Below are positions 1-64,000 of a stretch of DNA of 64,000 nt, in pieces. Below the pieces are notes generated by a model. The model ran no database searches and was not told where the DNA came from. It saw only the letters and a list, made by a program, of their open reading frames with translations. This stretch comes from an uncultured Succinivibrionaceae bacterium. Its GTDB lineage: Bacteria > Pseudomonadota > Gammaproteobacteria > Enterobacterales > Succinivibrionaceae. The position numbers and the translations under genes were made by a program. The stretch is taken from contig CALXOV010000055.1 in assembly GCA_944390105.1 (NCBI GenBank), positions 2,930-66,929 on the forward strand. The letters run 5' to 3'. How positions within the stretch are numbered: the first letter of the stretch is position 1; each line of letters starts with the position of its first letter.

Positions 1-227
1 TCAAGTCCCCCCATGGTCATGATAAAGAACACGCCCATGGCAGCAATCATAGTCACATAAACCTGTGACAATGCCAAATGCATGTGCGAAATCATGCGGC
101 CATTGGTCAGGATATTGAACAGGATGAAGACGGCAATTAAACCGGCAATCGGCAACAGAGACCGGATGAGCTTCATCTTAGCCGCTTTAACGGCCTGCTC
201 TTCTTTAGTGAGAATTTTGTCAGTCAT
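1..227 (-). CDS. sugar ABC transporter permease, N-terminal part (gene runs off the window start)
   Basis: ATG at 225-227 (minus), 11 nt after the ATPase stop. Translation MTDKILTKEEQAVKAAKMKLIRSLLPIAGLIAVFILFNILTNGRM... has a hydrophobic TM-type N-terminus like the permease at 1758-2708. Absent from the ORF track because it is truncated by the window edge. Confidence 0.6.
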   Translation of the reverse strand, partial: MTDKILTKEEQAVKAAKMKLIRSLLPIAGLIAVFILFNILTNGRMISHMHLALSQVYVTMIAAMGVFFIMTMGGL

Positions 228-238
228 TTTTGTTCTCC

Positions 239-1768
239 TTACACCATCATCTCAATTAAGCTGTGCTCATTGAGATCGCGATTGCGCATGATTTCACCGC
301 TGACCGTGCCCTCTTTCATGATGATGATGCGATCGCACATGCCGATAAGCTCCATCAGCTCCTCAGAAATCATGATGATGGACTTTCCTTCCTTGCGCAT
401 CTTATCCATCTGCTGATAAATATCCTGCTTGACTTTAATGTCAATGCCGCGCGTCGGGCTGTCGAGCACCACGATGTCAGAGTCCTTGCCAATCCAGCGC
501 GCCAGCACTACTTTCTGCTTATTGCCGCCCGAGAGTTCGGAAACAAACTGTCCCGTACCCTGCATCTTCACCGACATTTCGCGCGCATACTTCAAAGCAA
601 AAGCTTTGATGGCTGCCCAGTTTAAAAAGGGTAGCTTGGGAATGCGGGTGAGCTTGTCAAGTGAAGGGAGCACAATATTGTCGCGAATGCTCTGATTAAT
701 TACGATACTTTCGTTATCGCGGTCTTTAGAGGTATAAGCAATCGAATGTGCAATCGCCTGCGGAATTGAATTGATATGCGTACCGTCAGCGAGCACTACT
801 TCGCCCTCACGATCATAGCTAGCACCAAAGATCGCTTTGCCGACTTCATGCATGCCGGACTCCGACAAACCGCCGAAGCCTAAGATTTCGCCTTTGTGCA
901 GATCAAAGGACACATTATGAATCACCCCCGGAACGGTCACATCCTTAACCGACAATACCACTTCATCAGAGATCTTTTCCCCATAATCGGCGCGATAGTA
1001 ATCGCCCGTGATCTCGCGACCGACCATCAGACGCTTTAAGTCCTCCTCCGTCACATCCTTGCTCTTGACCGTATCGATATAAATGCCATCGCGCAACACA
1101 GTAATCGTGTCGGACTTATCTAAAATTTCCGATAAATCATGAGAAATGAAGATCACGGTACTGCCTTCATCGCGGATACGGTTCATGTGCTTATACAGCT
1201 CTTCACGCCCTTCCTGCGACAGTGCCGTAGTGGTCTCATCCACCACCACAATCTTCGGATGGAAATAGGTTGCCTTAACAATCTCGATAAGCTTACGATC
1301 CTCGAAATTGTACTCATCCACCATCTTATTGGCCTTGATGTGATCAAAACCGTACTGTTGCAGCAGGCGGTTGGCCTCAGCGTTCATCTGATTGGTATTG
1401 CGAAAACCCATCGTAATGAAACGCTCTTCATGACCTAAGAAAATATTCTCGGCTACGGTCAGACCGGATAACGTGCCTAATTCCTGCACGATGATGGCAA
1501 TGCCCATATTGTTGGCATCCACCTGATTTTTCGGGTGAATTTCCACGCCATCCATAATAAACTTGCCGCTTTCCATCGGATAAATACCGGTGAGCATATT
1601 GGTTAAAGTCGATTTACCCGAGCCGTTCTCACCAATTAAGGCATGCACTTCACCCTTATTGACATTAAAGGATACATGCTGCAGCGCCTTAGTAATACCG
1701 AAGGTTTTGCTGATGTCCTGTACTTGTAATCTTACTTCTTCAGTCATATCTGCCGCCTTACTTAACAA
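239..1768 (-). CDS. sugar ABC transporter ATP-binding protein with two fused NBDs (RbsA/MglA type)
   Basis: 509-aa ORF. Walker A GENGSGKST near the N-terminus and ABC signature LSGGNKQKVVLARW in the second half. Overlaps the upstream permease gene by 11 nt. Confidence 0.9.
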   Translation of the reverse strand: MLSKAADMTEEVRLQVQDISKTFGITKALQHVSFNVNKGEVHALIGENGSGKSTLTNMLTGIYPMESGKFIMDGVEIHPKNQVDANNMGIAIIVQELGTLSGLTVAENIFLGHEERFITMGFRNTNQMNAEANRLLQQYGFDHIKANKMVDEYNFEDRKLIEIVKATYFHPKIVVVDETTTALSQEGREELYKHMNRIRDEGSTVIFISHDLSEILDKSDTITVLRDGIYIDTVKSKDVTEEDLKRLMVGREITGDYYRADYGEKISDEVVLSVKDVTVPGVIHNVSFDLHKGEILGFGGLSESGMHEVGKAIFGASYDREGEVVLADGTHINSIPQAIAHSIAYTSKDRDNESIVINQSIRDNIVLPSLDKLTRIPKLPFLNWAAIKAFALKYAREMSVKMQGTGQFVSELSGGNKQKVVLARWIGKDSDIVVLDSPTRGIDIKVKQDIYQQMDKMRKEGKSIIMISEELMELIGMCDRIIIMKEGTVSGEIMRNRDLNEHSLIEMMV

Positions 1769-2708
1769 TTTCGCCCTTGTTCACCTTAGTGGTGAAGGTA
1801 ATGATGATGAGTAGCGCAAGGCCAGTGATCACGTCCTGAATAGCCGTCGGCGCACCTAAGGAAATAAAGCCGAAGAAAATAATGTTGACGATGAACTCGC
1901 CTAAAATAATTGCCTGCAGCGGAATGCCGTACTTCATGAACGCCAGACCAAAGAAGCAGCCCATAGTCGGAATGAAGTTGCGGCTCATTGACGACATGCC
2001 GGTTACCGCCACCATTGATGAGCCATAACTAATGGTCAGTACCGCCATCGCACCAAAGAAAGCGCCACTTAAAATAAAAGCCAGCACCTTAAACTTATCA
2101 ACATTAATACCCATGTTCTTAGCCACAAATTCATCCGAGCCAATGGCATAGGTATAAGTACCGAACTTGGTATAGTTCAAAATAAGCCACGCTAAAATAA
2201 AGGTGACAAAGGCTAAGATGAGGTTGCCCGGCATCTGACCTAAGCCGCGCAGATCAGAGGGCAACGTCTGCTCAGCACCGCCTGCTATATAGTTGGCAAG
2301 CGATTCATAAATTAATGCCAAGCCCGCGGTCACAATCATTGACGGAATACGTAGCCGTACATAGAAAAAGCCGTTGCACAAACCCACAAGTGCGCCCGTG
2401 GCAATTGCTCCCAGCACCAGACCGGTATAGCCTAAATTAAAGTCGGTAGCCAGCTGACAGCCGACAATTGCCGACAAAATAATATTGGCGCCAATCGAGA
2501 AATCGAACAGCCCCATGTCCATCACAAAGTAGAAGCCAATGGCACCTACCGTGGCAATAAGACTTGCCTGAAAGTAGCTGAGCAGATGCTCGGGAGTACC
2601 GAAATTATGCGGCGTTAAAATCTTAAAAATAAGCCAGGAGAGCACCACTAAGGATATGAGCACAATATATCCTTTAGTCGCTCCTGACAGGTTCTTAAAA
2701 GCAGTCAT
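1758..2708 (-). CDS. sugar ABC transporter permease (RbsC/branched-sugar type)
   Basis: Multi-TM hydrophobic ORF. I prefer the ATG at 2706-2708 (MTAFKNLSG...), which is preceded by GGAAGG, over the ORF-track start at 2732. Confidence 0.85.
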   Translation of the reverse strand: MTAFKNLSGATKGYIVLISLVVLSWLIFKILTPHNFGTPEHLLSYFQASLIATVGAIGFYFVMDMGLFDFSIGANIILSAIVGCQLATDFNLGYTGLVLGAIATGALVGLCNGFFYVRLRIPSMIVTAGLALIYESLANYIAGGAEQTLPSDLRGLGQMPGNLILAFVTFILAWLILNYTKFGTYTYAIGSDEFVAKNMGINVDKFKVLAFILSGAFFGAMAVLTISYGSSMVAVTGMSSMSRNFIPTMGCFFGLAFMKYGIPLQAIILGEFIVNIIFFGFISLGAPTAIQDVITGLALLIIITFTTKVNKGEIVK

Positions 2709-2787
2709 AAAATTACCTTCCCTTCTGCGCACCGTAAGTTAGTGCTGTCAATGTGAAAACTGTAAACATATGATTATCTGCTGTCAT

Positions 2788-2799
2788 GCAACCGTTTAC
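2788..2799. promoter_or_regulatory. candidate LacI/GalR-family operator half-palindrome (GCAACCGTTTAC)
   Basis: 10 of 12 match to the GCAAACGTTTGC-type core. Lies about 80 nt upstream of the permease start, in the divergent intergenic region. Confidence 0.25.
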
Positions 2800-3176
2800 G
2801 ATAATTTTACCCAGCGCACGTTTTTGTTAGAAAAAAGTTAAATTATTTGAACTACATCACAAATAAAAAAACTTTGCAGATCCGCATATATAAGCCATAA
2901 ATCGCACTTTTAAGTCCCGTACCCTATCTGAACAAAGTGCGCAGTAACCCGCAAGTATCGTCAAGAAATGCTTGCGGCACAGCCGGCACAATTCACATGA
3001 AGAGGACCTACGCCGCTTAAACTTACACAGTACTTATTCCTTGTTTATGCAGAGGTTTTTACTTAATATCAATTTTATCTTCTTTTAGCCAAATTTATTT
3101 TATTTATATGAATTTACAAGATTTTTTATACTAAATTACTACTGCTAACTTCGGCTAATTATCGAAAGTGTGATCT

Positions 3177-3190
3177 GCGCAAACGTTTCT
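3177..3190. promoter_or_regulatory. candidate LacI/GalR-family (RbsR/PurR-like) operator GCGCAAACGTTTCT
   Basis: Perfect 8-bp palindrome AAACGTTT at 3181-3188. The left half GCGCAAAC matches the PurR/RbsR-type box as I remember it. Lies about 100 nt upstream of the binding-protein gene. Confidence 0.35.
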
Positions 3191-3287
3191 GGAAAATATT
3201 TTCAGTATTATCACTTGTGTGTCGTATCGTTGCGGCCGCAAGTCGCGAACGCGCAATTACTATCAAATAGGGAAGGGTATAGCTCTT

Positions 3288-4424
3288 ATGAAATTCAAGA
3301 AATTAGCACTGTCCATCGCCGGTACCGCCTTAGCTGCTACCGTAGCCAGCTTCAGCACCAGCGCCATGGCAATTGAGAACTCCGATATTAAGATCGGTAT
3401 TTCGATTTGGTCCTCCACTGACGTGTTAGGCTCGCAGTGCAAGCGCGTGCTGGACGCTGCTGCTGAGGCTTTAGGCGTAGAAATTCAGTACGTTGACCAA
3501 GCCCACGTGTCGGAAAAGGTTACCGCCTCAATTGAGCAGCTGGTCGCCGCCGGCTGCCAAGGCATTATCGTGTGCAACTCATCCGATACTGAAATGATTT
3601 CGGCCATCAAGACCGCTAACGATAATGAAGTCTACTTAGCCCAGTTCTTCCGCATCATCTCCAAGGATGCCAATCCGGCTATCTACCAGATTGCTACCGA
3701 TTCTCCCTACTTCATCGGTGCCGTACACGAAAATGAGCCGCAAAATGGCGAGAACTTAATGAACATCCTTCTGGCCAAAGGCGATCGCAATATCGGCCTT
3801 ATCGGCTGGGAACAGGGCGACGCTACTTGGCTCGGCCGCTGGGAGGGCTATAAGGCTGGCGTAGAAAAGTGGAATGCTGAGCATCCGGACGATCAGGCCA
3901 CTTTAACCGAGCCTCAGTATGCCGGTACTTCCTCTGAAGGCGGCTCCAAGGCTGCTGAAGCTTTAATGGCTGCTAACCCGAACCTGGATGCCTTGATTCC
4001 GGCCGGCGGCGGCGGAGACCCGCTGCTGGGCGCTATTGCTGCCGTTGAGCGCGCTGGCAAGACCCAGACTATCGACATCGTGTCCACCGACTTCCTGCCG
4101 GATTTAGGCGAGCGCTTAGCTAACGGCTCAATGGCCGGTCAGTCTGGCGGTCACTACTGCGATCCGCTGATTGCCTTCATGATGGTCTACAATGCCATTA
4201 AGGGCAATTATACTGACTTTGAAGGCAAGTTTGAGGACGTCACCTTCCCGTACCTGTACGTCTCGTCGCCTGATGATTATGCCGATTACGAGAAATACTT
4301 CGTTGACCAGCTGCCATTCACCACAGAAGAGTTTGTGGAAATGTCCAAGCTGTCGCTCAATGACCTCAAGGCTCTGGCCTCGCGCATCTCCATTGAAGAT
4401 GCCGCTGCCCGCGCCGCTAAGTAA
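3288..4424 (+). CDS. periplasmic sugar-binding protein of an ABC transporter (PBP type I)
   Basis: Start chosen at the ATG at 3288, giving MKFKKLALSIAGTALAATVASFSTSAMA (signal peptide with AMA cleavage motif), preceded by GGAAGG. Divergent from the permease/ATPase operon. Confidence 0.8.
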   Translation: MKFKKLALSIAGTALAATVASFSTSAMAIENSDIKIGISIWSSTDVLGSQCKRVLDAAAEALGVEIQYVDQAHVSEKVTASIEQLVAAGCQGIIVCNSSDTEMISAIKTANDNEVYLAQFFRIISKDANPAIYQIATDSPYFIGAVHENEPQNGENLMNILLAKGDRNIGLIGWEQGDATWLGRWEGYKAGVEKWNAEHPDDQATLTEPQYAGTSSEGGSKAAEALMAANPNLDALIPAGGGGDPLLGAIAAVERAGKTQTIDIVSTDFLPDLGERLANGSMAGQSGGHYCDPLIAFMMVYNAIKGNYTDFEGKFEDVTFPYLYVSSPDDYADYEKYFVDQLPFTTEEFVEMSKLSLNDLKALASRISIEDAAARAAK

Positions 4425-4466
4425 TCAGGCCTACAGGCTGTAACCCTTGTCTGCAGCCTCTAGGTT

Positions 4467-4492
4467 ACCGGGATCTTAGATCCCGGTTTTTT
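4467..4492 (+). terminator. rho-independent terminator after the binding-protein gene
   Basis: 9-bp stem ACCGGGATC / GATCCCGGT with loop TTA, followed by a T run. Confidence 0.6.
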
Positions 4493-4532
4493 ATTGTCCG
4501 TAAAATGACACGACCTTAGCCGCCGCTAGTCA

Positions 4533-4557
4533 ATAAAAAGGGCATCCGCAGATGCCC
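4533..4557 (-). terminator. rho-independent terminator after pykA
   Basis: 7-bp stem GGGCATC / GATGCCC with loop CGCA. On the minus strand it is followed by TTTTT. Confidence 0.5.
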
Positions 4558-4595
4558 ATTCCTTTTAGCGCAATTTATACTATATAGCCTAAAAC

Positions 4596-6032
4596 CTAAA
4601 CCGTAACTACGCGCATACTGTCGGTATAGCCCGAACGGCCCATTGCCACGCCGAAGGCAATTACTACCTTATCGCCGCTTTGCACTAAGCCTTTATTAAC
4701 TAAAAAGCGCACTGCTGATGCCAATACATCATCGTGATTGGAATAGGCTGAAGTATCAAAGTAGAACGGGAACACCCCACGATACATGTTCATCCAGCGT
4801 ACGGCCTGCTCTGAGCGCGAGAAAGCATAAATCGGCAGTCCAGAGCGGATACGCGACATTAATAGCGGCAGGCGCCCGGTATCAGTAAAAGCCACTAGAC
4901 CATGGATTCCACGCAGATGGTTAGCAGCAAACATTGAAGTAATAGCCACCGTCTCTTCAGCTGTTTCAAAAATACGCTCAGCGCGATAACCCGAACGCTG
5001 AATCGATTCCTCCGCACCATGACAGACATTGGACATTGCGCGAACCGTCTCTACCGGGAAATCTCCGGCCGCAGTTTCGGCCGACAGCATTACCGCATCG
5101 GTACCATCCAGCACCGCATTGGAGACGTCCATCACTTCAGCACGCGTTGGCATTGGCGCCTTAATCATCGATTCCATCATCTGCGTGGCTGTGATCACCA
5201 CGCGATCAAGTCCGCGGGCAAAATTAATCAATTTTTTCTGCACGCTCATTAAGCGCGCATCACCGATCTCTACGCCAAGATCGCCGCGTGCTACCATTAC
5301 CGCATCAGATGCCATAATGATATCGCGCATCGCATCTTCGCTTTCTACCGCTTCAGCGCGCTCTACTTTAGCAACAATACGCGCAATTGAGCCAGCTTCA
5401 TTGAGTAGACGCCGCGCTTCACGCAGATCATCACCGCTACGCGGAAAGGACACCGCAATATAGTCAAGCCCGAGTTTAGCCGCAGTCACAATATCGCGCT
5501 TATCTTTCTCGGTCAGCGCCGGAGCGGATAAACCGCCGCCCTGCTTATTGATGCCCTTAGAATTAGATAGCGGTCCGGCTACAATTACTGTGGTGTAAAC
5601 CTCATGACCTTCAACCTTAGTGACTGCCAGCTGAATTCGTCCATCATCTAGCAAAAGAATATCGCCAGGCTTAAGATCATGCGGCAGCTCTTTATAGGTC
5701 AGACCTACCCGCTCTTGGGTACCTGCATGCAGATCAAGCTCCGCATCTAAAATAAACTGATCCCCTAAATTAAGCAGGATCCGCCCTTCTTTAAAGCATC
5801 CGATGCGAATTTTCGGTCCCTGTAAATCGCCCATAATGGCAACCGGGCGATCAACCTCTTTAGAAATGCGACGCACTTCCGCCACGCGCTTGGCGTGATC
5901 TTCTGGGGTTCCATGCGAGAAATTAATGCGTACTACATTAGCACCGGCTTTAATCAGCGCCTCTAATACTCCCGGGCGATCAGTAGCCGGACCTAAAGTG
6001 GTTACAATCTTCGTTCTACGCTTTTTGGCCAT
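4596..6032 (-). CDS. pykA: pyruvate kinase (PykA type)
   Basis: 478 aa. N-terminus [15 protein letters not shown]...[17 protein letters not shown] and the [12 protein letters not shown] and [10 protein letters not shown] motifs closely follow E. coli PykA as I recall it. Confidence 0.9.
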
Positions 6033-6130
6033 GACAACATCCTAAATTTGATTACTATTAATTTATATTGAACCCATCTAAGTTTACCCGATCTGCATCA
6101 CCATGCGGTAGACGGCCGGAAAAACTGTGA

Positions 6131-6170
6131 GCTAAAAGCGCAGAAAGCCGCACCTTACGGCACGGCTTTC
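6131..6170 (-). terminator. possible terminator after purC
   Basis: 8-bp stem GAAAGCCG / CGGCTTTC with a 12-nt loop. TTTT follows on the minus strand. Confidence 0.35.
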
Positions 6171-6198
6171 TGCTTTTCATATAGGCTGACGCACGCGT

Positions 6199-6909
6199 TT
6201 ACAGCGGACAGCCAATACGACGAGCTACTTCTTCGTAGGCCTCAATCACCCCGCCTAAGCCCTGACGGAATCTATCCTTGTCAAGCTTCTTGCGGGTTTC
6301 CTTATCCCACAGACGGCAGCCGTCCGGCGAGAACTCATCGCCCAAAATCAACTTACCATGATACAGACCAAACTCCAGCTTATAGTCAACTAAGATGAGC
6401 CCAGCCTTATCGAACAATGCCTTTAAAATTTCATTGATCTGATATGACATACGCCGCATCTCATCGATCTGTTCCTGCGTACCCCACTTAAAGGAAATGA
6501 TGTGCGAATCATTGACCATCGGATCATGCAGTTCATCATTCTTTAAGAAGAACTCAAAGGTCGGAGGATTTAAGTCGAGGCCTTCCTGCACGCCTAAGCG
6601 ACGACAGATGGAGCCGGCGCTGACATTACGCACCACGCACTCCACTGGAACCATCTCCAGCTTCTTAACTACGCACTCAGTATCATTGATGAGGCTTTCC
6701 ACATGCACCGGGATACCGGCCTCTTCGAGCTTCTTCATGATGAAATAGTTAAAATGGCAATTGGTACGGCCCTTGCGCTCTAACTGCTCAATCTTCTTGC
6801 CGTCAAAAGCGGAAGTGTCGTCGCGAAACAGCATGATGTAGTGATCAGGATCATCAGTCTCGTAAACCGACTTAGCCTTACCGCGATACAGTTCTTTTAA
6901 TTTTTCCAT
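6199..6909 (-). CDS. purC: phosphoribosylaminoimidazole-succinocarboxamide (SAICAR) synthase
   Basis: Start taken at the internal ATG at 6907-6909 ([22 protein letters not shown]...), giving a typical 237-aa PurC. The longer ORF-track N-terminus has no PurC-like sequence. Confidence 0.9.
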
Positions 6910-7031
6910 TTTAAAATCCCAGCTTGGAATGTGAAAAGTCAATATGCTCCGGCTCACCCACGGGATGAGCCGGAGCACCGGCATATTGTACTCTCAAAAC
7001 CTGCCTAAATTAAACCTTTTTAACAAAAGGT

Positions 7032-8195
7032 TTAATGCGCGGACGCAGTAAAAGCACGGCTTAAGGCAGCCGAGAAACCCGGATAGAGGCGCGCGACCAC
7101 CTCAGAGCGCAGCGGCTTATCATCTTCGTTATAGAAAGTGACGAAAGTGCGCTCCCCGTCAATTGACACGCGGATGATGTAGGATCCTTCCTCAAGACCG
7201 AAATCGTCTAAGCCTTGATTGCGGAAGAACTCCGGATCCTGCTCTTCATAATCGGTATTAATTGAGCTGTGCGAGATTGAGTACTCGGTAATTTCAAAAC
7301 CATAATCAGGCAACATATTGCGCAGTACATCCCAAGTGGCCTGATACGGAGCACTAACCACAAAACAATCCTGATTATTGTTGTCTCTATCTAAAGTTAC
7401 CGCTACGCTGCGCGGAATCCCCTCGGGCACAGCGGTGACCTTATCCATTGCCTTAATGATCTGATTAGAAAAACCGGTAGCAAAGCGTTGCTGCTCAGCC
7501 GGAGTTAAGATGTCTGACAGCGTACGCGAGGCTCTAAAGGAGAAGATACCGGTGGTGGCAATGGTCATTGATCCGATAAGCGATGTGGCAATACCTATAT
7601 TGCCGGCGGCATTACGACCTATGCGCAGACGATAGACCTGACGGTAACGCAACGCATCGGTGGCTGCAGTAGTAAGTGCAATCGGCGTACCAAATTCATT
7701 GTAATCGGTGGCCATGGTAGTAAGCTCGTAGGCTCCCGGGGTAATTTCGCCGGGCTGCACTCCCATATTAACCAGCACGCGCATCAATAGCGCCCAAGCT
7801 TCTGCCTCATTGGCCACATTGATTTGTCCATTGGAGTTGAGCCACACAATGCTCTCGCCGGCAGCCCACACTGACTGCACACCGGACACTGAACGCAATT
7901 GCACTACCGGAGCGCGCACATCCATATTTGCGCCCAAGGGTCCCTGCGCCGTCGCCAGCATTGGCAGTTCCATATTGCGATCCTTGGCAGGAACATTCAG
8001 CCCCGGCGGCACTACCAGCTGATCGCCGCGTTCCGTGGCATCAGCATGATCATAATATCCGGTCGGTTCACGCAGCGAGGTATCTACATCACCTTCATAC
8101 ATCTGCCACCAGTTACGGATCGTACTGCATCCGGACAGCTGGACTAAGGATAAAGTAATGGCCGCAGCCAAGGCCGTATGCTTAAGCGCTGACAA
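7032..8195 (-). CDS. bamC: outer-membrane lipoprotein, BamC (NlpB)-like
   Basis: Lipobox LVQLSGC at the N-terminus. Sits immediately upstream of purC, as in the enterobacterial bamC-purC arrangement. Loose similarity to E. coli BamC segments (for example ATWDVLRNMLPDYGFEITE versus [20 protein letters not shown]). Confidence 0.55.
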   Translation of the reverse strand: MSALKHTALAAAITLSLVQLSGCSTIRNWWQMYEGDVDTSLREPTGYYDHADATERGDQLVVPPGLNVPAKDRNMELPMLATAQGPLGANMDVRAPVVQLRSVSGVQSVWAAGESIVWLNSNGQINVANEAEAWALLMRVLVNMGVQPGEITPGAYELTTMATDYNEFGTPIALTTAATDALRYRQVYRLRIGRNAAGNIGIATSLIGSMTIATTGIFSFRASRTLSDILTPAEQQRFATGFSNQIIKAMDKVTAVPEGIPRSVAVTLDRDNNNQDCFVVSAPYQATWDVLRNMLPDYGFEITEYSISHSSINTDYEEQDPEFFRNQGLDDFGLEEGSYIIRVSIDGERTFVTFYNEDDKPLRSEVVARLYPGFSAALSRAFTASAH

Positions 8196-8229
8196 CGTAA
8201 ACTCTCCTGTCTATCGTATAAAAAACGAA

Positions 8230-9282
8230 TTAGATTAAATTCTGACGCCAATTTTCGTGCTCAATATACCACAAAACACATTGGCTCAAGCCCTGCTCCA
8301 AGCCAATCTGCGGGCAAAAACCTAGCTCTGCCGCCGCTTTGGTGCAATTTAAACTATAGCGCCGATCATGTCCTTTGCGATCCGCTGCCGACTGAATAAC
8401 TTTAGCAAATGGGGCTGCGCGTACAGCGAAGCTTTCAGGGAAACGGGCGACAAGCTCAGGACGCTTGGCAAAGATTGCACACAGCGCTGCGTACAAAGCC
8501 TGCAGAAGCTCGCGGTTAGTCAGTTCACAGCTTGCGCCTAAATTATAGACCGCTCCGGGCTGACCGTAACTTAGCACTAAGTCAATTCCCCGACAGTGAT
8601 CGCTGACATAAATCCAATCGCGCCGCTGCAGTCCATCGCCATAAACTGGCACCGGATGTCCGTGGAGAAGACAGTCAAGCGCTTTGGGAATAAGCTTTTC
8701 GGGGTGCTGATACGGGCCGTAATTATTGCTGCAACGAGTGAGCGTGACCTCAAGTCCATAAGTACGGGCAAAGGCACACACAAAATGTTCAGCCGCAGCT
8801 TTAGATGCGGCATAAGGAGAGTTGGGCTGCAGCGGTTGCGCTTCATCCCAAGGAACCTCGTCAAGGCGCAAAGAACCATAAACTTCATCAGTTGAGATCT
8901 GATGGAAGCGTCCGCCACGTTTACCATCCACAAAGACCGCCACCGCAGCCTCAAGCAAAGCTGTGGTCCCTGCGACATTATTACGGACAAAAGGAGCAGG
9001 ATCGGTGATTGAGCGATCGACATGGGTATGCGCCGCAAAATTGACAATAACGTCAATGTCCTCATCGGCAAGCAGCTGTTGCATTAGAGTTTTATCGCAG
9101 ATATCCGCCTGTATAAATGTAATGCGACCACTGTCGATAAGCGGCTGCAGATTATTAAGGCAGGCTGCATAATGCAAAGCATCGACTACGCACAGCGTAT
9201 CCTCTGGATGCTGTGTAGCATGCGCATACAGATAGTTAGTGCCGATAAAGCCGGCACCTCCGGTCACAAGGAGATGCGGCAT
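8230..9282 (-). CDS. rfbB: dTDP-glucose 4,6-dehydratase
   Basis: 350 aa. Rossmann motif VTGGAGFIG, ISTDEVYG, and catalytic YAASKAAAE (YxxxK). Confidence 0.85.
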   Translation of the reverse strand: MPHLLVTGGAGFIGTNYLYAHATQHPEDTLCVVDALHYAACLNNLQPLIDSGRITFIQADICDKTLMQQLLADEDIDVIVNFAAHTHVDRSITDPAPFVRNNVAGTTALLEAAVAVFVDGKRGGRFHQISTDEVYGSLRLDEVPWDEAQPLQPNSPYAASKAAAEHFVCAFARTYGLEVTLTRCSNNYGPYQHPEKLIPKALDCLLHGHPVPVYGDGLQRRDWIYVSDHCRGIDLVLSYGQPGAVYNLGASCELTNRELLQALYAALCAIFAKRPELVARFPESFAVRAAPFAKVIQSAADRKGHDRRYSLNCTKAAAELGFCPQIGLEQGLSQCVLWYIEHENWRQNLI

Positions 9283-9287
9283 AATAG

Positions 9288-9743
9288 CTACTTATTTTGT
9301 AACAAAGGTTTTTGTAGATAGTCAAATAAGTTCTGACTAACCTTAGACAATACTTCTTTAATCGAGTTGAGCTCGGGATCGTAAGCATTGATATAGGTCG
9401 GCTCTTGATCTTCGCTGTCGTAATAGCACACTGAGGAAAACACCGCATCAACTCCGGTATCGGACAGCGTAAGAGAGCAGCGAAAATCAATATATCGGGT
9501 TACACCAGCCTGAATTAACAGCGGATCACGCATCACCTTACGGAAATTGATCACGCTCATGGAGCGATCTTCCAAGAAAATACGGTTAGGTCTAACGCCG
9601 GCCTTTACCCAATGCTCGGCCTTGTCATACGCACGTTCAAGCTGATTTGGCGAATGATAGGAAAAGGGAACTTCATAGTCACTGCCCAAAGGCGGCGCCA
9701 TGGTCTCCTCGCCCTTCTCATTCTCATTATCAAAATCACTCAT
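9288..9743 (-). CDS. hypothetical protein (151 aa, acidic N-terminus)
   Basis: ORF ends 6 nt before the rfbB start on the same strand. I recognise no motif. Confidence 0.5.
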   Translation of the reverse strand: MSDFDNENEKGEETMAPPLGSDYEVPFSYHSPNQLERAYDKAEHWVKAGVRPNRIFLEDRSMSVINFRKVMRDPLLIQAGVTRYIDFRCSLTLSDTGVDAVFSSVCYYDSEDQEPTYINAYDPELNSIKEVLSKVSQNLFDYLQKPLLQNK

Positions 9744-9881
9744 TTACTGCTCCTTTTGCGTGTAATTAAGCTGTGCACCTTGACCCAGCTGTGATGTGCC
9801 ATTGCATTTTATGACTAATTTACAGTTAACCGGGGCTTATTACAAGCACTACCCTCTGCTTTTTGCGTGTTCACTCAAGGC

Positions 9882-11561
9882 TTAAGCAGCCGCTTTCTTA
9901 TTCTCGCGCAGCGCCACCGTGAGGTTAAACTCCAGCTTTCCTGCAGCAAACGCTTTGCTGTCCGCACAGAAGTAACCTTCGCGCTCAAACTGATACGCCT
10001 GTCCAGGTTTTGCATCAGCCAATGACTTTTCCAAAGCAGCATCCGCAAGTACGGTCTTCGACTCAGGATTGACCACCGCCATAAAGTCCTCTGCCGCTCC
10101 CGGATTAGGGTCGGTAAACAGCGGGGCATACAAATTCACTGTGGCGCGCAGGCAATCCTGTGCGTTAACAAAGTGAATCACACCCTTGGGCTTGTGGTTT
10201 TCTACATTCGCGCCAGCAGAATTCGGCACCGCCTCAGCATGCACCAATACGACATTGCCGTTTTCATCCTTGTCACAGGACACCGCTTTAATAATGTAAC
10301 TGTGGCGCAGACGAACCTCCGCGCCTAACTTCAGGCGCTTGTACTGCTTATTTGCCTCTTCACGAAAATCGGCAGCATCAATATAGATTTCCTTAGAGAT
10401 AGTAACAATACGACTGCCCATCTCCGGATGTTCCGGATGATTGGGCACGGTAAATTCAGTGGCGGTGACCCCTTCGCTGCCGAAATTATCAATGACCACC
10501 TTTAAAGGATGAAGCACCGCCATCGCACGCGGAGCATGCGCATTTAAATCTTCACGCAAGCAACTTTCCAGTGCACTCATCTCCACAGTATTTTCCTGCT
10601 TGGTCACACCGATGCGGCGGCAGAATTCACGAATAGATGCAGGGGTGTAGCCGCGCCGGCGCAGGCCAGAAATCGTGGTCAGGCGCGGATCGTCCCAGCC
10701 GTCCACAATGCCCTTTTCCACCAGCAGGTTGAGCTTACGCTTTGAGGTAAGAGAATACTCAAGATTCAAGCGGCTCATTTCATACTGATGCGGACGCGCT
10801 TCAATTGAAATATGATCAAGCACCCAATCGTAGAGGCGGCGGTTATCCTGGAACTCCAGCGTGCAGATGGAATGGGTAATGCCCTCAATGGCATCAGAAA
10901 TACAGTGAGTAAAATCATACATCGGATAGATGCACCATTTATCCCCAGTCAGCGCATGCTGCGCAAAGCGCACACGGTAAATGACCGGATCGCGCATACA
11001 GATAAACGGTGATGCCATATCGATCTTTGCCCGCAGGCAGGCCGTGCCTTCAGCAAATTCGCCGCGACGCATTTTTTCAAACAGTTCGCGATTTTCTTGC
11101 GGCGAACGATCGCGATACGGGCTGTTGCGTCCCGGCTCCTTTAAAGTGCCGCGATACTCGCGAATTTCATCGGGAGACAGCTCATCAACATAAGCTAGCC
11201 CCTTATCAATAAGCTCAAGTGCATAACCGTACAGGCGGTCAAAATAATCCGAGGAGTGACGAATAGGATCCTGCCAATTAAAGCCCAGCCAGCGTACGTC
11301 ACGCTCTATGGACTTAATGTATTCCATATCCTCTTTTACCGGATTGGTATCATCAAAACGCAGATTACAGGTACCGCCGTAATCGCGAGCCAAACCAAAA
11401 TTCAAGCAAATGGATTTAGCATGACCAATATGCAGATAGCCATTAGGTTCCGGCGGAAAGCGCGTCGCAACATGATCGGTACGACCGTTTTTTAAATCAT
11501 TATCAATAATATCGGTAATAAAGTTGCGCGGGATGCGTTCTTGTTCTTCAGCAGCAACCAT
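9882..11561 (-). CDS. glnS: glutamine--tRNA ligase
   Basis: Class I HIGH motif in [14 protein letters not shown] and a TSKRK (KMSKS-like) motif. The start at ATG 11559-11561 is preceded by GGAGGAG. The ORF-track start at 11579 is less likely. Confidence 0.92.
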
Positions 11562-11864
11562 CAGCTCTCCTCCAAGCATGCAAAAATCCGGGATCCCCGG
11601 CTGCGGCAGCCCCTAACTTACGGGGCGCTGCCAAAAAATTCGCTTATTTGTTGCCTGCGATTGTAGCAAAGCCCGCTGCCTAGCTCAAATTATTGCCCAA
11701 TACGACGCAGGATCGTCCCCGCGGTGCAGCTACTTTTACTTAGGAGCGTACTGCTTGGCAAAAGCGTCGGCAGCGCCATGATTTTTTACTGGAAAAGCGG
11801 GCGCAAAATGATTAATATAAGCGCAAATTTTAGGCAGCCCTAGATTTATATTGAGGTTTACCCC

Positions 11865-12215
11865 ATGAGCTTTGAGTCTGAAAAGCAATTTAACGATTTT
11901 CAGCATTTTGCCCGCGGCATCCGTCGCAGCGGTGAATTTTCCATCCGCGAGTCTAATCTGCTGGAAACCTGCGGCACAGCGATGATGGAACTTCACAACG
12001 GCACCCGTGAGCCTAAGGATGAACAGGAGAAAGTTTTCCTTGAACAGTTGCACGGCGACGGCGTGATCACCGATCCTTATGCAAAGGTCTTTAACAAGTA
12101 CTTAACGGTGATTCGTCCGCGGCACCTGCATCGTCTGTGCTCGGTAGGCGATGAAGAGATGGGCGGCGGCGAGTTTGGCAGCGGCACCGGCAACGAAGAC
12201 AGCTCCATTGATTAA
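11865..12215 (+). CDS. maoP: DUF413 protein, MaoP/YifE-like (macrodomain Ori protein)
   Basis: RGIRRSGEFSIRESNLLETCGTAMMELHNGTREPKDEQEKVFL parallels E. coli YifE [43 protein letters not shown] (from memory). Confidence 0.7.
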   Translation: MSFESEKQFNDFQHFARGIRRSGEFSIRESNLLETCGTAMMELHNGTREPKDEQEKVFLEQLHGDGVITDPYAKVFNKYLTVIRPRHLHRLCSVGDEEMGGGEFGSGTGNEDSSID

Positions 12216-12262
12216 GTCCCCATATTTACAGCGCGGGGGCTTTTACCCCCTGCGTTAACATC

Positions 12263-13231
12263 CTACTTTACCCATTCTTTTATATTTTCAATTACCCCAT
12301 TCTCCTCCCGCACAACCCTGCCACGCGCGCGAAAGTTGCCGTTATTAGTAAAGTGCGCTTCCCCTCCTACCCGAATAAGGCTGTCTGCTTCACCATACCA
12401 CGATCCTTTATTGACAAAGCTCGCACTATCGGTAAGCAGCAGCTGCCCCTGCTGCGTGGCGTTTTGCTCATTAATTAATGCTCCCCTACCGCCGACGTAC
12501 CACAGCGCAGTGGGCAAAAGCTCAAGGCGCCGCTGATTTAAACATACGCTGTCCCCTTGCTGCGCGACATTACCCGCAAACTGCAATTGACGTTGATTTA
12601 TAAACTGTGCCTGAGAGCTAAGTTCCATGGTGGCTTCAGCATCCTGCTGCAACGTCCCGACATTTTGTAGCTGACAGTCCCCGTGTAGCTGTAGAATGCT
12701 CATGCCCTGCAGATGCAAAATGCCACCATTGCGCAGTCCTCCTGCGCTGCAACGTAAAGCTGCAGCATAAAGCTGCAGGCGTCCAAAATTCTCCACCACC
12801 CCTTCGGTGTCTACCTGCGCCGCGCTCAGTTCACTTAATCCGCTGTTGGTGAATGCTGCACCAGCAGCAACCTCAAGTTTGCTATCTGCAGCAAGCTGTA
12901 GCGTGCCGTAATTGACCAGCTGAGCACCTTTTTGCAGTTCAAGTTTACCTTGCGCAAGCCTTAGCGTACCGCGTTGCAGCAGCTGCGCCTTATCCGTAAG
13001 AGTCAACCCATGCTCCACTGACAACTGCGTACCGCGACGCACAATCATCCGTCCCTTAAGTACCATTGCAGCAGGAAGTACCCCTCGCCCAGACAGTTCC
13101 ACACACGATCCTGCAGGTAGCAGCGACGGCAGCGCAGCTGGCAGCTGCACCCGCAGACAAGCTGCGTCTGCAGCTGCATACGGCAACAACGCCATACCAA
13201 GGACAAACTGTAGCGCGCGTAAAACTCGCAT
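12263..13231 (-). CDS. secreted repeat protein, probable parallel beta-helix
   Basis: Signal peptide MRVLRALQFVLGMALLPYAAADAA, followed by repeated G-x-L-x-L / N-x-G-x-L units along the whole length. Confidence 0.55.
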   Translation of the reverse strand: MRVLRALQFVLGMALLPYAAADAACLRVQLPAALPSLLPAGSCVELSGRGVLPAAMVLKGRMIVRRGTQLSVEHGLTLTDKAQLLQRGTLRLAQGKLELQKGAQLVNYGTLQLAADSKLEVAAGAAFTNSGLSELSAAQVDTEGVVENFGRLQLYAAALRCSAGGLRNGGILHLQGMSILQLHGDCQLQNVGTLQQDAEATMELSSQAQFINQRQLQFAGNVAQQGDSVCLNQRRLELLPTALWYVGGRGALINEQNATQQGQLLLTDSASFVNKGSWYGEADSLIRVGGEAHFTNNGNFRARGRVVREENGVIENIKEWVK

Positions 13232-13368
13232 TAACTTTATCTCCTGTAATTTTAGTATTAACTTAAGTCTAACACGCAGTACAAATTTGCGCCCTGTACA
13301 GCGTTTTTATGCCACTATCTTCGCTACAATAGCGCCATTCTTATTTTTTTATCTGCAGGAGAAAAGTT

Positions 13369-14346
13369 ATGTCAGCCTTATGCGGACAGGCCTTAGTCGG
13401 CGATATCGGTGGTACCAACGCTCGTCTGGCACTGTGTAATTTAGAAGACGGCACCTTAAGCACTCCCATCATTTATTCAGCTTTAGAAAACGACTCGCTT
13501 GAAAGCTGTATTTTAAAGTTTCGCCAAGAAACCCACAGCGACTTTACAGCAGCCTGCATTGCCATTGCCTGCCCCATCACAGGTGATTACGTCAAAATGA
13601 CGAATAATCCGTGGGAATTCTCGCAGCAGCAACTTAAAAATGCCGTAGGCCTTGATCAACTCATCGTCATTAATGATTTCACCGCCATGTCCATGTCGGT
13701 CCCCTGCCTTGATAAAAAGAATTTAGTGAAAATCGGCGGCGGTGAGCCAGATCCACAAGCTCCAATTGCGGTTTACGGCGCCGGCACAGGGCTGGGTGTA
13801 GCGCACTTAGTGCATATCGGCAATCAATGGGTCTCGCTACCAGGCGAAGGCGGTCACGTCGATTTAGCACCAGCCAATATGGCAGAAGATCTAATTTTAA
13901 TTGCCATGCGTGCGCGCATCGGCCATGTATCTGCCGAACGCGTGCTCTCTGGCCCGGGCCTTGTCAATCTCTATGAGGCCATCGCCATGCGCAATGAAAG
14001 ACTGCGCCCCGACATGACTCCGGCCGATGTTACCTCGCAGGCTTTAGCCTCGCCCCCGGAGCCGGATTGCCTTGAAGCCCTTGAGACCTTCTGCCGCTTA
14101 ATGGGCCGCTTTGGCGGCAACTTAGCGCTGACCATGGGGACTTTCGGCGGCGTTTATATTGCAGGCGGTGTGGTACCACGCTTTATCGATTTCTTCAAGC
14201 AGTCCAAGTTCCGCGATGCCTTTGAAGATAAAGGCCGCTTTAAGAGCTATATGCAGCGCATTCCGACCTATGTCATTACCGACACTAAGGCCGGGCTGCG
14301 CGGTGCCGGAGCTACGTTGCGTCAGGCCTTAGGCGCCATCCTCTAA
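13369..14346 (+). CDS. glk: glucokinase
   Basis: 325 aa. N-terminal LVGDIGGTNARLALC phosphate-1 motif, and GGVYIAGGVVPRF near the C-terminus. Confidence 0.9.
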   Translation: MSALCGQALVGDIGGTNARLALCNLEDGTLSTPIIYSALENDSLESCILKFRQETHSDFTAACIAIACPITGDYVKMTNNPWEFSQQQLKNAVGLDQLIVINDFTAMSMSVPCLDKKNLVKIGGGEPDPQAPIAVYGAGTGLGVAHLVHIGNQWVSLPGEGGHVDLAPANMAEDLILIAMRARIGHVSAERVLSGPGLVNLYEAIAMRNERLRPDMTPADVTSQALASPPEPDCLEALETFCRLMGRFGGNLALTMGTFGGVYIAGGVVPRFIDFFKQSKFRDAFEDKGRFKSYMQRIPTYVITDTKAGLRGAGATLRQALGAIL

Positions 14347-14406
14347 ATAATGAATTATAAGCGCAGGCTTGTTGTTCACACCCTGCTCTTAAGTTGACCT
14401 TACTTA

Positions 14407-14437
14407 GGCGGCAGTACTGACTGCCGCCATTATTTTT
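14407..14437 (+). terminator. rho-independent terminator after glk
   Basis: 9-bp stem GGCGGCAGT / ACTGCCGCC with loop ACTG, then ATTATTTTT. Confidence 0.6.
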
Positions 14438-14553
14438 ACCATCGGCTAAAGTCAAGCTAACGGCTAGCCGATAAAATATAAAGACGAGTCCGTCCAGACA
14501 CGGCAGATTAAGCTGTTTTATGTTTCATTCTATAAAAAGGAAAGGTTTGGTAC

Positions 14554-15330
14554 ATGCTTGATGCAGTTAATACTCATGCTTATACAGCAGTACAGCTGCC
14601 ACAGCAGACCAGGGCCGCAGCTCCCAATCCGCCTACCGTCGCAATACCGGCTGTAAATGGCGCAAACGAGCAGTCACAAGCGGGTATGGCGCAGCATGAC
14701 GCTCAGCATGACCCCACTTTAGCTGCTTTTGCCCATCAGCATCATCAGGCCCTGCAGGGCTATTTGAATTTAAACCGTGCCGAGCGCGCAGAACACTCCG
14801 TTGGCACATCCTCATCTATAACAGACAATGAAGATACTGTCGCGACTTCGACTACAGATAAACGCGATGACGCATTAAATCCGCAGGCACGCGTAGATAA
14901 GACCGCTTCCGAGACAAAAGATAGTGATGAAGATACGGAGGATAATGATACCGGCAGTGATGGGCAGCCGCTGTCTGACGAAGAACAACAGAAACTTGAT
15001 GCCATGCAGGAACGACATGATGAGGTAAAAGTGCATGAGCAAGCCCACAAAAGTGCCGGTGGAAGCTTAGCTGCTGCCCCGTCCTACAGCTATGAAACCG
15101 GACCTGACGGCAAACGCTATATTACAGATGGTGAAGTGCAGATTGATACCTCTAAGGAAAAAGATCCGCAGTCCACCATCGAAAAGATGCAACAGGTGCG
15201 CCGTGCCGCACTTGCTCCTGCCGAACCTTCATCGCAGGATAGAAAAGTAGCCGCCGAGGCGCAGCGTCTTGAAGCCGAGGCCCGCGCTGAACTCAATCAG
15301 CAGAATACAAAGTCATCTCCAGCCGAATGA
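14554..15330 (+). CDS. putative metalloprotease, SprA-related family, with acidic low-complexity N-terminal half
   Basis: HExxH motif in [13 protein letters not shown], followed by [23 protein letters not shown] and [15 protein letters not shown]. This matches my memory of the SprA-related family (PF12118). Confidence 0.5.
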
Positions 15331-15673
15331 ACTGCCTACGCACTTAGGTGCGAGGTTTCATGAGATTGATGCCGCACTTTTATTACGCCCTCACTTCTTT
15401 GCGCTTGAGGCATGTCCACAAAGCCCCATCAGGTAGGAGCAAAAAGCTCGTTCCTGAATTCTTAGGTGTAATGTACATAATCAAAAAGAGCTGTGCCAGC
15501 CGCCTACATTCCCTTGCTCATGTAAGATAAATTACGCGGCATAAGTTAAATTTGCACCATTTTGCTTCATTATGACGTCCAAAAGGGCGCAATTCCCACC
15601 CTATGCTATAATGCGCGCGGCATGTGGCTTGCCTAAATGCCCCATTTCAATGCAACGCACCAAAGGATAGGTT

Positions 15674-17251
15674 ATGGAACCGTACTATGCCGGCGCACTT
15701 TCCGTGCTGCCGCCCGTCATTGCAGTAGTATTAGCTTTAGTTACCAAAGAAGTATTTTCTTCCTTAATTATCGGTATCTTAACTGGTACCTGTATTTATT
15801 CTTTCGGCATGGCAGAGCCGATGCCAATCATTAAGGCCGTAGAGCACACTTTCACCTTGATGGTAGATAAGGTCGATTTCAGTATTGTGATATTCTGCTC
15901 GCTGCTAGGCTCTTTGGTCTACGTCATTGCTATGGCCGGAGGCTCGCGCGCTTACGGCAAGTGGGCGGCAACTAAGATTAAGGGTCGCAAGAGCGCACTG
16001 CTTGCCACCTCGGGGCTTGGCATCCTCATCTTCATTGATGACTACTTCAATTGCCTAACCGTCGGTACAGTAATGCGTCCGATCACTGATGCCTATAAGA
16101 TCTCGCGTGCAAAGCTTGCCTACATCATTGACTCAACGGCAGCTCCTATCTGCATCATCGCTCCGATTTCTTCGTGGGCGGCCGCCGTCGGATCCAATAT
16201 TAAAGCCACCGGTGCAATGGAAAACGAAATGGATGCGTTCATTGCCACTATTCCGTGGAACTTCTACGCACTGTTATCGCTCATCATGGTACTGATGATT
16301 GCTATCGGCAACTTTGATTTTGGTCCGATGCGCAAAGCCGATATTGCCGCAATCCGCGGAGAGGAAAATCAAGAAGCGGTCACTGGCTCAAATGAAGAGC
16401 TATCTGTGCACGCCAACGGCGGTGTACTTGATATGGTGATTCCTATTGTCTCCCTCATCATTTTCTCCACATGCGCGTTACTTTACTGCGGCGGCTACTG
16501 GGGGGAAGATCCAGCTTATCATTCCATCAGTGCCGCTTTTGGCAATACCTCCGCAGGTCCTGCCTTGGTACTCGGCTCCTTTGCGGCCTTAGTTGTTGCG
16601 CTGATTCAATTTGTAGGCCGTCGCCTGCTGGACCTTAAGACCTTCATGCAAGGTGTACTGCGCGGTGTACAAGCTATGATCCCGGCTAACATGATCTTAG
16701 TACTCGCATGGACTATTTCTGGCGTGTGCCGCGATTTACTGCAAACTCCGCTATTTATTTCTACTTTAGTGCAAGATGATGGCGGACTTGTCGGCAATAT
16801 GCTTCCAGCTGCGATGTTCCTGATTGCCTGCTTCTTAAGCTTCTCTACTGGTACAGCGTGGGGCACATTCGGTATTCTGATCCCGATTGTCGTCTCAGTC
16901 GCCCAAGCAATTGACCCGTCTGGCTCACTTATCATCATCGCGCTTTCGGCCACTTTGGCAGGATCTGTCTTTGGTGATCACTGCTCACCAATATCCGATA
17001 CCACGATTCTATCAAGTGCCGGTTCAGGCTGCTTGCATATTGAGCACGTCTCCACGCAGCTGCCCTATGCCTGCTTAATTGCCTCATCCGCTTTAGTGGG
17101 CTACGTGATAGCCGGATTCAGCCACAGCTTATTCTTAAGCTTAGGTGGTGCGGTCATCGTGCTGGTCTGCGCGCTGTGCTTCCTGCATGTGCGCAATTCC
17201 AAGCGTGAGAGCCTGGACGATCACTTAAAGGCTGTACAAAACAATGCCTAA
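15674..17251 (+). CDS. Na+/H+ antiporter, NhaC family
   Basis: 525-aa polytopic membrane ORF. N-terminus ALSVLPPVIAVVLALVTKEV and FIDDYFNCLTVG are typical of the NhaC family. Confidence 0.8.
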   Translation: MEPYYAGALSVLPPVIAVVLALVTKEVFSSLIIGILTGTCIYSFGMAEPMPIIKAVEHTFTLMVDKVDFSIVIFCSLLGSLVYVIAMAGGSRAYGKWAATKIKGRKSALLATSGLGILIFIDDYFNCLTVGTVMRPITDAYKISRAKLAYIIDSTAAPICIIAPISSWAAAVGSNIKATGAMENEMDAFIATIPWNFYALLSLIMVLMIAIGNFDFGPMRKADIAAIRGEENQEAVTGSNEELSVHANGGVLDMVIPIVSLIIFSTCALLYCGGYWGEDPAYHSISAAFGNTSAGPALVLGSFAALVVALIQFVGRRLLDLKTFMQGVLRGVQAMIPANMILVLAWTISGVCRDLLQTPLFISTLVQDDGGLVGNMLPAAMFLIACFLSFSTGTAWGTFGILIPIVVSVAQAIDPSGSLIIIALSATLAGSVFGDHCSPISDTTILSSAGSGCLHIEHVSTQLPYACLIASSALVGYVIAGFSHSLFLSLGGAVIVLVCALCFLHVRNSKRESLDDHLKAVQNNA

Positions 17252-17285
17252 AGCGCTAGGTTTCTAGGTTTATTTTAGTTTGCAG

Positions 17286-17318
17286 CTTAAGGCGGCTTAC
17301 AGGCCGCCTTAAGCTTTT
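17286..17318 (+). terminator. rho-independent terminator after the nhaC-family gene
   Basis: 11-bp stem CTTAAGGCGGC / GCCGCCTTAAG with a 6-nt loop, then CTTTT. Confidence 0.6.
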
Positions 17319-17431
17319 GCGGCCAAACCAAAGTTGCGCCTGTCTGCTACTAAAGTAGGCCTTTATCTGCACCTGAACTGGAACTGCTAATTCCTAACAC
17401 TAGGAAATTGTTTCTAATTTAAACTTAATTA

Positions 17432-18370
17432 TTGCGCAACCGCGAGAAATTAACCTTGTTTGAACTACGTCAGTACCTGCTGCTTTTTACTACCGCTACT
17501 ATTTGGGGGTCGGGATTTATTGGGCAGAGCATCGGCATGGATCATGTTTCGCCCTTTACCTTTACCTTCTTTCGCACCTTAATCGGCGCCTTAGTGCTAT
17601 TACCAGTGATTTATCTGTTAAAGAGAAAAGCGCAACGCCGCCACAAAATACAAAAAGCCAATAATCGACGCGCCTTATGCATCGGTTCAATAGTCTGCGG
17701 AGTCTGTCTTATCAGCGCTGAGAGCTTTCAACAGTTTGGCCTTGTCTACACCGAAGCCTCAAAGGCCGGCTTCATCACCTCAATGTATATCATCTTTGTG
17801 CCATTTTTATCGTGGGTTTTCGGTAAACGGCCCAATCTGCTGGTACTCATCGCCACCTTGCTGTCAGCGCTTGGACTGTATCTTTTGTGCATTGAAGATC
17901 CATCTCGTCTCCATTTAGAGCAAGGAGATATTCTGATCCTTATTTGCGCTGTGATTTTTGCGGTGCATATCCTAGCCATTGCGCATTTTGTCGAGCAAGT
18001 AGATGGCGTCGCTCTGTCCTGCGGCCAGTTCTTCGTCGCCTCTTTTTTAGGACTTATTACCATGCTACTGTTCGACACGCATTTATCGCTGGCCAATATT
18101 CTAGCCGCCGCCCCTGCCATGCTGTGGTGTGGCATCATGTCCAACGGAGTAGCCTATACCTTGCAAATTATCGGACAGCGCGGCATCAATCCGACTATCG
18201 CTACCATTATTCTGTCGCTTGAATCAGTGATGGCGGTGTTCTTTGGCAATCTGATCTTAGATGAGACCTTGCACGCTAAACAGTATGTCGGCTGTGCCGT
18301 AATGCTGGTAGCAGTGATTATTGCCCAGCTCAACCCGCGACTTTTCTCCAAGTTGCTCCTGCGCCGCTGA
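17432..18370 (+). CDS. EamA/DMT-family transporter
   Basis: About 10 TM segments in two EamA-like halves. There is no in-frame ATG near the 5' end, so a TTG start is assumed (17432, or possibly the TTG at 17455). Confidence 0.75.
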   Translation: MRNREKLTLFELRQYLLLFTTATIWGSGFIGQSIGMDHVSPFTFTFFRTLIGALVLLPVIYLLKRKAQRRHKIQKANNRRALCIGSIVCGVCLISAESFQQFGLVYTEASKAGFITSMYIIFVPFLSWVFGKRPNLLVLIATLLSALGLYLLCIEDPSRLHLEQGDILILICAVIFAVHILAIAHFVEQVDGVALSCGQFFVASFLGLITMLLFDTHLSLANILAAAPAMLWCGIMSNGVAYTLQIIGQRGINPTIATIILSLESVMAVFFGNLILDETLHAKQYVGCAVMLVAVIIAQLNPRLFSKLLLRR

Positions 18371-18487
18371 AAAAACCGGGCGCGACTAGATCTGCTAAAA
18401 TAGCGCCCATATTTATATTATTAACCATTGCGCCGGCAGGCGCATTTTCGCGCAGTATATAGACTGCATATTTAGGATTTTAAAGCC

Positions 18488-20518
18488 ATGAGCAAACGTT
18501 CGATGCTAGTTACCTCCGCGCTGCCCTATGCCAATGGGCCAATCCATTTAGGCCACATGCTAGAGCATATTCAGTCTGATATTTTTGTGCGCTTTGAACG
18601 CGCCATAGGTAATGAGGTCTACTATGTCTGCGCCGATGACTGCCATGGTACTCCGGTGATGATTAAAGCTCAAAGCCAGGGCAAAACCCCAGAGCAGTTG
18701 ATTGAAGAGGTCGGCATCAGCCACCGTGCCGACATGCAGGGCTTTTTAATCAATTACGATAATTACTACCGCACCCACTCGCCGGAAAATCAAAAATTTT
18801 CACAGGAGATTTACTTAAAGCTGCGTGAGCGTGGCTATATCTTCACTAAGACCATTTCACAGCTATACGATCCGGTTAAAAACATGTTTCTACCCGATCG
18901 CTTTGTGAAGGGGACCTGCCCGCGCTGTGGTGCTAAAGATCAATACGGCGACAACTGCGAAGTGTGCTCAGCTACCTATAATCCGACTGATTTAAAAGAT
19001 GCGTATTCCACCGTCTCTGGTGCTAAACCTGTCTTAAAGGAAAGTGAGCACTATTTCTTTGATCTGCCCAAATTTGCCGACTTCCTGCACGGCTACGTCA
19101 AAACTGTGCTGCCGCCTGAAATGGCCAATAAACTTGAGGAGTGGTTTGCCCAAGGCTTAAAGCCGTGGGATTTATCGCGCGATGCGCCTTATTTTGGCTT
19201 CCCGATTCCTGACGCCCCCAATAAGTTCTTCTACGTGTGGCTGGATGCCCCGATTGGCTACATGGCATCATTTAAGAACTTCTGCGACAAGCAGGGCATT
19301 GATTTTGATGTCTTCTGGAAGCAAGACTCAGACAAAGAGCTCTATCACTTTATCGGTAAGGATATCCTCTACTTCCACTCTCTGTTCTGGCCAGCTACCT
19401 TAAAGGGTTCCGATCACCGTCTGCCAAGTAAAATTTTCGTGCACGGCTACGTGACGGTCAACGGCGCTAAGATGTCCAAATCCAAAGGCACATTTATTAA
19501 GGCGGCTACCTACTTAAAGCATCTGCAGCCTGAATGCCTGCGCTATTACTTTGCCTCTAAGCTCACTGCGCAGGCTGTGGACTTGGATCTGTCCTTAGAT
19601 GACTTTGTAGCCAAGGTAAATTCTGATATTGTCGGCAAGGTGGTAAATCTAGCCTCGCGCAGCGCCGGCTTTATCGTCAAGCGCTTTGACGGTATGCTTG
19701 GCTCGACTATTTGCGATGAAGACTTAGCATGCAAATTCACCGAGGCCGCACCGCTGATCACCGCTGCCTATGAAGAGCGCAATTATGCCGAAGCGGTGCG
19801 TCTGACCATGACTTTAGCCGATGAGGCCAATCGCTTTGTAGACAGCCATGCTCCGTGGGTCTTGGCCAAAGATGAAGCCAATAATGATCTGTTGCAGGCA
19901 GTGTGCACGCAAGCCATTAACTGCTTTAAAGCCCTAATTACCTTCTTATCGCCTATTCTGCCGCAGGTATATGCCGCAAGTCAGGAATTTTTAAACGATA
20001 AACTTGATTTCAACTCAGCTGCGCAGGCGCTACTAAATCATCAGATCAATAAGTTCAAGCCGCTGTTTGCCCGCATTGACCCCAAGGATGTCGCAGCCAT
20101 GGTGGAGGAAAGCAAGCAAGACTTAAAGGAAGCGCAAAGCGCCAAACCTCAAAAGGAAGCTACCCCGAGCTCTGAGTACGTGCCTCTGGCTCCTGAGATC
20201 ACCATCGATGATTTTATAAAGCTTGACCTGCGCGTTGCGCAAATCATTGCAGCCGAGCAAGTGCCAGAGGCCCGCAAATTGCTGCGCCTGCAGCTGGACC
20301 TTGGCTTTGAACAACGTCAGGTATTTGCCGGCATCAAGAGCGTGTACAAGCCTGAAGAGCTGATTGGCCGCAAGGTCATCGTGGCAGCGAACTTAAAGCC
20401 GCGCCAAATGAAATTCGGCCTGTCGCAGGGCATGGTCCTAGCCGCCGGTGAAGGCGGACAGGATATCTTCCTGCTCTCAGTTGATAACAAAGCTCCGTTG
20501 GGCAGCAAAGTGCATTAA
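18488..20518 (+). CDS. metG: methionine--tRNA ligase with C-terminal tRNA-binding (EMAP/Trbp111-like) domain
   Basis: 676 aa. HIGH motif (PYANGPIHLGHMLE), zinc knuckle CPRCG...CEVC, and KMSKS. Confidence 0.95.
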   Translation: MSKRSMLVTSALPYANGPIHLGHMLEHIQSDIFVRFERAIGNEVYYVCADDCHGTPVMIKAQSQGKTPEQLIEEVGISHRADMQGFLINYDNYYRTHSPENQKFSQEIYLKLRERGYIFTKTISQLYDPVKNMFLPDRFVKGTCPRCGAKDQYGDNCEVCSATYNPTDLKDAYSTVSGAKPVLKESEHYFFDLPKFADFLHGYVKTVLPPEMANKLEEWFAQGLKPWDLSRDAPYFGFPIPDAPNKFFYVWLDAPIGYMASFKNFCDKQGIDFDVFWKQDSDKELYHFIGKDILYFHSLFWPATLKGSDHRLPSKIFVHGYVTVNGAKMSKSKGTFIKAATYLKHLQPECLRYYFASKLTAQAVDLDLSLDDFVAKVNSDIVGKVVNLASRSAGFIVKRFDGMLGSTICDEDLACKFTEAAPLITAAYEERNYAEAVRLTMTLADEANRFVDSHAPWVLAKDEANNDLLQAVCTQAINCFKALITFLSPILPQVYAASQEFLNDKLDFNSAAQALLNHQINKFKPLFARIDPKDVAAMVEESKQDLKEAQSAKPQKEATPSSEYVPLAPEITIDDFIKLDLRVAQIIAAEQVPEARKLLRLQLDLGFEQRQVFAGIKSVYKPEELIGRKVIVAANLKPRQMKFGLSQGMVLAAGEGGQDIFLLSVDNKAPLGSKVH

Positions 20519-20593
20519 GCACCCAAACAGTGGCGGCCATCGCCGCCGCTGTTTTCCACCTACTCTGTCGCTTGACAACAGCATCAATCCATC

Positions 20594-21934
20594 ATGTCCC
20601 CGCTTTTTGCTGAAATCCGTGGGCTCGTGCACTTAAGCATGCCTATTGGTTTTGGGCTTTTATGCTCAGCGTTGCTCACTTTCAGCGATACCTTAATGGC
20701 AGGTCTTGCCGGCAGCCGCGATTTAGCCGGAGTCGCCGCAGGCGGCGCGTTATTTTTTCCCACCTTAATGTTTCTGCAGGGACAGCTTTCCGCCTACAGC
20801 GCCAAGCTCGGTCGGTTGTGCGGGGCGGGTCGGCATAATGAGATAGCTCCTGCCTGTTACGCCGCCTTAAGTGCTGCCGTAATTAGTGCGCTTAGCATGA
20901 TGGCTCTACTGTATACTGCAACTTTTATAATTGATCTTAAAGGCGATACGCTAATGGCACAGCATTTTCGCCACTATCTGTACTTTGCCGCGCTTGCACT
21001 GCCCGATGCTGCTTTGCTCATGGTATTGAAAGCAAGCTCTGAGGCCTTAGGCGCTCCGCGGTTATCCGCCTTTGCTGCCTTCATGATGCTACTGCTCAAT
21101 CTGCCGCTTAATTATCTGTGCATCTTTACCTTAGGCCTTGGCGGGCGCGGCTGCGGTCTGGCTACTCTCATATCCATTTCGCTCACTGCCGGAGCGTTGC
21201 TACTGATTTTGCGACGTTACTCTTCCATCTGGGCGCAGCTGCACCTGACGGCTTATCGCTTTAACTCAGCTGAAGTAAAAAACTGTTTGCGCATCAGCCT
21301 CCCCTTAGGCATCGCCGCAGCTATTGAAAGCGCAGCCTTTGCTTTAATCGCCCTATGCCTTACCCCGCTAGGCCCCTCGGTCACAGCAGGGCACAGCATT
21401 GCAATGTGCGTAAACTCGCTTATCTTTGTACTGCCACTTGCTATTGGACTTGCTGCCTGTATCCGCGGAGCGCAGGCCTACGGAGCGCAGGATAAAGCTT
21501 TGTATCACCTGCGCTTAAAAGTGCTAATGTGCTTAAGCACGCTTGTCATTATGCTTACAGTGAGTACAACCTTCATATTAAAAGATGTCCTGCCTTCGCT
21601 TTTTACTCATGATGCCGCAGCTGCTGCTTTAGCCTCCGCACTACTTAACTATGCTCTCTTTAATCAGATTTTTGAGCATTTACAATGCATCCTGTCATTG
21701 CAGTTGCGCATCTTTAAATTAAGTCACGTAGTACTTAAAGTTACGCTCTTCTGTTTTTATCTGCTGGCATTGCCCGGCGGTGCGGCATTGTGCTTTGGCT
21801 TCATTGGTCCTAATCTGGGCGCAGCAGGCTTTTGGCTGGCATTGAGCATAACGCTGCCGCTCCCTACTATGATTTACGCAGTGGTACTGCACCGAGCTTT
21901 GCGCCAAAGCTTCAAAGCAACATTGCAAGCATAA
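20594..21934 (+). CDS. MATE-family efflux transporter
   Basis: 446-aa 12-TM-like ORF. It has the same repeated architecture as the adjacent NorM-like gene. Confidence 0.7.
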   Translation: MSPLFAEIRGLVHLSMPIGFGLLCSALLTFSDTLMAGLAGSRDLAGVAAGGALFFPTLMFLQGQLSAYSAKLGRLCGAGRHNEIAPACYAALSAAVISALSMMALLYTATFIIDLKGDTLMAQHFRHYLYFAALALPDAALLMVLKASSEALGAPRLSAFAAFMMLLLNLPLNYLCIFTLGLGGRGCGLATLISISLTAGALLLILRRYSSIWAQLHLTAYRFNSAEVKNCLRISLPLGIAAAIESAAFALIALCLTPLGPSVTAGHSIAMCVNSLIFVLPLAIGLAACIRGAQAYGAQDKALYHLRLKVLMCLSTLVIMLTVSTTFILKDVLPSLFTHDAAAAALASALLNYALFNQIFEHLQCILSLQLRIFKLSHVVLKVTLFCFYLLALPGGAALCFGFIGPNLGAAGFWLALSITLPLPTMIYAVVLHRALRQSFKATLQA

Positions 21935-22090
21935 ATTACACACGCTCGCGCTTAGAGGATTTCACAGCTTCAGATTAAAAACCGCGTCTACCGCTTGATC
22001 TATTAAGTATAAGCTATAGAATATGTCGGCTTATACCTTTCCTTGTAACCATTTTGACGGTAAAGGCCCTAGAGCCTTTCTGAGGTAGAC

Positions 22091-23500
22091 GTGACGCAAG
22101 CTGTTGACCAGACTACCCCTGAAGTCGTGCCGCCCTTAGGCACAGAAGGCAAACGTATTTTCCGTTTATTCAGTCCAATATTCCTTGGACAGATCGCCCA
22201 GACCTCAATGGGCGTTGTTGATACCTTAATGGCCGGAGCTGCCGGTACTGAGCAACTCTCTGGAGTAGCAATTGCCGGATCATTTTTTTGGCCCGTACTG
22301 CTGTTTATTATCGGGCTTTGCTTTGCAGTATCCCCGATCGTCGCACAGCTGCGCGGTGCTGGGAAGCCCGAGCTGATTGCCGCACGACTGCATGTAGCAA
22401 CCATTACCTGTCTGTTATTCTCTTTTGTTGTCGCCGCATTAATGTTTGCTGCTCCCAAGCTCTACACGCTCATCCCTGACATCAATCAGGAAATGGTACG
22501 CGTGGCCAGCGGCTATCTGTATGCAATTGCTATCGGCATCCCCGGCTTTGCACTATTTAACATTCTGCGCGCCTACTCCGAGGGACTTGGCAATACCATG
22601 CCAACCTTAATCTTCGGTTTTGTCGCGCTCCTGCTCAATATTCCGCTCAACTATATCTGCATCTTCGGCAAATTTGGTCTGCCGGCCATGGGTGGTATCG
22701 GCTGCGGCGTCGCTACCACAGTCACCATCTACCTAACATCTCTGCTATTTTTAATCTACGTACAGCGCCATAAGTTCTACGCCAACTTCCGTTTATATCG
22801 GCAGTGGTATGCGCTCAAATGGAATGAAATTAAAGGCTTTCTGCACTTAGGCATTCCGCTGGCCTTAAGCGCGATGATTGAAGTAACATGCTTTTCAATG
22901 GTGTCCTTCCTGCTCACTCCGTTCGGACCAATTGTAGTGTCAGCGCATGCTATCGCGATGAATCTGTCGGGTCTGCTTTTCATGTTCCCGCTATCGCTGT
23001 CCAACGCTGTCACTATCCGTGTCGGCGAAGCTATGGGAGCGCGCCATTGGAAGCGCGCAGGGCGCTCTTTGCAGGCAGCCTTCCTCTTAGGCGCCGTTTT
23101 CGTACTGTTTAACTGCGCGCTAGTACTGCTGCTGCGCCACCAAATTATTGGTTTGTACAGTCCAGCACCTGAAGTATGGGCTTTGGCCGAAGTACTGGTA
23201 GTATTTTGCGTGTTTTATCAGTTGCCGGACAGTTTGCAAGTATTGTCTATCGGCGTGCTGCGCGGCTTTAAGGATTCACATACCATCTTCATGGTAACCA
23301 TCGGCGCATATTGGATTGTTGGTATGCCGCTGGGCTTCGCGCTGGCTTATGGTCTGCTTGGATGGGAGCCTATGGCAGCTCAGGGCTTCTGGATAGGCTT
23401 TATCGCCGCGCTGTTTACCTGTGCGGGAATTTACTTAAGTCGCCTGTATTATCTCTTCACCCGCCGCCGTATTCCCAAGACCATGCAAGCTTCAATTTAA
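22091..23500 (+). CDS. norM: MATE multidrug efflux transporter, NorM/MdtK-like
   Basis: GTG start. QIAQTSMGVVDTLMAG, NIPLNYICIFGKFGLPAMGGIGCGVAT and VLRGFKDSHTIF track E. coli MdtK closely (from memory). Confidence 0.85.
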   Translation: MTQAVDQTTPEVVPPLGTEGKRIFRLFSPIFLGQIAQTSMGVVDTLMAGAAGTEQLSGVAIAGSFFWPVLLFIIGLCFAVSPIVAQLRGAGKPELIAARLHVATITCLLFSFVVAALMFAAPKLYTLIPDINQEMVRVASGYLYAIAIGIPGFALFNILRAYSEGLGNTMPTLIFGFVALLLNIPLNYICIFGKFGLPAMGGIGCGVATTVTIYLTSLLFLIYVQRHKFYANFRLYRQWYALKWNEIKGFLHLGIPLALSAMIEVTCFSMVSFLLTPFGPIVVSAHAIAMNLSGLLFMFPLSLSNAVTIRVGEAMGARHWKRAGRSLQAAFLLGAVFVLFNCALVLLLRHQIIGLYSPAPEVWALAEVLVVFCVFYQLPDSLQVLSIGVLRGFKDSHTIFMVTIGAYWIVGMPLGFALAYGLLGWEPMAAQGFWIGFIAALFTCAGIYLSRLYYLFTRRRIPKTMQASI

Positions 23501-24003
23501 CTGAAAACCGCACCCTGTCCCAAAGCTGCGCGCAGGAATATCAACGGGCAGCCAAAAAACTTGTAAAACCGGCTGCATGCTACTCCCTGCCGCCGCTGCA
23601 ATATCACCAGCAGCGGCGGCACAGCGGCATCGCTGTGATGAATAACTGCTTTCATTTCCCTCCGCCTGATGATGACTTCATGCTGGACAAAAGCCCGCGG
23701 CAAAGCGGATAAGAGGAACACTGTACGCGCAGCCGAGGAGTAAAGCTGACTTAAAGCGCGCAGGCAGCGCTGCAAGCTGTGGGCTATCGCGGATTGCTGA
23801 ATATGCGAGCGGTTAGATTTATGCTCAGGCGCGCCAATTTATGATCGGCCGCTTGCCAGATTGAAATGGACAAAAATTGAAGCAATACTGTCTAAAATTT
23901 TACCTTATGACAGCCATGCCTCAATTATGATCGCCAGTACAGACTAACGCCATAATGCACCCTAAGCTAAGGCCGATACACATCAGCTCTGCGCCGGCCC
24001 AGC

Positions 24004-24030
24004 CATGTCCCCGCACGCAGCGGGGACATG
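24004..24030 (-). terminator. strong hairpin downstream of the autotransporter gene (possible terminator, no T run)
   Basis: 11-bp stem CATGTCCCCGC / GCGGGGACATG with loop ACGCA, 23 nt past the stop codon. Confidence 0.4.
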
Positions 24031-24052
24031 ATGCAATTGGCGGGCAATTTAC

Positions 24053-27000
24053 TTAAAAGCGATAGCCAAAGTTTGCACTCAGCCCAAAGGCATCGGTATT
24101 TTCCGAGCCTTGATAGCTAACGCCCAGACCTAAGGCAAAATTGCCATGGTCAGCGCTGAGGCCTAAAGCCGCACCATAGGTGAAGCTGTCGATCACCTCA
24201 GTGGACAGATTCGCCTCATAGCCGTTCACGCCGGCAAAGGTTACATCGCTATCGTACTCGTCATCGCCGAAATTACCGGTAACCATTAAGTCAAGCGCCG
24301 GAGAAATCTTCCAGTCATTGACTTTAAAGTCACGCGAGAACTTGACGCCGACCGGTACTGAGAACACGTTCAGGCTATCTGAGTCGGTGTCGGCTAAAGT
24401 CCCTGCCGCGCTATCTACGCTGTAGTCATCAACATCCAGCATGGTATAGCGCAGTCCCAGGTGCGGCGTGATGTCCACCGTTGACAGCGCAAAGCGATAC
24501 TGCGCAGTGACGCCCAAGGATAATGCGGTGCTGTCCACAGAGGTAGACAGCGTGCCGTAATCATCCAGCCCGCTGCTGGCATCCACATCGTTATCTACGC
24601 TCGTATAGCTGATATCTGCCAGGATATCGAGGTTTTCCACCGGGTTGATGGCGGCATACGCGGCCAGCGCCCAGTAGTCAAAGTCATTATCCACCGCCGA
24701 GCCCGCGTCCTGACCGTCAGCCGAGCCTGAGCCGATATTGAACATCACGCCGGCCTTAACGGTATTCATAAAGGCGTAATCCGCGCCTAAGGCCGCACCG
24801 TACAGATCTACGTCGGCCCCAGCATTAAGACCGTCGGCATCCAAGCCGTCGGAATCTTGGCTGCGGTATATCGGAGCAAACCACAGCCCGAAGCCGTTAT
24901 TCTCGGCCACGGTGAGATTTGACATTACGCCGATGCCGGCACGTGCCGCGATAGCATCAGTCGTTGACAGCGCGGCCTGTTGCGCGCTCTGCACCACGCC
25001 GCCAAAGGCGGCCAGACGCGCTGCCGTCTCCAGCGACAAACCATTGCCGAAGCCGGTGGCATCCTGAATGAAGTCCATACCTAACAATACCGGCTCGTCA
25101 TCCCCTGGCTGCCAGCCCTCCGGCCGTGCGTCTTCGCGGATTTCCTGCACGTGCTCAAGCACGTCCATAGCGTAAGTATAGGTGGCATCGGACAGCCCTG
25201 AAAGAATGCCGCGCGTATTCGACCCTAAGGTCATCTGCAGCTCATCCAAGGTCTTGCCATCCTCAAGGTAGCCGACATACAAGCCGTTTTGCGTGGTGAA
25301 CTTCAGGCGATAGTCGCCATCGGTCTTAATAGCAATTGGATTGCTAGACTTTTCATTCTCAAAGGCCTGCTTAATCTGATCGGCGGTAGTACCGGCCGGC
25401 ACCACGATTTGACCGCCGCCGGCCACTAAGGATCCGCCGTTAGTTCCTTCAAAGATAAACGTGGCCCGATCCTCGCTTAGAGCATTGGCTGTCAGCACCA
25501 TGGAGCCGCCCGCGCCAAAGTAGATGGCGTCGCTCTGCACCTTAGTACGCAAAGTTGCAATATCCGCACTGCCCACCACGATGCTGTGGCCATCGGCGAT
25601 GTGCAGACCGGTGCGATTAACCATCAGCACAGAACCGTAGGCACCGTCAACCAGCGAGCCGCCTTGCTGATAGCCGGCAATCCCGGTAAGCAGCTCGTCT
25701 TTGGTCATGCCTACACCCAAGGCTGAGTTCTTACCGACTATCACATTACCATCAAGCTCCATGTCCTCAGCGTCTGTGCTCGGCCTCTGCCCAAAGTACT
25801 GCACCGTAGCTACAGCAGTTGCATCGCCAAAAGCCGGATCAATCTCTAAGGTAGCGCCATTGAGTGCCAAGTTTTCCACGTGCAGCGAACCGGTTGAAGC
25901 GCTTTCGCTGGCCGAGCCTTCGCTGCCAATACGCAGCGTGCTGCCGTCACTCAAGCTAAGGGTAGTCGCAGTTACGGTTGACGCACCGACTACATTCATA
26001 TCGCCAGACACGTGAATCTCAGAGGCATCCATGCTGCCGCCGTTAGCAACGTTAATCGCGTCTGCAGTGACGCTGCCGCTTACTGCAGCTGAGGAGGCGT
26101 TAATGTTAATCGTAGCGGCCTGCAAATTGGCGGCATTTAAAGAAGAATCGCTCTGCAAAGAGAGCTCACCCTCAGTCGCGACATCCGCTGCCTGCAGGGC
26201 TGAAGCGCTTGCAAGCTTAATACTATCCGCAGCAGTCACGTCACCTGCGCTGATGTGGGCGTCGGTTTGCTCTATCTTAGCTACGGCAATATCTGCCGCC
26301 GCGCAGCCATCGGCAGCGACAACGCTCACGGCAGACTGATTTACGCTCAAAGTACCATCGTCGCCGCTAATAGCGCCAACCTGTCCGGAGGCATTCACCG
26401 TAAAGGTTCCGCCCGCGCCGATATTCACCGCAGCCGTATTACCTGCAGCATCCGCCACCAGCTTATCTCCCGCGGTAGTGCCGTACACTGCCAGCGTACC
26501 AGCAGCGGTAACTTCTAAGTTATCCGCGTTTTCAGCCAGCTTAACGGCTTTCCAGCCGCCGGTGACGCCGCCTGCGACATTAGTCAGCACGGACGAACGG
26601 GTTTCCTCGTTATCAAAGGTCAGAGTCAAATCACCGGTAGTGCTGCCCGCGTCGCCCTGCAGCTTGTCGAAATCAACCATGCTCTCGCCGGTAGACGGAT
26701 CTGTTTCAGTCGGGATATCAACAGCATCATTGACTAAGGATACCAGACCGCTGCCTGAGGCCAAGACACTCAGTAAAGAATTAGCCTGGGCTACAGTATA
26801 GCCGCCGCTGACATTGGCCATATCCAAGCGGATGGTGCCGTTTTGCATGGAGAGCTTGCTGTATCCGCTGCTGGTGCTGAAGCCATTGCTACTAAAAGTA
26901 AGACCTACAGTATCAGCTGCGTCGGTCAAATCAACGATACCGCCGTTAACTGTCACGTTATTGCCGCCGCTTAAGTCCACCGTGTTATTCTGATTATCAC

Positions 27001-29038
27001 CGCGCACAATCAAAGTGGCATTACTTGCGATCTCCCCTTGGCCGGCCGCGACATTTAATGTCTGCACACTCAAAGAAGAATTGGCTAAAACCTCTAAGCT
27101 TTGCTCTAAGCCTTCTGCGCCTGATGCAAGGGTCACGGTGTCGGCGATCACGGAGACTTGTGCCGCCACATCGTCTTCGTCCTCATCATCGCCGATGCTC
27201 AAGCTGCCGTTATTGACGGTAATATCCTGCACGTTCCAAGTGCCTTGCCCAAAATTGGACAGCGCGCCGGAACCGCTTAAAGTAAGATCGGCGTTAACAC
27301 TGTAAGCGCCTGCAGCCGCAAAATTCATCTCGCCGCGATCAGCCAGCACAATGGTTCCCGGATGATCCGCAGCGGCAGTAACATCGCTCAGGCTTACGTT
27401 GCCGCCCGCATTAATTTCGCTTTCAACACTTCCAGTTCCGCCGCCTAACGTAAAGACGTTATTGGCGTCTACCTCCAAAGTTAAATTACCATTGACTATC
27501 AGCTCCAAACTGGCGGTAGTAAGCGAGCCGCCGCTTACCCTAAGATTATTAAACTCCACTGCAGAATGAGCACCAGAATCCTCCCCAGCGTTGTGTAAAT
27601 GCTGATCGCTAAAAAGCGCGGAGCTTACCGTGGAGTTCGCGGCAGTCACGTACACCGTGCCCTCCCCCTCCTCACCCGACTCATTTTCTGCCTGAATTAA
27701 GCCGATAGGGCCCAAAGCAGTTAAAGTATCTACCGTATCAACTAAGACAATAGCGTTATTCTGTACAATGATCTTGCCGCCGGACGCTTTATCCTCACTT
27801 GCTGAAGCTTTCAGGTTAATATCCGAGATTTCGTATACACCAGGCCCGTCAAATATTAATTGCGTTTTTTCCGGTACGATATAGGTGCCGCTTAAGTTTT
27901 GTGCTAGAGATACCGTGTCACTGATCGCGTTTAAGGCGTCAAGCTGTGCTTGTGAAACATTACTGCCAAAAGTTAAGCTACCTGAATTGATCTCAACGGT
28001 ACCATTTTCATTATTCAGTGCTATCCCCTGCAGCGTTAAATCGCCCTTAAACTCAATCGTACCGAGATTGACGATGCTGCCGCCGCTAAAAGACAGTTCA
28101 CCGCCACTGACATTCTCCAGCGAAATGTTACTGTCTGAGAGCAGCTGATAGGCTGAGTTATCGCTTGCATTGCTGATATTACCGCTAAGATACAGCGCTG
28201 CGCCGGTGGCTACATTCAGATCAACATTGGTAAAATTTCCGGTCACCGCGCCAATAATATTGCCTGAGCCACTAACTGAAATATCTGCGTCACTGACATC
28301 TAAAGTGCCAGTTGTGCCGGAGCCGTAGGCGCGAACTACAGCCAAGTTCTTACCGTCAGAATCAGCAACACCGTTTAAGTTGAGGCTGCCACCGTCAATT
28401 GTCATATATCGGGCCGTGAGCATGGAGCCGTTATTCATGTTGAAATCTGTGTTGACAGCCGTAAGCACGCCTTCGTTCTGATTGCTTGCGAAATTGTACG
28501 CTGCCATTAATGAAGCGTTCTCACGCCACGAATCCCCACGATTGCCGCTTAACGTCACTGCTGTATCGTTTAGGCTGATGCGCAAAGTCTCAATGTAGGA
28601 GCCATCACTCAGGTTAATGCTATTGCCGCCCTGCGCTACCAAAGCTGAAACGCTATCATGTGAACCCTGATCTGGCGCTACCGTTATATCATCAATGCCG
28701 GCACCGTTTGACAGGTTAATCGCAGCATTCTGCCCCAAGTTTAGGGTGCCGGATAAGTACAAGAAAGTATTAGAAGTAGCGCCATTAATTGAGCCGGTTG
28801 AGCTGACATTAATATCATGCGCATAGCTGTTTTGCGTGAACGCAGTATTATCAGTTACATTGATAAGAGCAGCATTCATGTCAGCTCCGGAAGCATCAGT
28901 TGGCAGCTCCGCCGCTTGGGTCGAGGACAAGCCAGCGGTAAATATTACCGCGCCAGCTAACCCCTTGAAATAGGCAAACTTGTAAATCGAACGATAAGCA
29001 TTTAGCAACATGCCAAGTGCGTTCTTCGTTTGTTTCAT
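24053..29038 (-). CDS. large autotransporter (type Va) with a roughly 1350-aa repetitive passenger and a C-terminal beta-barrel
   Basis: Start chosen at ATG 29036-29038 (MKQTKNALGMLLNAYRSIYKFAYFKGLAGAVIFTAGLSSTQAA, a long signal peptide), preceded by GGAGAG. The passenger is rich in S/G/A/N/T/V/L. The C-terminus (...GLSANFGYRF) ends in an aromatic residue and follows alternating beta-strand patterns typical of an autotransporter beta-domain. Confidence 0.85.
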   Translation of the reverse strand: MKQTKNALGMLLNAYRSIYKFAYFKGLAGAVIFTAGLSSTQAAELPTDASGADMNAALINVTDNTAFTQNSYAHDINVSSTGSINGATSNTFLYLSGTLNLGQNAAINLSNGAGIDDITVAPDQGSHDSVSALVAQGGNSINLSDGSYIETLRISLNDTAVTLSGNRGDSWRENASLMAAYNFASNQNEGVLTAVNTDFNMNNGSMLTARYMTIDGGSLNLNGVADSDGKNLAVVRAYGSGTTGTLDVSDADISVSGSGNIIGAVTGNFTNVDLNVATGAALYLSGNISNASDNSAYQLLSDSNISLENVSGGELSFSGGSIVNLGTIEFKGDLTLQGIALNNENGTVEINSGSLTFGSNVSQAQLDALNAISDTVSLAQNLSGTYIVPEKTQLIFDGPGVYEISDINLKASASEDKASGGKIIVQNNAIVLVDTVDTLTALGPIGLIQAENESGEEGEGTVYVTAANSTVSSALFSDQHLHNAGEDSGAHSAVEFNNLRVSGGSLTTASLELIVNGNLTLEVDANNVFTLGGGTGSVESEINAGGNVSLSDVTAAADHPGTIVLADRGEMNFAAAGAYSVNADLTLSGSGALSNFGQGTWNVQDITVNNGSLSIGDDEDEDDVAAQVSVIADTVTLASGAEGLEQSLEVLANSSLSVQTLNVAAGQGEIASNATLIVRGDNQNNTVDLSGGNNVTVNGGIVDLTDAADTVGLTFSSNGFSTSSGYSKLSMQNGTIRLDMANVSGGYTVAQANSLLSVLASGSGLVSLVNDAVDIPTETDPSTGESMVDFDKLQGDAGSTTGDLTLTFDNEETRSSVLTNVAGGVTGGWKAVKLAENADNLEVTAAGTLAVYGTTAGDKLVADAAGNTAAVNIGAGGTFTVNASGQVGAISGDDGTLSVNQSAVSVVAADGCAAADIAVAKIEQTDAHISAGDVTAADSIKLASASALQAADVATEGELSLQSDSSLNAANLQAATININASSAAVSGSVTADAINVANGGSMDASEIHVSGDMNVVGASTVTATTLSLSDGSTLRIGSEGSASESASTGSLHVENLALNGATLEIDPAFGDATAVATVQYFGQRPSTDAEDMELDGNVIVGKNSALGVGMTKDELLTGIAGYQQGGSLVDGAYGSVLMVNRTGLHIADGHSIVVGSADIATLRTKVQSDAIYFGAGGSMVLTANALSEDRATFIFEGTNGGSLVAGGGQIVVPAGTTADQIKQAFENEKSSNPIAIKTDGDYRLKFTTQNGLYVGYLEDGKTLDELQMTLGSNTRGILSGLSDATYTYAMDVLEHVQEIREDARPEGWQPGDDEPVLLGMDFIQDATGFGNGLSLETAARLAAFGGVVQSAQQAALSTTDAIAARAGIGVMSNLTVAENNGFGLWFAPIYRSQDSDGLDADGLNAGADVDLYGAALGADYAFMNTVKAGVMFNIGSGSADGQDAGSAVDNDFDYWALAAYAAINPVENLDILADISYTSVDNDVDASSGLDDYGTLSTSVDSTALSLGVTAQYRFALSTVDITPHLGLRYTMLDVDDYSVDSAAGTLADTDSDSLNVFSVPVGVKFSRDFKVNDWKISPALDLMVTGNFGDDEYDSDVTFAGVNGYEANLSTEVIDSFTYGAALGLSADHGNFALGLGVSYQGSENTDAFGLSANFGYRF

Positions 29039-29196
29039 TGAAATTTCTCTCCAAAAAATTTTTATGCAAAATTTAAGGCTCCGTTCAGCCTTTTTCAGAG
29101 CTTTGTCTCTAACGCCCAACTTTTCTATGAATTGGAGCTCCGTCCTACGGAGTAGTCATATTCCATAAGACGCCGCAAGTATTAATATAATTCGTT

Positions 29197-29208
29197 AAAA
29201 AAAAAAAA
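29197..29208. repeat. homopolymer A12 (T12 on the autotransporter strand), directly abutting the 13-bp palindrome ACATATAATATGT (29209-29221)
   Basis: Read directly from the sequence. Lies about 160 nt upstream of the autotransporter ATG in a very AT-rich region. Confidence 0.9.
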
Positions 29209-29630
29209 CATATAATATGTATTTAGAAAAATAATATTGTTTTAATTAAACTATAACTATACATCCATTTAACACGTAATATAATAAACATATTAACGCG
29301 CAAACCAGACCAATCCGACCTATTTATTTACTAATCTGGATAAGTTTTCTAACACGTACCCCCCGGTTAATCCGGCCTGTTCCTTAGAGACTCCTTTGTG
29401 TATGCGGGGGGCGGCTATGGGCAGCGGTGTTAACGGCGGGTAAATGGCAGACAGGTACAGACTGCGGTCAAGCGGCCCGAAAAAATTTTTTGCGGAAAAT
29501 CTTTGCGCGTAAGTTATCATGCCGTCTATCTCATCAAGACGCAGCAGTATTTTCGCCTAACATAGCTGCGCGTTATACTCACAAATTAACGCTGCAGTTA
29601 CAGAGTAATCAGCTAAAGGGAAGACACCTG

Positions 29631-30389
29631 ATGAAAACCATCTTTATCACCGGCGGCGCCACCGGGATTGGACGCGCCTGCGTGCGTAAATTCTTACAAG
29701 AAGGCTATAACGTGGCCTTCATGGATATTAATTCTGAGGCGGCAACGGCCGTTGTGGCCACAGAGAACAGTGCGCAGCTCTACTTTATTTACGGCAATAC
29801 AGCCAAGAAAGCTGACATTGCGCATGCCGCCGCCGCCGCGGCAGCTCGCTTTGGCTCGCTTAATGCGCTGTTTGTTAATGCCGGCATTCATCGCTCCAAT
29901 ACCGTGCTTGACATCAGCGATGAAGAGCTGGATTTAATGATTCATACCAATCTTTACGGCAGCATCAATACGCTGCGCGTGGTCACCCCATTTCTGGTTA
30001 AGGCCGGCGGCGGCTCGATTGTCATCAATGCCTCCGATCAGGTCTTTATCGGCAAGGCGCACAGCTTTGCCTATGGGCTGATTAAAGGTGCACTGGGGCA
30101 GGCCACCCGCTCACTGTCGGTGGATTTAGCGCCTCATCACATCCGCGTGAACGCGGTGTGCCCCGGCACCATTGCCACCCCGCTAGTAGATGGAGTCTTT
30201 GCGCGCACCAGCGCGAAAACCCATCAGTCCATTGACGCGCTGTGGGCGGAGGAAAATGCATTGTTTGCGCGTGGCAGCGTCGGCACGCCGCAGGAAGTGG
30301 CCGATTTAGTGTACTTTCTGACCGAAACCGGCACGTTCTGCACCGGCGGGCAGTATTTAATTGATGGCGGTCTGAGCGCCGGACTGTAG
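29631..30389 (+). CDS. SDR-family oxidoreductase
   Basis: Start at ATG 29631 (MKTIFITGGATGIGRA, TGxxxGxG motif), preceded by AAGGGAAG. Also NAG and YGLIKGAL (YxxxK). The longer ORF-track N-terminus is not SDR-like. Confidence 0.85.
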   Translation: MKTIFITGGATGIGRACVRKFLQEGYNVAFMDINSEAATAVVATENSAQLYFIYGNTAKKADIAHAAAAAAARFGSLNALFVNAGIHRSNTVLDISDEELDLMIHTNLYGSINTLRVVTPFLVKAGGGSIVINASDQVFIGKAHSFAYGLIKGALGQATRSLSVDLAPHHIRVNAVCPGTIATPLVDGVFARTSAKTHQSIDALWAEENALFARGSVGTPQEVADLVYFLTETGTFCTGGQYLIDGGLSAGL

Positions 30390-30392
30390 CGC

Positions 30393-32258
30393 TCAGTCCT
30401 CCAAATACGTATAGCCGTACAAGCCCTCTCTAAAGGCATCGACCAGCATGCGCGCTTCCTTATCATCTAGCGCCGAGGCGCGCACCTGCGAGGTAAACTG
30501 CTGCAGCAGCGCCGTGGCATCCAGCTTGACGTAAGAGAGCATCTCAGCTGCGGTGCTGCCTTCATCGGACAGATGCACCTCCACGCGCTCCTGGTAGACC
30601 ATGACATCCACCGCCTCAGTATCGCCGAACAGATTGTGCATATTGCCGAGGATTTCCTGATACGCTCCGACCATGAAAAAGCCGATATACGGCGGATCAT
30701 CTACCGGAAAATCCGGCAGCGGCATGGTCGCGGCAATATCCTCGCCCTCAATATACTGCTTGATCATGCCGTCGGAATCGCAGGTAATGTCCAGAAGCAG
30801 CGCCCGGCGCGTACACGGCGCATTGAGCCTTTCAAGCGGACAAATGGGAAAGAGCTGCCCAATGCCCCACGCGTCCGGCAGCGACTGAAACAGCGAAAAA
30901 TTAAGGTAGAGCTTATCGGCCATGCGCTCAGCGATCTCATCGTCAAGCGCCCGATGCTGCCGATTGCTTAAATCCAGGCGATGCTTGACCGCCTGACCGA
31001 TGCCCAAAAAGAGCTGCTCGGCCAAAGCCCGCTGCTCAAGACTGTAGACACCGGCGATAAAGCCTTGATTGATATCCTGCAGATCCATCTGCCCATCATG
31101 CCACCACTCACTTAAAGAGCGCTTGACCACCCCGCCCTTGGCCTCTTGATAAGTGTGAAACATCGACTGCAGCGGGCGCGGCGCATCCGCTGGTAATTCA
31201 TTAATGTCAGTAAACTCACAGCGCTCCTGCCCAATGACATTGGTTACCAAAACGGTGTGGTAGGCAGTAAGGGCTCGGCCGGATTCGGTGATGATGGTAG
31301 GCGGAGTCAGACCGTTTTCGCGGCAGGCATCGCCGATGGTCCAAATGATGTTGTTGGCATATTCCTTAAGCCCGTAATTGACCGAGCCCTCGGTCTGTGA
31401 GCGCGTGCCTTCATAGTCAACACCCAAGCCGCCGCCGACATCAAAAAACTCTAAGTTAACCCCGAGCTTACTTAACTGCACGAAAAAGTGCGCCGATTCA
31501 CGCACGCCGCGCACGATATCGCGGATGTTGGACAGCTGTGAGCCTAAATGAAAATGAATCAACTTTAAGCAATCAAGGCAGCCGGCCTCTTTGAGCGTGG
31601 CTACCATCTGCAGAATTTGCCCAGCCGTCAAGCCGAATTTAGACTTATCTCCGCCCGAGGCCTGCCATTTACCAGAAGCCTGCGAGGCCAAACGCGCGCG
31701 AATTCCCAACAGCGGCTTAACCTGCAGCCGTTTACCTTCACGCAACACAATGGCAAGCTCCGAGAGTTTTTCTATAACCAGAAAAACTTTATGGCCAATT
31801 TTCTGCCCCATTAACGCCAGCGCAATGTACTCGGCATCCTTATAACCATTGCACACAATCACAGAGCGAGTACGCCCAGCATGCGCCAAGACTGCCAACA
31901 GCTCAGCCTTTGAGCCAGCCTCAAGCCCTACCACTTCACCTGATTGGGTAATCGCATCCAACACCCGTTTGTGCTGATTGACCTTGATGGGATAAACCAG
32001 AAAATACTTGCCGCTGTAGCCGTAGCTTTCCCGTGCCTGCGCAAAAGCCTGATTAATTGAGCGCACGCGGTGCACTAAAATCTGCGGGAAACAAAACAGA
32101 GCAGGCAAACGCTGGCCATTACGTTCACGCTGGCGGACTAATTCGGCAAGATCAACCTGCGCCTCGGGCAGCGACGGATCGGGGCATACCGCGATGTGCC
32201 CTTTAGTGTTGACGGTAAAGTAATTATTGCCCCACCAGGCGATATTGTATGCGCTCAT
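30393..32258 (-). CDS. speA: biosynthetic arginine decarboxylase
   Basis: About 621 aa. N-terminus [11 protein letters not shown] and the PLP-region YPIKVNQ are typical of SpeA. The ATG at 32256-32258 is preceded by GGAGG; the ORF-track start at 32273 is the alternative. Confidence 0.9.
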
Positions 32259-32435
32259 GGGCTGCGCCTCCATAAAAGCTGCCGAAAAAAGGAGAGATAT
32301 GAAGCTGCTGCCGTTCTACAAGCTGCGGCTTGGCTTTACTCTAGCAGAGAATGACGCGCCTTGGGGACAAATTGTGCACTGAATGTGATATCAGCCGCCG
32401 CACAGAATGTGGGCGGCTTATGCAGCAAACCCAAC

Positions 32436-33512
32436 TTACTGCAAATTAGTCTTAAAGAAGGACTCTAGCTTATCAAACGGGATCGCATCAAAGTTATCGT
32501 ACAGATCAACATGATTAGCCCCCGGAATGATCATCAGCTCCTTATTATCTCCGGTCAAACGCTTGAAGGCATCTTCGGAAAAATAGCGCGAATGGGCTTT
32601 TTCACCGTGCACAATCAAAACCGGATTTTTAATCTCCGCAATGTAGGTAAGCTGCGGCATATTAATAAAGGACAGGGATGAAGTCATATTCCAGCCGCCG
32701 TTAGAGTTCAGCGAACGCGGATGATAGCCGCGCTCAGTCTTATAGTAGCCGTAATAATCTTTGACAAACTGTGCCGCATCAGCAGGCAACTTATCGGGCA
32801 GGCCGCCGGCTAATGTATAGCGGAAATTGCGATAATCCTCGGTGCGCTGAGCATTGAGTTGCTCCCGCAGCTTCATGCGATCTGCAGCATTCATCGCATC
32901 AAAATAACCATTAGCATTCACGCGGCTCATATCGTACATCGTCATAGCGGCAGTAGCCTTAATACGTGTATCAATGGCAGCAGCATTCAGCGACAAACCG
33001 CCCCAGCCGCAGATGCCAATAATACCGATGCGCTCGGGATCTACATCTGGTCGGGTAGACAGATAATCAACGGCAGCGCAGAAGTCTTCAGTATTGATAT
33101 CCGGCGAGGCCACGTAGCGCGGCTGACCACCGGATTCACCCGTAAATGACGGATCAAAGGCAATGGTTAAAAAGCCGCGTTCGGCCATGGTCATCGCATA
33201 CAATCCCGAGGCCTGCTCTTTGACGGCACCGAAGGGTCCTGCCACCGCGATTGCCGGCAGCTTACCCGTTGCATCCTTGGGCATGTACAGATCTGCCGCT
33301 AGAGTAATGCCATAGCGATTAACAAAGGTTACCTTAGCATGATGCACCTTGTCGCTGAGTTTAAACACCTTATCCCACTTCGTTTCGAGCTTTAAATCCT
33401 GTAGTACTATCGGACTGCCGGTATGAGTATTACTGTCAATAGCCATTGCTGCTCCTGTAGTCATTACGCTTAAGGCCAGAGCGGCGCATACTGCGCGAGC
33501 TAACTTACGCAT
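32436..33512 (-). CDS. secreted alpha/beta hydrolase (dienelactone-hydrolase-like)
   Basis: Signal peptide MRKLARAVCAALALSVMTTGAAMA. Nucleophile elbow IGIIGICGWGG (G-x-C-x-G, Cys nucleophile). C-terminal GANHVDLYD supplies a His. Confidence 0.7.
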   Translation of the reverse strand: MRKLARAVCAALALSVMTTGAAMAIDSNTHTGSPIVLQDLKLETKWDKVFKLSDKVHHAKVTFVNRYGITLAADLYMPKDATGKLPAIAVAGPFGAVKEQASGLYAMTMAERGFLTIAFDPSFTGESGGQPRYVASPDINTEDFCAAVDYLSTRPDVDPERIGIIGICGWGGLSLNAAAIDTRIKATAAMTMYDMSRVNANGYFDAMNAADRMKLREQLNAQRTEDYRNFRYTLAGGLPDKLPADAAQFVKDYYGYYKTERGYHPRSLNSNGGWNMTSSLSFINMPQLTYIAEIKNPVLIVHGEKAHSRYFSEDAFKRLTGDNKELMIIPGANHVDLYDNFDAIPFDKLESFFKTNLQ

Positions 33513-33759
33513 AATTAAATCTCCTTGAAAGTATCGTTCCTCAGGCTCGGAACTTAACTGACCTCATTATGCCAATCCAGCTTAATTATTACTAATACTA
33601 TATTTTTATATAAAATTATGCGTTTTACACATAATAAAGACAGCAAAAATGCATTCAAAGAAAGTCTCAGCTACGCCCAAGCCGCGACGCCTGTGCATAA
33701 ACCAAAAAAGATATTGGGGAATTTGCGCCATAGCGCTAGACAAGCAAGGCTCATTGAGC

Positions 33760-33797
33760 AAAAGAAAACGCCTGCTATTTTGTTGAGAATGCAGGCG
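33760..33797 (-). terminator. possible terminator after sucD
   Basis: 7-bp stem CGCCTGC / GCAGGCG with a 15-nt loop, followed on the minus strand by TTTTCTTTT. Confidence 0.4.
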
Positions 33798-33807
33798 CTA
33801 AAGAGAC

Positions 33808-34686
33808 TTAATTCCAGCCGGCGGCTTCTCGCAGACCGTCGGCGATATCAGCGGCTGTCGGCACCACGATCACGCCAGCATCGCGCAGCGCCTGCTGCTT
33901 GGCCTGCGCGGTACCTTGTCCGCCAGTAATAATCGCCCCCGCATGTCCCATGCGCTGTCCGGGAGGAGCAGTAACCCCGGCAATATAGGACACCACCGGC
34001 TTGGTCATATGCGCCTTAATCCATGCGGCAGCATCCTGCTCCGAGGTTCCGCCAATCTCGCCAACCATCACCACCGCTTCAGTTTCCGGATCGTTTTCAA
34101 ACAGCTCCAGCATATCAACAAAACTAGAACCCTGTACCGGATCGCCGCCGATGCCGACACAGGTGGATTGACCAAATCCCGCATCAGTGGTCTGCTTAAC
34201 GGCTTCATAAGTTAAAGTACCCGAGCGCGACACGATGCCGACTTTGCCCTTTTGATGAATACTGCCGGGCATAATGCCGATTTTACATTCATCTGGGCTG
34301 ATGATGCCCGGACAGTTAGGGCCGATTAAGCGCGTATGCGGAGCTAGACGCAACTTGGCCTTAACCTTTAACATATCAAGTACCGGAATGCCTTCGGTAA
34401 TGCAGACGATAAGCTCAAGACCGGCATCTATCGCCTCTAAAATTGAGTCAGCGGCAAAAGCTGGCGGCACTAAAATCATTGACGCAGTCGCACCGGTAAC
34501 CTCAACGCATTCGCGCACCGTATTGAAAACCGGCAGCCCTAAATGCTGCTGGCCACCGCGCCCTGGGGTCACACCGCCGACCATGCGAGTACCGTATTCA
34601 ATGCACTGCTCAGTGTGCGCACTGCCCTGCGAGCCGGTGATGCCCTGTGTCATCACCTTGGTATCTTTGTGAACCAGAATGCTCAT
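33808..34686 (-). CDS. sucD: succinate--CoA ligase subunit alpha
   Basis: 292 aa. [27 protein letters not shown] and the phospho-His loop MGHAGAII. Confidence 0.93.
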
Positions 34687-35855
34687 GCCTGTGCCTCCGC
34701 TGCCATCTGAACGGCTAGCAACGCTGCTTGACGCAGCGTCGTTGCCGGATGAATATTAAGTCCGCTGTGCATTAATAATTCAGCCCCTGCTGCAGCGTGA
34801 TTGCCCTCAAGGCGTACCACCACCGGCACATTCGTTCCGACTTCACGCACGGCGCCAAGAATACCTTCAGCAATTAAGTCACAGCGCACAATACCACCGA
34901 AAATATTGACGAGAATGCAGCGCACATGCGCATCCTCGAGAATGATTTTAAAAGCTTCCATCACGCGTTCGCGCGTTGCCGTACCGCCGACATCAAGGAA
35001 ATTCGCCGGAGCGCCGCCAGAGTTTTTAATAATGTCCATAGTGCCCATGGCCAATCCCGCGCCATTAACCAGACAACCGATGCTGCCCTCAAGCGGCACG
35101 TAAGAAAATCCGGACGCCACGGCACGCGCAATACGCGGATCTTCTTGCGATGGATCGTCAAGCTCTACTAAATCAGGGTGGCGGAACAACGCATAATCAT
35201 CAAGATTAATCTTAGCATCCAAACATAAGAGTGTTCCTTCAGGGGTAACTGCCAGCGGATTAATCTCCACTAAGCTCAAATCCTTTTCCAAGAACATCTT
35301 AGCGATGCCAACAAAAATCTTGGTAAATTCGTTGACCTGCTTACCCTTAAGTCCCAATTTATAGGCAAGCGCGCGGCCCTGATAAGGCTGCGGCCCGGTA
35401 AGTTCATCAATCACCACCTTTAAAATCTTGTCCGGCTCCTTGGCTGCAAGCTCTTCAATTGACATGCCGCCAGCCTCAGAGGCCATAATAGTCAAATGGG
35501 CGGAAGTGCGGTCAATGGTAGCGCCTAAGTAGAGCTCGCGGACGGCAGCAGTCGCCCGCTCAATTAAGATGCGCGATACCAGCTTGCCGTGTGGTCCGCT
35601 TTGATGCGTAACGAGGCGATTACCGAGCCACTTGGCAGCAAAAGCTTCGGCCTCAGCAGGGGTCTGCACCAGCATCACGCCGCCGGCCTTGCCGCGGGCT
35701 CCCGAGTGCACCTGACATTTGCAGACAAAAGGACCGGGGGATAATTCATAGGCTGCCTTGCCAATACCGGTAGCCTTAGTGCTGACTTTAAAGTCCGGCA
35801 CCGGGATGCCGTAGGCGCGGAGCATCTCTTTAGATTGATATTCGTGTAAGTGCAT
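34683..35855 (-). CDS. sucC: succinate--CoA ligase (ADP-forming) subunit beta
   Basis: 390 aa starting [24 protein letters not shown] overlap with sucD. Confidence 0.93.
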
Positions 35856-35892
35856 TTTTTATTAACTTAGTGTAGCAAATTTGTGCAACATA

Positions 35893-35927
35893 ATAACAAA
35901 AAACCCTGCCAGGAGATCCGACAGGGT
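35893..35927 (-). terminator. possible terminator after ppiD
   Basis: Short CCCTG/CAGGG stem followed by TTTTTT on the minus strand. Confidence 0.3.
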
Positions 35928-35960
35928 AAGTAGCAAGCAATTGCAAAATCAGTGCAAAGC

Positions 35961-37883
35961 TTATTCTTCTGAACGATTTTGCTGATTAATCATATTGATA
36001 GCTTCTTCGTTGTACTCAATATCGGTCAGCTCGCGTGCACCAGCATAGAGCGCATTTTGCAACTTGTCCTGATAATACTGCACCATTTGAGAGCGCAATA
36101 GCGCTTCATATTCGCTCGGCTGCATCTCATCCGAACGCCCGACACTCTTTAACACCGCTAAAGCTTCTTGTCCCTTATTCGGGCCAATGCAATAACGCGC
36201 ATCCCCGTCCTGCGGAATGGCGTAGATAGCAAGACCAAAATCACGTTCAAAGTCATTAACGCCGCGCTCAACCTTAAGATTCTGCACGACGGTAACATCA
36301 GCAGGCAGCGCAGTATCGGGATCCCGCATCAGCTTTGCTGCAAAGTCTTCTAATACCGCGCGGCTTTGTTGCTCTGCCTTGGCATTAATCACCTGCGCGG
36401 CGGCTTCTGCCTTGACCTCAGCAAAAGTACGCAGCTGCGCTTCATGATAATCATGAATATTGATCACCATAGCAACGCTATCAGAAATAGTAATGACGGG
36501 AGAATTAATCCCTGACGTATAGTTCTCTTCATTAAAGGCCGCATCCTGTAGCGCCGGAGTATTCAGCGGCCACGGGGCAGTGCTATCGCCCTGATTTAAA
36601 CCGCCGCACTCCTTAACCTCAAGCTTTAAATTCTCGGCAGTCACATCTAAGGAATCCGGATTTTCAAAGGAAAGATCTGACATGGTGTTGAGTGCATTTT
36701 GATACAGCTCACGGGCCTTATCGTTGACATAGGCGGTAGTCAGCGCATCCTTAATCTGAGCAAACTCCGGCACTGCTGCCGGATGAATCTTATCCACCTT
36801 AAGGTAATGGGTGCCGAAATTATCAACAATTTTGTCGCTGACCTGCCCTACCTGCAGCGCAAACACCGCCGCATCAAGATTTGACGCTAAATTACCACGC
36901 GCCACCGTACCTAGGCTACCGCCGTTATCGTGGGCACTGGGGTCATCGGAATACTGCGCGGCAAGCTGCGCAAAATCCTGCCCCTGGGCTAAGGCTTCAT
37001 CAATAGCGGCAATGCGTTCCTGCGCATCCGCAGCATCCGCTTTAATTAAAATCTGGCGCACTTCACGGGTCTCGGGCTGCATGAAGTCATCTGCATTGAG
37101 ATTTAAGTAGTTCGTCAAATCTTCGTCAGTGTAGGTGACCTGTTTTTTCAAATCATTGATATCAAGCAACAGATAAGTGAACTTCACCTGCGCCGGTGCC
37201 ATAAAATCGTCATGATGCGCATCATAATAGGCCTGCACCTCAGCATCCGGAGCTGAAAGTCCAGCTTTGATGTGCTCAGGATTTAAGGTATAGAGATCGA
37301 TCACGCGCTGCTGCATGAAGAGATCGGTCATCGCGTTTAACTCATAGGGCAAAGGCAACGCCGCGGTATTGACCACCGGATTGCGTACAAAGTCAGTCAT
37401 CAGCGACAGCCGCAGCTGCTCGCCGAAATACTCAGGATTCATGCCCATATTGCGCACGGAAGCTAAATACAATTCGTTATCAAATTTACCGTCACGCTGG
37501 AAGGCCGGAGTACGGCGAATGACATCGCGGACCTGCTCATCGCCAATGCGCACATCCGTGTGGTAAACGGCGCTGCTTAACGCGACATTATTAATCATGC
37601 TCTCAAGCACCTGTGAGCGCAGGGCGTTCACATACTGCTGATTTTCCAGCAGGCGAGACGCCTCGGCGCCGTACATGCGGTGCATTTGCTGCGTCTGCCG
37701 GTTGTACTGCTCATTCCACTCATTAGCGCTGATGGAATAGCTGCCGACCTTAACTGGGTCAGTGTTGAGCCGCGGAATCAAATAACCGCCGACGCCGGCA
37801 AAAATAAAGGAAAGGATGATGATCCAGAACAGTATTTTAAAAATTTTACCCTGTGCGCCTTCACGCAGCTTATCCGATAACAT
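35961..37883 (-). CDS. ppiD: periplasmic chaperone PpiD (membrane-anchored PPIase-domain protein)
   Basis: Start at ATG 37881-37883 (MLSDKLREGAQGKIFKILFWIIILSFIFAGVGGYL) parallels the E. coli PpiD N-terminus and TM anchor. Position after hupB matches the conserved synteny. Confidence 0.85.
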   Translation of the reverse strand: MLSDKLREGAQGKIFKILFWIIILSFIFAGVGGYLIPRLNTDPVKVGSYSISANEWNEQYNRQTQQMHRMYGAEASRLLENQQYVNALRSQVLESMINNVALSSAVYHTDVRIGDEQVRDVIRRTPAFQRDGKFDNELYLASVRNMGMNPEYFGEQLRLSLMTDFVRNPVVNTAALPLPYELNAMTDLFMQQRVIDLYTLNPEHIKAGLSAPDAEVQAYYDAHHDDFMAPAQVKFTYLLLDINDLKKQVTYTDEDLTNYLNLNADDFMQPETREVRQILIKADAADAQERIAAIDEALAQGQDFAQLAAQYSDDPSAHDNGGSLGTVARGNLASNLDAAVFALQVGQVSDKIVDNFGTHYLKVDKIHPAAVPEFAQIKDALTTAYVNDKARELYQNALNTMSDLSFENPDSLDVTAENLKLEVKECGGLNQGDSTAPWPLNTPALQDAAFNEENYTSGINSPVITISDSVAMVINIHDYHEAQLRTFAEVKAEAAAQVINAKAEQQSRAVLEDFAAKLMRDPDTALPADVTVVQNLKVERGVNDFERDFGLAIYAIPQDGDARYCIGPNKGQEALAVLKSVGRSDEMQPSEYEALLRSQMVQYYQDKLQNALYAGARELTDIEYNEEAINMINQQNRSEE

Positions 37884-38061
37884 GCTTTCTTTCTCCGCAG
37901 TGTACACTGCCTCCTGCCGTCCCTTGGCCGCAACTCTAACGTCTGCAGCAAAGAGCCATAATCGTCTTGAACTTACGTTGCGGACAGACCAGCAAACGCT
38001 GTGCCTTTAGGCTTGAGACGAACTTATAAATTAAAACTTTGGGGATTATACCTTAGTCTTG

Positions 38062-38091
38062 AGCAAAAGAAATCCCCGCAAGCGCGGGGAT
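38062..38091 (-). terminator. rho-independent terminator after hupB
   Basis: 8-bp stem ATCCCCGC / GCGGGGAT with loop AAGC, then TTCTTTTG on the minus strand. Confidence 0.6.
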
Positions 38092-38170
38092 CCTGACACT
38101 AACGCTAATAGCTATCTAAGGGCGCACACGTGACTTCACACCACCGCCGCCTGCAATTTTAAACCGCATA

Positions 38171-38446
38171 TTACTGATTGACAGCGTCCTTTAAGGACTT
38201 ACCTGCTTTGAAAGCCGGAACCTTGACGGCAGGAATCACCAACTTTTCCTTAGTGCGTGGGTTAAGACCAGTACGCTCAGCACGTTCGCGCACCATGAAG
38301 GTGCCAAAGCCGACTAAAGCGATTGAATCACCGGCGCTGAGAGCTTCCTGAACTACTTCCATGAAGGCATTGACAGCAGCAGCAGCATCCTTAGGGGATA
38401 ATTTAGCTTTGGCAGCAACCTTCTCGACTAACTCACCTTTTTTCAC
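38171..38446 (-). CDS. hupB: DNA-binding protein HU
   Basis: 91 aa. GFGTFMVRERAERTGLNPRTKEKLVIPAVKVPAFKAGKSLKDAV is the HU/IHF signature. Located between lon and ppiD, as hupB is in E. coli. Confidence 0.9.
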   Translation of the reverse strand: MKKGELVEKVAAKAKLSPKDAAAAVNAFMEVVQEALSAGDSIALVGFGTFMVRERAERTGLNPRTKEKLVIPAVKVPAFKAGKSLKDAVNQ

Positions 38447-38617
38447 AATACACTCCTTGCTTAATTCTGTGATACAGCCTCATTGCCTGCAAAAGGCTGC
38501 GATATAGCGCCTTCATTATGCCTAGCTTTTTCCGCAATACTTGTTTTTCTTGCTATAAATGGGATCTTGGGCACTTTTTTGCCCGGATTTACCGGGCAAA
38601 AAAGCCCCCAAGCGGTA

Positions 38618-38986
38618 CTACTGCGTGCCTGCGGATGGAATTATGGGCTCGATTTTGTCTGTAGCTTTTTCCTGCTCTAGTTGCGCCACGAAGGCAGCGA
38701 GGCAACTTAAATCTTCGTCCAAATCTTCAATCAAGCGGCGCAACTTAATGCTTTGCTCATCAGGCACTTCATCTTGCTGCCAGAAGTCAAGCAAGTGATT
38801 GAGCTCGGGCAACAGATTTTCTGCAGTGACCCACAAAGGCTTGACGATACGCAACAGCAAGCCGGCATCAGCTGGTGTTGCGTTTTGCCGCACCAGCTGC
38901 GCCAAACCATGGACTTTGTGCGCCAAATCAGCCGCTGAAGTTAAGAACTGCGCAACCGCCTGCGGAGCCTTTGCTTCATCCGTCAT
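38618..38986 (-). CDS. hypothetical acidic protein (about 122 aa)
   Basis: ORF between lon and hupB. I prefer the ATG at 38984-38986 (MTDEAKAPQ...), preceded by GGAGGAAAAAACG, which avoids overlapping lon. No recognisable motif. Confidence 0.4.
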   Translation of the reverse strand: MTDEAKAPQAVAQFLTSAADLAHKVHGLAQLVRQNATPADAGLLLRIVKPLWVTAENLLPELNHLLDFWQQDEVPDEQSIKLRRLIEDLDEDLSCLAAFVAQLEQEKATDKIEPIIPSAGTQ

Positions 38987-39012
38987 CGTTTTTTCCTCCA
39001 AGATTGGCACGC

Positions 39013-41619
39013 TCAGCAATTTGAGAGCGCGCTGTTGGCCGCACTATCATCCGGCACCGACGGCTGTCGTCCGGCAGCCCAGGCAGTGGTCGGCACAAAA
39101 CGGTACGGATCATGCACTAATGCCCGCTCAAGCACTTCATCAATGCGCTTGACTGGCACAATTTTCAGCCCCTGCTTAATATTCTCCGGGATATCCCACA
39201 GATCTTTTTCATTGTCCGCAGGGATTAAGACCTGCTTAATCCCGCCACGGAGGGCGGCAAGCAGCTTTTCCTTTAAACCGCCGATCGGCAGCACATCTCC
39301 GCGCAGCGTAATTTCACCGGTCATAGCCACATCCGCGCGCACCGGATTATCCGTCAGCGCCGATACAATCGCGGTTACCATCCCGATGCCGGCGGAAGGA
39401 CCTTCCTTCGGGGTCGCACCTTCAGGAACATGAATATGCAGATCGCACTTTTCATGGAAGGTCGGCGCCAAATGCAAAGCTGCGGCGCGCTTGCGGACCA
39501 CCGTAATCGCAGCACTGATACTTTCCTTCATCACCTCACCTAATTTACCGGTAAGCTGATGTTTGCCGGTACCCTCCAGCGCCACGGCCTCAAGCTGCAA
39601 AATATCGCCCCCCAAAGACGTCCACGCCAGTCCATTGACGAGCCCGACCTTATTGTCCTCAAGTTTAGAAGTAAAGTCATAGCGCCGCGGACCGAGTAGC
39701 TTACCGACGGTCTTGACCGTGATCACGCTCTTCCGGCGGCGTGCGGTTTGACCCGCAGCCTGCTTTTCTGAGGCCTTAAGCAGCCTCTCCTTCACCACCT
39801 TGCGGCAAAGCTCGTTAATCAAGCGCTCAAGACCACGCACGCCAGCTTCATGAGTGTAGTAGCGAATTAACTCGATAATCGCTTCATCGGCTAAGACAAA
39901 CTCTTTTTCGTCAAGAGCATTGGCGCGCAGTTGCTTGGGCAACAGATAACGGCGCGCAATATTGAATTTCTCATCTTCGGTATAAGATGAGAGATCGATG
40001 ATTTCCATGCGATCAAGCAACGGTCCAGGTATGTTATAGGAATTAGCCGTCGCAATAAACATCACCTTAGATAAATCGTACTCAAGCTCGACATAATTAT
40101 CAGCAAAACTCTTATTCTGCTCTGGATCAAGCACCTCAAGTAGTGCTGCGGAAGGATCACCGTGCAAGCCGTCCGAGCCGATTTTATCTATTTCATCAAG
40201 CACAAACAGTGGATTATTCACCCCGGCTTTAATTAAATTCTGCATAATGCGCCCCGGCAGCGAACCGATATAGGTGCGACGATGTCCGCGAATTTCAGCT
40301 TCATCATGCAGACCGCCTAAGGACACGCGAATGTATTTGCGCCCAGTAGCTTTAGCCACAGACGCGCCTAGCGAGGTCTTACCGATACCCGGCGGCCCCA
40401 TTAGGCAAATGATGGGACCGTGTAACCGCTCCGAGCGCGCCTGTACTGCCAAATACTCAAGGATGCGATCCTTAACCTTAGTCAAGCCGTAATGATCAGC
40501 ATCCAAGCTCTCCTTCGCCTTAAGCAGATCCGTATTAACTTCCGAGCTTTGTTCCCAAGGAATGGCCAGCAGTGTATCAATATAGTTGCGCACCATGATG
40601 TTCTCAGAGGAATTAATGCTCATGATGCCAAGCTTACTTATCTCTTTATCCAGCTTATCCTTTACCGCGGCCGGAGCCCGCAATTCAGTAAGTTTACGCC
40701 GATACTCTGCCAGATCGGCATCCTCATCATAGTCAATGTGCAGCTCATGCTTGATCGCTTTTAACTGCTCATTTAAATAATAATCACGCTGATGGCGCTC
40801 CATTGACTGCTTAGCTTCCTGACGGATGCGTTCAATCATTTCCTCTCGATAGGAATAGCCAGAAAGTAGCGAAATTAAAATACGCGCACGCTCAACCGGA
40901 TTGTTTTCAGACAAAAGCCGACGCTTATCGCTGACGTCTAATGTCATAACCTGTGTCAGCATATCCGTAAAGCGCGCCAGAACTGATTCCTGCTTAATAT
41001 TGTCCAGCACTTCAGGCGGAACTGCCTTATCGGTAAGGCGCGTTACAGCCTGCGCCGAATTTTCCATTGCGCTAAGCAAACTAGCTTGCAGTGCATCTAA
41101 ATAATGCTGCTGTTTACGAATTTCTTCAGCAGTGCGCGGCAGAGCATCATCCAAGACCTCCACTTCTGCCTGACGATACTGCAGTTTAGGATCATCAATC
41201 ATGCGCACTAGCTTTATACGGTGAAAGCCGCGAATCACGCAGCGATAAGTGTCCGGATCTTTAAACTCTCCATTGTGTACCAGGCATACCACTCCGGTAT
41301 TGAGCAGCGCATCAGCTGCAGGATGTTCGTCACTGTCATTGAGCTGACAGAATACCGCCAGACTCTGCTGTTTGGCGATACAGTAGGCGCAGGCCTGAAT
41401 CGACTGCTCGCGCGCAGCTAAGATCTGCACATTAGAATGAGGCATTACAATAATGCCGCGCAGCGTAATTAACGGCAGAATTAAGCGGCTGCCAGGCTCG
41501 GCGCTGCGTATCAGCTCGGCCATGGTATTGGCATTGTCAAGATAATCAGATGCAGCTTGCTTCTCAGATTGATTAACGGCAGCAGATGCCGGCGAACGCT
41601 TGGCTTTAGAGGCTGACAT
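39013..41619 (-). CDS. lon: ATP-dependent Lon protease
   Basis: Walker [10 protein letters not shown], Walker B FVLDEIDK, and protease site PKEGPSAGI (PKDGPSAG-type). It is 868 aa, with about 45 extra N-terminal and 35 extra C-terminal residues compared with E. coli Lon as I remember it. The start is therefore uncertain. Confidence 0.92.
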
Positions 41620-41750
41620 AAAACTTATGAACTCACTTTAGAGGTAAAAGTTGGCTTAATCGTAAGGTATGTTTTACATGCGGGCAGGATGAAAATTTTT
41701 CAAGAGCTGCAACAGCCGGCAGTCATAAGATTGCCGGCTTGATGTGGACC

Positions 41751-43055
41751 TTAAGCGTTGGAGGCTAAAGCTCCAGACTCATCCTTAATTACTAAGGGCT
41801 CCGAGCCTGTCTTCACCGTATTTTCGTCCACCACCACTTTCTTCACATCATGCACTGAAGGGATATCGTACATGGTGTTGAGCAGTAGACTTTCGACCAC
41901 CGAGCGCAGACCACGCGCACCGGTGTGGCGAGCAATTGCAGTATCCGCGATCGCCTGTAGCGCCTCTTCAGTGAAGATGAGCTCAACCCCTTCAAGTTTG
42001 AACATAGTCTCAAACTGACGCACAATGGCATTTTTCGGCTCGCGCAACACGCGAACTAAAGCAGCGCGGTCAAGCTCAGATAAAGCGGTAATCACCGGCA
42101 TGCGGCCGACAAACTCCGGAATAATGCCAAATTTGACTAAATCATCCGGCTCCACGCGTTGATATTTCTGCGTTAAGGTCAGCTGATCTTTCTGCCCTAG
42201 AACTTCAGCGCCAAAGCCGATACCCGAGTTTTTCGACACCCGCTTTTCAACAATCTTATCCAGACCATCAAACGCGCCGCCGCAGATAAATAAAATCTGT
42301 GAAGTATCGACTTCCAGCATCTTTTGCTGCGGATGCTTGCGGCCGCCTTCCGGCGGAATTGAAGCTACCGTACCTTCAACGAGCTTGAGCAAGGCCTGCT
42401 GTACACCTTCGCCGGACACATCGCGGGTAATAGACGGATTTTCCGACTTGCGAGCAATCTTATCAATCTCATCAATATAAATGATGCCGCGCTGCGCTTT
42501 CTGCACATCATAATCACAGCTTTGCAGCAGACGCACAATCACGTTCTCCACGTCTTCACCCACGTAGCCAGCTTCAGTTAAAGTCGTGGCATCAGACATG
42601 GCAAACGGCACCTGCAGATAGCGCGCTAAAGTCTGCACTAACAGCGTTTTACCTGAGCCGGTGGGACCAATCATTAAAATATTAGACTTGCCAAGCTCCA
42701 CATCATCACTGTGCTGCATGTGTTTTAAGCGCTTGTAATGATTGTAAACTGCCACCGACAGTACTTTCTTAGCATCTTCCTGGCCAATGACGTAATCATT
42801 TAAATGCTGCGCCATCTGATGGGGAGTCGGAATGTTGTCAAGGTCAAGCCCACCATGCTGCGCAGCGCTACTGAGCGGGGCTGGCTCCTCTGGCTTTACC
42901 GCCCCCTGCGACGCCAGCACGCGATAGCAGCGCATCACACAGTCCGAGCAGATACAGCTGCCGCCATCTGACTGAATTAAAGTGCGCCCAGTACTTTGAC
43001 CGCGGCCGCAGAAAATGCAGGTTGGCGACTTTTTATCCGAATCGTGGTCTTGCAT
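41751..43055 (-). CDS. clpX: ATP-dependent Clp protease ATP-binding subunit ClpX
   Basis: N-terminal zinc finger CIFCG...CSDC, Walker A GPTGSGKT, Walker [10 protein letters not shown]. Confidence 0.95.
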
Positions 43056-43056
43056 A

Positions 43057-43689
43057 TTAATCCTGTTGCTCCTTAGTCATCTCGCTACGGCTGACAATCA
43101 CCTTATCGATAAGACCGTATTCGAGGGCTTCCTGTGCATTCATGAAATTATCACGATCACAGTCACGCTCTAGGTCGCTCAGCGGACGTCCGCAGTTTTT
43201 AGCTAAAATCTCTGTCAATGTGCGCTTAGTGCGCTCAATTTCCTTAGCATGAATCATGATGTCAGAAGCTTGGCCTTTAAAGCCGCCTAAAGGCTGATGA
43301 ATCATGATGCGGGCATTTGGCAGCGCACAGCGCTTACCTTTGGCACCGCCTGAAAGCAGAAACGAACCCATTGAGCAAGCCTGTCCTAAGCACAGCGTGC
43401 ACACATCCGGCTTAATATATTGCATGGTATCGTAAATTGCCATGCCAGCCGTGACGACCCCGCCTGGCGAATTGATGTACAGATAAATATCTTTATCTGG
43501 ATCATCGGACTCTAAGAACAGCAGCTGGGCCACAATCAGATCCGCCATGTGATCTTCAATTTCGCCAGTAACGAAAATGACGCGATCTTTGAGCAGACGC
43601 GAAAAAATATCAAATGAACGCTCGCCCCGACCGGTCTGTTCGATCACCATGGGAACTAAGCTCTGCATGCGCTCTTGCATGGCTGTCAT
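43057..43689 (-). CDS. clpP: ATP-dependent Clp protease proteolytic subunit
   Basis: 210 aa. Catalytic region [11 protein letters not shown], plus IMIHQP. Confidence 0.95.
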
Positions 43690-43698
43690 CCTTCCTGT

Positions 43699-43732
43699 AA
43701 AAAAATCCCCGCAATGACAAAGCCAGCGGGGA
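43699..43732 (-). terminator. terminator or attenuator hairpin between tig and clpP
   Basis: 7-bp stem TCCCCGC / GCGGGGA with a 13-nt loop, followed by TTTTTTT on the minus strand. Confidence 0.5.
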
Positions 43733-43804
43733 ACTCATTATGACACATTTAGCCGTCAGCTTGTCTAAGCTTACGGCCAAGCGACAATACAGCTACAGCT
43801 GCAG

Positions 43805-45139
43805 TTAAGCCGTCTGCCCAACCCGCAGCAGCTCGGAGAAGGTCTCTTCCTTAACTTCGCACTTAGCGCTGTTCTGAATGTAATTGAAGAGATCGCGCTC
43901 AAAGGCCTGATTGCGAATATTAGCAAACTGCTCTTTGTTCTTACGAATAGCTTCCTTCACAGCTTCCGGATCTTCATAGGCGTCAGCCACTAAGGATAAT
44001 TCCTCATTGATGGCATCATCGGACGGAGCCTGCAGCCCAGACTTCTTCACATACAGATCAATGATGCAACGCAGGCGTACCGCGTTGACCGCATCATCCT
44101 TATGCACCGACGGATCGGCGGCTAAATCTTCCTTAACCGGAATGCCATAAGACTTGAAGCGGCGCATATCCATTTCACACATGCGCTTGCGCTCATTTTC
44201 CACTGCATCAGCCGGCACATCGAACTCGCCGAAATACTTAAGCAGCGCATCACACACATTGTTGCGCTGGGTCACGTGCAACGCACGCTTCTGCTCACGC
44301 TCCATATTGCGCAGTAAATCTGCGCGGAAAGCCTCAAGACCGCCTTCCTTAACACCGAACTGAGCAAAGAACTCATCATTGAGCTCCGGCAGTTTCTGAT
44401 CTGAAACGGAATTGACCGTGATGTCAAACTCTGCCGGCTTACCCTTAAGCTCCTCAGCGTGGTAATCCTCAGGGAAAGTAACCTGAATGGTGAACTTATC
44501 ACCCGCCTTATGACCGATGATCTGCTCTGAAAAGCCCGGAATCATGGCGGTACGGCCGATGACTAAAGAGAAATCATTGGCACTGCCACCTTCAAAGGTC
44601 TCACCGTTGACGCGACCGACAAAATCAATCTTAGCAAGCTTGCCGTCGGCGGCAGCGGCATCATCATTAACCTGCCACTTGCCCTGCTGAGCGCGCAGAT
44701 TTTCAATCATGGTATCGATATCGGCATCGGAAATCTTGCTCTGCACCACGGTCAGCGGCATCTCGCTTAACGGCTTCTCTTCGAGCACCGGCATTACTTC
44801 AAACTCAGCGGTATAAATTACCTCGCTGCTGCCGTCTAAATTGGCCTTATCATCCAAGGCAATTGACGGCACGCCGGCCGGCTCAACCTGGCACTGCTCA
44901 AAAGCCTGCGGCAGGCTCTGCTGCACGACTTTATCTAAAGCATCGCTGTAAATCTTCGGGCCGAAGTGCATCTCTAGCACTTTGGTCGGAACGTGACCCT
45001 TACGGAAACCATCAATACGCGCGTTCTTGGCAACATTACGTAAGCTGGCAGCATACGCTTTCTTCATATCGTCAGCTGGCACAGTCACGGTAATGCGGCG
45101 CTTTAAGCCCTCAAGATTCTCTAATGAAGCCTGCATCAT
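43805..45139 (-). CDS. tig: trigger factor
   Basis: 444 aa. MMQASLENLEGLKRRITVTVPADD parallels the E. coli Tig N-terminus. The second ATG (45136) is an equally likely start. Confidence 0.92.
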   Translation of the reverse strand: MMQASLENLEGLKRRITVTVPADDMKKAYAASLRNVAKNARIDGFRKGHVPTKVLEMHFGPKIYSDALDKVVQQSLPQAFEQCQVEPAGVPSIALDDKANLDGSSEVIYTAEFEVMPVLEEKPLSEMPLTVVQSKISDADIDTMIENLRAQQGKWQVNDDAAAADGKLAKIDFVGRVNGETFEGGSANDFSLVIGRTAMIPGFSEQIIGHKAGDKFTIQVTFPEDYHAEELKGKPAEFDITVNSVSDQKLPELNDEFFAQFGVKEGGLEAFRADLLRNMEREQKRALHVTQRNNVCDALLKYFGEFDVPADAVENERKRMCEMDMRRFKSYGIPVKEDLAADPSVHKDDAVNAVRLRCIIDLYVKKSGLQAPSDDAINEELSLVADAYEDPEAVKEAIRKNKEQFANIRNQAFERDLFNYIQNSAKCEVKEETFSELLRVGQTA

Positions 45140-45312
45140 TTACCCCTGTTAGGTTGCAGTAAAATCGAACAATTCCTGTCAGACATCACGGTAAACTGTG
45201 CCGTGCGTCCGTAAAAACTGCGATATTATATTAAACAAGCAAAGCATGAATCAATAGCCGCAAAAAAGCGCCGCATCATCAATGCCCCGCACGCGGCCAC
45301 AGGGAGCAATCC

Positions 45313-46377
45313 ATGGCATATATCGGCATTATCGAAGGCTTTTACGGTAAGCAATTCAAACCAGAAACCCGCAGCGTACTGCTGCAGGCGCTACAGCAAA
45401 ACGGCGGCAGCTTTTACATCTATGCCCCCAAGGAGGAGCGTGTGCTGCGCCAAGATTTACTGCGCTCCGTAATGGCGCCGCCTAAAATGCAACGGTTGCT
45501 GACGCTCAAACAAGAATGCTCTCATCTTGGCTTAGATTTTGGCCTAGCGCTGTCGCCCTTTAATCTGACCCACTGCTATTTAGAGGTAAAAGAGAAATTC
45601 CTCAAGCAGCTAACGGACTACTGCAGCGCGCTGCAGCCTGACATCCTGTGCCTTTTATTTGATGATCAAAAAGTAGACGGCAGCCATGCCGCAGCAGTAC
45701 AGAACCGCATCATTCAGGATGCGTACGCCAAACTTCCTGCCTGTGTGAAACGCTTTATCATCTGCCCAAGCTACTACAGCTTTGATCCTATTTTAGAAAA
45801 ACTTTTCGGTCCGCGACCGCAGGATTATTTCACCACTCTGTGTTACCAGCTGCCGGATAAGGTCGAGATCTTTTGGACCGGCAATCAGGTATTGTCCCCG
45901 GATATTGAACCTGCGGATTTGCAAGCCGCAGCTGCAATGTTAGGCCGTACCCCTTTTATTTGGGATAATTACCCGGTAAATGACGGTAAATACAGCAGCA
46001 ATTTTCTCCCGCTTAAGCCTTTTGGCCTCAGGCGCAACCTTGAGGCGGCAAGCTGCGGACATGCGATTAACCCCATGCTTGAAGGCGTACTTAATCTGCC
46101 GGTTATCACCACTTTATTTAAGCAATATCAAAACGAGGCGCCATCTAACATTGCTGCACAGTTTAATTGCGATTTAAGCGTGCTTTTAGGTAAGGGCGCA
46201 CCTATTTTAATGGAGCAGCTGCATCTTTTAACCGAGCGCGGTCTCTCTTCATTGAATGCGCTACAAAAAGCGATGCTAATTGCCGCCTGTGAACTTGAAC
46301 CTAAGAATGCGGCGCTGCGGGAAATCAAAGCTTTTTTACAGGGCAAATATGTCTTTGACCCCGCCTGTCTGACCTAA
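45313..46377 (+). CDS. GH84-like glycoside hydrolase (beta-N-acetylglucosaminidase / O-GlcNAcase-like), cytoplasmic
   Basis: N-terminus IGIIEGFYGKQF...FYIYAPKEE, tandem-Asp motif LLFDDQ, and WDNYPVNDG match the GH84 catalytic-domain signatures as I recall them. No signal peptide. Confidence 0.6.
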   Translation: MAYIGIIEGFYGKQFKPETRSVLLQALQQNGGSFYIYAPKEERVLRQDLLRSVMAPPKMQRLLTLKQECSHLGLDFGLALSPFNLTHCYLEVKEKFLKQLTDYCSALQPDILCLLFDDQKVDGSHAAAVQNRIIQDAYAKLPACVKRFIICPSYYSFDPILEKLFGPRPQDYFTTLCYQLPDKVEIFWTGNQVLSPDIEPADLQAAAAMLGRTPFIWDNYPVNDGKYSSNFLPLKPFGLRRNLEAASCGHAINPMLEGVLNLPVITTLFKQYQNEAPSNIAAQFNCDLSVLLGKGAPILMEQLHLLTERGLSSLNALQKAMLIAACELEPKNAALREIKAFLQGKYVFDPACLT

Positions 46378-46386
46378 GGAGAACGC

Positions 46387-47691
46387 ATGCATATTGTCTT
46401 TCCCCTGCCCGGCGGTAGCGAGGCCTTAAGCGCTGAGCTGGCGCTGGCGCCCTTAGGTCAAATCTTTGACAGCACGACCACTTCATATAAGTACTGGTGG
46501 TTTGCCGCTTTGCTGCAACTGCATCGCAGCGCCATGATTGAACTTAAAAGTAAGCATCTTCTCCAGCCTGCCGGCAAATTGCACCCTCTTGGATCGGATG
46601 CGGCTACTGCTGCTCCGGCGGAGACTTTGACCTTGCGCCATGGCCACACGCAGCTGCTCACCAAGCTTACCCAAGCCCCCCTTCCGGCAATCCCTTTTTG
46701 GCAACTGGCGGCCTTAATGACGGCTAAAGCGTGGTATCCACGCTGCTATTTCCGCCTGCGCTTTGGCAGTGCCGATCAGATCCCGCCGCTCTTGGATGCC
46801 TTAGCGCAGAAACTTCCGCTTAATCAAGCTGGCAGCGAAGAGGCTATCTACACGTTGCTCTGTCAGGCTGCAATTAGCGATGACAAGATCAAAGAACAGC
46901 TCTTAGAGCTTACCGTGCATGTTCCCTATCGCCTGCTATCACCTTGGATTTCTTACAAAAGTGATGGACAGGTGATTGCACAAAGTGCGCTGGAGCCTCA
47001 GGCGCTCTATCAGATTGAAGGCTCGCGGCGCGGCGAGCGCGCAGTACGCATTCATCCGCTATGGCAGGAGTATTTATTCGAAAATTACGCGGTGCTGCAG
47101 AATTTTACCGACTTGGCACTGGCTAAATACTTAGAAAAGCGCAATCCCAATGTGCCCAATATCATCAATAAACTGCATCCGCAGCACAATCGTGCCCCAC
47201 TTAGCTATGCCAAAAAATATTTTGATGTGTATCTGTCACAGTACCCGGCTGCGTGCTGCATTTATACGCAGCAGCCGCTGCCGCAGGCGTATGCACTTGA
47301 TCACTTCATCCCGTGGTCTTTTGTAGCGCATGATGAGCTATGGAATTTAGCGCCGATTGATCAGTCGAGCAACAGCAGCAAAAGCGATAAACTGCCGGAT
47401 TTAGCGCGTTTTCTGCCGCGTCTGGCGCAATTGCAGCAAGAGGCGCTGCGTGCCAATCTGCCAAAGCTTAAGACCTGCTCGCAAGGCTATTTAGTCAAAG
47501 CGCGCGACAGCTTAACGGATGGTTTGGGCAAGAGTATTGACGAATTAGCAGCCATGAGCCTATCACAATTTAAAGACTGCCTTGAGCAGGTGATCTATCC
47601 GCTGTATCTGCAGGCCCAGAGTCTTAACTTTCAGCCTTGGTCAGGGCCTGCAGCAGCTCCTCTTAAGAGTGCATGTAGTGATTACCCTTAG
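46387..47691 (+). CDS. HNH (His-Me finger) nuclease-domain protein with an uncharacterised N-terminal region of about 300 aa
   Basis: HNH motif LDHFIPWSFVAHDELWNLAPIDQSSNSSKSDKLP. Starts 10 nt after the GH84-like stop and has GGAGAA upstream. Confidence 0.6.
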   Translation: MHIVFPLPGGSEALSAELALAPLGQIFDSTTTSYKYWWFAALLQLHRSAMIELKSKHLLQPAGKLHPLGSDAATAAPAETLTLRHGHTQLLTKLTQAPLPAIPFWQLAALMTAKAWYPRCYFRLRFGSADQIPPLLDALAQKLPLNQAGSEEAIYTLLCQAAISDDKIKEQLLELTVHVPYRLLSPWISYKSDGQVIAQSALEPQALYQIEGSRRGERAVRIHPLWQEYLFENYAVLQNFTDLALAKYLEKRNPNVPNIINKLHPQHNRAPLSYAKKYFDVYLSQYPAACCIYTQQPLPQAYALDHFIPWSFVAHDELWNLAPIDQSSNSSKSDKLPDLARFLPRLAQLQQEALRANLPKLKTCSQGYLVKARDSLTDGLGKSIDELAAMSLSQFKDCLEQVIYPLYLQAQSLNFQPWSGPAAAPLKSACSDYP

Positions 47692-48163
47692 CAATGCCCA
47701 GTACACCTGAGCGCACGGTCTCAAGCACATCTGAACACTTACTGAAGGTAGCAATGAAGTTATCTACTTCATCTGACGAGCCTACATATTCGACAGTATA
47801 AAGCTCGGGGGTTACATCAATGATCTGCGCATGGAAAATATCGCACAGTGAACGGATCTCCTCGCGCAGCTGCCGATTAGGCGTCGGCATCTTCATCAAG
47901 ACCAGCTCGCGCTCCAAGCCGATATTAGTCTCGTCATAATCGCTGACGCGCAGCACATCAACTAGCTTATGCAGCTGTTTGGTGATTTGCTCGGCCTCAT
48001 CGGGGTCACCTAAAGTAAGAATGGTACAACGCGACAGTGTCGGATCTTCGGTTGGAGCTACAGTCAGACTTTCGATATTGTAGCCACGCTGGGAGAACAA
48101 ACCCACTACGCGCGACAGAGCACCAGCTTCGTTTTCAATTAAGATGGATACCACATGTCTCAT
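47663..48163 (-). CDS. ilvH: acetolactate synthase small (regulatory) subunit
   Basis: 166 aa. ACT-domain N-terminus MRHVVSILIENEAGALSRVVGLFSQRGYNIESL. Confidence 0.9.
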   Translation of the reverse strand: MRHVVSILIENEAGALSRVVGLFSQRGYNIESLTVAPTEDPTLSRCTILTLGDPDEAEQITKQLHKLVDVLRVSDYDETNIGLERELVLMKMPTPNRQLREEIRSLCDIFHAQIIDVTPELYTVEYVGSSDEVDNFIATFSKCSDVLETVRSGVLGIAKGNHYMHS

Positions 48164-48166
48164 CGC

Positions 48167-49891
48167 TTAGTCCTCCTCAGCCTCGCTTAAAATCATATCC
48201 TCCATTGAGCCGCCGGTACGCTGCATCGGGAAGACCTTGCTGTCAGTGTCGGTAATGACATCAACAATCACCAGATCGTCCTTCATTGCCAGCACCTTAT
48301 CTATCACCGCACGCAACTCTTTTGGATCGGAGACCTTAAAAGCCTTGTGATCGTATGCATCTGCAAGCTTAATGAAGTCCGGATTGTAATCTAAGTTAGT
48401 CTGCGAGTAGCGCTGATGGTAGAACAGCGACTGCCACTGACGCACCATACCTAAGGTATGATTATCCAAGATGAAAATCTTCACCGGCAGATGGTACTGC
48501 TTGCAGGTTCCCAGCTCTTGAATATTCATCTGGAATGAGCCATCGCCGGTAAAGCAGATCACCTGCGCATCCGGGAAAGCGACTTTAATGCCGGCTGCCG
48601 CCGGGAAGCCGAAGCCCATGGTACCCAAACCGCCTGAAGTAATGAAATGGCGCGGATGCTTAAACTTAAAGAATTGCGCCGCAAACATCTGATGCTGTCC
48701 GACGTCGGTGGTAATAAAAGTATTATCCCCGCGCGCCTGCACCGCAGCGCACACCTCTTCAATCACCTGCTGCGGCTTAATCACCGTATCTGACTTCTGA
48801 TAGGACAGGCAGTTTCGCGCTCGCCACACGTTAATCTGCTCCCACCACGCGTCTAATTCCGGGTTGGCATGCAGATCCTGCTCTTCAATGCTCTGCAGCA
48901 GCTGACCTAATACCGTATTGCAATCGCCGACAATCGGAATATCGGCATGCACGCATTTGGAGATAGATGCCGGATCCACATCCACATGAATGATCTTGGC
49001 ATTGGGGCAGAACTTGCGCGCATTGTTGGTCACTCTATCATCAAAGCGCACCGCGATGGCAATCACTAAGTCGGAGTTATGCATCGCCTCATTGGCCTCA
49101 AAAGTGCCATGCATGCCGACCATGCCTAAGTTGTGCCGATCATCGCTGGGCAGCGCAGAAATACCCATTAAAGTCTGGGTCGCCGGCAGATTCATCTTAG
49201 TGATGAGCTGACCTAAATTATCCGCAGCATTGCCCTGCACTACACCGCCGCCGAATATCAGCACCGGACGCTTGGCCTCGGAAATGAGCTTGGCCGCACG
49301 GCGCACCTGCCCCTTATGGCCAAAGACGGTCGGATTATAAGAACGCAGGCTGATAGTTCCGGCCGGCTCATAGGGTACCTTAATATTAGGATTCTGCGCA
49401 TTTTTCGGAATATCGACCACCACCGGGCCCTTGCGGCCAGTGGAGGCAATATAGAAAGCCTTGCGGATATTGATGGCAATGTCCTCAGCTTTTTTACACA
49501 AGAAGCTGTGCTTAACCACCGGGCGGGTAATGCCTACAGTATCAACTTCTTGGAAGGCATCCGAGCCAATCAGCGAGGTCGCGACCTGACCTGTAATCAC
49601 CACCAGAGGAATCGAGTCGCCGTAAGCAGTAGCAATCGCAGTTACGGTATTAGTAGCACCAGGGCCAGAGGTTACGATCGCGCAGCCGACCTTGCCAGTT
49701 GCGCGTGCATAGCCGTCAGCCATGTGCACCGCCCCCTGTTCGTGGCGGGCGAGGATATGAGTAATTTTGCCGGAGTTTAAAAGCTCATCGTAGATATCAA
49801 TCACTGCAGCGCCGGGATACCCGAACATCTGCTCTACGCCTAAGTCTTCAAGCGCGCGCACGACTATCTGTGCGCCATTGAGCATTTCCAT
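48167..49891 (-). CDS. ilvI: acetolactate synthase large (catalytic) subunit
   Basis: 574 aa. ThDP-binding motif GDGSFQMNIQELGT and N-terminus GAQIVVRALEDLGVEQMFGYPGAAV. Confidence 0.93.
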   Translation of the reverse strand: MEMLNGAQIVVRALEDLGVEQMFGYPGAAVIDIYDELLNSGKITHILARHEQGAVHMADGYARATGKVGCAIVTSGPGATNTVTAIATAYGDSIPLVVITGQVATSLIGSDAFQEVDTVGITRPVVKHSFLCKKAEDIAINIRKAFYIASTGRKGPVVVDIPKNAQNPNIKVPYEPAGTISLRSYNPTVFGHKGQVRRAAKLISEAKRPVLIFGGGVVQGNAADNLGQLITKMNLPATQTLMGISALPSDDRHNLGMVGMHGTFEANEAMHNSDLVIAIAVRFDDRVTNNARKFCPNAKIIHVDVDPASISKCVHADIPIVGDCNTVLGQLLQSIEEQDLHANPELDAWWEQINVWRARNCLSYQKSDTVIKPQQVIEEVCAAVQARGDNTFITTDVGQHQMFAAQFFKFKHPRHFITSGGLGTMGFGFPAAAGIKVAFPDAQVICFTGDGSFQMNIQELGTCKQYHLPVKIFILDNHTLGMVRQWQSLFYHQRYSQTNLDYNPDFIKLADAYDHKAFKVSDPKELRAVIDKVLAMKDDLVIVDVITDTDSKVFPMQRTGGSMEDMILSEAEED

Positions 49892-50223
49892 GTTGTCACC
49901 TTTTCCTATCTCAATGCAGTGTCTGCGGCCAACATCAAAACCGTATGCTCCGTCAGCGCAGCTTGTGGCCGCATTACCGCAGCAGGGCTTTGAGGCAAAT
50001 TTCCGCCTGCATTTTCATCAATATGCTCAGGCATTATAGCGCTCTGCCAAATTGTTATTTGTATTGCACTATTAAGGTGAAGACAAAATTCAAACACGCA
50101 CCAAAATAGCGCTTATTTAGTAGATATCATGCAACAACAGATAGTTAAAATGTATCAAAAAAGAAACTTACTTTAATAGTCTAATTTTCATCGGATTGAT
50201 TACAGATTTGCAAGACGATAATT

Positions 50224-53076
50224 CTACTCGCCATCATCCCCATTCAACTCACTATCAGATTTAGATTTTTTATCGCTATCTTCGCCAGCCAATTCACGAA
50301 TTGCTTCAAGTCCTTTAATAGACCCTTCACCCTCAAAATATTCTTTTAATCTATCCCTAACTGCAACTAAATTATTATGATAGCTTACGAGGTTTGATTC
50401 CATACATCTCATAGGATCGGTGTATTTGACGGCTTCATCCATAATATTCATACATTCATTATAATACAGAATACCCTCATGACTAATATTATCACCTTTT
50501 ACATAAAGAAAGTCAGGCTCCTGAGCACGATATTTAAGCGCTTCTAGAATTAAATAAGCCGCATTGTAGAATGATTTTTTAAAATTTTTTGTTTTATATT
50601 CATTTTTCATTAAATTAATGCCACACTTAATCATCAATAGTGCTATTTTTCTGTCAATAATATGCTTGCTACTAGGATAGTTATCCAGCATTTTTCCCAA
50701 TGCCAACGCATGGGTTCCCTTAAATAAAATCATATTTTTACAAAAAGTTTTATAAAATAAATCAAATAACCTTTTCAGCGCATCATCAGAAGAAAAAACA
50801 CTAGCCGCATAATTCCAAATTAAAGTTTTTTTGGGATCCTGTTCTAGGATATCCAAAATAATTTTCTTAAACTTTTCAGTTAAATTTCCACGCAAATAAG
50901 CAGCACATCTAGGTATAGCCTGATTTACAACATAACGTTTTGTATCGTAATCTAAGCGATCTATGATATCTAAAAATTTTTCTAATATTGCTATATACTC
51001 ATTAATGAATGTATCATATTCATTTTTATATTCTTCAACATTGATGGAACCATATTGGTCAAGTAAGAAACAATATTTTTCACTATTATCAATATTTTTA
51101 ACCTTATCATATGCATTAAAAAATTTAGAATTTGGTAATTTATTTAAGATCTTTCTAGTTAAAACTAACCCCTTAACTCTACGAGGTTGATAAAGACAAA
51201 CTTCTACCTCATTTAGTAAAGTTTTATATTTTTTAATAAAATCTTTCATTGTTAAAATAGCAGACCAACATTTTCTAAATTTAACATAGTCTTTGTCATA
51301 ACTTCCGATTGTAAATGGCTCACATTTTAAATCTGGAGGATAAGATAACCCTCTCCTAAATCTATCCATAATCTCTTGAAGAGTAATATTACTCATGGAG
51401 TTAAAATCGAAACATTGACCTTCTTTTAGTCTACGATCAATTTTGGAAGAAATATCAGCAGCAGCAAATTTAATAATTGCATAGCCCGAAGCCGCAGACA
51501 TCTGCACTGTAGTAACTAGCTTTACCTTGGTTTTACTTATAGTATTGAAAGGCACATAACCAGCTCTTAACTGATTTGTAGTACTGCCTTTATTAAATTT
51601 TCCTTTGGCAATAAATACCTCAAAGTTGGATACATTTTCCGGCAGATAGAAAGTTATGTCGGTAATTTCGGATGAATAGATCTTACCTGCTGGATATCCA
51701 TTCTTTAAAATACTCGGCTTTAGCAGAGATATCGGTTTTGGTTCATTTTGCCCTTTTTCGATTGCAAAAATCGACAGCTCATCTAATTTATCATTATATG
51801 ATGGTAATCCCCTGGCCACGCGCTGGGCAAATAATGCCGTTCCATCAGCAATATCATCTTTATTGGTATACCACACTCCTCTATGTGCATAATTATCCCC
51901 GAGATAGTTCATAAAAAGGCCATTAGCCAGTTCTCTCGCAATAAATTCACTGCTAAGAGGTCCAGTTACAATTAATGAAGCTAACTTTTCATTGCTGATA
52001 TTGTGCATAACAAAAGCAACAACAGCATCTAACCACGCTTTTTTATCATAAATACTGACATCTGTATTTGTTATATTATACTTTTGATTTTTTAAATCGA
52101 TTAATAAACTATTAATATCTACTTTATTATCTTCAACTATGTTATTATTTAAGTTGTTAAAATGCAAATTTTCCACTTTAACCCAGCGTTTATTCAAATA
52201 GAAAATATAATTCTTTTCTTCTGTTGGTAATTTCAATAAACTTGGCCAAATCTGATCACATAAATTTAAAATTTGACTTTTCTCAGTGGCATTATACTTA
52301 TAATTAGGAAGACTTTTATTAAGTCTATCAATAAATAATTCAAACAAGCTCATCCCATCAAAAGGAAATCTTTCGCGTTCCTCATCAGGAAAATCTCTAA
52401 TTGGCACATAGAATGTTTTATTATTTTCAAGAGTAGGAGATACGGCAAAACTTGAAAATTCAACGCAATCTAGACCTAAATATAAAACTCCAAGCTCTTT
52501 ATTGCTTCCTTCAGTAAATTGCTGAGCATAATAATCCTGATGGGCTGGACGCCGCAACCAATCCATTGCCGCGGCCACTGTTCGCCAAACTAATCTAACG
52601 TCTTTAAGACCAAGTATTCTCTTCAGATCCTGCAACAGATGCTCTCTTGCATTCATATTGATGAAATTAGGCACGGCTACAGCTACGTGTGAATCACTTC
52701 CTAATCTTGTTGGGAACAGCGCTTTAATATGCTCTGCCATCAACTGTGAGCAGTTTATTCCATCCCACTTGTGAACTATATCTATATCTTCCATCAGCTT
52801 TTCCCAGATTAAGCTGATAAGCGCACGTTTGCCGCTAAAGGAATCCAAAGTTTTGAGCGGGTAAGAAGGTGGGAATGGAAAACCTAAGCCGGTTCGATCT
52901 CTCTTAGCACTGAAGCCAGTAGTGGGCAAGGTATAAGCATCATCGCTTAAGATCACGCAGGATGGCTGAAAATCATTACTGCGGTCCAAGGTAAATTCAG
53001 GTACATTATCTTCAATTGTGCTGAAAGAATCCCGCAAGCCGAAAGCTGCCACACCTATATACTTAGAATTACCCAT
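50224..53076 (-). CDS. divergent Hsp70-like protein (actin-fold NBD plus beta-sandwich) with a C-terminal alpha-helical extension of about 400 aa
   Basis: VAVAVPNFINMNAREHLLQDLKRILGLKDVRLVWRTVAAAMDWL (aa 131-174) parallels Hsp70 AVITVPAYFNDxQRQATKDAGxIAGLxVLRIINEPTAAALAYG. LIVTGPLSS resembles LVGGSTRIP, and DDIADGTALFAQRVARG resembles NPDEAVAxGAAxQA. Residues aa 430-545 read like an SBD-beta domain. The start overlaps the upstream gene's stop by 8 nt. Confidence 0.6.
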   Translation of the reverse strand: MGNSKYIGVAAFGLRDSFSTIEDNVPEFTLDRSNDFQPSCVILSDDAYTLPTTGFSAKRDRTGLGFPFPPSYPLKTLDSFSGKRALISLIWEKLMEDIDIVHKWDGINCSQLMAEHIKALFPTRLGSDSHVAVAVPNFINMNAREHLLQDLKRILGLKDVRLVWRTVAAAMDWLRRPAHQDYYAQQFTEGSNKELGVLYLGLDCVEFSSFAVSPTLENNKTFYVPIRDFPDEERERFPFDGMSLFELFIDRLNKSLPNYKYNATEKSQILNLCDQIWPSLLKLPTEEKNYIFYLNKRWVKVENLHFNNLNNNIVEDNKVDINSLLIDLKNQKYNITNTDVSIYDKKAWLDAVVAFVMHNISNEKLASLIVTGPLSSEFIARELANGLFMNYLGDNYAHRGVWYTNKDDIADGTALFAQRVARGLPSYNDKLDELSIFAIEKGQNEPKPISLLKPSILKNGYPAGKIYSSEITDITFYLPENVSNFEVFIAKGKFNKGSTTNQLRAGYVPFNTISKTKVKLVTTVQMSAASGYAIIKFAAADISSKIDRRLKEGQCFDFNSMSNITLQEIMDRFRRGLSYPPDLKCEPFTIGSYDKDYVKFRKCWSAILTMKDFIKKYKTLLNEVEVCLYQPRRVKGLVLTRKILNKLPNSKFFNAYDKVKNIDNSEKYCFLLDQYGSINVEEYKNEYDTFINEYIAILEKFLDIIDRLDYDTKRYVVNQAIPRCAAYLRGNLTEKFKKIILDILEQDPKKTLIWNYAASVFSSDDALKRLFDLFYKTFCKNMILFKGTHALALGKMLDNYPSSKHIIDRKIALLMIKCGINLMKNEYKTKNFKKSFYNAAYLILEALKYRAQEPDFLYVKGDNISHEGILYYNECMNIMDEAVKYTDPMRCMESNLVSYHNNLVAVRDRLKEYFEGEGSIKGLEAIRELAGEDSDKKSKSDSELNGDDGE

Positions 53077-54736
53077 TCTGCACCACCCGATTTAGTAAGC
53101 TTGTTACAGCCATCTGCACTTGTTCAGATACATTTCTCCATTGGCCTATCTGCATGGGTACGTGACACAGCAATGCATGTTCTTTTTCCTCATTAAACGC
53201 AGATGGGGTAACTTTTAGTTCATAATTAAAAGTTAAACTTAATAAATGCCATTCCTGCAACTCCAAAAGCTCATAATCATTAATACATGACTCTGAGCTT
53301 TTGAGGATTTGTGACGCAACCTCAGCATTGTCCTCATGCGTGCTTAATGCATTATTCAATGAATACAACAATATTAAATAAGGCTTATCATCCTCATTCA
53401 ACGGTGTACACAGAATACATGACTTTGTTCCTAATATAGATGCGGTTTGCGCAGCCGTATTGTAAAGATCATCTTGCCGCGACGTTATAGGGATGCTGTT
53501 GACATCCGAAATAAAATCAATGACATATTCTCGTCCAGAGCTACCGCATAAATAAAATGAACCTGGCGGCAATGAATGATCTAGTAATACCCCCTGTCTA
53601 TTTTCCTTTCTTATCTTTAAATTAGACGTTGCAATCAGTTCCAAGGTGAAATTAGGATTTGATGAATTTTCATTTGGTAATACATACAGAGCGGATGCCA
53701 TCAGCAGACATGATAGATCGGAGGAAGTTATATACAGCCAATGCAACAGATTATCGACCCTTCTATTATGTCTCAGCAAGTCCTGATAATACTGCCATAC
53801 TTTTCTATACCTTAAATCATTCTGTAGCACATAATTAGGAACTATAGCCGCAGCAGGCCGGCGCACATATGTAAATTCAGCTCTATGCAAGCCATCAATA
53901 CATTGTTGCTCAAAGTGTTTGACTAAATCTTCATTAGAAGATTTATGGTTTTCTTTGAGAAAATTAGTGCAGGCTAAGATACATCTGCGCAAAAAATCTT
54001 TTAATACTTGATTTTCAAGCAGATCATAATTTTCAGTTCGCACTACCGCCAAAATCTTACTATCGTTAGCTGCAGCTTTCTGGAAAATACTCTTGCCTGG
54101 CTGCTTGACCAACCAGCGCAGGCTGTTCACATTAACTTCATTGACTTTATCTAATTTCTGTAATCTATCTTCACGTTTTAAAGTCTTTCTTATACCGCTC
54201 AGCACTAATGGTAGAAATTTTGTAAATTCATTACTAATCGTGACTATAAGGGGCTTATAGATCTCTTCATCTTCTTGAACCATTTTCACTATTATTTCCG
54301 GCAAATCATCATAGCGGAACAGTTCATGCTCAAATTTAACATTAACATTATTCGGATCTGATTTGTACGCAAGATAATCAAAAAATCCTATCCAGCTTTT
54401 TAGACATTCTTTAAGTTCTTCACTAAAATTTTGATCTCCCAAGTAGTGAAAATTCTTAAACCTTATCTTAGCCCATTCAATGCATAGATTATTTTCAATG
54501 CTACTATTATGCTCTGAATAAGGCATTGCCACCAACATATACCAGCGGTGATTTTTATAATATTTCCTTCCTATGCAGGAATATTCTGTAAGTAAGTTAA
54601 GTTGATTTAAATCATCTTGAGGAACTTCAAGTAATACACTTCCTAAGAAAGAGTAATCTTGCACAGCACCATTAATTGACCTGCTAGATTTAAATTCCCA
54701 TTCCCAAGGATAAGTTTTTACTATTATTTCATGCAT
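53069..54736 (-). CDS. McrC/DUF2357-like partner protein of the McrB-like NTPase
   Basis: Sits immediately downstream (3-nt gap) of the McrB-like gene. RTENYDLLENQVLKDFLRRC (aa 233-252) resembles the (S/T)xDxxENRxxKxFL motif of DUF2357/McrC-like proteins. I could not find a D...(D/E)xK motif by eye. Confidence 0.5.
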   Translation of the reverse strand: MHEIIVKTYPWEWEFKSSRSINGAVQDYSFLGSVLLEVPQDDLNQLNLLTEYSCIGRKYYKNHRWYMLVAMPYSEHNSSIENNLCIEWAKIRFKNFHYLGDQNFSEELKECLKSWIGFFDYLAYKSDPNNVNVKFEHELFRYDDLPEIIVKMVQEDEEIYKPLIVTISNEFTKFLPLVLSGIRKTLKREDRLQKLDKVNEVNVNSLRWLVKQPGKSIFQKAAANDSKILAVVRTENYDLLENQVLKDFLRRCILACTNFLKENHKSSNEDLVKHFEQQCIDGLHRAEFTYVRRPAAAIVPNYVLQNDLRYRKVWQYYQDLLRHNRRVDNLLHWLYITSSDLSCLLMASALYVLPNENSSNPNFTLELIATSNLKIRKENRQGVLLDHSLPPGSFYLCGSSGREYVIDFISDVNSIPITSRQDDLYNTAAQTASILGTKSCILCTPLNEDDKPYLILLYSLNNALSTHEDNAEVASQILKSSESCINDYELLELQEWHLLSLTFNYELKVTPSAFNEEKEHALLCHVPMQIGQWRNVSEQVQMAVTSLLNRVVQNG

Positions 54737-54739
54737 ATA

Positions 54740-56968
54740 TTACTCGTCAGCTCTATATAAGCCTACCCAATTGAAAATTCCTGTTTCCTGAGAGCTTATA
54801 TCAATTGACTGACTGATGGATTCAGCTAACTTAGCGTCACTAAGCTTAGTCGCTACAAACTCTTTTAAGGCATTGAGCTCATTGCGTTTGCTGTTAACAT
54901 CGACACCTCTCAATTTAGGCAGGATCTTATGTTCAATTTGATCTGACATGGCATATTTCAAACTGGTTTGAATGTTCACTCCATCGTGGGGATAATTCAT
55001 AATATAATCCCGTATGGAATTATCCACACGCAAACCAAAAGGCCGGCCTAAATCTTTCATGAGTTTGGATAATTCAACTATCCAATTATTGACATTGACC
55101 TTATCTTGGTTATTATCAAAGGATTTTTTAATCCATTTGCACCATGTTTCATAATTGATAAAATATTTATTTTCATTATCTGAAGCAATTTGAGTCTCAT
55201 TGTCCACTTTATTGGGTCTACCGAATCTAATAACATCTGAGCGATCCAGCACTTTATCTGCTAAGGTCTGCGTTGTCTCATCTTCATTCATAGTACCAAC
55301 AAAAAGAATATTTTTCGGTACCCAGAGCTTAAGATCATTCTGCACATTTAATGATATTTCAGCTTGAGATATTTCCTCATCAGTAATATTCTTTACATTT
55401 CGCCTAAATTCTAATTTAGATAAAAACTCCGAGAAATAATATTCAGTTCGTGCCAAATTCATTTCATCTAATAAAACTAATAGCATTGGTGAATTATCGC
55501 TCAAGTCTTTAATAACATCATTGTTATCAAAGTATCGTATGTTTTTATTATTTAACTTGTTTTTTCTCCTAAATACATAATCATAGGCATTTAAGCTCTT
55601 AGCTAAATCGGTTGCTTGATATTTTCCAGTTAAGTAATTATAGAACCCTAATAAATCCTGTGGAGAATCCCAACGCGGCTGAACTGAAATAATTAGATTA
55701 TTCATGCCGAAGTATTTTGCATACTGGGTAGGCAGCAACGACTTACCAGTACCTGACAGTCCAGCTAAAACTGTCAAAGGACTTATATCTTGAATCTTCA
55801 GACTGGTATGAAAAGATTTGATCAGTCTTTGGCTGAAAATTAATTTATTGTTTTTTAAATAATCGTAAAAATTATCTAAAGCTTGTAATTCATTTTCCGG
55901 CTTACGATTATTTGTTTTTTGCGTGAAAGATAAACATGAAGGAATGCGATATAAGTCAGCGAAAGCATCAGTTTCCTTGTTAAGCTTAAGCTTATCATTC
56001 TCATCGTGCAGCCGCTGATTTTCTTTCTTAAGTTGATTTTGATCAAAACATCCTTGAATATATTTCTGAATAAGATATGCCGTATCCCGGATGTTGTTGC
56101 TAAGCTGTTCGTTGAGCACATGCATAACTGCTTTATGCTGCGCATCAAGATCCTTTTTCAGACTGCTATCTAAGACCTCTGCTTGATTAAGTAGCGCCTT
56201 CCCTAAGGCTTGACCGTGAGATTTAAAGACGTTATCAAAAGATTGGGCTAATGCATTACCTTGGTTTTTAAAGACTTCATCAAAAGATTGGGCCAATGAT
56301 CTGCCCTGATCCGTCATCGCCTGTTTAAAACCGTCTGCCAGCGAATTTTCATCAAAGCTGAAATTATCCTTGTTAAACGCTTCAGTTAAGATACTCTGCA
56401 AGTTTGAGGCAATTTCTTTATCCACATGCAACAAGCTTTGCTCTGCGCGCAAATCCTCAATTTTCTGTTCTAGTTCAGCTAACTCTGCCTGCTGCTGCTT
56501 TATCAGCGCGCGCTTTTCCTCATATTCATTCAGCTCCCGCTTAATGCGTTCATATTCAGCGCTTTTATCCTTTAATTCGCTTAATTCGCGCTCTTTAGTT
56601 TCAATCTTTAATTTTAGGTCCGTCAAACGTTCTGTATATTGCCTTTCAAGCTGTTCTAAGTTATTTCTTAATTGATCAAGATCTTTGTCTTGCTGCACAG
56701 CTTCAGCATAATTCTGTTTAAGGCGAATTAGCTCTTCATGAATTTGATCCTTTTTAGTCTGCATTACTTGGACTTGGTTGCGCAGATCCGTTAGCTTTTT
56801 GGCATTAAGATCCATAGCATCTGCAAATTTCTTTGAATGCAAAAAGATACTAGGAATTTTGTTATAGTTTGAAATAGTCACCATCGCATAGATTAATACA
56901 ATGATGGCAACAATAAGCCCGACCAATGGCAAGTACAGCCAAAAATTTCCCGCAAAGCTTAAATCCAT
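54740..56968 (-). CDS. membrane-anchored coiled-coil protein fused to a McrB-like AAA+ (AAA_5) NTPase
   Basis: TM helix FWLYLPLVGLIVAIIVLIYAMVTI (aa 9-32), then heptad-rich E/K/Q/L sequence at about aa 55-335. Walker A GLSGTGKS (aa 403-410, nt 55739-55762) and Walker B LLVLLDEMNLARTEYYFSEFLSKLE. FVGTMNEDETTQTLADKVLDRSDVIRF corresponds to the McrB MNTADRS...RRF region. Confidence 0.75.
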   Translation of the reverse strand: MDLSFAGNFWLYLPLVGLIVAIIVLIYAMVTISNYNKIPSIFLHSKKFADAMDLNAKKLTDLRNQVQVMQTKKDQIHEELIRLKQNYAEAVQQDKDLDQLRNNLEQLERQYTERLTDLKLKIETKERELSELKDKSAEYERIKRELNEYEEKRALIKQQQAELAELEQKIEDLRAEQSLLHVDKEIASNLQSILTEAFNKDNFSFDENSLADGFKQAMTDQGRSLAQSFDEVFKNQGNALAQSFDNVFKSHGQALGKALLNQAEVLDSSLKKDLDAQHKAVMHVLNEQLSNNIRDTAYLIQKYIQGCFDQNQLKKENQRLHDENDKLKLNKETDAFADLYRIPSCLSFTQKTNNRKPENELQALDNFYDYLKNNKLIFSQRLIKSFHTSLKIQDISPLTVLAGLSGTGKSLLPTQYAKYFGMNNLIISVQPRWDSPQDLLGFYNYLTGKYQATDLAKSLNAYDYVFRRKNKLNNKNIRYFDNNDVIKDLSDNSPMLLVLLDEMNLARTEYYFSEFLSKLEFRRNVKNITDEEISQAEISLNVQNDLKLWVPKNILFVGTMNEDETTQTLADKVLDRSDVIRFGRPNKVDNETQIASDNENKYFINYETWCKWIKKSFDNNQDKVNVNNWIVELSKLMKDLGRPFGLRVDNSIRDYIMNYPHDGVNIQTSLKYAMSDQIEHKILPKLRGVDVNSKRNELNALKEFVATKLSDAKLAESISQSIDISSQETGIFNWVGLYRADE
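56222..56311 (-). repeat. imperfect 45-nt tandem duplication inside the coiled-coil region (15-aa units LAQSFDEVFKNQGNA / LAQSFDNVFKSHGQA)
   Basis: Units at 56222-56266 and 56267-56311 both begin TTTAAAGAC..ATCAAAAGATTGGG on the plus strand. Confidence 0.8.
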
Positions 56969-57035
56969 CTTTAATCCCTTTTATATCAAAGTTAACTCTA
57001 AATTCTGCCGATAAATTTATTAGTAAACTGAAGAA

Positions 57036-58574
57036 CTAGTCTTCAGCCTCCAGTTGGTCTAATGTCTTCACATACTGCTGAGCAGTACTCTTAAAATGAT
57101 CTAATTGCGTAGCATCAAGTCCTGCATTGGTACTCAGATTTGCAATATCATCTTCACTCATTGCATCGAACTGCTTTATGGTTGCGTCTAATGCTTGCGT
57201 ATTAGCACGCAGCTGCTCAGCTGTATTGATGCTTATCTGAAGCGCTACGGCTGCAGACACCTTCTGCTGTGACTCAGCTAGACTTGCGATAATTGCATTC
57301 AGCTGCGTATTTTGCTGATTAAAAGCATCAGTAGCTCGTTGCAGTTGCTGTGTATATGGATCTAAGTTAGTTTTATTGTTTATCTCAGTAACTGCACTTT
57401 GATAATTTGCTGCAGTTTTTACAACTTGTTCACGTAAGATGACAAGTTCATCCAGCATAGAGCTTAGAGTTACCTGTTTCTCTTGACTATTGCTTGGCGC
57501 ATTGTGCCTATCGTTAGTTCCTACCAACTGGTTCAAGTTAGTAATCGCCGTGCTGATATTTTCTGCAGATGAAGCCAGCTTGCTATTAGTTCCAGTAAAA
57601 TCCACTTGCTGCAGTTGTTCATTTTTAGCTTGCAGAGCCTTAATCTCTGCTGTTAAGCTGTCATGTAACTGTGTGTATGATCTGTATTCACTGCTGTAAT
57701 TATTCAACACAGTATCTAATGTATTCTTTTGTCCTGCAATATCATTCACTTTTTTATTAAATTGCTCTGAAGCAACGCGGATATTCTTAGCATAATGCGC
57801 AATAGAGTTCGGTTCATTCTCATCTAGCTGATCATTTAACTTATCATTTACGGTCATGTAGTCATTGATAATGCCACTGATTCTAGTCTGCATATCAGAT
57901 AACGATTTTGTCAGCACATTTATCGAACTGTCCTCTTGTTTAAGTGCTGCAAACCGCTTTTCCAGGGAAGTTAACTCTATTTCAGTTGCTTCTTTTTTAC
58001 TCAACAATCCATTTACTTCATCGGTTAAACTTGATGCTGTCCGTTTAAGCGTAGTTTGCTCATTTCTTAAGGACGTTATTTCTTTATTCAACGTCTGCTT
58101 ATCAGCCTGTAGGGAAGCTAGCTCATTTGTTAATTTAACCTTACTGGCATTAAGCTCTCCGACTTCTGCCTTCAAGTCTTCATAACGAGCCAATACAGCT
58201 ACAGCTTCATCGTAAGCTTGTTTTTTAGCGTCATACTCTGCGGCGATTGACTTAAGCTCAGCACGATTCTTTTCCAGCCCAAAAGAAATTTCATTAAATT
58301 CTTGGCGCATCCCGGGCAGTTCGGAAATGTAGTGCTGATAGTCGGCCAGATCCTGCTCTAGCTGCTGCTTTTCTTCGATGAAAGTATTGCGCTGCCATAA
58401 CTCGATGGCAAAGCAACAGATACAGAAAATCGTCACCGCCGAAATACCGCAAATTAAGCCGATAAAACGGGATTTGGGCATTTTTTTATCAATAGATAAA
58501 TCATAAAATGCATCGTTATCTTCCATGTGCGATAAATCAGCAGAGTCAGACTGTGCATTAAAATCCGATTTCAT
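57036..58574 (-). CDS. membrane-anchored long coiled-coil protein (512 aa) with no enzymatic motif
   Basis: TM helix FIGLICGISAVTIFCICCFAIELW (aa 37-60). The rest is Q/L/N/E/A/T-rich heptad-like sequence. The start overlaps the helicase stop by 17 nt and is preceded by GAGGGA. Confidence 0.6.
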   Translation of the reverse strand: MKSDFNAQSDSADLSHMEDNDAFYDLSIDKKMPKSRFIGLICGISAVTIFCICCFAIELWQRNTFIEEKQQLEQDLADYQHYISELPGMRQEFNEISFGLEKNRAELKSIAAEYDAKKQAYDEAVAVLARYEDLKAEVGELNASKVKLTNELASLQADKQTLNKEITSLRNEQTTLKRTASSLTDEVNGLLSKKEATEIELTSLEKRFAALKQEDSSINVLTKSLSDMQTRISGIINDYMTVNDKLNDQLDENEPNSIAHYAKNIRVASEQFNKKVNDIAGQKNTLDTVLNNYSSEYRSYTQLHDSLTAEIKALQAKNEQLQQVDFTGTNSKLASSAENISTAITNLNQLVGTNDRHNAPSNSQEKQVTLSSMLDELVILREQVVKTAANYQSAVTEINNKTNLDPYTQQLQRATDAFNQQNTQLNAIIASLAESQQKVSAAVALQISINTAEQLRANTQALDATIKQFDAMSEDDIANLSTNAGLDATQLDHFKSTAQQYVKTLDQLEAED

Positions 58575-61500
58575 CGTGGTCCCTCATCATTTGCTGCCAT
58601 TTATCTAAAACCTGCTGAGCACATTGCGCAGGTTCGGCATAAACCTTTCTTCCCCAAAAACGTAATACTTCATAGTGCAGCGCGCCCATCTGCAGATCAC
58701 GCAGGTAATCATCAGCCTTCCGCTGTCCCATGGCATCTACATGACAGTTGCCGTCCACTTCAACATCCAAAAAGAGTTTACGTTCTTCATCAATAAAGGC
58801 AAAATCCAAGCGGCGATTAATCGCGGGCAGCGGATATTGAACCTTAGGTTTTGGCAGTGGCAATTTTTTAAGATGCCACAGCATCAAACGTTCAAGCGGA
58901 GATTCGGTAAGAGCCATGTCATCATCATCATCAAGACTGCCCTCGGCCCCACCGACAGCCGGCAAAGTGCGGATAAATTCAGCATCAGACATTAGTGCAG
59001 CCTCAGTATTGCCAACGACGCACACCAGTGAACGTGCTCGAGAAACTGCAACATTCAGAATATTTTTATTGCCGCTGATAAAGGCGTTTCCGAAACGCGA
59101 GGTCAAGCACAAACTCAGGATCACAATATCCCATTCAGAGCCCTGTGCTTGATGCACTGACTGAATAGTTAAATCCCCAAGTCCTTGCTGGACAGACTCG
59201 TCTCCGGCAGTCTGCAAATGAACTGCCAATAGGCTGTCAGCTGCAACTGCTTGTCTAATCCTGTCCACTTGAAGTTTATACGGAGACAAGATTCCTACAG
59301 TGCCCCCAAAGTCTGCATCTGCATAAATTGTGTGCAGCAGTTCAAGCACTGCCTTAATCTCAGCTGCATTGCTACGTGAGGAATTAGTACTGCTTTTTTC
59401 GGTCTGATCTGCTGTCTCATACCACTTTATGCCGTATTCCATATGCTTCGGCAACGGCAGATCAGCTTCGCTGCAGCGTGAAATGAGCATCCCGTCATAA
59501 CACAAGTCTGAAATATACTGCGTAATGCGGTTGCAGGAGCGATATGACTGGATTAATGACAATTTTTCCGCTCCCGGCGTCAAATAAGCAAAAGCGTAGA
59601 GTGATTTAATATCCTGCCCTAATTCAGGAAATGCATTGCACAGCCACAGTCTACTTTCAACCGCGTTCATCTCTAAGCCGTTGTTGCGCATGATTGAATC
59701 CTGCTTAGATACGCTGACGGCATTAACGATCGGCCCTAATTGATTTGGGTCACCGATAACAGCCGCCGCTTTAGCGCGATACAGCAAAGGAATGGCAGCC
59801 ACAAAATCAAACTGCGAGCTTTCATCAAAAATAACCAAATCAAACATGCCGGCTATTAAGGGAAATAAGCTGCGGGCAGAAGCTGTTGTGCATAGCCATA
59901 TCGGCTTATGCTGCAGAATTTGTTTAACCTTGTGGCTAAGGTGAGTGCAAAAGTCAGCGTCAGTCAGTAATTTGTCATTAAAATCATCTTTTTGCTTAGC
60001 ATCGCTATAAGCGTATTGCTTTAATTCGTTCAGATAATTTTGCCAATCCTTGGCATTATCGCATACATGCTCTGATGACCACACACAGTAGCGGATGGCT
60101 CGTTCATAGGCATCATGTAGCTTTTTTTGTTGCACTGCAAAATCTGCTTCTAGCTGCTCAATATCAGCATCGGCAGATAAAGTTCTGAGCTGCTCGGCAC
60201 AGAGGTTTTTGCGCAAGCTAAGAAGCAGATAATCATTTATTATCTTAAAGTTGCTGCTGTGCTTAACTAAGGCGTCAGTCAAAACTGATCCACCACTTAT
60301 CCGTAAGCGCAGCTTGGTCATAAAGGCGGTGATGCGATTTTTAAGGTTGAAAAAACTGCGTTCATCCTGACATCTACAGTACTGCGCAAAATATTGCATG
60401 CATTGTTGCAGATGATCGCTGCTAAACTTAGTAAGTTGTGGCTCAAGCTGTGTAAACACTGTTGCCAAATGCTTAAAACTGTTTTTCATCGTGTCACGGC
60501 AGCTGTCGTAATGCGCTATCTCAGTTTTAAGATTTTCTACGACATCTTTACGCTTTAAATGCTCCTGCAACTGTGTACGGAGCTGATTAAACTTGGCGAT
60601 GTCATTAAATGAAGCGTCTGTTGTCTCTGTCCTTTTACTTAACCCCATGGCCACAGAGTACAACGTGGCATCAGTGCCTTCTTTGCTGTTGGCCCGTATC
60701 GTTAGGTCTGTGGCATGCTCAATTTTCTGCAGCCTTTCAATCAGTGCATTAATAGCCTGATGGTTATATGAGGTAATTAACACGCTCTTACCCTGGGCAG
60801 CGGCATTTAAAGCCGCTGCCGCAATGACCTGCGTCTTACCGGTACCTGGTGGCCCCTGTAGCACGGTGATCCTATTGTCTAAGATCGATGCCACCGCAAG
60901 TTGCTGCTCAAAATTAAACGGCAGCTTATCTCTATCCGTACAAACAAGTTCAGGGTAGATACCCACAGCTGGTGCTGAATTATAGAGAAAAAGCGGCAAA
61001 ACCGAGTTTTTTAACTGCTGGCTTTGTGCGCGACTTATATTCTTTAAATCATGCTGAATGGATTTTAAAAAGGGATTTTCCCTAAATTCACCTAGCAGTG
61101 CGACGTTATAAATTCCATCATGGCGCAGACTGTTGAGTGAACTTAAGTTATAAATATTCAGTGGTTGCTGCGGCTGAAAATAGGTCTCGACCAACACCTT
61201 AAAGCATGACCAGCTATCAGCTTTAAGGAAATTGCTCATTGGATCAGCCTCTTCTGAAATAAGGCTGTCTACGCATACTTTGTATCTGCGCTTAAACTCC
61301 TCTGCAGCATGATCTTTATTGGCAAATTTAAGCTTAAACCAACTTTCATTGATTTTCGGAATTAAGTCTTCTTCAAAACTATTAAGTTTAATGCTGTTAG
61401 ACAGTATTGAAGCGTCGTATATGCGTACGTAAAAAATCGGGACAATCCGCTCATCAACAACATCTACCGGATACCCGAGGGTCATTGTTTTCCTGCCAAA

Positions 61501-62082
61501 ATCAAATTGTTGGCAATCACTGCCTGCCATAACGCTATCACTTACCGAAGTAAGTTGCATTGAACTGCCATAGGTATGCTTATTCCACCGCGGCAGTTCG
61601 TCGATGTTGATGAAGGTTAGACCCTGATCTGATTTTTTATATTCCTGAGTTACCGATCCTTCACAGTTTTTTAAATCAATATAAGCGTTGATCAGTTGTT
61701 TAAATGAACTTTCATCAAGCTTCTGTTCAAACAGCTCATCCTCACTTAAAAACTGCTTTAAGAAATCCTTATCATTTACATTGGCCGAGATTAACTCCCG
61801 CCATGAGTAATGGCGCCGCGGCGAAGTGACGACATAAAAACAACCGGAAGGAGTTATTGTACGGAGTTTGTCCTGTCGAATTAAAAGATAAAATGCGGTA
61901 TGCGCCTGAATATAACTTAAATGAGCTTGAGTGCGTAAAATAGCAATGATGCTGGACTTATCCATCACCTGAGAGCGCGTCTGCATTACTTTCCATGCGC
62001 GCTGATAAATTTGAGAACTCGATAATGGAACTATATCATATTCATTATCACTGTCCTCGGAATAGGATAACGCATCTAGCAT
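58558..62082 (-). CDS. SF1 (Upf1/DNA2-like) helicase fused to a C-terminal Vsr/DUF559-like endonuclease domain, with an N-terminal region of about 390 aa of unknown function
   Basis: Motif I GPPGTGKT (aa 410-417, nt 60832-60855), motif II FDLVIFDESSQ (DESSQ at nt 59812-59826), QSYRS, VHQAQGSEWDIV and NVAVSRARS. C-terminal SPLERLMLWHL...RLDFAFIDEERKLFLDVEVDGNCH...DDYLRDLQMGALHYEVLRFW (aa 1060-1160, nt 58603-58905) matches the DUF559/Vsr-fold pattern. Confidence 0.8.
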   Translation of the reverse strand: MLDALSYSEDSDNEYDIVPLSSSQIYQRAWKVMQTRSQVMDKSSIIAILRTQAHLSYIQAHTAFYLLIRQDKLRTITPSGCFYVVTSPRRHYSWRELISANVNDKDFLKQFLSEDELFEQKLDESSFKQLINAYIDLKNCEGSVTQEYKKSDQGLTFINIDELPRWNKHTYGSSMQLTSVSDSVMAGSDCQQFDFGRKTMTLGYPVDVVDERIVPIFYVRIYDASILSNSIKLNSFEEDLIPKINESWFKLKFANKDHAAEEFKRRYKVCVDSLISEEADPMSNFLKADSWSCFKVLVETYFQPQQPLNIYNLSSLNSLRHDGIYNVALLGEFRENPFLKSIQHDLKNISRAQSQQLKNSVLPLFLYNSAPAVGIYPELVCTDRDKLPFNFEQQLAVASILDNRITVLQGPPGTGKTQVIAAAALNAAAQGKSVLITSYNHQAINALIERLQKIEHATDLTIRANSKEGTDATLYSVAMGLSKRTETTDASFNDIAKFNQLRTQLQEHLKRKDVVENLKTEIAHYDSCRDTMKNSFKHLATVFTQLEPQLTKFSSDHLQQCMQYFAQYCRCQDERSFFNLKNRITAFMTKLRLRISGGSVLTDALVKHSSNFKIINDYLLLSLRKNLCAEQLRTLSADADIEQLEADFAVQQKKLHDAYERAIRYCVWSSEHVCDNAKDWQNYLNELKQYAYSDAKQKDDFNDKLLTDADFCTHLSHKVKQILQHKPIWLCTTASARSLFPLIAGMFDLVIFDESSQFDFVAAIPLLYRAKAAAVIGDPNQLGPIVNAVSVSKQDSIMRNNGLEMNAVESRLWLCNAFPELGQDIKSLYAFAYLTPGAEKLSLIQSYRSCNRITQYISDLCYDGMLISRCSEADLPLPKHMEYGIKWYETADQTEKSSTNSSRSNAAEIKAVLELLHTIYADADFGGTVGILSPYKLQVDRIRQAVAADSLLAVHLQTAGDESVQQGLGDLTIQSVHQAQGSEWDIVILSLCLTSRFGNAFISGNKNILNVAVSRARSLVCVVGNTEAALMSDAEFIRTLPAVGGAEGSLDDDDDMALTESPLERLMLWHLKKLPLPKPKVQYPLPAINRRLDFAFIDEERKLFLDVEVDGNCHVDAMGQRKADDYLRDLQMGALHYEVLRFWGRKVYAEPAQCAQQVLDKWQQMMRDHDEIGF

Positions 62083-62143
62083 ATCATCATTATAATCGTG
62101 TGAATTTTTTCAAAGTTATTTTAAAAAGCAATTATATGTATAA

Positions 62144-62185
62144 ATTATAGCACCAGTAGCTTTTACAAAATAGCTATAATTTACC
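62144..62185 (-). promoter_or_regulatory. candidate extended -10 promoter for the island operon
   Basis: The minus strand reads GGTGcTATAAT (TATAAT at 62144-62149, TG at 62151-62152), about 60 nt upstream of the helicase ATG. The -35 element is poor. Confidence 0.3.
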
Positions 62186-62331
62186 CTCCAAAATTATACG
62201 TATATCTTTTATCCGACACTGCAATACCGCTCCCGCTCACTGCACTCAGCTCCTATATCGGCTCTACTGCGCTGCAGCAATCTGCTACCTACTAATTTAA
62301 GCTTAGAATGCTTAGTAGCGGGATTTTGCGG

Positions 62332-63360
62332 CTAATTGTTGACTGCTTTCACCTGCGCCAAAGCATCCACTCTATCTTCATAATACGGGCACAGCACCGC
62401 ATGCGCTACCTGCAGGCGCTCTAAAAGTTCCTGTGCACTGTGTTGCTGCCGGTATGCCGCCTCTAACGGATAAAGCGGCAGCACCTGAAAGATATTCACT
62501 CGAAAACCATCTGGCAACTGATAACTCTGAGCCGCACGTGGATAGTCGCCTAAGGCCGTAAGCATCAGCGCACTGGCGCGCACCGCCGGCACCAAGGGCG
62601 CACCGTTATCAACGGTATAGCCAAAACCGACGAAATGATCACTAAGGCGTATCTGCGCAGTTAAATCCAAAAGAAACTTAAACGGGTAATAGTAAGCAAG
62701 CTCACTTCTATCCACGGGCCAAGCCTTAGGCAAAGCAAGAGCCAGCTCAAGACAGGAATTTTCCTTAGCATCAGCACCGGGCGGCACCGCTTGGCGCAAT
62801 GCAGACAGCCCCTTGGTTACTACTAAGTAATAATCGTGACCATCCTGCGGGGCAAAAACGATAAGCTCAACCTTATCGCCTTTAAGCGTGGCATGCACCT
62901 TACCAAAATGCTGCGACGCATGCGCATCAAAGGCGGCACTTTCTGCCGCATTAAGCGATCGCACCGCCGCAGCTTTATAGATAAGTTGCAGCTGTGCTTC
63001 AATACGCGCGAAAAGCTCGGGCTGAGTAAGCGGAACAAAACGCCGCGCCCGCTCAAGGCGCAACAGCGCATCCTGCAGCAGATTTTCTTTAATTAAAGTC
63101 AGTGCCTTAAGATACAGATACTGCGCGTCATTGCCTCCCTCATCTTCAAAAGTATTGAGAATATCTTCGGCGCGGCGCAGGCAGAAATCGTCTTGCTTTT
63201 GATTATGCAAATTTAAATACGCGCGCACTAAATACAGTGCTAAAGTCAAATCAATACTATCTTGTGCCTCAAGCATATCTACCGCCTGTTGATAAGCACT
63301 TTTTACTAAAAGTTCATCAAGCTTGGTGCACAGCGCGGTTTTTTCATCATTGGTTAACAT
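62332..63360 (-). CDS. SUFU-like (suppressor-of-fused domain) protein with an N-terminal helical/TPR-like region
   Basis: The C-terminal half (YYLVVTKGLSAL...CLELALALPKAWP...YYYPFKFLLDL) resembles bacterial SUFU-domain (PF05076) proteins. Start chosen at ATG 63358-63360 (MLTNDEK...), preceded by AAGGGAAAG. The ORF-track start is 63417. Confidence 0.55.
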   Translation of the reverse strand: MLTNDEKTALCTKLDELLVKSAYQQAVDMLEAQDSIDLTLALYLVRAYLNLHNQKQDDFCLRRAEDILNTFEDEGGNDAQYLYLKALTLIKENLLQDALLRLERARRFVPLTQPELFARIEAQLQLIYKAAAVRSLNAAESAAFDAHASQHFGKVHATLKGDKVELIVFAPQDGHDYYLVVTKGLSALRQAVPPGADAKENSCLELALALPKAWPVDRSELAYYYPFKFLLDLTAQIRLSDHFVGFGYTVDNGAPLVPAVRASALMLTALGDYPRAAQSYQLPDGFRVNIFQVLPLYPLEAAYRQQHSAQELLERLQVAHAVLCPYYEDRVDALAQVKAVNN

Positions 63361-63497
63361 GAAATGCTTTCCCTTAATCTCAGGCTTCACTAAATACGGC
63401 AAAGCTCTAAGCGACATCTGCCATGACTACAGTTCAGGCAGCACGCTTAGAGCTCAGCTTCCCCGCACCAGTTTAGGTGCAGGCCTTTAGGCTAATG

Positions 63498-64000
63498 TTA
63501 CAGATGCAGTGCGTGCTCACCGCGGGCAATGCCGCACACTCCTGAGCGCACAGTTTCGATTACATCCGCCTGTTTAGCGATCACCTCTAAAAAGCGCATA
63601 ATCTCAGCTGACGTATTAACGTACTGCAACACGTACAACTCCGGAGTTACATCCACAATCTGCGCTTTAAAGATATCGCACAGACTCTTGAGCTCATCAC
63701 GCACCGCACGGCTCATTGCCTGTACTTTGACAAACAAGATCTCGCGCTCCACCGCCCCTTCGGGGTTTTCATCTAAAATCGACACCTTAATCACATTGAT
63801 AAGCTTGTGGATCTGCTTGGAGATATGTTCAATTTCCACCCCCTCAGATTCGGTCACAATTGTGATGCGCGAAATGGACGGATCTTCAGTAGGGCCTGCC
63901 GAAATGGTTTCGATATTATAGCCGCGCTGCGAGAACAAACCTACCACGCGGGAGAGCGCACCGTTCTGATTTTCAAGCAGAATTGAAATGATATGACGCA
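63498..64000 (-). CDS. ilvH: second acetolactate synthase small-subunit paralog (the first base of the start codon lies just beyond the window end)
   Basis: Reading the frame back to the window edge gives (M)RHIISILLENQNGALSRVVGLFSQRGYNIETIS.... The GTG start in the ORF track is internal. By eye, roughly half the residues are identical to the ilvH at 47663-48163. Confidence 0.85.
   Translation of the reverse strand, partial: RHIISILLENQNGALSRVVGLFSQRGYNIETISAGPTEDPSISRITIVTESEGVEIEHISKQIHKLINVIKVSILDENPEGAVEREILFVKVQAMSRAVRDELKSLCDIFKAQIVDVTPELYVLQYVNTSAEIMRFLEVIAKQADVIETVRSGVCGIARGEHALHL

What the first reader, a model, noticed from the sequence alone, without database searches (positions are those of the whole stretch)
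58558..62082. 1174-aa SF1 helicase with a Vsr/DUF559-like nuclease tail and a 390-aa unassigned N-terminal module leads the operon
The helicase core has a 330-aa insertion between motif I (aa 410) and motif II (aa 753) that is helical and Q/K/L-rich, possibly another coiled-coil or stalk element. The N-terminal 390 aa include a segment that reads like a winged helix (SIIAILRTQAHLSYIQAHTAFYLLIRQDKL) and a beta-rich stretch (FDFGRKTMTLGYPVDVVDERIVPIFYVRIYD). This could be a nucleic-acid-binding (OB-like) sensor domain. By line counts this gene also looks more GC-rich (several 60-nt lines at 35-50% G+C) than parts of the 950-aa gene, suggesting a mosaic origin.
Basis: partly seen in the sequence, partly recalled or inferred. 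Interest (0 to 1): 0.6.

Follow-up and report, generated by a model that had tools for sequence, protein, structure and literature searches.

The report
CnuH helicase-nuclease of a CoCoNuT system

Summary
The ORF at 58558..62082 (-) exists as described and heads a five-gene, translationally coupled operon. This operon is a 12-kb low-GC insertion in a chicken-gut Succinivibrionaceae-like genome.

Domain order from sequence and an AlphaFold2 model (pLDDT 85, pTM 0.80):
- winged helix, aa 22-84
- helices
- seven-strand beta domain, aa 157-236
- helices
- UPF1-like SF1 helicase, motif I at 410 and motif II at 753
- helical insertion, aa 492-725
- DUF559/Vsr-like nuclease, aa 1054-1173

In the nuclease, D1093, E1108, D1110 and H1114 are invariant in 52 homologues.

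The N-terminal module and the insertion are standard for a family of at least 972 helicase-Vsr proteins. Related loci keep the same partners:
- a coiled-coil protein
- a coiled-coil McrB-like NTPase with the NxD motif
- a DUF2357 McrC-like protein
- a large fifth protein

This matches Type III-B CoCoNuT (Bell et al., eLife 2024), where this protein is CnuH.

The GC gradient along the operon is real. A mosaic origin is not supported: the closest related operon is 47-63% identical across all five genes. OB-fold status of the beta domain stays unproven.

Verdict: new member of a known kind, modest interest.

The parts
58558..62082 (-). cnuH, 1174 aa: wHTH, beta domain, UPF1-like SF1 helicase with helical insertion, Vsr/DUF559-like nuclease
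   Evidence: ORF. Pfam AAA_11, AAA_12 and DUF559. PDB sequence hits to SETX, UPF1, SMUBP-2, SEN1 and DNA2. AF2 pLDDT 85.3, pTM 0.80.
61831..62019 (-). Winged helix-turn-helix, aa 22-84
   Evidence: H22-34, H42-52, H57-69, E73-75, E81-84, pLDDT 81-96. Best fold matches are wHTH domains: GntR/BusR, ZBP1 and DLM-1 Zalpha (TMt 0.58-0.72), Sso10a. All have E>=0.0075.
61375..61614 (-). Beta-rich domain, aa 157-236, flanked by long helices (aa 124-141 and 246-301); candidate OB/1B-like barrel
   Evidence: Seven strands with a short helix after the third, pLDDT up to 97. LGYP...P(I/V)F motif nearly invariant in the family (G203, P205, P215). No significant PDB fold hit. One phage-labelled protein shares the module, E 7e-9.
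60613..60918 (-). RecA-like domain 1, first part, with motif I GPPGTGKT (aa 410-417)
   Evidence: Invariant G410-K416 in 52 homologues; motif positions.
59908..60609 (-). Helical insertion, aa 492-725, nine helices, the longest H492-535
   Evidence: AF2 secondary structure. Motif I to II is 337 aa here against a family median of 346, range 278-364. Sequence identity is only about 12%.
59593..59901 (-). RecA-like domain 1, second part, with motif II DESSQ (753) and motif III GDPNQL (777)
   Evidence: Invariant D753, E754, G777, D778, P779, Q781.
58993..59580 (-). RecA-like domain 2, with QGSEWD (980) and motif VI NVAVSRAR (1010)
   Evidence: Pfam AAA_12, 5.5e-29. Invariant Q980, G981, N1010, R1015.
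58564..58923 (-). Vsr/DUF559-like endonuclease domain, aa 1054-1173
   Evidence: DUF559 23.3 bits against cut-off 20.6. Profile against PDB 3HRL (DUF559 protein), E 6.2e-8. Invariant S1061, E1064, Q1082, D1093, E1108, D1110, H1114, D1125, R1128, R1141. Alpha-beta-beta-beta-alpha-beta order.
57036..58574 (-). cnuA, 512 aa: N-terminal hydrophobic segment plus long coiled coil
   Evidence: Only coiled-coil-type hits: SMC, Rad50, LmuB, JetC. Hydrophobic 19-mer at aa 37. Overlaps the cnuH stop by 17 nt.
54740..56968 (-). cnuB, 742 aa: hydrophobic segment, coiled coil, McrB-like NTPase with NxD motif
   Evidence: Walker A at 403, Walker B at 499, GTMNEDE at 558-564, conserved in 7 related loci. PADLOC PDC-M26A, 1e-36.
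53069..54736 (-). cnuC, 555 aa: McrC-like, DUF2357
   Evidence: Pfam DUF2357, 1e-9, 38.5 bits against cut-off 23.3.
50224..53076 (-). cnuD, 950 aa: fifth gene, no family hit here
   Evidence: No Pfam, NCBIfam or PADLOC hit. A protein of like size in the same position in relatives. Hsp70-like fold not tested by me.
62083..62331 (-). AT-rich (36% GC) upstream intergenic region, presumed promoter region of the operon
   Evidence: Sequence. Only weak consensus matches, no more than in shuffles.

Best explanation
The gene encodes CnuH, the helicase-nuclease subunit of a Type III-B CoCoNuT (coiled-coil nuclease tandem). This is a McrBC-derived anti-phage system acquired here as a 12-kb island.

Shown:
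- The protein is a UPF1-like SF1 helicase with all ATPase and helicase motifs intact.
- A large helical insertion follows motif I.
- The N-terminus carries a winged helix and a beta domain.
- A DUF559/Vsr-like endonuclease with intact conserved residues is fused to the C-terminus.
- It is encoded with CnuA (coiled coil), CnuB (coiled-coil NxD McrB-like NTPase), CnuC (DUF2357) and a fifth large protein, as in relatives from other phyla.

Inferred:
- The motor translocates 5'-3' on single-stranded nucleic acid, as UPF1-family helicases do.
- The wHTH and beta domain hold or select the substrate.
- The helical insertion docks CnuH onto the coiled coils of CnuA and CnuB.
- The Vsr-like domain cuts the strand being threaded.
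- The CnuB/CnuC/CnuD module senses infection and licenses the helicase-nuclease.

The target, DNA or RNA, is open. The Vsr-like fold favours DNA, while Bell et al. argue for RNA from the CnuD partner. I put DNA or both at about 55% and RNA only at about 35%.
For: Helicase:
- UPF1/SMUBP-2/SEN1/SETX/DNA2 by sequence.
- The same group by fold, E 8e-24 to 1e-14.
- Motif residues invariant in 52 homologues.

Structure:
- Full-length model pLDDT 85.3, pTM 0.80.
- N-terminal model pLDDT 81.4.

Nuclease tail:
- Above the Pfam DUF559 cut-off.
- 3HRL at E 6e-8.
- D1093, E1108, D1110 and H1114 invariant.

Family norm:
- N-terminal length 409 aa against median 409.5, and insertion 337 against 346.
- At least 972 relatives, many labelled very-short-patch-repair endonuclease.

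Same five-gene set elsewhere:
- P0024 contig and L086.
- L005 Shimia abyssi, L009 Pontiella, L011 and L020 Competibacteraceae, and L002.

Other:
- NxD(E) motif GTMN[ED]DE conserved in the CnuB proteins.
- The published Type III-B description matches point by point (PMC11090510).
- Island: 14.1 kb between the two acetolactate-synthase genes here against 1.8-3.3 kb in five same-genus genomes.
- Only 9 of 98 family genomes carry a relative.
- A Type II CoCoNuT protects Pseudomonas aeruginosa from RNA phages and one DNA phage (preprint 10.64898/2026.04.06.716636).
Against: - In the papers I searched, no Type III-B system or CnuH has been tested. Activity, polarity, substrate and defence role are all inferred.
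- The paper calls the N-terminal wHTH Sul7s-like and reports an OB fold. My fold searches gave only generic wHTH matches at E>=0.0075 and nothing significant for the beta domain.
- CnuB has no Pfam hit. Its McrB-like status rests on motifs, PADLOC PDC-M26A and its DUF2357 neighbour.
- I did not test CnuD as Hsp70-like.
- I could not compare with the paper's own Type III-B sequences, because the supplement is truncated in the held copy.
- The paper places Type III-B mainly in Alphaproteobacteria, whereas this host is gammaproteobacterial.
- The main text does not mention the N-terminal hydrophobic segments of CnuA and CnuB.
Confidence: 0.85

Rival explanations
1. It is a distinct, membrane-tethered variant rather than a plain Type III-B CoCoNuT. 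It might relate to the FtsB-like, transmembrane CoCoPALM branch of NxD McrB systems. In this reading CnuA and CnuB anchor the complex in the inner membrane and CnuH acts at the site of nucleic-acid entry.
For: - CnuA and CnuB each have an N-terminal 19-residue segment with mean Kyte-Doolittle hydropathy 2.2-3.2.
- That segment is conserved in L086, L002, L005, L009, L011 and L020.
- The paper's main text mentions transmembrane helices only for the CoCoPALM branch, not for Type III-B.
Against: - The hydrophobic segments also occur in the alphaproteobacterial operon (Shimia, L005). That group is where the paper places Type III-B, so they are probably an unremarked property of Type III-B rather than a mark of a separate kind.
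- No signal-peptidase or pilus genes lie in the operon.
- The helicase-Vsr fusion, the separate CnuA and the separate fifth gene are the published Type III-B signature.
Confidence: 0.07
2. It is a stand-alone helicase-nuclease for DNA repair or replication, in the manner of DNA2 or a Vsr-type mismatch nicking enzyme. Its place next to McrBC-like genes would then be incidental.
For: DNA2 is among the sequence and fold matches. Vsr and DUF559 proteins are DNA endonuclease-like. Many relatives are labelled 'very-short-patch-repair endonuclease'.
Against: - Overlapping reading frames with cnuA.
- The same partners accompany the helicase in seven or more distant loci.
- Patchy presence: 9 of 98 family genomes, with 39-43% identity even within the genus.
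- The gene lies in a low-GC island absent from five same-genus genomes.
- Housekeeping repair genes do not behave this way.
Confidence: 0.04
3. It is a Mokosh-type (MkoA/MkoC) or other already named helicase defence protein (Hhe, ProA, PLuB).
For: PADLOC MkoA at 2.9e-52, MkoC at 6.2e-46 and Hhe at 8e-9. NCBIfam PLuB, ProA and Hhe hits.
Against: - These matches cover only the shared helicase core (aa 392-1029).
- NCBIfam scores are far below their cut-offs: 96.7 against 999, 70.4 against 1500, 42.5 against 2000.
- There is no PLD nuclease domain and no MkoB-like partner.
- The tail is DUF559, not PLD.
Confidence: 0.03

Closest known systems
CnuH of Type III-B CoCoNuT systems (Bell, Sahakyan, Makarova, Wolf, Koonin, eLife 2024; PMC11090510)
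   Same: - UPF1-like SF1 helicase with a large helical insertion after Walker A.
- N-terminal wHTH, plus a beta domain that the paper calls an OB fold.
- Vsr-like nuclease fused directly to the C-terminus, with no separate CnuE.
- Operon partners: CnuA (coiled coil only), CnuB (coiled-coil NxD McrB-like NTPase), CnuC (DUF2357) and a separately encoded fifth protein.
- No TerY-P genes.
   Different: - The host is a gut gammaproteobacterium (Succinivibrionaceae-like), not the Alphaproteobacteria where the paper mainly finds Type III-B.
- The N-terminal sequence belongs to a rare sub-branch, with 7 phmmer hits among 1.8 billion representatives.
- CnuA and CnuB carry N-terminal hydrophobic segments that the paper's main text does not mention.
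- I could not confirm a specific likeness to Sul7s.
Eukaryotic UPF1-family RNA/DNA helicases (UPF1, IGHMBP2/SMUBP-2, Sen1/SETX, DNA2, Aquarius, ZNFX1)
   Same: Two RecA-like domains with SF1B motifs. Accessory elements lie before motif I (beta barrel on helical stalks) and after it (the 1C position). Fold match at E 8e-24 to 1e-14.
   Different: About 14% sequence identity. The insertion after motif I is about 230 residues of helices, far larger than 1C. It adds a wHTH and a C-terminal DUF559 nuclease. It belongs to a bacterial McrBC-type operon.
DUF559 / Vsr-like endonuclease fold (PF04480; PDB 3HRL; E. coli Vsr 1VSR/1CW0)
   Same: Full-length profile match to 3HRL (E 6e-8). The shared motifs are sE..E, (R)LDF, vExDG..H, D..R and RFW. 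Secondary-structure order is alpha-beta-beta-beta-alpha-beta.
   Different: It is a domain fused to a helicase, not a free-standing protein. The match to E. coli Vsr itself is not significant (E 0.4-1), so Vsr's own catalytic residues could not be mapped.
Type II CoCoNuT 'Obs' locus of Pseudomonas aeruginosa (preprint 10.64898/2026.04.06.716636)
   Same: A CoCoNuT with CnuH, CnuB and CnuC homologues. It is the only experimental evidence I found that a CoCoNuT defends, against RNA phages PP7 and LeviOr01 and DNA phage MPK7.
   Different: It is a seven-gene Type II system. Per Bell et al., Type II CoCoNuTs use a separate HEPN effector (CnuE). This locus has neither a fused Vsr nuclease nor a separate CnuA or CnuD.

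Membership tests
Type III-B CoCoNuT (CnuH and its operon) | [quoted passage not shown] | tested here: met
   PDB sequence hits to SETX, UPF1, SMUBP-2, SEN1 and DNA2. Foldseek top 40 hits are all UPF1-family. Motifs I, II, III and VI invariant.
Type III-B CoCoNuT (CnuH and its operon) | Large helical insertion following Walker A | tested here: met
   aa 492-725 all helical in the AF2 model. Length is conserved in the family: 337 against median 346. Formal coiled-coil prediction was not run.
Type III-B CoCoNuT (CnuH and its operon) | [quoted passage not shown] | tested here: met
   DUF559 and MTES_1575 hits at aa 1087-1160. 3HRL at E 6e-8. The operon holds only five genes and none is CnuE-like.
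Type III-B CoCoNuT (CnuH and its operon) | wHTH domain at the CnuH N-terminus (Sul7s-like in the paper) | tested here: inconclusive
   wHTH topology is clear at aa 22-84, and the best fold hits are wHTH proteins including Sso10a and Zalpha. No hit reached E<=0.001, and Sul7s was not among the 50 hits listed.
Type III-B CoCoNuT (CnuH and its operon) | OB-fold domain in CnuH (UPF1 1B-like) | tested here: inconclusive
   The beta domain at aa 157-236 has three strands, a short helix, then four strands, flanked by long helices before motif I. This fits an OB/1B barrel.
Type III-B CoCoNuT (CnuH and its operon) | Separate coiled-coil protein CnuA with no other recognisable domain | tested here: met
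   P0002 gives only coiled-coil-type matches. Its position after cnuH is conserved.
Type III-B CoCoNuT (CnuH and its operon) | CnuB: N-terminal coiled coil fused to a McrB-like GTPase with NxD instead of NxxD | tested here: met
   Walker A GLSGTGKS (403), Walker B LLDEMN (499), GTMNEDE with NxD followed by E. The motif is identical in 7 related loci. PADLOC PDC-M26A at 1e-36. Caveat: no Pfam hit and no GTPase phylogeny was made.
Type III-B CoCoNuT (CnuH and its operon) | CnuC: DUF2357 McrC N-terminal domain with an inactivated PD-(D/E)xK domain | tested here: inconclusive
DUF2357 scores above its cut-off.
Type III-B CoCoNuT (CnuH and its operon) | CnuD: Hsp70-like NBD/SBD plus HEAT-like repeats, encoded as a separate gene | not tested
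   A separate 950-aa fifth gene is present, and a gene of like size is conserved in that position. It has no family hit, and I spent no structure prediction on it. An earlier follow-up (e1-3022938) reports the Hsp70-like fold.
Type III-B CoCoNuT (CnuH and its operon) | No TerY-P triad (VWA, PP2C phosphatase, kinase) | tested here: met
   None among the five genes or the immediate flanks.
DUF559 / Vsr-like endonuclease (PF04480) | Score above the Pfam gathering threshold and similarity to a solved DUF559 structure | tested here: met
   23.3 bits against 20.6. 3HRL at E 0.008 with one sequence and 6.2e-8 with a 19-sequence profile.
DUF559 / Vsr-like endonuclease (PF04480) | Conserved acidic and His residues of the fold retained (D ... 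E-x-D-G-x-x-H) | tested here: met
   D1093, E1108, D1110 and H1114 are invariant in 52 homologues and aligned with vDF / vEaDGgqH of 3HRL. That they are catalytic is inferred.
DUF559 / Vsr-like endonuclease (PF04480) | Alignment with the catalytic residues of E. coli Vsr itself | tested here: inconclusive
   1CW0 and 1VSR matched only at E 0.4-1 over 33 positions, too weak to map residues.
Mokosh (MkoA/MkoB, MkoC) | PLD-family nuclease, fused or as a partner | tested here: not met
   No PLD domain in any of the five proteins. The MkoA and MkoC matches are confined to the helicase core, aa 392-1029.

The most novel reading that the evidence does not exclude
Type III-B CoCoNuTs may be membrane-tethered machines. 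CnuA and CnuB would be anchored in the inner membrane by the N-terminal hydrophobic segments that I found conserved from Alphaproteobacteria to Kiritimatiellota. CnuH would dock on their coiled coils through its 230-residue helical insertion. The helicase-Vsr nuclease would then meet incoming phage nucleic acid at the envelope. The published description does not mention this placement.
Probability: 0.2. Interest if true: 0.6.

Novelty: new member of a known kind. Interest (0 to 1): 0.3.

Why it matters
CoCoNuTs are a large, computationally defined branch of McrBC-type immunity. Only a Type II system has any experimental support that I found, and Type III-B has none. This locus is a compact, intact five-gene example with a high-confidence model of the helicase-nuclease, so it could serve as a test case.

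Questions it could address:
- Does CnuH act on DNA or RNA?
- Does the helical insertion couple it to the coiled-coil partners?
- Is the Vsr-like domain the effector?

As a discovery it adds little. It extends the host range of a known subtype to a gut gammaproteobacterium.

Tried and rejected
- E. coli genome search with the gene: no match.
- First genome-contig scan with the single protein: nothing. The second scan, with alignment A1, used generic P-loop and motif VI patterns. It returned mostly unrelated UPF1-like helicases, and only about ten loci were true helicase-Vsr relatives.
- Exact look-up of P0018 failed.
- The paper's Supplementary file 3 is truncated before the Type III-B sheet, so no direct comparison with published CnuH sequences was possible.
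- Cluster look-ups gave no names for host proteins. The host was instead placed through trigger-factor relatives.
- Fold search of aa 1-390 against PDB gave no hit at E<=0.001, so the OB claim could not be settled. Model coordinates are not exposed to scripts, so I could not cut out the beta domain.
- Zalpha-like reading of the wHTH: considered because ZBP1 and DLM-1 Zalpha and poxvirus E3-like proteins rank among the small-domain hits. By eye the Asn/Tyr of the Zalpha recognition helix are not conserved here, wHTH folds match promiscuously, and E-values are 0.02-0.15. Not adopted.
- Cholera-toxin B hits of the tail (E 0.05-1) are chance matches and were not pursued.
- Promoter and terminator scans gave no more sites than in shuffles.
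- Mosaic origin: rejected on the even identity profile to L086.


Full report
OBSERVATION

The ORF 58558..62082 on the minus strand is real: ATG start, 1174 aa. It is the first of five same-strand genes of 1174, 512, 742, 555 and 950 aa. The junctions are a 17-nt overlap, a 67-nt gap, a 3-nt gap and an 8-nt overlap, which indicates one translationally coupled operon.

- GPPGTGKT starts at aa 410 and DESSQ at aa 753.
- The two quoted peptides lie at aa 44-73 and 193-223.
- aa 1-390 have no Pfam match even at E<=10.
- The C-terminus hits DUF559 (23.3 bits against a cut-off of 20.6) and MTES_1575.
- The insertion is only mildly enriched in K and Q.

One database entry starts the protein at M33 (1142 aa). 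The closest relatives conserve residues 1-33: L086 begins MLD...LSSSKIYQRAWKVMQTR, and P0009 aligns from residue 20. The first helix, aa 22-34, is predicted with pLDDT 87. M1 is therefore the better start.

ANATOMY

An AlphaFold2 model built on a 52-sequence alignment is confident, with mean pLDDT 85.3 and pTM 0.80. A separate model of aa 1-390 agrees, with pLDDT 81.4. The domain order is:
- aa 1-20, disordered.
- aa 22-84, three helices plus a beta hairpin (winged helix).
- aa 94-141, helices.
- aa 157-236, a seven-strand beta domain with a short helix after the third strand.
- aa 246-301, helices.
- aa 389-490, first part of RecA-like domain 1, with motif I.
- aa 492-725, nine helices, the longest 44 residues.
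- aa 728-830, the rest of domain 1, with motifs II and III.
- aa 835-1030, RecA-like domain 2.
- aa 1054-1173, an alpha-beta-beta-beta-alpha-beta-alpha domain.

The N-terminus is folded, and the tail keeps its conserved residues.

HELICASE

By sequence the core matches SETX, UPF1, SMUBP-2, SEN1 and DNA2. By fold the top 40 PDB matches are all UPF1-family helicases, at E 8e-24 to 1e-14. Motif residues are invariant across the 52 homologues: G410-K416, D753, E754, G777-Q781, Q980, G981, N1010 and R1015. An active ATPase is therefore expected.

A beta domain on helices before motif I, and an insertion after it, mirror the 1B/stalk and 1C positions of UPF1. I infer this from the order of secondary-structure elements, not from a superposition.

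NUCLEASE TAIL

- A single-sequence search finds the DUF559 structure 3HRL at E 0.008.
- A 19-sequence profile of the tail finds 3HRL over its full length at E 6.2e-8.
- S1061, E1064, Q1082, D1093, E1108, D1110, H1114, D1125, R1128 and R1141 are invariant.
- They align with the sE..E, vDF, vEaDGgqH, D..R and RFW elements of 3HRL.
- E. coli Vsr itself matches only at E 0.4-1.

I therefore call the domain DUF559/Vsr-like with its conserved residues intact. I do not claim a residue-by-residue mapping to Vsr.

N-TERMINAL MODULE

As a sequence it is rare. An exhaustive phmmer search of 1.8 billion representatives found 7 proteins, and the indexed search found 2.

It aligns in register with the wider helicase-Vsr family. 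L130, Y134, G203, P205, P215, G323 and N326 are at least 90% conserved. Its length of 409 aa before the P-loop equals the family median of 409.5. It is the family's standard N-terminus in a diverged sub-branch.

Fold search of aa 1-390 against PDB gave no hit at E<=0.001. The best matches are winged-helix proteins: GntR/BusR, Sso10a, and ZBP1 and DLM-1 Zalpha with TMt 0.58-0.72 over 61-69 columns. Against viral models, one phage-labelled 'AAA domain protein' shares 244 columns at E 7e-9. The winged helix is supported. The OB assignment of the beta domain is plausible from its strand-helix order but unproven.

CONTEXT AND IDENTITY OF THE SYSTEM

The downstream genes are as follows.
- A protein with only coiled-coil-type matches.
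- A coiled-coil protein ending in a P-loop NTPase. It has Walker A at 403, Walker B at 499 and the signature GTMNEDE. This is the NxD-then-E variant of the McrB NxxD motif that defines the CoCoNuT branch. It also matches PADLOC PDC-M26A at 1e-36.
- A DUF2357 (McrC N-terminal) protein.
- A 950-aa protein with no family hit.

Bell et al. 2024 (PMC11090510) define Type III-B CoCoNuT by exactly this set:
- CnuH, a UPF1-like helicase with a large helical insertion after Walker A, an OB fold, an N-terminal wHTH, and a Vsr-like nuclease fused directly.
- A separate coiled-coil CnuA.
- CnuB and CnuC.
- A separately encoded Hsp70-like CnuD.
- No TerY-P.

The same five-gene set accompanies homologues elsewhere:
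- a JGI contig;
- the closest relative, L086;
- L002;
- Shimia abyssi (Alphaproteobacteria);
- Pontiella, where the helicase gene comes last;
- two Competibacteraceae.

The NxD(E) motif is identical in all seven CnuB homologues examined. The helicase-Vsr family has at least 972 members.

I could not compare with the paper's own sequences, because the supplement is truncated in the held copy. I also did not test CnuD's fold or CnuC's inactivation. Membership is therefore strongly supported by architecture, not by phylogeny.

ORIGIN

The genome is a chicken-gut assembly. Its trigger factor is closest to named Succinivibrio and Succinatimonas proteins at 47-48% identity. That points to a Succinivibrionaceae-like gammaproteobacterium, whereas the paper finds Type III-B mainly in Alphaproteobacteria.

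The operon is an island:
- The two acetolactate-synthase genes flanking it are 14.1 kb apart here and 1.8-3.3 kb apart in five same-genus genomes.
- Only 9 of 98 family genomes carry a relative.
- Same-genus copies are only 39-43% identical.

GC AND THE MOSAIC IDEA

The gradient is real. GC falls through 43.7, 40.1, 36.1, 36.2 and 33.7% from cnuH to cnuD, and GC3 falls from 43.8 to 27.5%, against a genome at 50.0%.

The closest related operon, L086, is collinear. It is 61, 47, 63, 59 and 59% identical across the five proteins, with uniform GC of 51-55%. Nothing there suggests that cnuH has a different ancestry from its partners. The gradient itself remains unexplained.

MECHANISM (inferred)

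- CnuH is the ATP-driven effector. As in other UPF1-family helicases, the motor should move 5'-3' on a single strand.
- The wHTH and beta domain should hold or select the substrate.
- The poorly conserved helical insertion (about 12% identity, conserved length) is the likely docking surface for the CnuA and CnuB coiled coils, as Bell et al. propose.
- The Vsr-like domain should cut the threaded strand.
- The CnuB/CnuC/CnuD module would sense infection and license the helicase-nuclease.

Whether the target is DNA or RNA is open. A Type II CoCoNuT protects against RNA phages and one DNA phage. I found no data for Type III-B.

RIVALS

- Mokosh, Hhe, ProA and PLuB hits cover only the helicase core and fall far below family cut-offs. 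There is no PLD domain.
- A housekeeping repair role conflicts with the island, the patchy distribution and the conserved partners.
- A distinct membrane-tethered variant is suggested by N-terminal hydrophobic segments in CnuA and CnuB. These also occur in the alphaproteobacterial operon, so they are more likely an unremarked property of Type III-B.

VERDICT

The object is a new member of a published, experimentally untested kind. Interest is modest.

Noticed in passing
window 57036-58574 and 54740-56968; L086, L002, L005, L009, L011, L020: CnuA and CnuB each start with a strongly hydrophobic 19-residue segment (mean Kyte-Doolittle 2.2-3.2). It is conserved in six related operons, including those of Shimia abyssi and Pontiella. 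The CoCoNuT paper's main text mentions transmembrane helices only for the CoCoPALM branch, not for Type III-B.
   Followed up: partly
window 50224-62082: GC falls steadily along the operon from cnuH to cnuD: 43.7, 40.1, 36.1, 36.2 and 33.7%, with GC3 falling from 43.8 to 27.5%. The closest related operon (L086) has uniform GC of 51-55%. The cause is unexplained.
   Followed up: partly
L086 244-3817: In the closest relative, cnuH is split into a 237-aa ORF and a 972-aa ORF that overlap at a run of G (…GGGG…). This is either a frameshift or an assembly error. The two pieces together match aa 1-1172 of the window protein at about 60% identity.
   Followed up: partly
L009 2378-13015 (Pontiella sp. 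MAG): The gene order is cnuA-cnuB-cnuC-cnuD-cnuH, so the helicase gene is last rather than first.
   Followed up: no
window 61984-62082: One database entry starts the protein at M33 (1142 aa). Conservation of aa 1-33 in L086 and P0009, and a confident helix at aa 22-34, favour M1.
   Followed up: yes
window 49892-63947; G014-G018: The two acetolactate-synthase large-subunit genes are 14.1 kb apart here and 1.8-3.3 kb apart in all five same-genus genomes. The 12-kb operon is therefore an insertion specific to this genome. No integrase or tRNA gene was noticed at its borders, though I did not search for them.
   Followed up: partly
G017:C62, G018:C205, G022:C186, G075:C59: Other genomes of the same genus and family carry their own helicase-Vsr genes at only 38-43% identity to this one. 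This suggests independent acquisitions or fast divergence.
   Followed up: no
window 61831-62019 (aa 22-84): Among the best small-domain structural matches of the winged helix are Zalpha domains (ZBP1 2LNB, DLM-1 1J75) and poxvirus E3-like dsRNA-binding proteins. E-values are weak (0.02-0.15), and by eye the Zalpha recognition residues do not look conserved.
   Followed up: partly
BFVD A0A8S5P0T8 (Myoviridae sp. ctakU3): A 440-aa phage-labelled 'AAA domain protein' shares the beta domain, stalk helices and helicase-start module of CnuH (E 7e-9, 244 columns, 18% identity). Relatives of this helicase may therefore sit on phage or prophage contigs.
   Followed up: no
L002 5947-9704: The related operon in L002 lies next to a cytosine DNA methyltransferase, a SinI-type restriction enzyme and a JetD_C/DUF3322 gene, a typical defence-island neighbourhood.
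   Followed up: no
window 62332-63417: A SUFU-domain protein (PF05076, 2.4e-21) with host-like GC (49%) lies directly upstream of the island.
   Followed up: no
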